This document shows positions 1 through 64,000 of a stretch of 64,000 nucleotides of DNA, piece after piece. The notes under the pieces were generated by a model. That model had not been told where the DNA came from. It was given only the letters and a program-made list of their open reading frames with translations, and ran no database searches. The stretch spans positions 434,001 to 498,000 of the forward strand of contig CP145420.1 in NCBI GenBank assembly GCA_036867785.1, in the 5' to 3' direction. The translations under genes were made by a program, and so were the position numbers. Numbering within the stretch: the first letter of the stretch is position 1; the number at the start of each line of letters is the position of its first letter. The stretch is from Plasmodiophora brassicae. Lineage: Eukaryota.

Positions 1-3000
1 GCCATCCAGGTTCGTTCTACGATTCTCTTTCGTTGATTTTCTTATGACACTCCATTGCAGAGGCTATACGGCGGCACATACAGCGTTGGGTTACGAGTGA
101 AAGCGACCTTGATCGACCTTGTGTTTCGGAAATCGCTCGTGCTCTCTCCTGCCAATGTCCACGTTGGGCACATTGTGACAATCATGGCCACCAACATTGA
201 GGCTGTCGCCGACGCCGCTTCCCACTTCCACTTGTAACTTAACCCTTTTGTTGGCGGCGACCTCGCGTTCAGTACTGACCGAATCTGTCGTTAGTTTATG
301 GTCTGGATGCCTAGAGGTCCTGCTCATTCTCGTCCTGACGGTCTATTTGGCTGGCTTACGGGCGGCGATTGCCCCTGTTGTCATCATCGTTGCGTTCGTC
401 ATGCCTGTCCAGCTCTTTCTGGGAAACTTTGTCAGCCAGACATCCTTGTCGTTCGTCGTTGCCGCCAGCGACAGGCTTCGACTGATGACCGAAATTCTAA
501 CGGCTATCAAGCTGGTTAAGTTTTACGCGTGGGAGAAACCCGTTCTCAAGCGCGTCGAGACGGTTCGTACACGCGAGGCACGAGCCGCATCATTTCAGAT
601 TTTCGCTCGAGCCATCAATTTCGCATTCGTCTTCGGGGCGCCTGTTTTGACAACACTGTCATGCTTACTGGTTCTTCAACTTACTGGTGCGAAACTGGAT
701 CCCGTCCTGGCTTTCACCTTGGTGTCCGTCTTCAACACGCTTCGATACCCTCTCCTGCTCTTACCGATGGCAGTCAAAGCGTTTTCAAGCGCTCGGAATG
801 CCTTCTCGATCATTGATGAGTTCCTTGGGCGTCCAGAGATGATCGACCAGCGTGACAAGGCGTGCCCAGCTGGGTCCATTGAGCTCCAATCAACGTCGAC
901 TCGCTGGGAGGGTTCCCGGTCAGATACGCTTTCCGATATTTCAGTTCGTGTTGGGCGCGGTGAAGTTCTTGCCATTGTCGGCGACGTTGGATGTGGCAAG
1001 AGCAGTCTGATCGCAGCGATGCTGGGACAGATGCCGATCACATCGGGACGTGTTTCCATCAACGGAAAGGTATCCTATTGCCCGCAAGAGGCCTGGCTGG
1101 TCAACGCGACTATCAAGGAGAACCTTCTCTTCGGGTCGGACTGGGACTCAAAGAGGTACTCTGACGTGATTCGCGTTTGTGCTCTCGAACGGGACCTTTC
1201 TCTGTTCGTGGACGGCGATCAACTTGAAATCTGCGAACGCGGAGCCAACCTTTCTGGAGGGCAACGACAACGTGTATCAATGGCTCGTGCTGTCTACAAT
1301 CAAAGCGACATTGTTTTTCTCGACGATCCCTTGAGCGCGCTTGACCAGAACGTGGGGCGATCCATATTCGACAACTGCGTCAAAGGGTTTCTTGCCGATC
1401 GGGCCGTTGTGCTTGTCACTCATCAACTCCAGTATCTGTCTCAGTGCACCAATGTTGTCGTGATGGTTGACGGAAAGATTGGCGAATATGGGAAGTTCGA
1501 CGACCTGATGCTACGTCCTGATGGACGCCTCCGGTCACTCATGGAACAGTTCAGTACGACGTCAGAAATGGAGCTTCCAGAAGCTGTTGATGAAGCTCTT
1601 ATGAAGATGATTCGTGTTCCAAGTGGAACCAATCTAGCTCTACATGAACCGATGACCGAGTTGTCTCAGAGCCGAGAACAAGAGGACCGAGAACTCGTTC
1701 GCTCTACTGAAGTTGAACTCACCGAGATCGTTTCCCATCCGTCATCTCCGTCAATGGTCATCATACCAAACGAGCGCGCGATCGAGCGAATCGCCTATTA
1801 CAACCGACAACTGCAGGCGTCTGTACAGACGGTCGACGAGGCGACGCTCATGAAGAAGGTTGAATTCGACCAGGCGTCGCTGTTTGGCACAAGATACCTT
1901 CCGGTCCCCCAGAATGGCCACGATAACCGCGATTTCTCACGAACTGTCAGCCATAACATGTACGTATGGCTTTTGCCAAGCATTGTCTAGCTGCTAATTG
2001 GACTGACAGGATGCGACCATTGACAACTGTCACGAAGCCGTTCGTAAAAGATAGCATGGACATGAACTCCAAGGCCGCTGCCGAATGGGTTAGCCCGGGA
2101 CGAACGTGGTGCCGGTACATGCGCCAGACTGGCGGTGTCACTTGTGCCGTCCTTCTGTTCATTGTGTTCTGGCTAACCCATGGTGTTCGAATCGGGATTG
2201 ATATTTGGGTCAAGGTCTGGCAAGGGCCTCCTCACTCCGCGTACAAGGCGGCATCGCTGGGTCCCACCAACGATGTGGCCATCTTCTCTGGGTTATGCGC
2301 TCTGTTCATCTGTGCCGTTGCTGCGCGTGGAACTTGGCTGGCGCGTGTGACGGCGGCCAAAGCTCGGGCATTGCACGATGGTGTGTTGAACTCCCTGATC
2401 CGAGCACCTATGTCATTCTACGACAACACCCCGTTGGGACGCATACTGCAGTCAACGTCGAAACATCAGGCCGATGCTGACGATCGACTCCCTGATTCAC
2501 TCATGCAGTGGATGCAGTACCTTCCTCTTGCTGTCGGTTCCCTGATTGTCATGACGGTCCAAAGTTCGGCCCCGCTGCCCATGTTCGGTTTCGTCATCCT
2601 ACTTTTGTTTATCGGGGCGCTGCTGGTATTGTTTACGCGAAGGTCCGGCGCTCTCGTCTATTTCCTGGACCGTCAGGCAGTGGCCAAGACGATGCTGTAC
2701 TCGCATGTGACGGCGAGCCTCGAGGGCCTGTTCTCGATTCGAGCATTCTGTGCTCAGGATCGATTCAAGGCGATTCTTCTCGATCGACTGGACAGCGCTA
2801 ATTGCTTCGACCTGGCCGCCCAGTCTGTTCGATTCTTCATCGCCCTCTACGTTGATGTGATCTGTTCCTTGGCGATCTTCATCAATGCGTACCTATTCGT
2901 CGTCTACTCGGTTGACGCAGCGACCATCGGATTGTCCCTGTCCAACGCCCTCCAGATTCTTGTCTTCACTGGGTGGTCGCTAAGGATGTGGGAGGAAGCG

Positions 3001-4018
3001 TCCTCTTCGATTCAGTCGGTTGGAAATCTCCAATTCCTCGCAACTAAGCTCCCTGCCGAGGCCCCAGATATTATTCCCTCAGCGCGCCCCAGCCCGCCAT
3101 GGCCGCAAGAAGGCAGCATCGTCTTCCAAGACGTTGTCTTGCGGTATTCGCTGTTCGGCGTCGCTGTGCTCAAACGTATCAACTTCACAATCAAACCGAT
3201 GGAGAAGATTGGCATCGTCGGCCGAACCGTAAGCATTGCTCGTCATAATTCGGCTTTCCAGTAATGTCGGTTTGTAGGGATCGGGCAAGTCCACACTGCT
3301 GGTCGCCCTCTTGCGAATCGTCGAACTGGCCGCTGGTCGAATCATCATCGACGGCGTTGACATATCGAAGATCGGTCTGGAAGATCTTCGAAGTCGCATT
3401 GCCATCATCCCGCAGGAGTCGGTCCTGTTTTCGGGTACCATCCGGGAAAACCTGGACGTGAAGAACGTGTACAATGATGCCGACATTTGGAAGGCGTTGA
3501 ACGCTGTCAATCTAGGCGCCATCATTCGTGATCTGCCTGACGGTCTGAATTCCAACGTCGTCGAGAAAGGTCCTCGGTTCTCTCTCGGCCAGCGCCAGCT
3601 TTTCTGCATCGCACGTGCGATCCTGATGAAGGCCCGCGTTGTCGTTCTGGATGAGGCAACAGCCGCTATTGACGCCAGAACGGATGCGCTGGTACAGAAG
3701 GCCATTGCCGAGAACTTTGCCGACTGCACCGTCCTTACCATTGCGCACCGCCTGAACACGATCATTCAATCCGACCGCATCCTTATGCTCAGCGCCGGCA
3801 AGATCCTCGAGTTCGACAAGCCCGCGACGCTTCTCGACAATCCCAACGGCGCGTTCTTCTCGCTCGTGGCCCAGACCGGCCCGCAAACGGCGAGGAAGCT
3901 CCGTCAACTCGCATTGGAGAAGCGGCAAATCGACGAGACCCGCGTCCGTACCCGATCCGACGTTGATTTCTTCAGAAGCCTGGCTCGACCTGCCGAGCCG
4001 ATCCCCGACAGCATGTAG
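1..4018 (+). CDS. ABCC/MRP-type ABC transporter (5' end outside window; introns at about 235-294, 1960-2009, 3229-3278)
   Basis: TMD1-NBD1-TMD2-NBD2 layout. NBD1 has GDVGCGKSS, LSGGQRQR, VFLDDPLSALD. NBD2 has GRTGSGKST (after splicing), FSLGQRQL, VLDEATA, IAHRL. Confidence 0.95.
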
Positions 4019-4228
4019 AACCCGTTGGACAGCAGTCGTGTTATCGTACGCGAACAGTAAAGTGACCTAAATCGGCGTCTGCTGTCATTCCCTTCAGCGT
4101 GCCCGGTCAGCGCGCAGTTTCGGGCAGCCGTGCCGAGTCGCAGACGCGGTAGCCGGCGCAGTGCAGTACGACGGGTTCTGCGTCATCGACACAGCAAACG
4201 CCGGTGGTAGTGTGTCGTTATAGAACCG

Positions 4229-9229
<5,001 letters not shown>

Positions 9230-9396
9230 ACGCTGTCGCCTCCCATTCGTCGTTGTCATTGTCCCATACGTGGTAGGCACCACCCCGTCGACGGGTTGGT
9301 TGTTGTTTGGCAGGAGGGAGGACCCGCCGGCGCCAGAGGACGCGCCGGACCGCCGCATTGGGGTGACGGGGGGCCGTGCGGGACGACGGGCGACGA

Positions 9397-9600
9397 ATGT
9401 CGGACGACGCGCTGGCGAAGAAGCACCTGGAGCTGGAGCATCTGCGGGTGGAGGAGGCGGCGCTGCGCGACGCGATGACGCCGGAGCAGGCGGCCGGCAA
9501 GATCGTCGCGGTCGTCAACGCGGCGCCGGACCCGTTCGTCGACGGCGGCAACGAATGGGTACACGCGCCCGGCGGCGGGTGCACCTGCGCCGTCATGTGA
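9397..9600 (+). CDS. Heterotrimeric G-protein gamma subunit (67 aa)
   Basis: N-terminal coiled-coil helix, DPF motif, NEW (NPW-like) motif, C-terminal CaaX box CAVM with an upstream Cys (CTCAVM). Confidence 0.8.
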   Translation: MSDDALAKKHLELEHLRVEEAALRDAMTPEQAAGKIVAVVNAAPDPFVDGGNEWVHAPGGGCTCAVM

Positions 9601-9826
9601 TATCGCGCGCCCCGTCGTCGTACCTGGGCAACAGTGTGGTGGAGGGGCTCCAGTGCATCAGCGGCGACCGATCGCGTCTACCTGTGTTCACACGGCGAAT
9701 TCACCATTCTGTCCACCTGCCGCGTCGTGTGTGTGTGTGTCGCCCCCCTGTTCGACAGAATGGGTCTCCCGCCTCCTGCAGGCGGGTCGCGTCTTATATT
9801 AAGCTCGATCGGCGTCACGTGCGTTA

Positions 9827-11964
9827 ATGACGATCGACCACGGTGACGACGACCGTCACGAGGGCGGCGCCAGCAGCGACGACGACGGCGGTAGCGGCCC
9901 GGGCGACGCCATCAGGCGCAACGTCTTCGACGGGCTCTGGGACGACCTGTACGCGCAGGCGCTGTCGTGTACTGGGTGGCGCGCGAACCCCCGTCCTGAA
10001 CGATCCCGCACAGGGTCGCCGGCGCGAACGTTGGCGGGGCGGTCTATGACGAGTTCGCGCGCGCCCGCCCGACCGTCACCATGGGCGTCCTGGCCGAGAT
10101 GCTCGTCCAGTTCTTCGGTGCCGTCCCCGCCGTCCGTCGGATTCGTGGCCTGGTGCCTGGCAGGGCCCTGCAGGCCGTCCTGCGGCGGCACACCGACGCC
10201 AAGCTGGGCAGCATGTTCGGCGACGACGACGACGACGACGCAGGGCGATCCCGGCTGGTGTTCGCCAGGGACGCGTTCGTCGCCATGAGCGGCGACCTGT
10301 TCGCCGGCGCCGACCTGTACCCGAACGCGGCCGCCTGGGACATGGACGACACGCGCCTGCCTCTGCTACGCGACATCTCCCGAGTCGTACGATTCGACTC
10401 GCGCGCGCGCGCGCGCGCTCTAACCTGTGTGTGCTTGCTTCCTAGCTGGACACGCTGTCGTGCATACCGCTGGCGATCCATCGGACGTTGTCGCGGGGCG
10501 AGACGGCCGCCCACCTGCTGCGCAAGCCCAGCGAGCAGCGCCAGCACCACGAGCTCGTCTTCCTGAGCCGCATAGCGTCCCAGGCGCTCCAGCGCCTGGG
10601 CTGTGGGCCTGCGACGATGGACGTCGTCCGGTGCATGACGCTGCGGGTCGTCGAGCAGGACGACGCCGTCTGCCGGGAGGGCGACCTGGCCGAGGACTAC
10701 TTCGTCGTGTTCGACGGCGCCCTGATCGTCAAGCGGTCGACGATCTTCGGCATGCTCGGGTCGGTGTCGGAGTTCGTCGCCGGGTACGGGTTCGGCGAGC
10801 GCTCCCTGATGCTGGCAGGCGGCCGTCGCAACGCGACCGTGATCGGCCAGTGCCACACGGTCCTCGGCGTCCTGCACGCGCCCGACTTCAGGCGCCTGCT
10901 CTACCCGGTCGGTGCGCCTCTGCCACGACTGATCACCGTCCCCACCGCCCCCACCCCCTAACCGATGCCGCGCCCAGACGCTTCAGCGTGTCCTGAAGCG
11001 CAAGATCGACTTCTTCCGCCGCCTGCCGTACATGGCGCGGGTACCATACAACGAGGTCGCCGAGGTCGCCAACACCTCCTGGTTCCGTCGTTACCGCCCG
11101 CGGGACGTCATCCACCAGCAGGGCGACGCCATGCCCACCGACCTGTTCTTCGTCGCGTCCGGCCGCGTTCGTATCATTCGCGAAACGCCACCGGCGACGG
11201 CCCGTCGGCCATTGCAGGCGCCGTTGCGCTGCACGTCGTCCCGTTCGACGACCACGTCGCCGTCCACCGCCTCGTCCCGTCCGGGTTCGTCCCGGGTCGG
11301 GCACTTCAGCGGCGTCCAGGCCCCCATGCGGTACGCACGACCGAACACGGCCGCCGTCCAGCAAGGCGTGTTCTCCGTTCAGTCGCCGTACCGTCGGCGG
11401 CCCCGGTCGGCGCCGAATTACAAGCCGGGGACGACGACGAACACGAAGACGGTCGGTCAGATCCCGATCCCCTCGTTGGCAGTGACGAGGGTGCCCAGGC
11501 ACGGGGGTTCACCTGGATCGCCCGGCGCCCCAGTATTCATCGAGTGCTGCGTGCTCGGGTTCCCCTACGCCCTGGGTGACCTGCCCGAGGAGCGCCTGAC
11601 CAAGGTGCAACTCGTGTGGCACACGAGCACGGTGGCCATCGACCTCGTCGAGATGCTGGTCGTCCCGCACACCAGCCTGTTCAAGTACGCGTCGCTCGTC
11701 GTCCCGAACCTGTACCGGTGCCCGCCCGACCTCAAACTTCGTCGCGACCTGCAGGCCATCGCCGCATGGGACAAGTACAAGCAGGCGCTGATCGCATCGA
11801 GCGCCCCGATCACGCAACGAACCGGCTTCTACTTCTCCCATCACAACCGCCGGCTCACCGAACGCGCCGCACGCCCCGTCGCCCCACGAATCCGTTCGGG
11901 CGACCTCGTGCCGCGCCGGCGCGCCCTGCCCGATCCCGATTGGTTCAGATCATCGCGCGCCTGA
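9827..11964 (+). CDS. Cyclic nucleotide-binding domain protein (CNBD2-like, two cNMP domains)
   Basis: VCREGDLAEDYFVVFDG...FGERSL...RRNATV is a canonical phosphate-binding cassette. A second domain follows (VIHQQGD...LFFVASGRV) and a C-terminal P-x-D...WDKYK helix. Three short introns. Confidence 0.8.
10400..10418. repeat. (CG)n alternating tract inside an intron
   Basis: C(GC)9 read directly from the sequence. Confidence 0.9.
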
Positions 11965-12069
11965 GCCCATCGCCGCCCATCCACCGACAACGGATGACGC
12001 CTATGCCGCGATTCCCTGGTATGAACAATTAGTTTAAGGGGGTGCGGGTCTCCGCTCCGACACCGCCGG

Positions 12070-14834
12070 TCATCGTCGTGGAGGAGGAGGCGGCGGTGGA
12101 CGACCTCGCATAGGAGGCGGGCCTGGAGGTCCAGCCCGACCACGAGGTGGTGGCGGCGGCGGCGGCGGCATTCGACCTTGGGAAGGCCCGTCATCGTACT
12201 CGTAGGCGTCGTCGACTGGCATCCCGCGTCGAGGACCCGCAGGTGGGCGAGGCGGCGGAGGCGGCCCACCGGGCCGACCACGTGCAGGCGGTGGTGGAGC
12301 AGGACCTCGAGGCGACGCTCTCGATTCGAAACCGCCACCATCGACGTCATCGTCCGCAGCAGACGGTGGTTGACGAGGGGGCATGCGCGACGTTGCCGGG
12401 CCGCCGCGCGGTGGCGGTGGCATTCTACCTGCACGTGGAGGTGGTGGCGGGGGCATTCGACCACCAGCTCTGGGTGGCGCCGGCGCCGGACGTCCAGTAG
12501 GTCCATCATCGTCCGATGGCGTTGACTTGAGCGCCTTCGGCTTGAAGTTGCGAATCGACGCGAGAAGATCAGCACGGCCTCCTGTGGCAGGTGGCGGCGG
12601 CATCGACGCTTCCTCCGCGTTGTCGAACGACGGCGGTGGTGGCGGCGGTGGAGGAGCCGGGCTGGCACGAGCAGGTGGCCCACGCGGTGGCCCAGGAGGT
12701 GGAGGCGGTGGTGCACCACCACCCCTTGGGCTAGGCGTGCCGCGAGAGCGACCGCCCATTGGCTGCTGCTTCTGCTGCTGCTGCTGCCCATAAGCAGAAT
12801 TGCCATCGTCATCGTACGATGCCGCCATAGCTGGCGGACGAGGAGGGGGAGGAGCCGGTCGACCTGCGCGGGGGCCACCAGAAGGTGGGCCACGTGGGGG
12901 CGGCGGCGGCGGCGGCGCACCACCTCGTCTGGGAGGTGGGCCTCTGGGCGCCATTTGCGGTTCTTCGTCTTGGTACTGCGCGGGTGCAGGAGGCGGCGGC
13001 GGAGGACGACCACGAGGTGGACCACCGGCAGCAGGAGCACCACGAGGCATCGCAGCAGCGCGAGGCGGAATAAGAGGCATGCCGCGACCCGCCGGCATTC
13101 GCGAAGACGCATCACTTGCCAGCACCGGTGCCGACTTGTCGTCCGTGTCGCACTTGGCCAGATTGTTCTTCTTGAAGCTCGCGATCTGCTTCAGGAGGTC
13201 GGCGCGACCGCCAGATGCAGGCGGAGGCGTACTCTGTGGTGGAGGCGGTGGCGCTCGAGCCGCTGTTGGCGGTGGTGGTGCGCCCATTGGAGCACGAGGT
13301 GCTGCGGGTGGTGGACGAGGCGCCGCAGGCATACGAGAGGCCGATGGTGGCGCCGCTGGTGGAGGCGCGCGAGGTGCTACTGGCGGCGGCGGAGCAGGCG
13401 CTGCCATGCGAGGCCCTTGAGGAGGTGGAGGCATTCGTGGTGCAGGTGGCATCCGGGGTGCGGCCGGTGGTGGAGGCGCTTGCCTGTGTGCAGCAGCAGG
13501 TGGCGGTGGAGCAGCTGGCATACGTTGTTGCGGCGGTCCTGGAGGAGCAGGCATGCGAGGCTGGTGCTGCTGCTGCGGCGGTGCAGATGGCATCCGAGGA
13601 GCTGGTGGTGCGGGCGCACGCTGCTGCTGCATTGGTGGCTGGCCCATTGGCGGTGCCCCCATTGCCTGGCGAGATTGCGCCGGTGCCATTTGTTGCCCTC
13701 TGCCAGCCATTGGCTGCCCTGCAGGCTGTCTGCCTGGCACCTGCTGACCCGTGGGCATGCCCAGGATGCTCGGATCCTCGATGATCAGCTCACAGATGGC
13801 ATTGATAAGCTTCGGCGCAGTCAAGAGCAACATAGGGTCCGCACCAGACGGTGCTCCAGACAGCAACGACGGCCCAATTGCATAGGCGAGCTTCATCGTT
13901 GACATTTGCGTCACCTCCTGTACGACATCTGTCAGGTTGACCTTCGATACCCCACGAACAGTTCTACCTCGTTCTGAGACAGGGCGTTCAGCACGACAAA
14001 CAGCGTGTACAGAAATCCCCTCGTATCCGGGGCAAGCTGGTTCAGGACGCCGGCTAGTTGAGGTACATTGTCAGGCGTCATTTTCTGGGTGGACAGCAGC
14101 ATGTCCAGGATGTGAGGAGGCAGAATGGGCGATGGCAAATCCCGGATCGCCTGGCGCACACGTCAGGACGGGGGGCGCCGGCAACGACACGCGTTACCAC
14201 CAAACCTTCTTCAGGCTCTGCGCAATAGAGAGAATCGAGTAACGCTGGAAATCGATGGGGCGGTGCAGGTTGACGGCCGCGCTCATGGCCTCAACTTCGC
14301 CTTGCACCCCTGGATCCATGAAGATCATGGGAATGCCGAGGCCTGCAATCGCACCAGTCATGCGGTTGGTCCACAGGTCAACGCATCGGCGGGCTGTATA
14401 CCTCGTTTGGCAATCTCGATGACCATGAGTTCTGGTAGCTGAAGCGCTCCACCTTGCATGGGCTGTATTGTCAGCGAAGGAACGGCCACTTCCGGCGATA
14501 GCCAATATGAGATTGCAAGTCTAAGGGAATGCGTTATTAGACCTACATTGCGGTGGGGGCGGTTGTTGCTGCTGCTGATGCATCTGCTGTTGGCCATAGG
14601 GATCCTGGCCATTCGGGTCGTCGTACGGATAGAATTGCCATTGGCCTTGTTCATCATAATATCCCTGGCTGGGATCGCCGACCTGCCCGTCCTGATCATC
14701 GTAATACTGGTCCTGCTGCGCATTGGGATCGTAGTATCCCTGATCTGTTGCACCAGCCTCAGTCCGGTGCAGGGCATCATCGTACACCCACGACCCGCAC
14801 CGTATTGCTGCTGCTGGCTCCACTGGTACGCCAT
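12070..14834 (-). CDS. RhoGAP-fold domain plus proline-rich region with two WH2 motifs
   Basis: SIAQSLKK|AIRDLPSPIL and QMSTMKLAYAIGPSLL match RhoGAP helices. GGRADLLKQIASF-KKNNLAK and GGRADLLASIRNF-KPKALKST are WH2-like. Extensive polyproline tracts. Start inferred at MAYQWSQQQQY. Confidence 0.8.
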
Positions 14835-15264
14835 ACGGCCCTGCACCGACTGGCGCCCCGCAGGTCAGAGCACCGGCCCCACACAGGGGACGCTCGCGCG
14901 CGTCTCTCGTCAAACGCCGTCGGCAGGACACGACCGCCAGACGATCGTCGCGGGTCGTGACACAAAAACGGCAGGCGCCGGCGCGGTCGGAGCTGTCAGT
15001 GGCTTGTCGCGTCAGCCAACGGTCGACCCGCGAGAGGAGGACACAGCACACCGAATCGCCAGACAAAAACGTGACCCTGAATTTTTGCTCCAGCGCCCAG
15101 CGGTGTCAGTCGCAGCGACAGCATCGTCAGACAAAGGGGACGACGACGCCGTTTTTGTCCACGCCCGTTTGTGGGCGCGTTCGGCGACGTCTAAAAATAC
15201 AAACCTGGTCGGTGGCGTTCCCGAATGGTTGATGCCAACAGATGCAGAGAACGTCGTGTGCCAA

Positions 15265-16121
15265 CTATTTATTGACTCGGAACATCACGCCGACGAATAT
15301 GCCGTTCACCAGGCCCAGAACGTACACGAGAGCGAGAACCATCAGGGCTGTCGGATGAGATTTTCATCAGAGGAACGATGGTGCAGCGCGACGACAAGCG
15401 CCAGCTGCTTACGGGCTTCCGCAAGATACGCCTTTACAATGTCGGGAATGGCGTCAAGCTGATCAGAGCTCAGCTCCTTGGTTCTCTTTCGGGGAGTATT
15501 GCGATCGACCCGGCGTTGAACTCCTGGAGGGTTCTCATTGTTCGTGGTTTTCGAAGGGTCCACGAGGGCGTATTGCTTCATAATCCATGACATAATTTCC
15601 TCCTTGGTTCGAGGAGTTTCCTCTGTACGTATATAATCAATACAAGCGCACAACAAGCAATTCATCTAATGCAAACCTCCATACTGGACGCGAATACTCT
15701 TCTCTTCGCAGTAGCTAAACAGATAGATCTTATCAGATTACGACAACGGGTGGAAGCAACGTCTCAACAGTACAAGTATATGGTCGGGAAATACTCAATC
15801 GCTTCAAGCCTGGCAACGGTGGGATTGGTCGTAACGTCGACCTACAACTCATAAATCGCTTTGCAGAGATTGAGAGCGCACCACAACCTTGGCAATTCGG
15901 ATACCAGTTGACCCAGCCTGGACGTCACGACCGAGATCTTCGAGAATCGGCGCCAGCTTCTTGCAGTGGCCGCACCACGTTGCTGTAAAAGCAACGACCC
16001 ACACGTCACGTTTGATTTTCTCGTAGAAGTCTCCATCAGAGAGCAGTTCGACGCTGGAAGACGAAACGCTAACATGAAGCAACGCAGACACAGCCACGAT
16101 GCAGAGAACGCGCGCTGGCAT
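15265..16121 (-). CDS. Thioredoxin/PDI-family type I membrane protein (TMX-like)
   Basis: Signal peptide MPARVLCIVAVSALL, WCGHC active site, YFPT cis-Pro loop. The last exon, after a gtaagc donor, encodes TM helix LMVLALVYVLGLVNGIFVGVMF then RVNK-stop. Confidence 0.85.
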
Positions 16122-16252
16122 CGCTGAGCAATCTCTTGAAGATAGGTGAGCGACGGGCCCTTGACCCAATCACCTCGTTACACAGTACGCAGCGGGGCTG
16201 CTCTTCGTCGCGCGCAGATGGGTTAACCGCCTGCCGTCTGCGGGTGTATTCA

Positions 16253-17287
16253 CTAAGTAAACCCGATGCTCTCTCGTTGATCAGAGGAGCGCTCAAACGC
16301 ATCACTCGACAGGGTCAGGGGTCGGTCAGGAAACTCCAGCTTCTGCAAGTAAAGCTTGTACAACGCTGTCGGGACGCACGTCAGTTCGGCACACCGAATG
16401 AACTATCCAGTTGAAAAGCGGACCGGTTTCGACTTTAATCGTGCTGGAGCGCATCACTTCTACCTTTCCCGGCCAATCTTTGACACGACCCATTCCAGAA
16501 AGGTATTCGCATTTCGCGAGTAACTTGCGCATGAAGACACATGCGTCCTTGACGCCATCAAAGTTACCAGACGACGCGCACCCGACCGCAAACCGCATGA
16601 CCTCGCCACTGCATCGCTCCGTCAGCAAACAATGAACCGTTCCTACAAGGCGACCAAGGCGAGAAGTACCTTAGATCCGCAATTCCTAAAAGGTAATCGT
16701 GTGTAGTAAGAGGGATGCGGACCAGGTCGGCATTACATCGCAGCAGCCCCAGCTGAATCTCGTCTTTCGTGACCAGCGTCCCGTGGTTGAGATAATTCAG
16801 GAACGCTTCCGCTTCCACGTATTCTTGAAAGCCCGGACTGATGGAGTACATAAATCTGCCGCACAGTCAGGCACGGCCCCGAATATGATTCCGGCAGGAG
16901 GCATACTGATGGTATTCCTTTTCAGAGGCAATATCTGCAGACAAACATGGAATTAGAACGTGCGCTCGGTGGCGCATTCCCTACGTAGGGACTGACACTC
17001 AGTCCACTTCGCAATCTTGCCACGAATGGCTTCCAGTTTCGTCGCACCTTGCCGGAGCAGCTTGTCGCGATCGCCAGTCGTCGCCCTATGAAGCAGGAAG
17101 ATTGTGTTCTTGCTATCCTTCGTAACGTCTCGCGACAAGACCCTGGCGGATTCCCTCCGTGCATTCTGAGACGCATGTCATGCGGCCACGATCAGGAGCA
17201 TCGGGGAACGCGGGCCCATACCAGATCGTCAATCCTATCGGCGTACGCCGCAAACACGGCAACCAGCGGTGCGTCTGCGCCTGTCAT
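16253..17287 (-). CDS. TSNAX: Translin-associated factor X (TRAX; C3PO subunit)
   Basis: LSRDVTKDSKNTIFLLHR, GFQEYVEA and DYLLGIADL|SGEVMR. The acidic catalytic residues appear retained. Confidence 0.85.
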
Positions 17288-17430
17288 CGTTATCCGAACA
17301 GTGCGCCCCGTACGATACTTTCGCGCAATGTGCTGTTTGTCACGAGCCATGTCAGTGTGCACTGGGTTGCATCCGTATGCGGTTTATCGAAGACGAACCC
17401 CCGCTCTACATGAGGTTTGTTTGTACAGGG

Positions 17431-17841
17431 TCAGGCGGAGTCGTTGAGAAGGTCGGCAATCTCCTTGTCGATAGCGCATTCGAGGCTGGGCACCGCCCCG
17501 GACGGAGCACGCTCTGTCCCGGATTCGAGTTCGGCGACCTGTTTCTGGAGGAGTGCTTCTTCAGCTTCGAGCGCGCGCAGAGCGACGCCGGCATCAACAA
17601 CGGGAAGGTTCTCATCAGGCGGTCTGTCGGAGAAGTCCAGCGCCCGTCGTCCGGCGTTCGCTTCGGGGCCGCCGGCCTTCTTCGCGTTCATCGCGATCAG
17701 CGCTTCGCCAATCATACGCGCCCGTGACGCCGACAACGGCGTGAACGGCCCTGGGCGGCGGCGCGCTGTCGACGGCGTCGCCCCTGTCGCGGCGCCACCC
17801 CGCTTCGGCGTCGATGGCACGGGGTACCCCGTCGCCTTCAT
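17431..17841 (-). CDS. Hypothetical disordered/coiled-coil protein (about 136 aa)
   Basis: Single-exon ORF with coding-like GC3 bias, TP motifs, RRALDF and a short coiled coil. No recognised domain. Confidence 0.55.
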   Translation of the reverse strand: MKATGYPVPSTPKRGGAATGATPSTARRRPGPFTPLSASRARMIGEALIAMNAKKAGGPEANAGRRALDFSDRPPDENLPVVDAGVALRALEAEEALLQKQVAELESGTERAPSGAVPSLECAIDKEIADLLNDSA

Positions 17842-17963
17842 CGCTCGCGTCAAACTGCGCCGCCAGGTCCCCCCTCGGAAAGCGACTGGATGAGTTCACA
17901 CGGCACCATGCACAGTCTCGCCATACGATAACAAACACATCGATATATTAACGCCTATGCGCT

Positions 17964-18806
17964 CTACCAGCCGTACTTGGCCTTGGCCAGTTTACGACGG
18001 TCGGCACCCTGTGCGGCTCTTGCCCTGATCTGGTCCTCCATCACCGAGGCGCTGCTGGCCATGTTGCTGATGTGATGCCGTCTGGACGCCTGCCACTGCA
18101 CCTTCGACGTTGTCAGGATGGCGTTCTGTTTGGCGTTCCAGATCGATGCCGCAGCAGCAGGCATTTCTCGCTGAGACGCCAGCGGGTCGGTGCCGCCATC
18201 AGGGCGGCTCCAAAGGTGTTTACGAAGGTCGTTGGCGGTGATGTCGATGAAGCGACCTTTAGACATTTGCGCTTCGAAAGCATATTCGGATTCAGGCCCT
18301 GTCGCTGACAGCGTCGATGGCTGCGATTGAGTGTGGAGATACGAGAACAGCGTCGGCGGCGGTTTCAATCCCGGAGGTGGACGAACGACGCGGCCGTCGA
18401 GGCGAACCTCAGGAATCAGTTGCTCGGGTGGCAATAGGGGCGGCGGAGGAGCTGGGCCTTGCTCTTCTCCAATCAACAGTCTCGGCGCATCATCGCCGTT
18501 CTTCGCGTCCGACGACGGCACTGCAGCGGCAGCGGATTCAACCGATTGTCCATTCGCATCGTCTCGCTCCTGCCCGGTGCGTTCGGCCGCCAGTTTTCGT
18601 TTACGGCCCGATTTCTTCGGCGGCGGCAACGCCGCCAGTGCCGGCGCAATCGACGCCGCACGATCCTGCGACGCATGCCCCTCTACGCCCACCTTATCCG
18701 CGGCTGGCACATGCGCGGTGGTCGACACCGACCGCACGAGCGGCGGCTGGCGTTCCACGACAGCGTCATCGTCGGAGTCGGACGCGTAACTGACGATGCC
18801 GTTCAT
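17964..18806 (-). CDS. PRCC: PRCC-like proline-rich protein
   Basis: N-terminus MNGIVSYASDSD and C-terminus RRHHISNMA...KLAKAKYGW resemble the conserved PRCC termini (LVAYASSD; KHQIT...QAKYGF). Confidence 0.75.
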   Translation of the reverse strand: MNGIVSYASDSDDDAVVERQPPLVRSVSTTAHVPAADKVGVEGHASQDRAASIAPALAALPPPKKSGRKRKLAAERTGQERDDANGQSVESAAAAVPSSDAKNGDDAPRLLIGEEQGPAPPPPLLPPEQLIPEVRLDGRVVRPPPGLKPPPTLFSYLHTQSQPSTLSATGPESEYAFEAQMSKGRFIDITANDLRKHLWSRPDGGTDPLASQREMPAAAASIWNAKQNAILTTSKVQWQASRRHHISNMASSASVMEDQIRARAAQGADRRKLAKAKYGW

Positions 18807-19145
18807 TGCGACTGCGCGCACTCCGCAGCGTGTAGGACGGTACGCAACCTTGACGCCCGGCGCTGCGGCCGTAGGTGCCCGTCAGTGCCGCTGACAGGTA
18901 TGCTACCGGCCACGTTCGCACCTGCATCCGCAGCTCTGCCGAGGTCGCCGCCGCTCCCCAAGACGTTGCAACATTGAAACGAGCGCTTGAGAGTGCTTTG
19001 ACCAATGGCCGGACCGGGTGTCGGATGGTGCGGATGACGTTTGCCGCCCAGTCCACTACAGGTTGAGGGTATGCCCAGGATGGAATGTCGGAAGTATTCG
19101 TTGGTCTGTTCGATGGTTCCCGCAATCCGTAGAGTTCCAGTGGAA

Positions 19146-20960
19146 ATGGACCCGCTTGCCGCTGCCCGTGAGCTCAGGGCTGCTGGGGCGCCCAGCATCG
19201 CGGTTTGGGCGCTGCAAGCAGCCGCGAAGGCGGTAACGTGCGGGCGCGCCGCTATGGAGATACGCCTGGAGATTGCGGCGATTGCGTCGGAGCTGGGCTG
19301 GGACATGGCGCAGCAGTTACAAGTGCTGAACGACATCGTGCGGCTTTTCGAACAGACGGCACCGGATGAAGATGCCGTTGGCATGGTTTTGCAGGCCCTT
19401 CGCCAGGGAATGTCGCTCTGCCTTCGCCATGGCGACCTTCGCCAGGCCATGGCGTCCGTCGATCGCGCCATTGAGATCGCTGCGCGATACGATCGCGTTG
19501 AATGGTTGGTCCCGTTCGTGTTCGGCGCCTGCCACGCTCTCGTTGGTCGTGGCGATCTTGTTTCCGCTGCTCGGTACAGTAAGTGCACTTGATCGTGCGA
19601 TGCTCTCGCGAACCGCTGATCATGAATTGCAAAGTGGCTGTTCTGAAGTCGTCATCGCACGATAAGCCACAACATGCTGCCATTGTCCGGCTTGTCCTTG
19701 GTCACATCTCCATCTTGTCTGAAGAGGACCCTGCGTGTGATGTCGCCCAGATCGCCGGTGTTCTCCCGGATCAGCTGGCCCAGTACGCTGCCGCCTTGAT
19801 GCTTGTACGAGGGCCCGCCCTTGATTGCTCCCAGGCTACGTGGGCATATGAACGCCTTGCGAAACCGCTGCTGGCCCCCTCGTCCAATGTAACGGTACTG
19901 GATGGCCTGGGGATACCAATCCAGTGGGCGACGAGCAGTACAGTCGCGGCTCTGTATGCTCTGCTTCGGTGCATTCAAATGCGGTCGCTGGGCCGCAATT
20001 CAGAGGCGGGGTCTTTCGTCAATTTGGGCCTAGACCTCGATGCACACGCTGTCGACCCCGTTCTGCGTTCGCTCTTGGAAGCGCAATCAATTCAGCTCAT
20101 CCTGTCTCGGTTCGATTTGGTATCTGCTGCTCATCGCTTGTCATCGTTTGTAAGCCGCCCCGATAACACGTTGATTGCGGCAACCGAGTCACTTCTAAGA
20201 GCACAGGTAGGTTGCTCATGTTCCCGCCTTACAGTTGTCAATGCTGACTGTGCCAACTGTCTCACAGTACGCAATGGCGACTCGAAACGTCGACGCTGCC
20301 GCCACACATGCTCGCTTGCTGCAAAGCCGAATGCAGGATACGCACGCTCCATTAGTTGCTTTCGCGAGCATTCTGTTGCACCTGTTGAGCCAGTCTGCGT
20401 CGTCGCCAGCCAACGCGCTCGAGGCAGCCATACAGATTGAGGCGTTATCATGCCCCTCTAGTCGAGCTTCGCTGATCGCTTCAGGTTACCTGTTTGGCCT
20501 GGGCGCAGCGGGTGGCCGCGCTGAGCAAAGCCTTCGTTCTGCGGTTTGCATGGATCCGAACCAGCAGGACAACCTGAGGGCTTTGGGGCTAGCCTTGCTG
20601 GCTGATGTCTGCGCGGCGAATCTCGACCAGGGTCTGGCTGGCAAGCTTCTTTGGCAGGCTCGTCAGCTGGCGATCCAGAGCGAGAGCCCTCGGACGATTG
20701 CCACAGTTACTGGGATTATTATGGTACAGGAAACGCGCCTGCTTGTCGAGACAATGTCGTTGATTACCCGGTGGGAACAGGGAACGCTGAATCATATGGG
20801 CGGCACTGATGAGATTATTGCGAAGTTCGTTGACCTTTATCATCCAGCTATTGCCATCTGTGCGAAGAGCGTCGAGATGGCCACATCATCTGCAACCCAC
20901 GTTCGTGCGATTTCTGCCGCTCGTCAGAACTGGCCAGGCGGCGGTGTCCCGTCTGCTTAA
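19146..20960 (+). CDS. MAU2/Scc4-like cohesin loader subunit (TPR-like helical protein)
   Basis: All-helical. The N-terminal AVWALQAA...EIRLEIA and internal IQWATSSTVAALYALL...GRNSEA resemble MAU2 motifs. Divergent; several introns. Confidence 0.5.
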
Positions 20961-21642
20961 GCCGGTCGGAATTGACACTCACAATTCGTTGAATTAACTA
21001 TTGTTTACACTTTGAGCAACCAACGTCAATGTTATGCACAATTTACAGGATATGGAGACGACGTTTCTCATGGAACGTACAACAAATTACCGAGAGAAAG
21101 AAGCAATGCCGCCGAGGGTCGGTAAAGCCAATGAAGAGGGACGCTGTTGCGAGCTTGATCATGCGCAGTCCAAACTCAAGGTCGAGGACTCAAGGGTGCC
21201 ATGTGGGAGAACTTGAGGAATATTCGAGAAGCGCACGGTGATCCAAGTTCGCAGGTTGGCTTATGGCTAGGGCGGGTGGCGACATTTGGGCCAGCGAATT
21301 CGTCAGACATGTGAGCGCTCACAAGACCTTCGACATACCCCACGTTTGGGACATCAACACTGTCTGCCGCAACAAGCCCTGCGATTTAACAGCCACGGTG
21401 ACCGGAACAATTGCCAGTACGCCCTTCGGTCGAACTCCCCTACTTGCTGTCCAGCAGTACATTTCAAGCCCTCCTTTGAGGAGATGAACTTGGAGATGAT
21501 CTTGTATCGTGGCAACGTTTTGTATATCAATAACGACAGCGCTTGCGCTCCTACGCAATTGCCTAGCCACGACGCAAGGTGCAAAGAGGAGTAGGGCGAC
21601 GCCCCTCTATCCATGCGTTGTGTTTACTTGTGTATACTACCG

Positions 21643-23551
21643 TTACTCTTCATACTGGATGCCTATAAGAAACCGATATAAGCAGAGACAGCGGGTCGTG
21701 AAGGTTGAGAAGCACTTACAGATGTTCTTCATTTCCGAAAAGAACTCTAATGACCGCATTCCACCCTCTTTGCCTATGCCCGACTCCTTGATTCCGCCGA
21801 AAGGAACGCGAAGGTCCCGTTTGAGCCATGTGTTCACCCATACCATACCTGGCCACAGTGGCCTCAGCGCGAACGAAATGATGACAGAGGTACACAGGCT
21901 TGCCTTACCAGTGTGCATGCGTCGCGTAACTCGGTGGGCTCTGCCCAAGTTCGAGGTCCAGACTGAACCAGCCAGGCCATACCGCACAGAGTTGTGGATT
22001 TGCACAGCTTCGTCTTCAGTGTCGAATGGATGAACGGTAACAACAGGCCCAAAGATTTCCTCGGTAGCGCATCTAGATTGGGTGGAGAGCCCAACAATAA
22101 CAGTGGGTTCGAAGAAGCATCCATTGGAAAACGGTGGCAAAAGTGAACCAGGGCGTTCGCCTCCACACAAGATCTTTCCTCCTTCTTCGGCAGCCAGTTT
22201 GACGTAATATTCGACTTTCTTCAGCTGCTGAGGAGATATAACCGAGCCCATCCAGCTCGTTTTTGGATCGCCAACTGTCAGGGACTTTGTCCGCTTGACG
22301 AAGGCGTCTAGGAACTTGTCTAGCAATGGACGCTCGACGAGGATGCGAGAGCCACACAGGCAAATCTGTCCCGAGTTCAGGAAGCTGGAACGCAAAACAC
22401 CTGCGCCCAGTTGTGCCAGGTGTCAGCCGCCAGCATGCGCTTTCCAATTACTGTCACAAGTACCCTCGATCATTTGATCGAAATTGCAATCTGCGAATAC
22501 AATGGTGGCGTTCTTGCCGCCAAGCTCCAGTGACAGCTTCTTGAACGTCTCGCTAGCAGCCACCGCAACGGTACGCCCTGTAACCTGTGGGAGCGGGCAA
22601 TCAGATCAGCCTCGACAACGACAGTGGAAGCGTACTGTGCCGCCAGTAAACGAAACCGCATCGACTGACGGCGACCGGATGAGGGGTTCCCCGGCCTCGC
22701 TACCCAACCCGAACACGAAGTTGGCAACGCCAGGAGGCAGCCCGACGTTCACAATTATGTTTGCCAGCGCATGCGCCGTTAACGGACTCAGCTCGCTTGG
22801 CTTGCAAACTTCAATAATCGAAGAGTCAGCAGCGGGTTCCCGACCGCATAATCTAGTATGCATACCGACTGTGCAACCCATCGCCAGCGCCGGCGCCAGC
22901 TTCCACGTCAGCCTGACCCACCATTATGTCATATCGTACTTGCAAACAATGCTCCATATTACAAATAGATTGGCCTGGACTGTCATGATGAATACCACAA
23001 ACTTCATATGTGAACTAGGCGCACACACTGACAGGTTCCAAGGCGTGATGAGAGCGGCCACGCCCACTGGCATCCGTTGAGTGTAGTTTATGGCACCAGT
23101 CATCTCCGTGCTTGGGGCCTCCTGCTGGCGAACCGCTTGCGCGAAGAATCGCAGATTGGCCACAGCCCTCGGGATGTCAACAGTACGCGCCAGCTGGACA
23201 GGCTTGCCAGTGTCCATCGACTCCAGCTCGGCAAAGTCATCGAGGCGCGCCTCAACCGCATCCGCGATTCTCTCTAGGCATCGAGCACGGTCTTCGACCG
23301 GCGTCTCCGACCACTGAGGGAAAGCACGTTCCGCAGCGGACCTGATAGGAACACACACACTTAGGCGTCATCGCAGGCTGCCATGCGCACGTGCAGCACT
23401 ACTACACTGCGGCGTCGACATCTGCAGCGCGCGAGCGCGGCAAAACTGCAATACGCTCTCCGGTGGCTGGATTGAAATCGTCGAGCGTGCCCCCGTCAGC
23501 AGCGGCGACGAACCGCCCGTCGACCAGGTTCAAGCATTGCAAGACCGTCAT
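21643..23551 (-). CDS. Aldehyde dehydrogenase, ALDH8A1 / 2-aminomuconate semialdehyde dehydrogenase-like
   Basis: ITPWNLPIYLLTWK (via a microexon), [29 protein letters not shown] (catalytic Cys), [16 protein letters not shown]. Confidence 0.9.
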
Positions 23552-23754
23552 CGGTCGCCCGCAAAACGCCAAATGAATGAAATTAAATGATGGACGCCGT
23601 CCGTTTGTGTATGCCGCCCCAAAAAAGCGTCGCGTTCTCTGGAGAACGGCTGCCTGTTGTTGGACGCGACTTTTCCGGAGTAGCCACGTGCGTGATCGTG
23701 CCAAGCTGCCGCGTGGATTTTGGCGGCCTGGTCCGTCAGTTGGCAGTCTGCCCG

Positions 23755-26700
23755 ATGAGCACCAACAGTGCCGGCCATGGGTTCCGGGGCGGCGGCGGGC
23801 CAGGGCAGGGTCGCGGGGGTGCACGCGGCGGCCGAAGTAACCGGCGACCGTGGCGAGATCGGCGCCCTGGGCCGCGACGCGACGTGTATGGCGGCCCTCG
23901 AACGTTCGAGGACGGCGAGATTGGAGGGCGGCGCCGACCGATCGGCGAGCCGGACATGGAGGCGGATGGGGATTTTCGCGGTGACCGTTTTCCGCCTTGG
24001 AGGTCTGGGAATCGGCGTCAACCCCTGCCGCCCGACTCGCGTTTCCATTCCCGTCAAGGCGGCGCCGGTGCCGTACCCAGCGACGCCAACCGGATTATGC
24101 CTCGAGGCCTGCCTGAGAGCGGTACGGAACGATTTCCGCAGGGTCCCTACAGTATGCATCGCATGAGCAGGGATTCGTCGCCCGCTCGATCCATGTCGCC
24201 ACCTCGGCGGAACGACCGCCCTGAACCTCCTGGCCCGGCTGGATCCAAGCCGCCGATATCGCTGGAGTTCCCCGTCTTAGGGCCAGTACCAATCTTGGAG
24301 CTACCTGTTCCCGATTTCCCAGCGGCAGCACCGATTAGAGGGCCCGCCAGAAGTGGCGCGGCATCGCCCACTGGCTCGGACAGAACGCAGTTGTTGTCGA
24401 AGTCGGAGATGCAGAGGTCGCCTCCAGATGGCGCCAGAACGACCAGTCGAGGTCCGAGCCCCACCATGATGGACCTACCTGTGGACCGCAACGCCCCATC
24501 GCGAAGCTCGCTTGCTATCGGAGCTGGACCCAACGTGTCGGTGGGACGGGAACGCGCTGGCCATTCACGCTCACGTTTCAGTATCGGCGCTTCGCCGGGC
24601 CCAGAAGACATCAGCTGGAGGTCGCAACGGGATCGACCTGTGGAGAGGCAGATCGCAGATATTCGTTCGTCAGGTCCCGACCTGCTCGAGGTCCAGCGCC
24701 AACGTCCGCTGTCTTCTAGCCCACCGAACTCGGGTCCAGTTATCCATGCCGACCGGATGCGACTTCTGTCAAGGTCAGAGCCTGAGACGGACGTTGCCGC
24801 CCAGAGTCGCTCGCGGATCCCGTTGAGGATGCCCTCACGCGGTTCCCTGCCGGGGTCGTCCTATCCGCCTCGTGAGGATTCTGGACCAAGCTCGCGCTCT
24901 GCTCCTGCGGCGGAGCATAAGCCGTCTGACGCGTATGGACCTCGGGCCGTTCGACGGTCTCGCTTTGATATCCCTCCAAGGAGTCCACCCGAGGAGCGTA
25001 TGCCGGTCGACCGCTCTCAACAGCCCCGAAGTTCGCTTCCTGTAGGTCCTGGGCCCACTGTGCACACTGAACGGATTCGCTTGCTGTCTTCTACACATCC
25101 CGCGGAGCTGGGAACCGGTGATGCTGTTCGAGCGAGGTCGCGCTTCGATATTCGTCCTCCTAGTCTGGCTCCCGAACAACCGGTGCAATCGTCACCTAGC
25201 GCAGCGACCCTTCGCGTCAGTGTCGGACCTTCTTCGCCTTCTTCATCCGCAAAGGACAGTGAGCCACGACGAATCGGTTTTGGTGAAGGCCTTGCGAAAT
25301 TCATTCGCAAAGTCGAATCGCCCAAAGCCGATCAGAATCCCGACGAGTCTGCCCAGGCACCCGATGCCGTTCCTTCATCTGCAGATGATCAGCGTCCTGA
25401 GGATATGGATGTGCCCATGGCAGATGAGACCACATCGACTCCTGTCAAGTTGCACCCAGCTACTGAATCCGCACCATCATCTACTCCTGCTGTAGATACG
25501 CCGTCTCAAGCTTCTCTGCTTGAGCGGATACAGAAACTCGATGACGACATCGCGGAAATTGAGGACGCAATCGCGCGACAGAAGGAGGTTCTTGAAGGTC
25601 GACCGGACACCAGTGCTCCTTTATCTGACGACACGGAGAGCCATGGAGCGTCGCTCGTGACCAGCGCAGATGAGAAGGCCGTTGTGGACCGTATTTACGC
25701 TGAGAACGCCCGGCTGTCCAAGCTGTCGTCGCACCAACTCGCGAAAGTGCTTCCTGGGTGGCTTACCCAGGCTTGTCCTCCCGGGGCGTTCTACACGCCG
25801 CTGTATCGGGAACCGTTGGAATGCGACCTCGTTCGTTCCACTGTGAAGGGGCACGTTGCCTCTCGACCGCGTCTTCTTCGTGCTGTCCGAGAAAAGAAAC
25901 TGGCAGCTGCGAACCTCTCCCGCCTCACTGCTCTGGAATGGTGGACGAAATATCGCGACTGGAAGGTGTACCTGTTTGAGAGTCGAAACCTTAACGTCCC
26001 TCCGTTCCGCTATCACATGAGTGCTGAGATCAAAGCCTACTATGCTGCTCGGCTGGCTCCGATTCCCAACATGCTCACCGACGAAGAGAAACGGTACCGG
26101 TCGTTCCGCAGTCGCAACGCACTCGTTGAGGACCCCAGACATGCCGAAAACCAACGGAAACTCGTTAATCCCTGGCTTGACGCGGAACGCGAAATCTTCG
26201 AGAAGAAGTACGCCAAGCACCCCAAGAACTTCGCTAAGATCGCCAAGTATCTCCCAAACAAGTCTGTTGGCGACTGCGTTGCTCACTACTACTCTTCGAA
26301 AACGGTCGTAAACTACAAGTCTCTTGTGAAGAAGTACCGGAAAATGGTCTTGTCACGCAAGGGCATCGAGTCCAACGACGATATCGACTTCGACGTTGCG
26401 AACATGGTCAATGAAGATGCCCCGAGGCGTTCTTCGTCTGCGTTCCCTCGGGAGATCTTGAAGCTGGCTGAGGACATTTCCCGGAACAACATCGAGGTGC
26501 AAGCTAGCCGAAGCCGTGCTCAGCGAAGGCGAACGGAAGACGATGAAGCCGCTGCATCTGGAGCGGTCAAACCGAAAGGAAAGAAGCCTTCTACGAGTAT
26601 CGACGACGAGCAGGCGGCAAAGGCGCAGTCGACTGGGAAGAAACGCAGTCGTGTATCGGGCTCTGCGTCATGGGACGCGCGAGAAAAGGAACTATTCGTC

Positions 26701-28041
26701 GAAGCTCTGTCACTGCATGGCAAGGATTTCGGCGCCATTGGTGAATACGTGCAAAGCAAGGACGCCGAGAAGTGCAAGAACTTCTTCAACAACAACAAGA
26801 CGAAGATGCTCTTCGACAAGATTCTTGCCGAACGTGAAGCCAGACTTGACAGCGAGAAGCCCGCTGTCGCAACGACAACGCAGGAGGATGGTAACGCGTC
26901 TTCTGCCAGTGTCAACGAGAGTGAAGGTGGTGGCGACGGCAGCGACGGCCAATCTGTCGAGGACGCCGCTGGTCAAGTGAAGGTTACCCAGCCTCGCCGC
27001 AATGTCAACTGGACGTCGGAGGAGAAGACGGCCCTTATGGAGGCGCTACGAGTGCACGGTCGCGACTGGAAGGCGCTATGTTCGGCGGTGCCAACGCGAA
27101 CTGAAACCCAGATCAAGAACTTCTATCAAAACTACAAGGAGAAGCTCGGCCTGGCCGCTATTGCAACTCAAGCATCCGGCCATGGGGACGTCCCCTCTGC
27201 TAAGCGTCCTCGAACCCTGGTTGCAGACTCCCCTGCGTTTGCCATGCCCGATGCCGTCCCCCAGTCTGTCGGTTCTGCACCATCCATTGTGCCGCTATCT
27301 GAACCTGCCGTCGTGCACACCGCTCTCCATCCCCACCCTATCGTCGCCCCTGCAGGCCAGCGAGCTGGTGGTGCCATCGGCGCTGTGCCGTCGTATGGCC
27401 AATATCCCAATCCTGCAATGCCGCCCATAGCGTTTGGCCCAATGGCGCCCATGATGTCCCCGCTGCCATATCATGAGATCTTGCGAAGCCTGGGTTCAGC
27501 GCTTCCCCCGAACACTGTCGTGTATCCGCCGTCGGCGTTCCCGTCCTATCCGTTGCCACCGCATCTCGTTGTGCCACATCCGTCGCCGATGGTGACAAAC
27601 CCGGTGGTACCACCGATTCTAGCATCGCAGTTCGTAAACTCATCGATGAGGACGGCGACGTTCCAGCCGATCGTCCTTGGCCCGGTGCCAACGTTGCCGG
27701 CACCCATGCCGATTGATCCTGCAGCCGATGAGCGAGACAGCGACCATCCGACGGGGCAATCCACGCTCGGCGGATTCGTCCCAACGGCCGATTCCCACTC
27801 CATCATCCAGGTCGACGAGACGGCAGACGATCAGATGGACATTGCCGAGGTGGCGGCCACCGCTGAGCAGGTTGTGTCCGCCGAGACGACGTATGACGAG
27901 GCCGTCCCGCCTGCCGGTCTGGACCATTCGGGATCACCGGCGCATCATGCCGATGCGGAACAACCCGGCGCCCCAGTTGACGATGACGGTTCGGCGGTCC
28001 CCGGGAGCGGCCCTGATGTTGTGACCCCTGGTTCTAATTGA
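23755..28041 (+). CDS. SANT/Myb-domain co-repressor (NCoR/Snt1-like), single exon
   Basis: Three SANT repeats (PWLDAEREIF...KNFAKIA; WDAREKELF; WTSEEKTAL). They are preceded by an NCoR-like coiled coil and IYAEN motif and a long disordered RG/SP-rich N-terminus. The ORF is open from 23587. Confidence 0.85.
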   Translation: MSTNSAGHGFRGGGGPGQGRGGARGGRSNRRPWRDRRPGPRRDVYGGPRTFEDGEIGGRRRPIGEPDMEADGDFRGDRFPPWRSGNRRQPLPPDSRFHSRQGGAGAVPSDANRIMPRGLPESGTERFPQGPYSMHRMSRDSSPARSMSPPRRNDRPEPPGPAGSKPPISLEFPVLGPVPILELPVPDFPAAAPIRGPARSGAASPTGSDRTQLLSKSEMQRSPPDGARTTSRGPSPTMMDLPVDRNAPSRSSLAIGAGPNVSVGRERAGHSRSRFSIGASPGPEDISWRSQRDRPVERQIADIRSSGPDLLEVQRQRPLSSSPPNSGPVIHADRMRLLSRSEPETDVAAQSRSRIPLRMPSRGSLPGSSYPPREDSGPSSRSAPAAEHKPSDAYGPRAVRRSRFDIPPRSPPEERMPVDRSQQPRSSLPVGPGPTVHTERIRLLSSTHPAELGTGDAVRARSRFDIRPPSLAPEQPVQSSPSAATLRVSVGPSSPSSSAKDSEPRRIGFGEGLAKFIRKVESPKADQNPDESAQAPDAVPSSADDQRPEDMDVPMADETTSTPVKLHPATESAPSSTPAVDTPSQASLLERIQKLDDDIAEIEDAIARQKEVLEGRPDTSAPLSDDTESHGASLVTSADEKAVVDRIYAENARLSKLSSHQLAKVLPGWLTQACPPGAFYTPLYREPLECDLVRSTVKGHVASRPRLLRAVREKKLAAANLSRLTALEWWTKYRDWKVYLFESRNLNVPPFRYHMSAEIKAYYAARLAPIPNMLTDEEKRYRSFRSRNALVEDPRHAENQRKLVNPWLDAEREIFEKKYAKHPKNFAKIAKYLPNKSVGDCVAHYYSSKTVVNYKSLVKKYRKMVLSRKGIESNDDIDFDVANMVNEDAPRRSSSAFPREILKLAEDISRNNIEVQASRSRAQRRRTEDDEAAASGAVKPKGKKPSTSIDDEQAAKAQSTGKKRSRVSGSASWDAREKELFVEALSLHGKDFGAIGEYVQSKDAEKCKNFFNNNKTKMLFDKILAEREARLDSEKPAVATTTQEDGNASSASVNESEGGGDGSDGQSVEDAAGQVKVTQPRRNVNWTSEEKTALMEALRVHGRDWKALCSAVPTRTETQIKNFYQNYKEKLGLAAIATQASGHGDVPSAKRPRTLVADSPAFAMPDAVPQSVGSAPSIVPLSEPAVVHTALHPHPIVAPAGQRAGGAIGAVPSYGQYPNPAMPPIAFGPMAPMMSPLPYHEILRSLGSALPPNTVVYPPSAFPSYPLPPHLVVPHPSPMVTNPVVPPILASQFVNSSMRTATFQPIVLGPVPTLPAPMPIDPAADERDSDHPTGQSTLGGFVPTADSHSIIQVDETADDQMDIAEVAATAEQVVSAETTYDEAVPPAGLDHSGSPAHHADAEQPGAPVDDDGSAVPGSGPDVVTPGSN

Positions 28042-28138
28042 ACCCGGCTACTCGACCTACAATATTCATATCGTAGAATAAAGTAATATTTGCTCCCGAT
28101 TCCGTACTGTTGCGTAAAACAGGAGAACGCTCAGTTTA

Positions 28139-31100
28139 CTACTGCACGTGCTGTTGGTGGTGCCCATCATTCCCGTCAGCTAACACGTGGGCGATCATCA
28201 CGTGGCCGCTTGCGGAGACGACTTTGCTAGAGTTCGAGAACGCAATCGCCGATACGCGATCACAATGGACAGGAACGTCTTGGAACGTGCCCGACGAAAC
28301 GTCGACTAAGGTGATCATCCAATCTGACCATGCTTCGTTAGGCGTCGTTTGACGACACGGTTCCCCACGGCGGCCCGTTTACCGATCGTCCCAACCGCAA
28401 GCAATGCGCCGTCGTTCGACATCGAAACGCACAGAGGAGTATGGGGCAAGGGCAGCACTCGGACGACCTACCAAAGCCCATGAGATCACGCCAGTTACGC
28501 TTATCGACAACGTACCTCGTTGAGTTCGAAGTCGAACACGTGTAGAAGAGGGCGTGTTGACGGACAGCAAGCGATCAGGTTGCTACTTGAAGATTTGTCA
28601 AAGACTACATAACAAACTGAACATCCTGCTCAACACGATATGCAATGAGTACCGTACTCGCAAGGTTGGGCGGCATAAACCCAGGAACATCATCCAGCTC
28701 CTGGAAAACGTCCTGTTGTGCCGAGAACGCTTGCGACATGTTGATCCATCGGTAGAGAATGGCGTCCCAGTTGTCCCTGCCATCAGCCACGCGCGAATTC
28801 CACAATGATACCTGCTGGTGCGAATCGCAAACAAGGAACAGGTGATCATCATGGGTGGACTGCTCCAGGCAGTGGATCCGATTGCCGGAATGGTTGGCAA
28901 TGTGGATGTGCACGTCAAAGGAGGCGCTGTCGATAACGTGCACAATGCCATCTGAGGTGGCCGCGATGATGATTCGCCCTTCAAACCCCACATGTCAACG
29001 CAGACGGTTGGCGTCTCCACAGCGCCGTACCGTTTGCACTGTGAATAACATGGTCCACTGCGTGCGCCAGCTTAACGCAATGCCTCAGTTCCAAGTTCAT
29101 CAAATCCAGAACCCGAATACACCCGTCGGTAAATCCAGCCGCGATCGTTGTGCCGCTGGGCGCAAAGCTTACGCAATTGCACTTCTACAGCGAAAGCTAA
29201 ACGACAATCTTGCCGCTGGCGTCCTGGCTACTGACCTGATTCGGCACCTGAAAGTGCATGATCTGCTCGTAATGCTTAAACGGTGCGCCTTCGACGCTGG
29301 TCGATTTCGGGACGTCCCACAGGCGGACGGACCCGTCGTCTCCGCAAGAGCACATGAATTCATCACGGGTTGGGCTGAAGGCAACCTGTCGCGAGTCGTG
29401 AGCTGAACAAGGTCTGGCCGTGTAGAACGATGGCCTCACCTGCTGGATCGTCTCCCGATGACCGTTAACGAGTCTGGTGGGAGTCGCAATGGAAGACTGT
29501 TCATCGGTCGTGGTCGCAGAAGACCACCCAACTTGAACGACGGTGCCATAGTCGAACCCAACGACACCGACTTGAGCAGAGGGATCCCAGCGACATGCGA
29601 CGACGGCGCCTGCGTTGAAACGTAGCTGTCCAACTTCTTCGACGTTTATCTGCCCCGCGCTCTGGTTAGACGACCGCCGTCTGCATGCACAGGAATGTCC
29701 CCAGCACTAACCTTTCCTTTTGGGTTTCCATCGCTGATAGCGATTTCGCATCGGCGAATAAAGTCGGCAGCTCCAGCAAGCACCAAATGGAACGTATTGT
29801 CGAGCTCCCGCTGGCAGGGGACGATGTGCATCGATAAGATCTCGTTCGGGAAACAGATGACGTCCCCAAGACATTCCCAATCGGACAATGCCGACGAGTA
29901 TTGCCATATGATTACGTCCCCTAACCCATGTCAAAACAAAGGCTTCGGTGGCTCGAAGTGCCGCAATCGCTGACCGTTTGAGGTCCCAACAAAGAAATGT
30001 GTGCTGAGCGCGACAATTGCAGTAAACGTTGCCTTCGACTGCGCCTGGCGGTTCGAGACAGCGCAAGGGAGCAACCTCGGTTCAAAACACGTAACCTCAT
30101 CGGCAGGCAGAGCGAATCGCGGAGGAGGTGCCGTCCAGCTTTCGACTGCGGTCGCGCTTAACAACGCCCGCTGAGCATCATTTAGTTGTTGCGCTTACCC
30201 TTTCTCCGAGAGCAGGTTAGAAACTGATCGTTGATACGTGGCACCCAGCAGACTGCAGTGTACCAGTCCACATTGCTTGTCGATGCAGCATGGTAGGCAA
30301 TGCATTCCCCTGTCATAGACGTCAGCCGGCGTCCCTGCGCCCAGAGACCGCTGATCCCCACCCGAGGCGCAATCCCAAACACAAACGCTAGAATCCGCCG
30401 GACGTCCAACAGACGTCAAGTAGGTGCCAGACGCATTGAACGCCATCGCCTGGATGCCTAATGGACCACTGGTCACAAACACGCAGGAAGACCCGCATTG
30501 GCAGTTGTACCAGCAGCGTGCTTAGTTGTGATTTCACGGGTCGGTTGCCGGGTTGCCGGTGACCAGAGGAAGATCATTGAGAAGGGATTCGTTGGTGTTG
30601 GCAGGCCTCCGTCCGCTGAAGCAAGAATGTCCCCGCCATCGGTGACGGCAAGGCATGAAATCTCAACCTGACCAGCAATTTCGATATGACCGAGACGACA
30701 GCAGCAGTCGCACTGCTTACAGAGTGTGCTTGGAGTATCTGATGCGTTCGATCCGCAAGGTCCTCCACGACGATTATGCTCCCAGCGGTGAAGCAGAACA
30801 GCCCAGTTGGTGGGTGCCTGAACGCCGTACGTTAGACGTTTGCTAACGGATGACGACGGATGCTCACCAGATAACGTTGTTTCGACCGTTGCCGTTGTAG
30901 GCAAGAACTTGCTGTACCCTAAGCGCTTCTTTGTGAGCCGGCACAACATAACCGACTGTTGCTCTTGGAAACGTTTTCAATGGAGTGAACAAGCATTTGG
31001 AGAATTGCTCCGGACACTCCTCAACGACATCGTCCTCTGAAATTGATAACCTGTTCGCGAAGTAACCGTTAGGTGGTCGACCTGCATGATACGGCTCCAA

Positions 31101-34100
31101 GGACGTTGCATGCCTGCGCCGTGGACCAGATGTCTGCGACGAATCGAAAGCAGTGGATGACAACCGGACAGGAGACAGGACAGCGGATGGGGACGTTGGA
31201 ACAGGAATATTACGTCTGGGCGACAGACTGCTCTCCTTCGAGGCGCTGGCCCGCGACGATCGTGTTGGCGTCGCCAATAATACCGCATCTCCTAAGACAT
31301 TCTTCATTAACGCTACATTAGAAACCGAACGCGGAGGCACAACCTTGTGTGTAGCGATCCGGATGGAACTTCCAGATTTGAACAACTGTCCCACCGGCGG
31401 TGACGAGGAGATCACAATCGACAAACTCCAGACTGCTGATGGCGCTTTGCGATCGGAACTCCTGGCCACTAAGAGCGAAGCTGGGATCCCCGACGGAACG
31501 GTACGGGACGACCCGAACGGAGTTGGCGTTATCAGCATACACGATGAACTTGCCGTCTGGGCTAATGCGCAGGTCGGACAAATCGTTCTGGTCGTTGTCA
31601 CCCAGTTTCCCATAAACGGTTTCACCGACGACGCGACGACTGGAGAGATCGAAACGAATGAGTGTCCGGGTCGTGGTCGCGATAACAACCTCGTTAATAA
31701 TCGGGTGGAACTGGATAATGCGGCTTCCTCCGCTGTCGTTACTCGTCAGTCGTAGCACTCGGTTCGACGACGTCGGCCTTGCTGCCTACCTCTTGAGGAT
31801 AATCCGTTGCTGCTCACCGAAATTGTCGACGTTGTAAACAACGATTTCGTTGCATCCCATTGGCCCAGGTGCTGCCAGAAGCAACCCTTTTGGGTCACAG
31901 CAACTATGTGGCATACGCCGTCAGTCAGATACGCACGACGATATGTGTGGGAAACGTATCGCCGACATAGATATACGGTTCGAGAACGAAGCACCAAGAA
32001 CGCGGACTGGTTGATAGAAACGCAGAACGTCGAAAGCGCAAATGTGCCTATCGTCAGACGCGCTGAACAGCCTCCTGCCATCGGGGGTGTACACAAGTGA
32101 CCGTACTGGACCCGTGTGTTGGCAACATTCAACCTGGTATCATGTCATTACGAATCTACAAAAGGATGACAAAGTGCCAGTGCACTGACGATCATCGTTG
32201 TTGACGCTATATCAATGATGCGAATCTTGCCGGAGGCGAAGCCGAGCGCTAACTGGTTCTGTTGCGGGTGATAGGCAACGCAAATGGCACTTTCCACAGG
32301 CGTCAGGAACTCATATAACTGAACATCGCTCGTCAGAGTTGAACATCGAGCATAACTTCGACGATACGACATACTTGCTGATGAGATGCAATGTCCCAAA
32401 TGCGGACAGTGCCATCAGACGATGCAGTAGCGAATTCGTCGAGCCGAGGGCTGACGCAAACATCACTAATCTATTGCATACACTCGTTAAAGCCGTTCGC
32501 GGAGCAGAGACAGGAACCGAATACCGCTCCACTATGCGACCGCAGATAAACGCGATATGACGAGTCGGTTATGTCAAGAGTGCCTGCGCTGCCAGATGAG
32601 CACCCAGCGATTGCTCTAAGTCCGTCTTCTGAGACGGAGACAGAAGTGATGGGGCTGTCATGCTGTGCTTCGGTGACGCATGACGAGAAATCCATTGGCC
32701 ACACTCGAAGGTGCTTGTCGTCGGACCCGGTAATGCAGAATCCTGCCAGAGCGTCAGCAGTTAGTGGTGTGTGTGTGTAACCGGCCAACGCCGGCCGATT
32801 GTCTTTCCGTACCCTGAGTAATTACAATGGCTCTGATTGGACCGTTGTGAAGCTGATAGACGTAACGAAGCGTTGTAGTATCAAGGTCAGCAACAAAGAC
32901 GGCGCCTGAAGCGCTGGCAGCGTAGAGGAGGTGCGGTCGCGACATCTCCTCAGTGATTATCCCATAGATCGGCTCGAAGCACAACGCCACAAATGTGTTA
33001 CGAGAATGCTGACGACACAATAGGTGAGTTTAAATTTGAAGGAAAATGCCAAGCCCAGATTACCTCGTTAAGCACCAACGAGTGTCCCGGCAAATGCCCG
33101 TTCTTGATTCTCCAGAACCTGATACTTTCATGGCCGCAGGATGCCAGCTGATGCTGGCTGCCCGGATGTGGAGAAAACACGATCTGAGACACGTTGAATT
33201 CTGACGTTTGCTTGGCGACTACGGAGACAGTCCCTTTCTCGACGACGTCTGACAGGTCCCATACAATAATCTGGACGCGTCCGTGCCCTGCAGTGACTGC
33301 ATAAGACGTCCTTAAACGAATCGATTTTCACACACAAACCATCATGCCCGGCGCAAGCAAGTAGCCTGGAATCACAGGATATCGCCAATGATGTTAGCCC
33401 GTTGGCAAACGTCGGCACTCGGCACACAACAGTCTTCGTTTTGAGATCCCAGATCAACAAGAAGGGATGGCGGCCAGATTGTCCGGTGACTAGTAGCCGA
33501 TAGAAAGGACAGATAGCAAGGGCACAAATGTTCGCAGTATGCCCAGTCAGGATAATCTGCTCGTCGGTCGCAATATCGTGAATGACGACCTAGCGATGGA
33601 ATGTAACATTAGAAGCCTACCCGACGTTGATGAAGCCATGGCGTTTACCATGCTCATTGCCGTGTACAGTACAGTGTTCTTCTCGAGCCACTTCATGGAT
33701 CCCGGGACGGAACCATTATAGCCAACGATTCGAAACAGCTCGAGAACGGGGTCCGGACCAGGGCTGCTAATGCTATCATCAGCCTGGACGATCGCGGTCG
33801 TAGAAACGCGCTTCTTTTCGGGCTGGGTCTTTCTTGGCAGGGCATCTTTGGCTACGACTGCTTCCGAGTGCCCGTCGCGAGGTATGGGGCTATTGGCGCC
33901 TTCAGCAACATCAGATGTTGCTGTGCTACCCTCTAGAACAGGCGTTTTCGGGCACCATAGCCTACGAATCTGAAAGTTAACTCCGACCTGTCCCTAGCAG
34001 GTCAGACGTACGTACCAGTCGTAAACGGACATCCAGTCTTCCGTTGCCGCGATTGGCAATCTCATATCTCGCGGAAGGGTGCTTGGATCGTAGCTGCCCG

Positions 34101-34959
34101 TTGAAACGCTTATCCATACGTGAAACCATAAGAGCATAAACAATAGACTGACATCTTGGACGACGTATATACACCACGAAGTTGAATGCACGCGCAGACC
34201 TTGATCGCTTTTAGGCATGTGAATTCGAAACTTGAGTACTGGCTCATGACGGATTTAAAATCAACGCAAAGAACTGTATTCGGCGTTTAGGCATCCAGTA
34301 CTGTCCAGCATTGACAGGGTGGCTACCTGTCCATTTCTTGGCCTTCACTTGTGTCAACGGTATCTGGATAACGCGACCCAACGATTTCCGTTCTCGGAAC
34401 AGGTTGCTGAACGAGAGCCGGACGACAAGTTGCGGTATCGTCGCCAGCAGGTCAAAATGAAGGGAGAAATGTCTGGGCTGATGGGTCAGGTCAGGAGACG
34501 CACACTCGTACAAACTCTAACGTGTCTGCATTTGGGCGACGGATCTGCATATACAAGTATGGGCCAGTCAGGCCAAGAGAGTGCGTATTCGACGACGGAA
34601 ACTGCAGGTAATTGGCGGCTGGCACCAATCCCTTCAACTCGTAGATATACGATCCCGTAGACCGGTCCATAACCTGCGATAATCAGGTACGCTGAGTTCC
34701 ATATCCATGTCGGGCGTGAAAGTCCCCACCTGCTCCACTTCGCCTTCGCGCTTTGGGGATACCTGAGCAGCTTTCATCTGTTTCATCAGATCGAAAGTCG
34801 GGTCCTGGAAAACTGTCCAGACGGTGACTCTAGGCTCATCGTCTGACGATCGGACCCGTGTTGCCAACCTTTTCCGAACAAGGACCCAGGGACGGGGACC
34901 TCTGCCTTCGGCGCTGACGTCCCCGATTGTGGGCCAGCTGCTGCTCGGGCCTGAGTCAT
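28139..34959 (-). CDS. WDR90: WDR90/POC16-like centriolar protein (CFA20/DUF667 domain plus many WD40 repeats)
   Basis: N-terminal VFQDP...LGLTGPYLY...FSLHFDL...RLSFSNLF (CFA20-like), followed by many WD repeats (SCGHESIRFWRIK, GSDDKHLRVWP, SCGDDGSVRLWD). Many short introns. Confidence 0.85.
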
Positions 34960-35226
34960 TGTCACTCAACGGTGTCCTGGCCTCGCAGCGACCGCTCCTC
35001 TGACAGTCACGGCAGCGGGGCCACCAGCCACCAGGTCTGCCTACCCCTACCTACCTAGGCTCACTTCTGGACGGAGCGGCCTCCAGCGGCCCAACCATAC
35101 AGTAACAGGGCCGCGAAATTTGCAGCGATCCTGTCCGAATAATTGGCTCGGAGGTACCCGGCGATGCGGCGTGTTGCGCGGGCCACTTCTACAGCGTACC
35201 GAGGGTTCTGCGTCCTGTGTCGCGCG

Positions 35227-36195
35227 ATGCCGACGCCGACGCCGGAGCGGTATGCCGTGCTGGTCGTCGGCCATGTGCCGCCAGCCTTTCTTGAGCAATA
35301 CGGTCGGGTCGACAGGATGTCGGTAGCAGGTTGACGCTTTCTGACCGTCCGGGTGGCAGGCGACTACGCGACGATGTATCAGCAATTGCTGAAAGAGGGC
35401 CCGCATGAGCAATGGGACGTGTATAAATGCATCGAGAATGAGTTCCCCGACGAACCGGTCCTTGACTCGTATCGAGGCTATGTCATTGGAGGGTAATTAT
35501 CTCGTAACTCCCTCTGTCATATGCTTCAGTTAATGCTTACGACCGTATAGATCTCGTCATGATGCCCATTCTGACTTGGAATGGATCGTGAAGCTCAGGC
35601 AGCTAATCAAGACCATTTATGAACGCAAGAAAAGCAACTTGCTGGGCGTATGCTTTGGACATCAAGTCATCGCGCACTCACTTGTAAATCGCAGTCCTTA
35701 CCCTGTGGCACCCGATGTAGACCTGACAAAGCATAACAGGGTGGCTTATCGGGGCGGGCCACTGGATGGCAGGTTTCTGGGTCGTTTTGTCTCGTTCATT
35801 GCCACAGGCTGATCGATATACAGGTCGGGCTTCAAGAAGTCACGGCGACAGACGCGGCAAAGAGCCGGTTCCCAACTCTGCCGCCCAAACTCAACCTCCT
35901 GAAGATTCATCGTGACCAAGTGAACAAGCTTCCTCCTGGCGCTGAGCTCCTGGCGAAGTCAGCAAATACCCCGATCGAAATGTTTTCCTTGGGCAATCGC
36001 GTGCTCTGCGTGCAGAGTCATCCGGAGTTCAACTGCGATATCGTCCAGAGACTCGTTGAAACCCGAACAAAGGACGGATCGATTCCATCTGATGTCGCCC
36101 AAGACGCCATCTCGTCCATGTCTGGCCGGGAACCCCAAGTATCGGAGCTCACCGCTGTTCTGCGGGAATTTCTCAAGACTGATCACTCCAAGTGA
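35227..36195 (+). CDS. Class I glutamine amidotransferase-like protein (gamma-glutamyl peptidase-like)
   Basis: GSRHDA oxyanion strand, LGVCFGHQ nucleophile elbow and QSHPEF together complete a Cys-His-Glu triad. Confidence 0.9.
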
Positions 36196-36443
36196 TTTCA
36201 ATACACGACTGCTGCGCAACGATGTCTCCCGTCTCCAGCCGCACTGCTGCAGTGAGCCGCCAGAGCCGGTCGCACCGCCCCTCAGAACCATTTTGCCATT
36301 GGGGGTTGTCAGGACATCAGCCAAATTTAGGCGTCTGCGCCCGCGGGCCCGCGCGAGCACCGCATGTGCATTGCACGCGGCGGCGTTGCCGTTGGGGTTC
36401 ATTTTGCCAACCTATCCGGTTGTCCATTCCTAGGCCGTCCGTG

Positions 36444-37940
36444 ATGCGGGCGTCAATGCGGATCCCGCTGTGGCTGGCTCTAGCGACGGCCGGCGCTGCC
36501 GAGACGTTCTTCTCAGAGAAGTTCGCGGACAAGACATGGAAGGATCGCTGGGAGGTCTCCGACTGGAAGAAGCAGGAGGGCACAAACGGCAAGTGGGGAT
36601 GGTCGCACGGCGAGTTCTACGGCGATGCCCAGGAAGACAAGGGGTTGTTCACCACCCAGGACGCCCGGTACTATGGCATCAGCGGGAAGATGCGAGACGA
36701 GCCGTTCAGCAATGAGGGTCGCGACCTTGTCATCCAGTACTCGATCAAGTTTCCTTATATGGTGGACTGTGCTGGCGGTTACCTCAAGCTGCTGCGTGCT
36801 GGTCTTGACCAGGTAGGTTGCAGTGTTTATACGTTTTGAATTGGTGCTAATTCGTCCCAGAAATCGTTTTCGGGTGCATCTGATTATGCCATTATGTTTG
36901 GACCGGATATTTGTGGAGCGGAAACGCGCAAGTAAGTAGGCTCGCTTGCCCGATACTCGGTAAAGCTCACCAGTATTTGCTGTCAGGGTTCATGCTATTC
37001 TCAACTTCAAGGGGAACAACCTTGAGAAGAAGACTCCAGTTCTCTGCGAAATTGATAAGTTCACCCACTGGTACACATTTGTCATCCGCCCAGACAACAC
37101 CTACGTGATCAAGGTCGATAACGTCGAGAAAGACTCTGGAAATCTTCTTGACGAATGGACCTTCCTGCCTCCGAAGCGTATTCCTGTAGGGCGGCTTTCT
37201 TTCGGCAAACCTGGATTCTCCCTTAACGTAACTGTTAGGATCCAAGTGCGAAGAAGCCGGATGACTGGGTTGACGACCCGATGATGGATGACCCATCGCA
37301 GGTCAAGCCTGCTGACTGGGACGATGAACCGGAAAAGATTCCCGATCCTGAGGCTGTCAAACCAGGTTCATTGACATGCAGCATATGACATGCACGTGGC
37401 TAACGATATATCAGAGGACTGGGATGACGATGCCGATGGCGAGTGGGAGCCCAACATGATCGATAACCCCAAGTACAAGGGCGTCTGGAAGCCGACCCGT
37501 ATTGACAACCCGAACTACAAAGGTCAATGGGTTGCACCAGAAATCGACAACCCGGACTTCATCGACGACCCCAACGTTTATGTGCAGAAGGACCTTCAGT
37601 TTGTCGGGTTTGAGCTCTGGCAGGTATGCAAGTGTACACACTGCAAGGTGCTGGGCTGCTGAATGTCTCCTAGATGAAATCTGGGTCGATTATTGACAAC
37701 ATTCTGGTCACGGACGACGAAGAAGAAGCCGCTGCTGAAGCATCTGCCTGGCTGAGCAAGAACAAAAAAGGGGAGGAGAAGATGAACGAGGAAATTGAGA
37801 AGGCGGAACGCATCAAGAGAGAAAAGGAACGCAGAGAAGCTGAAGGGTTGCCACCAGCCGAGGATCCCGGGGAGTTCGAGGACGATGAAGACGAAGATAT
37901 CGACCTTGATTCTGACGACGACGAGAAGGAAGAATTGTAA
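36444..37940 (+). CDS. CALR: Calreticulin
   Basis: Signal peptide, [18 protein letters not shown]-domain repeats KPDDW/KPADWD/GEWEP, acidic tail and C-terminal KEEL. Confidence 0.95.
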
Positions 37941-38063
37941 ATGCAGTTGTTGCATACCAAGCCGTAGAACAGCACGCCGAACATGTAGCGACATTGTATC
38001 GTGACATCACTACACATACGTGACCTTCACTCTGTCTTCCCATGTGTAACGATGACGGATAGT

Positions 38064-38617
38064 TTACTGAAGGCTCGCTACGCATTCGATCTCGACAAGT
38101 GCATCAAACGGGAGTCGTGCCACCTGAACGGTTGAGCGCGCAGGTCGATGGCCACCGAACGCGCTGCCGTAGACCTCGTTCATTTTCGCAAAGTCATTCA
38201 TGTCCTGAAATTGTAGGTATTCCTGTAAGCAATAGCCGTCGCTCGTTGCACATACCTTCAGGAAAACCGTCGTCTTGACGACCTTGTCCAGTGTCGTGTT
38301 CGCCGCAGCAAGGACCGCTTTGATATTTGCCAGAACCCGGGACGTCTGCTCCTGAATTCCTCCTTCGACCATCTTCGACGTTGCAGGATCTGTTGAGCGT
38401 CAACGCAAAGGTGGATTGCACGCCTTTCGCGTATGCTCGCCGACCGATCGGGATTTGGCCCGCCGTGTACACGAACCCATTCGCCACAATCGCCTGCGAA
38501 TATGGCCCTGCCCAGGTGCACGCCCATCAGACGCTGCCCTGGCGAGAAGCGCACCAAGCAATTATTGCACCCACCGACCGCCTTTGGTGCCGCCTCTGTG
38601 GACACCACAGTTACCAT
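38064..38617 (-). CDS. RIDA: RidA/YjgF/UK114 enamine deaminase
   Basis: [44 protein letters not shown] (catalytic Arg), VEIEC. Confidence 0.93.
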
Positions 38618-38815
38618 CGTACCGATGCCGAACCAGCGACCCGCGAAAATGACACCCCGCTGACTGACGAGTTGGGAAACGCGAGTCGTGATTTGTGCAA
38701 CCTGGCTTGAGGAAATCCACAATAGCAGTTGGGGTGTTTTGCTCGCAGGACGCGGGGTGCCCTGTGTGGAACAACAACCCGACGCGGACTTGGTCGCCCT
38801 TCAGGCGCGACGACG

Positions 38816-40490
38816 ATGCAGATGCTGTGGCGCATTGGATGCATGCGCCAGGTGTCGCCGTGGGCCTGGCGAAGATGCATGTCCCTGTGTTTGTAGAACG
38901 GAAACCGGGTTGCCCGAGGATAGGTCTGATCAATGGATGCCATGCAGCAGCAGGCGATATCATCCGTATCGAGATGCCCGCGCTGTCACCCACGTACGTG
39001 GAAATCGTCGTGATTGGCGTACTGTGTGAAATTGAGATTGTTGCAGAATGACGAAAGGCAACATCGGCAAGTGGCGGAAAGCGGTTGGCGATGTCGTGTC
39101 TCCCGGCGACGCGTTGGTATCAATTGAAACAGACAAGGCGGTTGTTGACTTTGACTCGGTTGAAGAAGGGTTCGGTTCGCTGTCGCAGTTGTGAAATGCA
39201 CCTGACGATCATGAATCAGGTACATTGCCGCAATTTATGCGAAAGAGGGATCCCACGATGTCCCCTGTGGGCAACTAATTGGCATTATGTGGGAGGGACC
39301 TTGTCGTGACATGCGCCTGCTGAGTTGATCTCTGGTTTTCCAGGGTCGAAAATGCGGATCAGGTTGAAGAAGCTTCTAAATTGCCGCCACCAAATGTTTC
39401 GGCGTCGGGAACGACCCCAGCAGCGGCTGTGCGTTCGGAGCCAACGCCAGCAGCGCCCACGGAATCTCGTCTGGGACCATTTGCAATGCCTGCCGCTTCA
39501 CTGCTCCTCCTGCAGCATCACATTCATCCGTCAGACATTAAGGGGACTGGACATTCAGGTACTTGAGCAGGACCTTGTTGTGCAGCGTCATGATGCTTTA
39601 CAGGACGTATTCTGAAGGAAGACGTGATCCGTCACCTGGAGTCGAGACTTGCCCCATCCACAGCAACCTCTGCCCGTGTCGAGGTGCCAGGAGCAGCCAC
39701 TCCCCAACCGCAACAACGAAGTCGCCGCGCGCGCGAACGCTCGCATACCGATATCAAGTTGTCTACGATGCGGCGTGTGATAGCAACCCGTTTGTCTGAA
39801 TCGAAAAGCGAAATCCCGCATTCGTACATGTCAACGCCGTGCTTCATCGATCTGTTGCTGTCCCTTCGCACCGATCTCAAAGCAAAAGGGTACTGGCGCT
39901 ATTCTGGATTCTGTATGCGACAGGGTTGACGTTGTGTCCCCTTCTATGCCAGGATTAACGCCTCCGTTAACGACTTTGTGATTCGCGCGGCCGGCCTGGC
40001 ACTACGTGATGTCCCGGGTGTGAATTCATACTTTGACGTCCAGAGCTCGAACGTCAAATCGTTTCCGTCAATCGATATCTCTGTCGCCGTTGCCACCGAA
40101 GGCGGCCTGATTACGCCCATTGTCACCAATGTGGACTCCCGAAGTGTCGTATCGGTTTCTAACGCCGTTCGAGACCTTGCTGGGCGTGCCCGCTCCGGAA
40201 AGCTGAAGCCGAACGAATTCATGGGCGGTTCGTTCACCATCTCCAACTTGGGGATGTTCGGAATCACCGAGTTCTCCGCGATCATCAACATGCCACAAGC
40301 GTGCATTCTCGCCGTCGGTTCAGGGCAACCGAAGACCGTGATGGACGATGCCAAGGGAACCCTCCGATCAGTCACGTCGATGACCGTGACGCTGTCATAC
40401 GACAGACGCGTCATCCATGAAGTCGTCGCAGGGCAATGGCTTCGCGCGTTCAAATCTTACATTGAGCAGCCGGCCCTGATGGAGTACTAA
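38816..40490 (+). CDS. Pyruvate dehydrogenase complex E2-like / E3-binding protein (PDHX-like)
   Basis: Mitochondrial-type presequence, lipoyl domain MPALSPTM...IETDKA, subunit-binding domain [15 protein letters not shown], and a catalytic-type domain with YDRRVIH in place of DHRxxDG. Confidence 0.85.
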
Positions 40491-40605
40491 ACTTAAGCGT
40501 AGAGCCATTCACCCGTCTGCACGCGTTCCTGGCTGGAACGATCGCCCGATTAATCGTCCTGATGATGCCGTTGGGCCGGCGTCGGACGCGTTTCTAAAGG
40601 CGGTA

Positions 40606-42167
40606 ATGTTATCCAGGTGCGGCGATGTGTCTCTATCGCGACATGTCAGCACATCAGCTCTGCAACGACATCTGCGGAAGCTTCCTTTCCAGGTTGTACT
40701 GTCTGTACTGCTCCTTTGCGATTGCGTTTCGTTCTGCGTCATGTTCTGGCGCGTGACCCACACGTGGCAGCAAGGTAGGGGGTTCGAGCGGACGCTCGAT
40801 ATGGGTGAAGCAACCTGATCAGTGATAACTAGTTCGCGACTACACGATCGTCGCTGTCGTTCCCGTTGCAATTGGGGCGCTGTTTCTTATCGCGAATGCA
40901 GCAATGTTCGTCACTAACGCTGCCGGTGCCATGCGGCATCGCATCTGGGTTGCCGTCCACACGTTCCTGATCTGCATGTCGATCGTTTCAACGACGATCC
41001 TGTTCGTCACGCCAACCCGGGATGCTGCTGTGGTCGTCCTAGGCCTGCATGCCGGTCGAATCGCGGCCCGCTTACGCCTGCAGGTCTGGGCGTTCTACGA
41101 GATCTGGCGAAGGCAGCGGCACAACGTTCCGCCCGAACAACGTAACGCGGCTGGACGCCTCGGCATGTCGTACATTACGAATCGGTGTGGAACCAAGGGG
41201 TCCCCAGTCGTGGCGATGCTGATTCATCCGTTGCAGCGTGATTGTCATGCCCTGGCCCGTCGGGCCGGAACTCGATGGCATCGTTCCCGCTCGGATTGGC
41301 GATATTCAGGTCCGATTCCATTGGTGGGCGCTCCTGGGGCAAATGATGACGCTGTTGTTGTGTAGGCGTACCTCGACGCGAACCACGCCAACGCGTACGT
41401 CGTTGTCAATGGGTGCAGGAACAGGTCGTTCGCCAAAGGCGCATTCCACGACCGTGTCTGGACGCAATTCGGGATCGGTGTCGACGACGTGCCGCCCCTC
41501 GCTGATATCATGGCGTTCTGCCACGCCATGAGCGCGTGGATCAACGGTTCCCCCGACAACGTCGCTGCAATAGCCAGGTAGAGAAGCCATCGACAGGATC
41601 GATCAGGCGGCAGTTGATTTATATCGGTTGTGCAGCGTCGGGCACGGTCGAGCAGGCCTGCTGGTGTCCTGCTGGCTGGTGTTCAAGAACAGGGGGCAAA
41701 CCGCCGCCAATGCACTTCGCGTGTTCTGCTCCAAGCGCGGTATCGCCGCGCTGGACACGCCGTCTCAGTCCAGGTACGTGTCCTACTTCGCCGACCTGCT
41801 CCAAGGCAACCGGAACGCTGCAACGGTTCCAGTTGCATTGCATTCGGTCGAGATCAGGAACGCGCCCGATCTGCCCGGGAACATGTCGGCCGCGATTACC
41901 TCAGGAACGGGCACGACGCGATGGACGCAGTGCACCGACCGCGGCGACACCCTGTGCATCCACGACGCCGAGCCACTGGCCATCGACGACGACTTCCGCG
42001 TAACCGTCTTGGCCGGCGACATCCCCGTCTGCTCTGCCGCCCTTCACACCGCGTTCCTCGACGGCCGCAACGAGCAGGTCCTCCTCGGGCCCGACCTCGA
42101 CTACCCGTTCAGCGACCACCTGGAGGTTCGCATCCGATACCAAATACGGTCGACTTCCGCATCATAA
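40606..42167 (+). CDS. Voltage-sensor-like domain + PTEN-like phosphatase + C2 domain (VSP/TPTE-like)
   Basis: Four hydrophobic helices, then MSYITNR|VIVMPWP, DDVPPL, SVGHGRAG, TPSQSRYVSYF (PTEN motifs) and a C2-like tail ending LHTAFL. Confidence 0.8.
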
Positions 42168-42344
42168 AACGGGCCGAGTGTGTGTGTGTGTGCCGCGTTG
42201 TGTGTGTGGGCGGGCCGATAGGACGGGGCGGGGTCGTGTTCATTCCCAGAACGGCGATCGACTCCGTGGGGACCCGACCTCCTCGATTAGGTTTGGGGCA
42301 GAGGGCCAGGGGGATCATCCGTCCGGGTACCCGACACAGGGGCC

Positions 42345-42734
42345 ATGTCGATAGTGGACATGTTCGCGGACGACGCCAAGAAGCGGCGGCCGCGACGCGC
42401 GCCGGCCAAGCGCTCGGCGGCGTCGTCGGTCGCGACCGACATCCCGGTGGTCGCCGTCGACTTCACCAAAGTCGGCGCACGGTCGCTGCGACGGTACGCG
42501 CGCCACTTCAACCTGGCGACGCGGTCGTCGCCGCCGACCAAGATCGAGCTCGTCAACGCCGCCACCAGGCACTTCGCCACCGGCCCGCAGGTCAGCGACC
42601 CCGACGCGGTCGTCGCCGCGTTCCTCCACAGACTACGCGAAGACCTCGCCGACAACCCCCCGCCCAAGCGCAACTCTCCCGCCGCTCGGTCGTCGCCTCC
42701 GCCGCCCCCGGCACCGCCCGCACCCGTCCACTAA
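42345..42734 (+). CDS. SAP30-like Sin3-binding protein
   Basis: VDFTKVGARSLRRYARHFNL...TKIELVNAATRHF...VVAAFL matches the SAP30 Sin3-binding domain. Confidence 0.8.
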   Translation: MSIVDMFADDAKKRRPRRAPAKRSAASSVATDIPVVAVDFTKVGARSLRRYARHFNLATRSSPPTKIELVNAATRHFATGPQVSDPDAVVAAFLHRLREDLADNPPPKRNSPAARSSPPPPPAPPAPVH

Positions 42735-42907
42735 ACGCCCGCCCCTGATTTCAGTTCATCATGCGCGCACATGGCGCCCTGCAGGAACTCGGTGTGACTC
42801 GCCCGTTTCCCCTTGAGGTCATTGTCAAGGCGTGGCTGTCGTCGAGGGCCGATTGCCGATTAACGTTGTTGTATGGCGCGATATCCGCCTACGTCCGCTC
42901 GTGGCGT

Positions 42908-44862
42908 CTATTGGCCCAGCTGGCCGTTGGCGCCGCGGTTGCCGAACGTGAACAGCTGGCCGGCGCTGGTGCAGAGCGCCGAGTGGGCGACGCCGCCGGC
43001 GGCGCGGGCGACCTGGGAGATGGGGCCGACGGGCGTCGGGACGTCCTTCATCTGGATGTCGCCCTGGCCGAGGACGCCATAGGAACCGCGACCCCAGGTG
43101 AGGAGACGACCCGACGCCGTCACCGCCATCGAGTACTGCTTCCCGCAGGCCACGTGCGACACGGGTTCACCTGCAGCGACCGTCGCTCGGTGAATCTCGG
43201 CACGGGGCGTCGTTCCGGGCAATGCGGAACTCACCGATGGCGACGGGGACGGGGACGGAGACGCTGGCGCCGGCATTGCCCAGCTGATGGTAGTCGTTCC
43301 GCCCGCAGCTGTACACGTCGCCCTTCGCGTTCAGGCACAGCATGTGGTACTCGCCCAGCGCAACGCTCTTGACAGCGGCGCCGCCGAACGATGCCGCCAC
43401 CATCTTGGGCCTCCATAAGTTCTCCTCATCGCCATGCGCGAGGACGCCATACGTTCCGCACCCCCACGTGTACAGGGCGCCGTCCTCTGTGGGCACGCCC
43501 GCGTCAATGTCACGCGCGCATCGTCAATCAGGACGATATCGCACCGACCGGTGATGGCGGCTGATGAGACCCATCCGGCGGAGACCTGCACCACCTTCCT
43601 GGCCGCCAGGTCGGTGATCTCCAGCGGCTTCTCCGACGTCAGGTGCTTGGTCATGTCGACGCCCAGGCGCCCGAACTTGTTCCACCCGAACGAGAACACG
43701 CGCCGTGATCGCGTCAGGACGAGCGTGTGGTAGGCACCGCAGGACACCGCCGAGACGGGCTCGCCCAGATCCAGCAACGTCGGGTCGTACCTGTCCTCGC
43801 AGTCGCCCAAACCGAGCCTACATGGCCGTCCGGTCACCAGGCTGAGATCAGCAATCGGTTCCGAGCATTGCTACCTTCCCCACTGCCCTTCTCCCCAGAG
43901 GTACAACTTGCCATCGTCGGTAACGGCCGCGTTGTGGTTGACGCCAACGGAGATGGCCGCGACGCGTGCCCCACCGAACCCGGTAATACGTTTCGGCTCG
44001 CCGCCTGTGGTCGCCTCGCGACCTTGCCCGAGTCGGCCGTTGTCGCTGCTGCCAAAGCTGTAGACGTTGCCTTGGTCATCGAGCGCGATCGTGCACGACC
44101 ATCCGACGCCGACGCTGGTGATACGCGACTTCGACAAGGGTTCCACGACGCCGGGCACGATAACGTATGCTTCGTTGGCGGCCGCCGCTATCTCGGTATG
44201 CGACAGGTCTTTCAGGATGTTCGCCTCAATGAGACTCTCGCGCTTCGGGCGTCCAGCGAACAGCCTCTCGAGCTTGGCGCGTTCGTCCAACGGCGCTGGT
44301 TGCGCCTGCTCGGGATCGACCAGGATACGACGGTCACGAAGGCTGCCGTGCTCGGGACGACTCGTCAGGAACGACTCGAGTTTGTCCTGAACATGTTCAG
44401 TGTGCGACGCGCTGGCGTCGTGACGCCTAACGGTTACCTTGTCCTGCGCCTTCTTCAGTTTGTCACGCGCAGCAATCAGGGCGGGCGACACATCGTCCTC
44501 CTTAATGACGTTGAGACGCTGAAGACGATCACGTGATGGACGGTTCTTCAGCAGCCCATGCAGGCTGTCACCACGATCCTGGATCGACACCCACGACTCA
44601 TTCGGGTCTACATGCAGCACCGATCGGATCAGCCGGGCAACCAAACGGACGACCCCACATGCGCTAGAAGACCTCGCAGGATCGACTTGCTGACGAGCTG
44701 GTCGCGTTCGGATCGCGCCTCCAGCTGTTGGTTGAGTTCTAGGCAGCACGCGTGCACTGTCAGCGACAACAGTTGCTGGCGTTCGCCTGCAGGGATCTTA
44801 CTCAGAGCCAGGCTGGCATCGATCTTGCCAACGGAGGCTGCGTTGTCGGCAACACCTGGCAT
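42908..44862 (-). CDS. RPEL-repeat plus RCC1-repeat protein
   Basis: Four RPEL-like motifs (RSERDQLVSKSIL, RPSRDRLQRLNVI, RPEHGSLRDRRIL, RPKRESLIEANIL). About seven RCC1 blades follow (VYSFGSSDNGRLG, LYLWGEGQWGR, LYTWGCGTYGVLA, etc.). Confidence 0.85.
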
Positions 44863-45760
44863 TGCCTCACGTGCTGGATGGCCGCAAGTCGCTTTGACAA
44901 ACGCAGGCGAACCACGAGTCACGGTCGACGGCACGCGCCCGTACCAGCAGGGAGAGACGACTCTTGGGATCTAAATCCGTTCAAAACTAAATCCGGCGCC
45001 CGAATTTCCAGAATTCGGCACGTCCCATTGGGCCAGTTTCGCTCCAGAAGACGTGCGTGCAACGCAGGCCCCTCGGTTCAGTGCCGGTCTGCATTCAGTC
45101 AGTCACCAAATTCATAGTCCCAGGTGGCCCAGACCGCGCGCATGCAGGCCGCTGACATCACTACCGTACCTAGAAGTGAAGTGGGAGGGCAAAGCGGCCC
45201 ACTGGACGCTGCGGTTGCACTTGGGTGCAATACCGCTGACTGCGACTGTATATCGGAGACCAACGCGATCTAGCTGGGACCCAGACTCTAACCGGTACAT
45301 ACGTACTAAGTGCGATATCTGGAAAATGCAGGAGACCACCCCCACCCCGACGATGACGAATACAGTGCGGCAGCACTAGCCGGCTGGCCTTGCGCAGTAC
45401 GAAGGGCTAAACGATGCAAACACCGCTGTGGAGCGTTGGCTCCGCTGCGCCGGCCATCAACGTGCGCGAGATGTAATTCCGGTCAACGCTTGACGAGTCT
45501 GACACAGGAATGCCCTGCGTTAAACTGAGCGTGCTGCACTGGCCACCGTGGTTCCTCTCGAGTTTAGCTATTAGCACAGTTATATTGTAAGGCCGATCCT
45601 GAAGCCTATACGTGCAGGCGTCGTGACATATAGGGTTATGTCCAGTGCCGGGGCCGTGACGGCCAGTGGGGCTGCAGTGACATGCGGCGGAGTTTTTGGC
45701 CCCGTCGACGTGAGAAACTGCGCGCCGGGGCGCGATAGACGGGACTGCCTGCCGAGCGCT

Positions 45761-47504
45761 ATGAGCGACAGCGACGTCGTGGCAGCGCCGCCGCCGACCG
45801 AACAGCAACCGGCCGGCGCCGCCGAGCGCCAACCCGATGCCGATAACCGGGACTCCTCGACGCCTGTGCAGACAGGTGCCGTCGCCGAAGACGACCACGG
45901 TATGCCGACGGAGCAAGAGGCGGAGGCGACCAGCGCCGATGCTGTCGCGGCGCAGGCGGTTTCGTCCGCTGACGTGGCGGTCGGTGATGGGCATATATCT
46001 GCTGCGGAGAAACGTCCTCGGGAAGCGTCTCCACCTGCGACCATCCCAGTGTCCAAGAAGCCCGTGCACGAGCGTGAATCCGTCGCCGCGACGCAAACGT
46101 CTCCGGAACGTCCTTCAACGGAGCCCAAACTCGTACTTGACCGGGGCAGCAACTTGATCATCAACTTCGTGCCGCGGTCGCTGAACGACTCGCTGCTGCG
46201 CGATCTGTTCAGCCCGTTCGGCGAGATCGAGAGCGCCAGGACGATCGTCGATCGGAATACGGGGCAGTGCCAAGGATATGGCTTCGTGAAGTTCTTCACG
46301 AACGAATCCGCGGCCAAGGCCGTCCTGCATTTCCAAAAGGCGGCCGCTGACGAAAGAGAGCTGAAGGTGCACTTTGCGCGTCCGGCCACGACCCATAAGC
46401 AGTGCAACTTGTACGTGACCGGCCTGCCGATTCACTTCACCGACGATGATGCCGCCAACGTTTTCAAGGACTACGGTCCCGTTGTAGAAACCAAGATCCT
46501 AATTGGTACGGATTCGCATTGCTCTCGCTCCTCGGAAACCTATCCTGACCTGCTGGTGGGTGGCTCGCGTAGGCAAAGACGGTGTTAGCCGAGGGTGTGG
46601 GTTTGTTCGCCTCAGCGACATTGCCAAGACGAACGCGGCTGTGGCTGCGTTGCACGATTCGGTGCCACCTGGGTGTACCAGCCGCATACAGGTCCAGTTC
46701 GCGGCTGGGACGAAACGGGAAGCGCAAATGCTGCAACAGCAACGACAGGCGCGTGTCGCGCTTCCGTTTGGCGCCCCTCCTGCTGGGGTTGCATACCCGC
46801 CAGCGTACGCGGCGCCGTACGCTGCCCCACCAGTGGCCTATGCTGGGGCGTATGGTGGCGTTGATCCTTATGCCGCTTATGCCAGAGGGGCATACTCTTC
46901 ACCAGCGCCAGCCACACCTTACGCGTATCCGGATCCTTACGCTGCGGCTGCTGCTGGAGCGTACGCCCCAGTTCGTGGAGGTCGTGACGTGGTTGCCCCC
47001 TATGTTCCTCCTGTAGCGCCGCCTGGGGTACCACCGTCGGCTCCTGTTCCACAGATGAACACGCGGCATCAGGTTTACACAGGTGTATGCTTGTTCGTCT
47101 TCAACCTTCCGATGGAGTACGAGGAAGCGACGCTTCAGAACATGTTCGTGCAGTTTGGGGAGGTCACGAACGTGAAGATCATGAGGGATCCCGCCACTGG
47201 ACGCAGCAAAGGGTACGGTTTCGTGAACCTTGCCACTCAGCAACAAGCGGATGCGGCCATTGCCGCACTGAACGGGTATCCCGTTGGTGGTAAATTGCTG
47301 AAGGTCCAGTACAAGACCGCCGGTCCATCGGCTGGCAAGGCGCCTGGAGCCGCCCAGCAGCCGTACGCGACTCCATACGCCCCACCAGTGGCCTACGGCC
47401 AACCACAGGTGTACGGTCAGGTTCCACAGCCCTACGTTCATGTACAGCCACAGTATGGGCAGCAGCCGCAACCGCGACACCCTTCCTACCCGCACATGTA
47501 CTAA
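45761..47504 (+). CDS. ELAV/Sxl-like RNA-binding protein with three RRMs (intron about 46506-46572)
   Basis: NLIINFVP...QGYGFVKF, NLYVTGLP...RGCGFVR and CLFVFNLP...KGYGFVN, with Y/P/A-rich low-complexity linker and tail. Confidence 0.92.
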
Positions 47505-48310
47505 GGTTGCTGTTGTTGTGTACGATTGTTTGCCTGCGGTCCAACATACATTTACCCGATGTCGATTATTCAACTCGTTTGCAATGATTTGCCACTTCCT
47601 ATCTTTGTTTGACATATTCACGATCCCATTCGGTTGGAAGCCGCACGTCGATGTCCAGCAATCCGTTGCAGAGTTCACCTGTGTTCAGGTTGCGGTTGCG
47701 GTGACGCGTATTATCTCGTCCCCCTTTCGTTGCAGCAATGGGGCGGATTTGTTGGACGTTATATGACCTTGAGGATTTCATGTCGATGCGCTGAACGTCC
47801 AGGCAACGGAAGCATCCTGTAGCAGTATCGTGCCCATTGCGTATCGGTACAGCAAAGATTGGGATCATGTTGGGAACGTTGTGATAACGCTGTGCTCATA
47901 CGCCCTTGTGCAGTGCCGAACAGGTCGCGACAGAGACGTGCCTCGCCTGCACCCATCCGTGCTGGCTCGATGGCAACCAGACCGACCGCGCCGCCCCGAC
48001 TCGCGAACTCTGCTGACAGTATCATCGACACATGATTGTGATGTCACGAACTGATCGTGCTGCGTGATGGTCTGATGGGGCATACCACGAAATTTGATGC
48101 TGGCCAACCAACACGTTGCGCTCGAATCAACCGACATCCGCCCATGGCGTGCCCCATCAGATCATCGTTCCGCGCGGTCAGTTACATCAGGTCACTGGCC
48201 GTCTGATACCGCCAGGCGAAGCAGCAGCGCGTCAAGGTGGCTCGTTTGCTGTGGAGCTGGCGATGGAGCGACGTCCCGGTGACGTCGGCTGGCGTTAGAT
48301 CATGCATATA

Positions 48311-51300
48311 TTATCCAGTGATCAACACCCTGCCGTCAAGCTTCCCAGCAGCAAAGACTCCTGAATCGTTCAGGATGCCGATCGCGGTAATCGGAGCTCT
48401 TGTCTTCGCCCCTTGCAGACCGACTCGTACCATGTCGACCTCTTCGCTGTCTTGCCCATCTGCGATTCTAGCGATCCCGATCTTGGCGCCCGATGCGCAC
48501 ACAATGTCGCTCCCATGGCACACTATGGAGGACACAGGCGCGCTGGACCGGATTCTCTGCACAAGCCGTGGTGTCGACGTTGCCGAGTCGTCGCCGAACT
48601 GGTTGCACACCGATGAGCTACAGCCCGATGCGATAGCGTGTCATGCGTGTTACCTTCCAGACACAAACGCTGCCATTAGCACCAGACGTAAGCAGCAAGT
48701 CGTCGCGAAAGAACAGCAGTTCGACAATGGAGCCATCGTGAGCCTTCCAGGAGAGCAGGATTATGCCGGTCCGGCTGTCGAGAACGAAGACGGAACCGTT
48801 GGCGAGGCCGCATGCAATTTTCAGTCCAGACCTATCCGTTACGATCCGTCGCACCGATGTGGTGTCTGGACTGGACCTACATAGGGAGCCACTTTAGAGG
48901 TCCTGCCTAACCGGGTTCCCTCGTTCGTATTGCAAAACCTGTTGGATGCATCGAGAAGTCGCCACTGCAGAGCACGGCGGCCGACACGAAGGTCAAGAAT
49001 GTGGACCGACGCTTGCGATGTCCCACTGATCAAACAGTTTCGCGACGACACGGTTTGGGTGTGGCTGGCCAGTGATGTTATAGCAAGATCCGGTTCAAAG
49101 GCTATTGCTCTTGCGCAAACGCCTGTGGATGCATCCCACAACTTCACAGTTCGTTCGGTTGCTGTGGCGACTCTCGCCGCAGCGTCTGCCCAGCACATGT
49201 CGATCAGAGCAGGTTCCTCGTGGCCACCGGCGCAGATTTGACGGGCAGACTTCAGAGACCGGTTCGGGGTCACTCTCCACAATTGCGCTTGGTCATGGGA
49301 CATGGTAGCAAAGATGCCCAGGTTTGGATGAACGGCTAGGTGAGTAACTGCGGACGAGTGGACGGTGCTGTTGCAATCACGAACCGAGGGCTTCAATGTC
49401 CAGGTGCCATCTTTGTCGTAGAACTCCCATGTAGCCCGAAAGATCACATCGGGTTCGCCTGCCGACCCAACATGCGCTGGAGGTTCAGGGCAAGGTCCTG
49501 GTGTATCGTGCATGGCGACAGTGTTGCTGCCCGAGCTAATGCGGTCATGAAGGGGCTCGACAAGATCGGCAGGAAGAAGCTGAGCCATCGCAGCTGGCCC
49601 AGTGATTTTGGTCAGCAGATTGCAAGCCCGGACGAAGAATTCGGGGTCATGGTTGCCGTTGAGACAAATTCGAATCATGTCCACGATGCAGCTGGCGACT
49701 TTTCCTGAGACGTCCGCACGTGAAACGAATAGCACGCTCTGAGAAACTAGTCATTCCCCATTTGAATTAAAGCTGTAAAGCATTGTTCCAACCGATTCTG
49801 TAATGGCAAGCAAGCTGGTGGCGTTTTCGGGATCACAAACGACATCTGGCCGCCCGAGCAGATGGAGGAGAAGTGGCACATCGTCATTTGCGGTTGGAGT
49901 CAGCAACAGCGAACCCGCCGTTTCCGGCTTCAACTTGGGTAGCAGCGCTTGGAGGATATGGAGGCCTGTCCCGGATTGTGTCAGACTGCGACATGTGTAT
50001 ACTGAAGACGTACCAGCCCCAGCAAGGTTCCGTGAAAGTAAAAGGCGGCGAACGATTGGTGTAACAAGCTCTGGCCCACGGTTGGACAGCGATGCCGTTG
50101 CGGCAAGAGCCCGCAACGCGTTTGGGGACGGCAGCCGGGATGCCAGCGGAAGCAGCACTCCTCGGTAGGCAGTATCCATATCAACGACGTCGATGACCGA
50201 CACGAACATTGCCAAATTGGTGCCAGGCTGTTCTGCATGACAGCAGAGATACGGCAGGTATCGCTGCACCAACCATGTACTGCCCTACGTCAGAGCAAGA
50301 CGTGCTAGCGGTTCTCAGCCCACGTTACCGGCCAATGGTATGCGACATCGTCTGTACAAACGATGGCGAGAGCAAATCTGGCGGCGGTGATCTGGATCTG
50401 AGTAGGCCATCGACGTAAAGTTGAACTGTAGACGCGGAAAGCCCTGGACCCAGCCGGGTTGCGAGAAGTTCAAGTAGGCGGGCGGTTGGGGGAATTGATA
50501 AACATGCAGGGACTAACACGACAGCAGTCAGATGTTGTTTAGCACTGCCGCCTTATAGGAGCAAAGTACCAAGTAGCAGGTAAAGCGAAAGGTCGAGGCG
50601 CATGAGGGCAGGCGTCTGAAGCAACGAAATCGCGCAATCGCATGGGGACTTAGATAGGCGTATAGCTGACATGAACTCGTGCAACGTGTGCATGCCTGAA
50701 AGGTACCAGAAGAATTCAGTCTAGCGACCTGCCGAAGAGGCTGGCGGGGCCCATACCTGGAGGGAAGATCTGTGAGGACAGGATGTCGCTGGAGCTGGGC
50801 GGCGACGGTGACAGGAGCGCATGTACAAGGATCTGCATCGGCCGTGATACGCGATCCAATACGATACGGTCATCACAGTGTACAGTATGACGAGAGTGTG
50901 TCATTATTTGGTAGATGCACTTTCCCAGTGCGAACAGGTCTGCCTCAAGCGGGCAGTCGTTCCTGGCGACACACACGTAAGAAAAGCGAGTCTTCTAGGC
51001 CATAGCGGTAGATGTTGACACCGATTAGATTGCCCGACGCACAACGGCGCAAATTGAGACGTGGCAAAGTGCATGACAGCTTCAACTTCATCTGGTCCAC
51101 CCGTAAACCGCTTTGGATGCGGAACGGTAAACAGTTGGCAGAATCCGCCTTTCGGGACGATGGGCACTGGGACGGGATGGTGTCACATGTACAGCTGAAG
51201 ACAGGATGGAGCATAAAGCACTACCGTTCTTGGCATCAACCGCAGGCTTCCCGCTGAGTAGGTAGCCAAAGGTCAGGTCGAGCCATCGATGAATCTGCGC

Positions 51301-53179
51301 TGACACAGAAGGACTCTCCAGAACAGATCGATGCCATTCGACAAACTCCTTTGGGCTAGCGCACCACTCGGGGCATTTCAGATCAGGGAGCCCGAGATCC
51401 TATCATTGGTAATGATTGGTTTACCGTGCGCGTCTCGAAACGCAGGGAAATAGCAATACCTTATGCAACGATTCGAATACCGTTGGGTCAGAGAAGAATT
51501 CTGGTATACACTCATCCGGTGTCCACTGGTACATTTGCGCCATGGTCGAGGGGTATTCATTCGGCTCAAAATTGCATCTGACTTCGGCTGTGAGGCGAGA
51601 AACGGGCACTCTCCTGCAGGATATCTCAGTGACCGCGCGATAGATATATTTGTTATGTTATCGATAACCTCGCAAGGTAGACGCAAAGCGTCAAGTCGGA
51701 GAGCATTTCCGGAACATGATGCGGGCGTTGATCGTTGCCAGACGCACCTTTGTAAGTAAAATCAAGTTGCTCATCACCTATACGGACAGCATGATTGACG
51801 GTTACATATCGAGCATTGGAAACTGCCCTATGGAATACCTTTCTTCAGCCTGAATTTGCTCTACCGTTCAATGTCAGCTCCAAGCAGTCCGAACAGACAG
51901 GCGGGAACGCATTGACCTTAGAAAGGTCTCTGGTTCCTGCCCACCGATCCGAAAAGTCTGAGACCCAGGGAAATACTGGGTGACAATGAGGTCTCCGAAT
52001 GAAACGACCAGCGAGACGGTTGAGCTCGAGGATGTACTCGTAGTTTGACATCCGGCCAGATACCCATTCCAAGCAGAGGTTTCGCGATGAGCCACTGGCC
52101 GTTTCGCCACTGGCCGTTTCGCCACGATCACTACGGCAGCTGTTCAGCGTTGATGTTTCAACAGCGTCCCGCATGCACAATGTACATTGCGATGGGGGCA
52201 GGTGAAGCAATGCATGACAGCTGCATCCAGTTGGAGTCAGGAGAGAATTGGAAGTTGCCCAACGAGACATCGCCATGAGCGATCTGCATGATAAAACGAT
52301 GTCAGTGAACGCCACATTCTGCGTTGCTTTGAGCAAATCCCACCCCGTTCGAGTGAAGAACGCGAACAGCGTGCACAGCCTGAAATACGCGAAAGAGCCG
52401 GACAAACTCGTTATCGCACGCGCCCTGCTCAAGACACAGTGGATCAACAAGCCAAGGCAAGTCTCGATATGACCTACCGTATCAGGTTCTCGTAAATACG
52501 ATTCTAGCGTGTAGGGCGAGGCTCGAAACAAAAGGGCAATGGCCCGTTCACCATCCTCCACGACACTGACGAGATCGGGGACACACGCATGCTTTCGAGC
52601 GAAGATATGTCGTTGGCTGGAAGGCTTCCGGTCGCACGCTCAGACGCACAGCTATTCGTGTTTCTGTGCCACTTATCATACCTCTATCTGGTCCTCGTAC
52701 AGCGCATGAACAATGCCCATGATGGCCTTTCTGAAATCATCAAAGGTGCCAAACGGAGCCCCTATCCGCCCGACCGGACGTGGTTTCCCAGGCTGCCGAT
52801 CAGCAGCTAGTTTCCCATTGATCACTCTCTCGACCGACTAAGCAAGGGGGGCGTTAGCACTCCAGTTGCCCACCATCTCCAATCGAACCGCACGGGAAAC
52901 ATTTCTTCCGAAATCCAGTTGAACGTCGACGAGGTTGGTGTCGTCGCAAACATCCCCACACTAGTCTACATCAGTTTGACCAGAGCGACCCCGCATGGAC
53001 GAACGGCCTACTCGACACCTTTCATCAGCGGCGGGAATCACCCAGACCTGGGCGTCGTCACCGACAGCGAACCCAGGCATGCGCTCGCCGGCCTGTCGGC
53101 GGTCACCGGTTAGGGGGGCGCAGGGACGCGGCGAGCCGACCCACGCGGCAGCATACCTTGACGACGTGGTGATGGGCAT
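48311..53179 (-). CDS. WDR81/GFS12-like BEACH + WD40 protein (start approximate)
   Basis: [40 protein letters not shown]...[23 protein letters not shown]-terminal WD40 repeats end [11 protein letters not shown]-stop. Confidence 0.85.
52091..52125. repeat. 15-bp tandem duplication (GCCACTGGCCGTTTC x2 plus partial)
   Basis: Direct repeat; encodes [11 protein letters not shown] on the minus strand. Confidence 0.85.
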
Positions 53180-53391
53180 CCGCCCGCGTGCACGGCTCGT
53201 CGATGACGACGCAGCAGCCAACCATGACCGCGGAAACGAGGCCCAATGACGAAGAAAATGCGATGCCGATCTTCTGCGCCTGCCTGACGACCACTTCGAC
53301 GGATCGCCGGTCGGTGATGGGTGTCGCACCCGCAAGTGTCGTCAGCGACGCGCACGGCACACACACGCACCCACGTTTTTGGCGGCACACC

Positions 53392-55165
53392 ATGGCGGCG
53401 ACCGTGCCTGTGGACACGATCCGGGCTCTGGTCCAGTCGTGCGAGGCCGCCGGCTGCATCGGCAGCGGCCTGTTCTTCGCCGACAAGCTCGTCTCGTTCA
53501 GGAACGACGATTCGGACGTGTACGCCCTGGCGAAGCTGCTGTTCGCCAAGCGCGAATTCAGACGCGCCGTTCATGTGCTGTCGCAGTCGGAGGCGATGCG
53601 AACGAATATTCGGTTCCGGTTGCTGGCCGGACGATGCCTGGTATATCGGTCGTGAATACGTGTGTCGCGTGCTCGTCGTTGAGCCGTGATCCAGATGGAG
53701 GTCGGTGATTTCGATGGCGCCCTGGCCGTGGTTGGCGATGATGATGAGGACGGCGTTGCCATGGACCGCCACGAAGACAGCGCCACAGAACTCTCTGTGC
53801 GTGTCTCGCCGCGATTGCCTCGCCAGACCACTGATGCTGGCAGCAGGTTCAGTCGGCGGTTTGCTTCCTTCGCGGTTGCATCTTTGAGGCGCTTGAGAAC
53901 CGGCACCGTTCGGTCTACTGGTTCAAGCAGGCGGTTCTGCAAGATGTTCGTTGTTACGACGCGTTCAGTAGAATTGTTCAGGAGCGCATGCTCCCTTTGG
54001 AGGAGGAACTCGCCTTCTTTCAACAGCTCGTGTTTCCGCCTGGCTACGAATGGCTGCGCGATCTGTATGCCTGCGAGATCAGTCAGCATAGCCATGAGAA
54101 GGACGCCGTTTCTGAGCATGCTGCTGCTGCTGCGTCGATTGGCCTGCACGACAATTCGAACGTGCTGGCGTGCCAGGCCCAGCATGCGTACAACTGTAAC
54201 CAGTTCCAAGCGGCTCATGATCTGTCGCAGCGTATGCTGAATCGCAGTAGCTGTGCGCGCGACGTTCTAAGGCTCGATCCGTGTCAGGGATTATGGAGAA
54301 AGACCCGTATCACGACGGCGTCCTCCCGGTATACTTATGCTCACTGGTCGAGCTCAAACGGAAGAGCGACCTGTTTTACTGCGCCCATCAGCTTGTGGAA
54401 TCGTATCCGAACAAGGCCATCGCGTGGTTTGCTGTCGCGTGCTATTATTACCTAATTGGAAAATACGACAGTATGCGAGTGAGCTGTGTTCCTTCCCCGC
54501 ATGGTTACTGACGGTGTGTGCCAGTCGCCCGTCGTTACTTCAGCAAGTCCACCTCAGTCGACGGTCACTTCGTTTCGTCTTGGGTCGGGTTTGGGCACGC
54601 GTTTGGCGCTCAGGACGAATGTGATCAAGCGATGTCCGCGTATCGTACCGCTGAGCGACTCTTCAAGGGTTCCCACGTCCCGCTTCTGTGCCTTGGCATC
54701 GAATTCATGAGAACGAACAACTTGAAGGGCGCCATGTCGCTGTTCGAGCAGAGTCTAAACGCATGCCCGACAGACCCCATGGTCTACAACGAAATCGCCG
54801 TTGCTCACTATCGTAACGGTGCCTACGTGGAAGCCATCGAGGGTTTCACCAAAGCCCTGTCGCTAGTTCCTCCCGATGCCGTCTCGCCCTGGGAACCGAC
54901 CCTATTCAATCTAGGGCACGCCCTGAGGAAGATTGGCGAGATCGCCAAGGCCCGCGAGTATTATCTGCGAGCGCAAGCCGTCAACCCGCGAAATGCTTCC
55001 GTGCACACCGCGATCGGCCTGACCTACCATCTGGAAGGCGACCGACATGCCGCTATCGATCAGTATCACAAGGCGCTTGGTCTGCTCCCAAGGAACACGC
55101 TTACCAATGACCTACTCACAAGATGCATCGCTGAGGTTGTTGACGATTGTAAACTGATCGCTTGA
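53392..55165 (+). CDS. CDC16: Anaphase-promoting complex subunit 6 (Cdc16)
   Basis: FFADKL, LFYCAHQLVESYP, AIAWFAVACYY, WVGFGHAF...DQAMSAY, WEPTLFNLGHALRK within TPR repeats. Confidence 0.93.
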
Positions 55166-55256
55166 CACATTGTGCACGGGACGTGCGGTAGGCCGTGTTC
55201 AATCCGAGGATGGGGGGTCATCTACCAATTGTAATAATACGGATATGTGATCAAAG

Positions 55257-57110
55257 TCATTCGACGCGCCCAAACGTCAGCGTGTCGATTACGAAGTTCT
55301 GCTCCTGTTCGTGCGGCAGCTTAAGGCCGGGATCATGAGATGTCCGGGTACACCGTTGCACGACTTCCTTGTACTCAGTGGATCGGGAGAGCACCCACGC
55401 CGACTGGTCGCTGGTGCACGCGGCCGCCGTGATGGAGTACCCTTCCCGCCATCGCGCGCGGACCGATTCGGACGGGTAGCAGAAGCTCAGCTCGACAGAT
55501 TGTACGTCGAAGTCCATGAACGCCGACTTGCTCATCACGACGGCCCACTTGGCGGCTTGGGCGCCGACCGACGTGATCACGAACCCGTTCTCCCAATTGT
55601 CAGCGACCCACTGCGACGGGAACGTTTCCGACAGTGCGAACATCTGGTTCTCGTACCGCTCGCGTACAAACTGGGTCCCGACCAGGATCCACTGCTTGCT
55701 ATTGCCAGCATTTCTCCCGACGACCGACGTGACCACCATCCCGCGCTTCGACAGGCGTTCAACCAGGTCGAGGAAGTCGGAATCGGTCGTGGCGCGGAAC
55801 AGCTTCTGATCCTTGATGTTGTTGCACTGGAGATCCTGAACCATGACGGCCTTGTACGTGCCTTCCGCGTAGCACAGGGACTGGATACGCCATCGGCCAT
55901 ACCGCCGTGAGACCTTGCTCGACTTGCCTAATGCTGCAATGGCCTTCTCAAGAGAGCCGATGTCGGTCCTGGTGATCATCTCCTGGATCGGTTCGACATC
56001 CTTCTGCGTCGACACAATGATCCACTGGAGCACCTTGCGGTTGCTGGGCGCCACGATATGCTTCTTCATCACTGGAACGGTGACCTCGGTATCCACCGGT
56101 CGTTCGCCTCGCTTCCTCGTGAACCCATCGAACTTCAGCAGTTCGCCACTCTTCGCCGGTGCATCATCTGGCGCTCCCACAGAGCGGATGTCGACACGCT
56201 CGAAATCCAGGCACTGGCTCAGGTACTCGTAGTCCGGCTCCTCATCGTACTTCAGCGCGCGAACGTTCGCCATGTAGTACAGCAGCCCATCGGGAACGCC
56301 GCGACACAGCTCGGGCAACGATACGACGCCTTTCGACATACAGATCAGCTTGCCCTTGTGCTCCCCGCGGAACCCTTGCCAGGGCAGCGACCCGCGCATC
56401 AGGTACAGCATCATGTACCCGAGCGACTCGAGATCGTCGCGGCGCGTCAGGCCGCGCCCCAGATGCGCATGCAGGGACGCGTATCGCAGCGAACCAGCGA
56501 AGTGCGTCAGGTGCTGCCAGTACTCGACGTGGATCCCGTTGTTAGATCGCCACGGGCGCGACAGACCAAAGTCCACCAGGCGGATGCCGCTCGTGAATTT
56601 GTCGGATTGCGGCCCGCAGACAAAGTTCGCCGGCTTCACGTCGGCGTGGACGAACCCGCAGTCGTGCAGTCGTTTCAGTAGCCTCAGCGCTTGCAGGGAT
56701 ACCTCTCGGGCCTCCGGCACCGTCAGCATCCACGACTGGTTCTTCGTCTTCGACCGCTGCTCGATGACGCTGTACAGCGACTTCCCGCATCGCTCCATGA
56801 CGACGACGTGCCATCCATCCTTGTGGACGCCATGGTAGTACAGTTTCGGCGCGCCATTGCCGGACATGGACTTCAGCGCGGCGATCTCCTTCGACGAGAT
56901 CTTCGTCTTGGATATCTTGATCGCGACGTTGCGCTCGCCGTCGCTCGAAACGCGCCGGATCGCCTCGCCCTCGTAGACATCGCCGAAATGCCCGCTGCCC
57001 AGGTGCCGTTGCTTCAGGACGCGCCAGTACCCGTCCACAGCGCTGCCGACCGTATCGGGCAGCGGCATGTCCGGGCCGGACGCACCGCCATCCGACTCGG
57101 GGCAGCTCAT
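55257..57110 (-). CDS. Casein kinase 1-related MUT9-like kinase (MLK/HD16 type), single exon
   Basis: GSGHFG, VAIK, HADVKPANF, DFG, RYASLHAHLG, RRDDLESL, LPWQG. The C-terminal extension has QWIIV, FPSQWVADNWENGFVITS and VELSFCYPSE motifs typical of MUT9-like kinases. Confidence 0.88.
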   Translation of the reverse strand: MSCPESDGGASGPDMPLPDTVGSAVDGYWRVLKQRHLGSGHFGDVYEGEAIRRVSSDGERNVAIKISKTKISSKEIAALKSMSGNGAPKLYYHGVHKDGWHVVVMERCGKSLYSVIEQRSKTKNQSWMLTVPEAREVSLQALRLLKRLHDCGFVHADVKPANFVCGPQSDKFTSGIRLVDFGLSRPWRSNNGIHVEYWQHLTHFAGSLRYASLHAHLGRGLTRRDDLESLGYMMLYLMRGSLPWQGFRGEHKGKLICMSKGVVSLPELCRGVPDGLLYYMANVRALKYDEEPDYEYLSQCLDFERVDIRSVGAPDDAPAKSGELLKFDGFTRKRGERPVDTEVTVPVMKKHIVAPSNRKVLQWIIVSTQKDVEPIQEMITRTDIGSLEKAIAALGKSSKVSRRYGRWRIQSLCYAEGTYKAVMVQDLQCNNIKDQKLFRATTDSDFLDLVERLSKRGMVVTSVVGRNAGNSKQWILVGTQFVRERYENQMFALSETFPSQWVADNWENGFVITSVGAQAAKWAVVMSKSAFMDFDVQSVELSFCYPSESVRARWREGYSITAAACTSDQSAWVLSRSTEYKEVVQRCTRTSHDPGLKLPHEQEQNFVIDTLTFGRVE

Positions 57111-57688
57111 GCGACGGTGCGACCTCGACCACAATTTGGGTTGTTGTCCAGTTTTTCGTGCGCGGGCGGGCGGGCGGGCGGGCGCGGGCTGCCTGCACGG
57201 GCCGCGGACACGGACGGGCGCGACCGCGCGCAAAAGTTGCGCCCACTGACCCACTGGGGCCCAGCGCCCAGATTATCCTTGACCCACGGCCACCGCCCAC
57301 GGGGCTGCCCGCTCCCCGCTGCTGAATGCTGATGTCCGACGACCACTGTTGCGCCCGGCAAAATCGGCGCTCCCCGCTGCCTGGCCACGCGCTGCCAGCA
57401 GTCACTGTCAGCCCGGGACCCGACCAGGCCCATCTTGTGCGGGGAGGAAGATGTTTGAAACGGACAGCGCGTCGTTTAACATTGCCGTCGATTGCAAACA
57501 AGCGGCGGGAGCGCATGAAACGTATCAGTCAGTACGTCCCTAAGTGCTGCCTGGGAGTCGGAACGGAATTCGCTATTGGTCAGATCGTGTATGGGTACAC
57601 TTGGTGAGGGGCACAATCGAGGTATAGCAGAACTAGCGCATAGTCATATTGGATGGCCCGCCGCTATCGGCGTCTGTAGGTGGTCGCC

Positions 57689-60398
57689 ATGGACGATGTC
57701 GTCTCGTCGAAGCTGTCGATCGACCTCTCGATCAGGTGTGTGCGGCCCGGGTTCCCTGGCGTATGGCACCCAGTCACGATCTCACACCCGTGGCCGTGAT
57801 CAGAAACTTCCCGCGTATGAGAGGCCTGCACCATGTCCACCTGATCGTGTTCGTCTCGATTGCCGACTCGAGGAAGGAGGGCGAGCAGTACATCGGGCAT
57901 ACAGACATCCTCAGGTCTGCTGTGAACCACCACGAGGGGACCCTGGCTACGAGGCGCGCTGACGCCTGTTCACGCGCGTGTAGAGATGTCACGAACTCGG
58001 AGCTCACGCCACAGTTCACTGTGGAGTACTACTTCGAGGAGAACCAGATCCTGACGCTGCGCGCGTACCATTCGTCCAAGGAGCTGGATCAGAAGGATGC
58101 GACGCCTCCAGGCGAATCCGACCTGATCGGCCAATGCCAGATGCTGCTCAGCGATTTGGTCTCGTCGCCCACCAGGACAGCTCGGTACCTCGAGTGGGAA
58201 CGCAACCGCCATATCGCCTGTCTGATTCGCCAGCCAGACGTGACCTGATGCTGGGCAATGCCACCGTCAGAGGACCGTCGTCGGAGCCGTCCAGGGTCGT
58301 CGTACGATGCGAGAAGGTGGCCAACACGGAAGACAACGTCATGCTGGGAATCAGCGCCCTGTCGCTCGACAAGACGCGGTGCTGTGGGAAACCGTCGCCT
58401 GTCTTGGAAATCGCCCGCGTCAAAGAAGGGTACTCGTGGCAGGTGGTGCACAGTACTGAGGTACACGCGCGACGACGCTTTACGAGCGATCCTCATCGCT
58501 GAACGCTGCCGACCAGCCTGCGACCCGGACCTGTGATCCGGTCTGGCCCGAATTCAAGATGGGCTTGCACCAGATCTGCAACAATGACCGAACGCGTCTG
58601 CTGCGGGTCACCGTTTGGGATCAGCGATCGCGGAACAGCCGGGTGATGATCGGCCAGTGCGAAAGCTGTCTCAGTACGTGACGCGCCCCTGGATCTGCCC
58701 GCGAGGTCAAACAGTCGCCCATACGTGGTCACAGACGATATGCGGAAGCTGGTCAGGATGAAATCCGACCTGGCCGCAACACAGGTCGCGGAATTACCAT
58801 CCCTGGACCGGACGGCGAATACGCTGGCGCTGACGAACCCGAACAAGTCGAGGAGAGGGGCGCGATACAAGAACACCGGGTTCCTCGTGTTCAGAAAGGT
58901 GTGCTCGGCGTCGCCCCCCTCCCTCCCGAATGTGTCTCACGGGTGTGGGAATAGGTCCACATCTACCGAGATCCCAGTTTCCTCGACTACATCATGGGCG
59001 GCCTTACCGTCCGACTGATGGTCGCCATCGGTACGGGGCCGGTTGCAAACCACCGGCGACGTCACGACACCGACCCATGCGATCGCAGACTTCACGGCCT
59101 CGAACGGCGACCCATCGTTCCCCGATTCTCTGCACTACATCGACAGCAACAATGGGGTGCAGAACCCGTACGAGCACGCCATAATTGCCATCGGCAACGT
59201 CCTGGCGGCGTACGACACCGACCAGATGTTTCCCGTCTGGGGATTCGTCAGTTCTGCCGAGTCGCCGCCACGTGTGCCACCAATCTGACGTGCAACGACA
59301 CCAGGGTGCCAAGTTGCGGTCCTCAAACCAGGTCAGCCACCGGTTCTCGCTGACGTTCGACCCGCACGTCGAGGAGGTCAGCGGCGTGCATGGCATTCTA
59401 AAGGCCTACAGGAAGACGTTCGGGAAGATACAGCTGTCCGGTAGGGGGAGAGGCAGCCGACGTCCTCAACGAGCGCCCCGCCCTGTGATGCTAACTGGCT
59501 CGACCGCAGGGCCGACCATGTTCTCCGACATTATCAATCGGGCGACCGAGATCGCCAGCGAGCCGTACACCGCCGACGCCCAGCACTACAACATCCTGCT
59601 GGTCATCACCGACGGGGTCGTCAACGACCGCACGCTGACGACCGAGAAGTCAGCAATCTGCCCGCCCAGATGCGCCCGTCTAACCGGTTCTGTCCAGGAT
59701 CATCGAGGCGTCGGATAAGCCGCTGTCGATCATCATCGTGGGAGTCGGCAGCGCCGACTTCAGCGACATGGTGTTCCTCGACTCGGACGACAAGTTGCTG
59801 GAGCAGGACGGCAAGGTTGCAAAGGTCGGTCGTGGGCGGGGGGCGTTCCTACCGATGCACAGCAGCGCTGAGTCGAGGCATGCAGCGCGACATTGTCCAG
59901 TTCGTCGCGATGAAGAATATCCAGCGAGGCAATACGAGTCGGCTAGCCGCCGAAGTCCTAGCAGAGGTGCCCGGTCAGGTGATCGCCTACATGAAGATGA
60001 AGGACATATCGCCGCCGAACAAGGCAAAGACGTCCGTCGACGATACGCCAGCGGAAGAGCAGACCGTGCATTCGAACGCGGCCGGCGACGCAAGGGAGCG
60101 CGCGTCGATTTCCGCAACCTTCGTCGACGTGAAGCCGCAGGTCGACCCGGCGAGCTCACCACAGCGTCATGGGTCCGTCAAGGACCTTCGCAAGCAGGTC
60201 GCCGGGTCGTCCGGCTCGCCGAAGCGCCAAGGGTCGGCCCAGGACCTGCGCCGGCACGTTGCAGGGTCGTCCAGGGACGTGCGCATCAGGAGCATCGACC
60301 GGATCTCGGAGGAGGAGGACAGCGACGCCGGGACGTCCAGCGAGGCCACGATGCGGTCGAGGTCGACGCGAGCGCTGTCCGGGTCAAGCAAACCCTAG
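57689..60398 (+). CDS. Copine (C2-C2-vWA) with a low-complexity C-terminal tail
   Basis: [16 protein letters not shown]...[50 protein letters not shown]. Confidence 0.93.
60156..60272 (+). repeat. Imperfect 60-bp tandem repeat in the copine tail
   Basis: [19 protein letters not shown] / [19 protein letters not shown]; the two units align at a 60-nt period. Confidence 0.8.
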
Positions 60399-60531
60399 CC
60401 GACAATAGAATTACACATACGCGCGCGAGTGGCGCCTTGCACTGCCAGTCCCGACACGGCAAGCGTCGTCTGGTTTAGATAGGAGCCCGCCATGGTTCCG
60501 GAGCGTCGGGGGTGCTGGCACAGGCGAACGT

Positions 60532-61135
60532 CTACGCGTACTTGTGGAAGTCCCAATCGCGATTGTCTGTCGCAGTGCCCCAGGGTGGCGATTAGCAGCA
60601 GCAGACGCGGCCAGCAGAACCGCGTCCCTACCCAGAGGGCACACACCGCGATTGGCCAGCCACCGGCTGATACAATGAAAATGGAACGCTGTCAACCGAG
60701 CAAACACATTCGTTATTGTCGTGTTCGTGCAATGGCGCCGCTCGACCAGTTCCTACCGTGGTTACAGACTGAACCAACGAACCGTCGTCAGCCGACCAAT
60801 GGTGCAGTGCCCACACGACGGCCATACCTCCCCAGGCGACCGTGCAATCGCCGCTCGACTCCGACCGCTGGTCGGCCTGGCACTCGATGCACAGCTCCAT
60901 GATCAGGTTCCTGCAGATGGCGCACGTGTCGTACTCGGTGTCTGCAACGTGTCAGCGACCGGTGCCTCGGGCCCAGGGGCGGCGCACGCGCGCACACCCT
61001 ACCCCAGCGCCACAGCGCGACCGCGTTCCACTTCTTGACCTGGACACGCGCGCCGTCGTCGTCGTCGCCGTCGGCCGCATTGCCGGGCGCGGCGGCGTCG
61101 GCCTTGTCGTCCACATCCATGTTGTCGTCCGCCAT
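60532..61135 (-). CDS. RBX1: RING-box protein 1
   Basis: [58 protein letters not shown]. Confidence 0.95.
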
Positions 61136-61491
61136 GATTGGCGACCAACGCGGCGCAAATGGACCAGCGGCGGCCTCCGAGCCTGCGAGCCGGCCGCCCA
61201 ACGTCACCACCACGTCACGCGCCGCCCCGTATTCCAGCGCGATGCTGTGCGCGATACACGAACTCTGTCGAATAACAACGAGGTTGACGTCCGCCTGAGG
61301 GCTGACGAGTGAGTACGGTAGTTGGGGTGACTGTTGACTGCAACGGCGCCCACTGCTGACCAGAAATAGCGTGGCGCGCCCTGCAGTTGTGGACAGGGAG
61401 GCCCCCCCTCCCCGGGGGGTACGAAGCGGCACCGGAACACACACCCACACACACACCTCGGCCCATTGCCGGATACCGCGTGCCAGCTCCG

Positions 61492-62652
61492 ATGAGGATG
61501 TCGCACCTGCTAGCCGTGGTGGTGGTCGCCGTCGCTGCCGACGCGCAGTACGCCCCGGTGGACCCGTACTACCTGCCGGCCGTTGGCACCCAGCAGGCCG
61601 CCGTCAACCAGCACTCCGCCAACGGCGTCGTCAGCCAGCGCGCGGACACGGCGTCGGACTCGAACGCGGCCGACGTGCACAGAGCAGTGGACCAGCTCGA
61701 CACGACGGACGACAACCTGCGAACGGCGACGATCGCCGGCGGCGGGCTCGGCCCAGACGGGGTGCACAGCGCCAGCGCCGGGGCGGATGCCCACCATGGC
61801 ACGATCAGGTACCATCAGGGAACGCTGGACGCCAACCACGCCGGCACGACCCGCCGGGCGAGCAGCGCGCTGGACTCGCTGACGAACACGGCGTCGAACG
61901 TCGGGCGGTCGAACGTGAACACGGCCGTGAACGTGCCGACCGTATTCGGGCCCGCGTCGTACAGCGCGTTCGACAACCAGCTCGTCCAGCAGAGGGGCGT
62001 CCAGGGCGTCTCCGCTGGCCAGCAATCATCATACGGCGAGGTCGAAGACGGATCCCTGCAGACGTTCAACTTTGGGAGCGGCGAGAAACGAGCCGCTCAA
62101 CGAGCCCTGGTCCAGCAAGGCCTGTTCGGGTACGCGCCCAGCTACGGCGAGCAGGTCGGCAGCGCGTCCAGCGACAACACGAACGGGTTCGTCTCGAAGC
62201 AGAGCGTGCTTCAGACGGGAAGGACGGCGGCCGGGCTGGCAGCAGCGCACGACAACGTTGGGACGCTGCAGGCCGGTCGAGGATACTACGCGTTCACGCC
62301 GGTTGGGGTCGCCGGGGTCGGCGTCGGCATCGACCAGGTCGGGTGGGATCGCGGCGCGCACCAGGTGCAAGCGGTGAACGAGTTCGCGAACAACGCGTAC
62401 GATAACGCTGCGCTGGTCAACCACAATCGGCAGACGGCGGGCGCGGATTCGAAGGTGGCCCTGGGAGCGGGCGTGATCCCTGGCGGGGCAAGCCTGGGCG
62501 TTACACGTGCCGGCGTGACCAACGATGGCACGAGCTACGGGGAGCGCTCTGTGGGCAACGACCTCGCCACGCGCCAGACGACGTCCGCGTTGAACACGTT
62601 TGATGTGGGCGGACAGACGGTTGTCGGTGCCACCGGCGCGCTTCTTCCTTGA
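61492..62652 (+). CDS. Predicted secreted Gly/Ala/Asn/Gln-rich protein of unknown function, single exon
   Basis: Signal peptide MRMSHLLAVVVVAVAADA-QY, strong GC3 codon bias, no Cys, no TM helix. Confidence 0.8.
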   Translation: MRMSHLLAVVVVAVAADAQYAPVDPYYLPAVGTQQAAVNQHSANGVVSQRADTASDSNAADVHRAVDQLDTTDDNLRTATIAGGGLGPDGVHSASAGADAHHGTIRYHQGTLDANHAGTTRRASSALDSLTNTASNVGRSNVNTAVNVPTVFGPASYSAFDNQLVQQRGVQGVSAGQQSSYGEVEDGSLQTFNFGSGEKRAAQRALVQQGLFGYAPSYGEQVGSASSDNTNGFVSKQSVLQTGRTAAGLAAAHDNVGTLQAGRGYYAFTPVGVAGVGVGIDQVGWDRGAHQVQAVNEFANNAYDNAALVNHNRQTAGADSKVALGAGVIPGGASLGVTRAGVTNDGTSYGERSVGNDLATRQTTSALNTFDVGGQTVVGATGALLP

Positions 62653-62795
62653 CGCACGGCCGTCATTGCGATCGGGCAGTAATGTACTCTACCTGGGCCG
62701 TTGCACGCTGTACGAACCGGTACTGTCCCCATCGCGATGATTTGAAATGTAAACCCGAAAGGTTGCGAGCTATAGAGTACAACACAAACAGTGGT

Positions 62796-63239
62796 TTAGT
62801 GCGTTTCATCGTCCAACGTCTGAATCTGTAGACGGCTGGCCGCCCTGGGAGCTTGACGTGGATCGAGCACGTCCTTCGCCCGGCCGCGGCCCTGTGTCTG
62901 CATTCGCTTCATTGCAACGGCTCGCAGTTTGAGGGCACCGGAGTGGGCGGCACGGAGGAGATTGTGGTTACGCATCATGGCCTGGACACGCTGGAGACTC
63001 GATGCCCGCGATGCCGTTCCGTTCACTACAGTGGACGAAGAAGAGGGCAAAACGGACGCGTCGAGAACAGCTTGATAGACGGTCGCGTGAGATCGATCCA
63101 AATAGTGGCCCAACGCGTGCGCTTCCTCGAAGATTCGTCTCGCCGCTGCCCGTTCGAGCAGGCCCCGTCGCAGATCGTCTTCGCTCGTCGACGTTGCTAC
63201 CGCGCATGCAACCATACCGATCACCAGCCACCCGTACAT
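62796..63239 (-). CDS. Small predicted secreted protein of unknown function
   Basis: Signal-peptide-like MYGWLVIGMVACAVA-TS followed by a helical, basic mature region. The 3' end may be spliced. Confidence 0.55.
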   Translation of the reverse strand: MYGWLVIGMVACAVATSTSEDDLRRGLLERAAARRIFEEAHALGHYLDRSHATVYQAVLDASVLPSSSSTVVNGTASRASSLQRVQAMMRNHNLLRAAHSGALKLRAVAMKRMQTQGRGRAKDVLDPRQAPRAASRLQIQTLDDETH

Positions 63240-63253
63240 TTCTGCCTCAGAAG

Positions 63254-64000
63254 TCAGAACAACAATGGGCGGACTGCCACGCCAGGTCTCAGAAAATGCG
63301 GGCGACCATGAAACTGCGCGGCGCGCGCCCGCACGCGCCACGCGATTTGCTCTAAACAAAGCCAGGGGCTGGATCGCCCCGCCATAGTTCCTGGAATGAT
63401 CTCCGTATCGAAACCGACAACAACGACCCGCTGTTCGCACTGAACGGTTTTGCGAACCTCCACATCCACTCTGCCTCGAGTTGCTTGATCCACGTTCACG
63501 CTGGCGAATAGTAATGGAGCCAGGTGAACAGCGATATCCGGGTGAAGGTCATGACCCGGCCGTTCCCTATCGTTACCGGCAACGCTGAGATGGCCCCCGT
63601 CTGCTCTTCCATAGTCGCGTACCTGACCTACAATCTCGATGGCCACTGCTTCATTGAGCAACCGTCTGGACGTTGACGACGCCAAACGAGCTCGCATGAG
63701 GGGGGACTCAACGCCATCGACACGGGCGCCAAATGTGGTTTCTAGGTGAACATGCCTATTGTCGGACGAGTGCAGTGTCTTCACATCGACGCCACGACAT
63801 CAGATTAGCACCCCGCAGCGACAGTAACGCGAACGTCGTCGGCTCTAGCGTTGGCATATCGCCTGTTTCCGCCTGCGGTCACATACCGCACCAGGGCTGC
63901 CTTCATCAGTCAACGGATTCCAGCTAAAGATGCGAATACGACCGACGGTAACAGCCTAGGTAACTCGCAGACATAACCGGCTGATGAATGACTATTCTCC
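63254..64000 (-). CDS. Probable 3' part of an unidentified gene
   Basis: A 176-codon open frame (63254-63784) with a plausible acceptor site near 63757. No motif recognised; boundaries uncertain. Confidence 0.3.

Follow-up and report, generated by a model that had tools for sequence, protein, structure and literature searches.

The window analysed here, a 64,000-nucleotide stretch of Plasmodiophora brassicae DNA (contig CP145420.1, positions 434,001 to 498,000), carries on its minus strand a gene of six exons that encodes a protein of 828 aa, in which a RhoGAP-like domain is followed by a long tail that is rich in proline and bears two WH2 motifs (Table 1). All five introns are GT..AG on the gene strand (CT..AC on the plus strand), the joined frame is open over the full 828 aa, and the same five joints are present in spliced contigs from four of four runs, each from a different study. 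The records of these runs do not mark them as RNA, and they are taken to be RNA because their contigs have the spliced form. A sequence-only reading of this DNA had proposed the junction at 14343-14401, and the transcript contigs of all four runs match it exactly.

Table 1. Features of the gene, with positions counted from the first letter of the window
Feature	Position	Strand	Details
Coding region	12070..14834	-	ATG 14834-14832, stop TGA 12072-12070; CDS 2487 nt; joints in contigs of 4/4 runs
Six exons	14834-14801, 14744-14547, 14488-14402, 14342-14206, 14150-13968, 13917-12070	-	
Five introns	14745-14800, 14489-14546, 14343-14401, 14151-14205, 13918-13967	-	56, 58, 59, 55, 50 nt
Transcript contig extent (approximate; true RNA ends cannot be proven from contigs)	12015..15075	-	3' end about 12015/12016 (contigs X7, X9); 5' reach 15036-15075
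Stretch of 49 nt excised in the deposited 377-aa model	13700..13748	-	GT..AG ends; frame-shifting if removed
Gln/Tyr/Asp-rich low-complexity N-terminal region, residues 1-77	14548..14834	-	split by intron 1; pLDDT mostly <60
RhoGAP-like domain, residues about 89-269	13750..14456	-	exons 3-6; Pfam, AF2, Foldseek
Met115 (Met116 in deposited protein P0001), arginine-finger position	14317..14319	-	alignment to ARHGAP15; relatives' column
Lys151 and Arg155 of the SLKK/AIRDLPSP helix	14142..14211	-	helix spans intron 4 (at the slash); both kept
Lys222 at the conserved RhoGAP Asn position	13891..13893	-	column N in 92/112
Proline-rich tail, residues 270-828	12073..13749	-	559 aa; composition counts
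WH2 motif 1, residues 447-475	13132..13218	-	Pfam WH2 17.0 bits, E 0.0047; below the 23.1 cut-off alone
WH2 motif 2, residues 657-681	12514..12588	-	Pfam WH2 26.1 bits, E 6.6e-6; above the 23.1 cut-off
Acidic patch 1, with Phe, residues 734-743	12328..12357	-	sequence
Acidic patch 2, with Tyr, residues 781-790	12187..12216	-	sequence

The last exon is unspliced throughout in the contigs of all four runs, which follow the DNA without a break between 13916 and 12015 or lower, and it holds the last RhoGAP helices and the tail in one frame. The deposited model, PBRA_003377, takes out an additional 49 nt (13700-13748) as an intron, for which the transcript contigs give support in none of the four runs; since this removal shifts the frame, the deposited protein of 377 aa (P0001) departs from the 828-aa frame after SILGMPT and the tail is lost. 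The public gene model is shortened by a false intron, which hides 559 residues. It is hardly credible that the long tail is not made and that the cell produces the deposited 377-aa protein, or some short isoform, instead. The excised stretch does have GT..AG ends in keeping with its annotation, and rare variants are dropped from contigs, such that a minor isoform is possible; however, the contigs of every run read through it, the alternative frame is compositionally odd text that matches no family, and the in-frame tail has Pfam-significant WH2 motifs. At the other end of the protein, residues 1-100 of the deposited sequence matched no Pfam family. A secreted effector was considered and set aside, as direct reading of the N-terminus (MAYQWSQQQQYDQGYYD...) finds no hydrophobic signal-like stretch.

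That the folded part of the protein belongs to the RhoGAP family, as had been claimed from the letters, is borne out by the profile search, in which Pfam RhoGAP (PF00620) scored 63.3 bits with E 2.9e-17, well over the curated cut-off of 24.5, and the match took in profile positions 8-145 of 148. A PDB sequence search matched 19 chains, all of them RhoGAPs. An all-helical RhoGAP fold is predicted by the alignment-based AF2 model, with pLDDT of 79-98 over residues about 91-270, although this model was built on an alignment of RhoGAP homologues and is therefore not independent of the homology call; single-sequence AF2 of the deposited protein reached a pLDDT of only 37.6. The best Foldseek matches of the model were RhoGAP/Rho transition-state complexes (TM to target 0.75-0.80), with 1tx4_A at E 1e-7, TM to target 0.77 and rmsd 2.4 A. 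By profile and model the RhoGAP domain at residues about 89-269 is real, but it is a divergent one, at 63 bits versus about 77-160 bits for single-domain matches among the relatives scanned, and with such divergence the ability to bind Rho may be lost too.

The active-site region appears to have lost what catalysis requires. Around the finger, the spliced text runs EIAKR and, across the exon 3-exon 4 junction, GLGIPMIFMDPG..., and HMMER aligned the Met of MIFMDPG to the Arg of GIYRVSG in ARHGAP15. Across 112 domain segments of the 99 nearest relatives this column holds R in 102, K in 4, M in 2, and E, W, F and A in one each. This alignment and this column uphold the earlier proposal that the catalytic arginine has become Met. 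The finger codon lies eight codons inside exon 4 and shows no other letters in any run; at that depth the exact position of the junction cannot alter the residue, and a different splice form restoring the Arg is ruled out, the codon being internal to exon 4 and the contigs of all four runs agreeing. The residues preceding the finger are P-M, versus E-G in relatives (E in 78/112, G in 103/112), and the conserved Asn of the N-K-M-x-x-x-N-L helix is replaced by Lys222. Retained is the Lys151/Arg155 pair of the LKxxxRxLPxP helix (K in 103/112 and R in 93/112 segments), which we take to be Rho-contact residues. RhoGAP catalysis falls by orders of magnitude without the arginine finger. With finger and Asn both missing, the domain is predicted to be catalytically inactive.

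Pro makes up 34% of the tail, which has 18 runs of four or more Pro, 17 RxxPxxP, 10 PxxPx[RK] and 11 RMP motifs. WH2 motifs bind G-actin, and polyproline binds profilin and SH3 domains. The two WH2 stretches, which lie about 180 residues apart, together reached 29.5 bits with the Pfam WH2 profile (PF02205), and Pfam found no WH2 in four alternative-frame ORFs of the same DNA. The acidic patches follow about 55 and 100 residues beyond the second motif, with polyproline in between. Profile scores and composition counts thus recover the polyproline tail, the two WH2 motifs and both acidic patches that the first reading had listed. There is no Trp in residues 270-828, and no amphipathic C-helix could be read after either WH2; hence the tail is not a canonical WASP-type VCA. 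Pfam scans of the protein returned RhoGAP and WH2 only, with no WH1, CRIB, RPEL or other family.

The homologue search recovered no orthologue, the best non-self relative being 22% identical, and conservation therefore cannot back any function. Pfam detected no WH2 in the 29 nearest RhoGAP relatives, which include a protein joining RPEL and RhoGAP (P0028) and another joining RhoGAP, SH3 and villin headpiece (P0026). Among the 150 proteins listed, query included, a pattern search found the fusion in a single sub-threshold case, a 708-aa protist transcript product from MMETSP (P0015). It resembles the present protein in having a WH2-like motif and a RhoGAP in one chain; however, it is only 29% identical, its WH2 scores 13.8 bits against the 23.1 cut-off, and its RhoGAP is canonical (149.9 bits) and preceded by weak WW, DEP and PH matches. 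P0015 is also missing from the 10 of 112 segments without Arg in the finger column, and so keeps its finger. With the 615-aa last-exon product as query, a search swamped by polyproline found only the deposited protein among 8000 scored candidates, and the ESM Atlas gave no usable match. Full-text literature searches, with matches judged by title and abstract, found no RhoGAP-WH2 fusion, no mention of the PBRA_003377 locus tag and nothing relevant on Plasmodiophora brassicae together with WH2. Singly the parts are well known, as finger-less GAP folds and as WH2/polyproline scaffolds, and it is their fusion that was not found among the nearest relatives.

Comparison with known actin regulators helps to place this architecture. 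In class I nucleation-promoting factors the V-C-A region consists of WH2, an amphipathic connector helix and an acidic segment in which a Trp is conserved. The present protein shares with WASP, N-WASP and WAVE the order of a GTPase-sensing module (putative here), polyproline, WH2 and acidic residues, but differs in that polyproline lies on both sides of the WH2 motifs and the acidic patches contain no Trp; neither Pfam nor reading of the sequence found a V-C-A, or a match to a WH1, CRIB/GBD or SCAR-homology module. In WIP/verprolin proteins the WH2 motifs are N-terminal, the core is rich in proline, and a region at the C-terminus binds WASP. With these and with Ena/VASP proteins the likeness extends to WH2 G-actin motifs set in long disordered proline-rich sequence with many profilin/SH3-type motifs, whereas neither a WH1/EVH1 nor a tetramerisation domain came up here, nor a WASP-binding region, for which no profile exists to scan with, and WH2 and the proline-rich core stand in a different order, behind a folded RhoGAP-like domain. 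On these features the protein appears to resemble scaffolds of the WIP/verprolin or Ena/VASP type more than an Arp2/3 activator. In RPEL-family RhoGAPs such as ArhGAP12 (PDB 6gvc) and in ARHGAP17/RICH1, the chain that holds the RhoGAP also holds RPEL or a long SH3-binding tail rich in proline, although these are active GAPs with RPEL rather than WH2 and with BAR, PH, SH3 or WW domains absent here; the present protein has neither an RPEL match nor an arginine finger. For the domain itself there is a parallel in OCRL1/INPP5B and other finger-less RhoGAP-like domains, likewise RhoGAP folds without catalysis (here predicted; PMC4278560 for OCRL1); in OCRL1 the fold is accompanied by PH, 5-phosphatase and ASH domains, whereas here no such domain was detected and a WH2/polyproline tail stands instead.

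The sequence-only reading had interpreted the protein as a WASP/WIP-like factor sensing Rho or Rac through a pseudoGAP. The architecture it drew (finger-less RhoGAP, polyproline, two WH2 motifs, acidic patches) is supported by transcripts, but the WASP-like half finds no support, as the tail has no Trp and neither a C-helix nor WH1 or CRIB was detected. We favour, tentatively and with confidence a little short of even, a model in which the dead GAP fold serves for docking, probably to a Rho GTPase, and belongs to a scaffold of WIP/VASP type for G-actin, profilin and SH3 partners. The protein would be a cytosolic, lineage-restricted scaffold of the Plasmodiophora brassicae actin cytoskeleton, whose GAP-like domain would not stimulate GTP hydrolysis and would dock most likely on a GTP-bound Rho-family GTPase, such that the protein is placed at sites of active Rho signalling. 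There the WH2 motifs may collect G-actin, while the polyproline runs and RxxPxxP motifs may collect profilin-actin and SH3-domain partners; with these gathered, filament growth could be fed or tethered in the fashion of WIP/verprolin or Ena/VASP, and Arp2/3 activation like that of a WASP VCA would not be expected. By analogy, an inactive GAP fold serving as a GTPase-binding module has a precedent in OCRL1, whose RhoGAP-like domain is reported to be inactive in catalysis but still to bind Rac1 and Cdc42; it may bring OCRL1 to places of actin assembly, and it also has non-GTPase ligands in the form of F&H motifs (PMC4278560). Potential partners may be plentiful, as high copy numbers of Rho GTPases, Dbl and DOCK are reported for Plasmodiophora brassicae (PMC5499878). 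A bolder form of the model, which we consider unlikely, would make the protein a Rho effector of a new class, in which the dead RhoGAP fold replaces CRIB/GBD as the sensor of GTP-Rho and directly gates a WH2/polyproline engine of actin assembly, either by recruiting it or by opening an intramolecular lock; the protein would then be the rhizarian equivalent, evolved independently, of WASP, formin or VASP, and would help to drive the amoeboid and plasmodial stages of the clubroot parasite.

Other functional readings share part of this evidence. The presence of two WH2 motifs followed by two acidic patches with aromatic residues could suggest a new WASP-like nucleation-promoting factor, in which Phe and Tyr stand in for Trp and the tail, under Rho control, activates Arp2/3 or nucleates actin itself. 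However, the tail has neither Trp nor a visible C-helix, polyproline separates the acidic patches from the second WH2, and the spacing of the WH2 motifs is unlike that of tandem-WH2 nucleators, all of which makes this reading very doubtful. RhoGAPs with modules for G-actin or F-actin do exist, ArhGAP12 having been solved with G-actin (PDB 6gvc) and P0028 and P0026 standing among the relatives, and RPEL-family RhoGAPs couple their GAP output to the binding of G-actin. It could be proposed on this pattern that the domain is a working or weak RhoGAP which the tail regulates or localises, G-actin bound at the WH2 motifs tuning its activity, as with the RPEL-family RhoGAPs or ARHGAP17/RICH1, whose proline-rich tail both targets ARHGAP17 and binds CIP4 (PMC9794838). 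This we regard as decidedly unlikely, as a Met finger cannot supply the guanidinium group, the conserved Asn is missing as well, and ARHGAP15, the actin-linked GAP aligned here, keeps its Arg.

A closer contender, though still somewhat unlikely, accepts the WIP/verprolin-like scaffold but holds that the GAP-like fold has given up contact with Rho GTPases and has become a generic protein-protein or autoinhibitory module for another ligand. Such a change would suit the low profile score, the distance from the best relative and the alteration of at least four conserved positions in the active-site region (E-G to P-M, R to M, N to K), and F&H-motif adaptors are also bound by the OCRL1 domain (PMC4278560). 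Against it stand the confidently predicted fold and the retained Rho-contact Lys/Arg pair of the LKxxxRxLPxP helix, which most RhoGAP relatives also have.

Should the GAP-like domain prove to be a binder of GTP-Rho, the protein would offer a compact example of a pseudoenzyme turned GTPase sensor and wired directly to actin assembly, in the Rhizaria, a supergroup for which, to our knowledge, there is almost no cytoskeletal biochemistry. The practical outcome concerns the public gene model of this clubroot parasite, in which a false intron conceals 559 residues of the protein.

Among the public runs listed, 20 of 24 contain the stretch (nine studies); RNA is on record for none of those listed, the label 'RNA?' being a guess, and contigs were examined from four runs, each from a different study (X1, X4, X7 and X9). 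All four sets of contigs carry the same five joints, with ends that read CT..AC on the forward strand and GT..AG on the strand of the minus-strand gene, which lies in GC-rich surroundings (GC 0.67 at 12001-14000). The third intron is spliced exactly as the sequence-only reading had proposed. Over the gene the contigs contain no sequence variants or indels; they are colinear up to 13916, starting at 12015/12016 (X7, X9) or lower (X1, X4), and the last exon is therefore uninterrupted from the final RhoGAP helices through the stop codon at 12072-12070. Joined, the six exons form an open coding sequence of 2487 nt, and the 828-aa frame is expressed with its WH2/polyproline tail.

Of the 29 candidates for a 60-residue query from the last exon, one was 100% identical, namely P0001, a deposited 377-aa protein of Plasmodiophora brassicae (CEP03770.1, SPQ99727.1; locus PBRA_003377; UniRef name 'Rho-GAP domain-containing protein'). 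P0001 agrees with the 828-aa product through ...SILGMPT, save for a single Gln indel and a Thr/Ala substitution; beyond this point it moves into another frame, and it terminates at 377 aa. The joint that this model requires is in none of the four sets of contigs. Because contigs can miss rare isoforms, a minor short form may exist; a short product without the tail as the real one is very improbable. The deposited PBRA_003377 model is truncated, and the present finding corrects it. One NCBI name of CEP03770.1 is tagged '(mitochondrion)', despite the spliceosomal-type introns in the gene.

Coordinates and residues of the RhoGAP-WH2 gene and its product
Feature	Position	Strand	Observation
Intron 1	14745-14800	-	56 nt, GT..AG, contigs of 4/4 runs
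Intron 2	14489-14546	-	58 nt, GT..AG, contigs of 4/4 runs
Intron 3	14343-14401	-	59 nt, GT..AG, contigs of 4/4 runs
Intron 4	14151-14205	-	55 nt, GT..AG, contigs of 4/4 runs
Intron 5	13918-13967	-	50 nt, GT..AG, contigs of 4/4 runs
Stretch excised as intron in PBRA_003377 / CEP03770.1	13700-13748	-	49 nt, GT..AG ends; frame shifted, early protein end
Three before finger	residue 112		Pro here; E 78 of 112 segments
Two before finger	residue 113		Met here; G 103 of 112 segments
Finger	residue 115		Met here; R 102, K 4, M 2, E/W/F/A 1 each (112 segments)
Lys of L-K-x-x-x-R-x-L-P-x-P helix	residue 151		Lys here, kept; K 103 of 112 segments
Arg of L-K-x-x-x-R-x-L-P-x-P helix	residue 155		Arg here, kept; R 93 of 112 segments
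Conserved Asn	residue 222		Lys here; N 92 of 112 segments
Acidic patch with Phe	residues 734-743	-	distant, after WH2-2
Acidic patch with Tyr	residues 781-790	-	distant, after WH2-2

The assignment to the RhoGAP family is borne out by the Pfam match of P0001, which at 63.3 bits (E 2.9e-17) clears the cut-off of 24.5 and spans positions 8-145 of the 148 in the profile, and by a PDB sequence search in which all 19 distinct chains at E <= 0.01 are RhoGAP domains. An AF2 model from the single sequence of P0001 reached a pLDDT of 37.6; with a 58-sequence alignment (A1) it reached 79-98 across residues about 91-270, and Foldseek returned 72 PDB matches at E <= 0.001 with RhoGAP/Rho complexes on top (1tx4_A, for example, at E 1e-7, TM to target 0.77, rmsd 2.4 A, 173 columns), a model not independent of homology because homologues were used to build it. 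In the HMMER alignment, G-L-G-I-P-M-I-F-M-D-P-G of the query lies opposite G-L-D-V-D-G-I-Y-R-V-S-G of ARHGAP15, whose catalytic Arg falls on Met116 of P0001, that is Met115 of the full product (codon 14317-14319). Columns were compared over 112 domain segments, each covering the finger as well as the later helices, which came from 99 proteins among the 149 non-self matches; the other 50 proteins yielded no segment spanning both. The replacement of the catalytic Arg by Met thus stands, and the domain is a RhoGAP fold without the finger and without the conserved Asn. Alternative splicing that would give Arg at this position is ruled out, as the codon is internal to exon 4, where no shift of a neighbouring junction could restore it. 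In RhoGAPs the transition state is stabilised by the arginine finger, without which catalysis falls by orders of magnitude; the Lys and Arg kept here as residues 151 and 155 are those that contact the GTPase in such domains.

The tail (residues 270-828) is 34% Pro and lacks Trp; 18 runs of at least four Pro, 17 RxxPxxP, 10 PxxPx[RK] and 11 'RMP' motifs were counted in it. Together with the acidic patches, it agrees with what had been read from the DNA. So do the two WH2 motifs, which Pfam finds at 29.5 bits together; scanned alone against a cut-off of 23.1, WH2-2 (residues 657-681) scores 26.1 bits and WH2-1 (residues 447-475) a sub-threshold 17.0 bits (E 0.0047). Three proline-rich segments between and around the motifs match no Pfam family, and in four long other-frame ORFs over the same DNA, taken as a control, WH2 was absent and no match fell below E 0.2. 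Units of the 'R-M-P-P-P' type occur 11 times in the tail (12073-13749, minus strand), and R-G / P-R-G motifs are numerous; in composition it may resemble the arginine-methylated tails, rich in proline, glycine and methionine, that some RNA-binding proteins carry.

A HMMER search against 1.84 billion representatives returned 155 proteins at E <= 0.001, of which the query alone reached E <= 1e-30; the best non-self match has 81.6 bits and 22% identity, so there is no orthologue among the representatives searched. The 29 top relatives scanned with Pfam all carry RhoGAP and none carries WH2 at E <= 0.001; other actin modules do occur (RPEL with RhoGAP in P0028; RhoGAP with SH3 and villin headpiece in P0026). 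A permissive WH2 pattern hit six of the 150 proteins listed (149 relatives and P0001), of which only P0015 looks like WH2 (13.8 bits, below cut-off). P0039, a RhoGAP protein of 335 aa with Lys at the finger column, proline-rich flanks and a last conserved helix unusually close to that of the 828-aa product, may from its sequence come closest to being a relative. No account of a RhoGAP-WH2 fusion or of this locus was found in the full text searched or in the titles and abstracts of RhoGAP/WH2 papers.

The original observation is thereby confirmed and extended, and the combination is a variant built from known kinds. We propose, at somewhat short of even chances, that the dead GAP fold would dock on a Rho-family GTPase in its GTP-bound state, or perhaps on a different ligand, and so position a scaffold that could, in the manner of WIP/verprolin or Ena/VASP, collect G-actin and profilin-actin along with SH3 partners; a pseudoGAP acting as Rho sensor is a plausible predicted role. 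In a review of OCRL1 (PMC4278560), its RhoGAP-like domain is described as catalytically inactive, yet binding Rac1 and Cdc42, and may help to place the protein at actin-assembly sites; it also binds F&H-motif adaptors, and a GAP-like fold serving as a non-Rho docking module is somewhat unlikely here. ArhGAP12 has been solved with G-actin bound (PDB 6gvc), and the proline-rich tail of ARHGAP17 targets the protein and binds CIP4 (PMC9794838). Residual or actin-regulated GAP activity is unlikely. The WASP-like label given earlier does not fit: the tail has two WH2 motifs and acidic patches, but, read by eye, no amphipathic connector helix is visible after either WH2, so that it is not a canonical V-C-A module; a true WASP-like nucleation-promoting factor is quite improbable.

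Residues 1-77 (14548-14834, minus strand) match no family and form a Gln/Tyr/Asp-rich N-terminus with a three-fold 'QGYYD'-like repeat, in which residues 39-49 make a small hairpin in both AF2 models with locally higher pLDDT (71-85). In a convergent neighbour (10446-11964, plus strand) the cyclic-nucleotide-binding domain is matched twice, once above the cut-off (31.7 bits) and once below it (24.4 bits); the two 3' ends lie about 50-100 nt apart, and the contig of X1 is continuous across both genes. Upstream of the RhoGAP-WH2 gene, on its strand, is a thioredoxin-domain ORF (15852-16169, minus strand; 45.6 bits, WCGHC motif), and a fragment of an ABC-transporter ATP-binding domain, scoring 66.1 bits, lies at 8292-8918 (plus strand).
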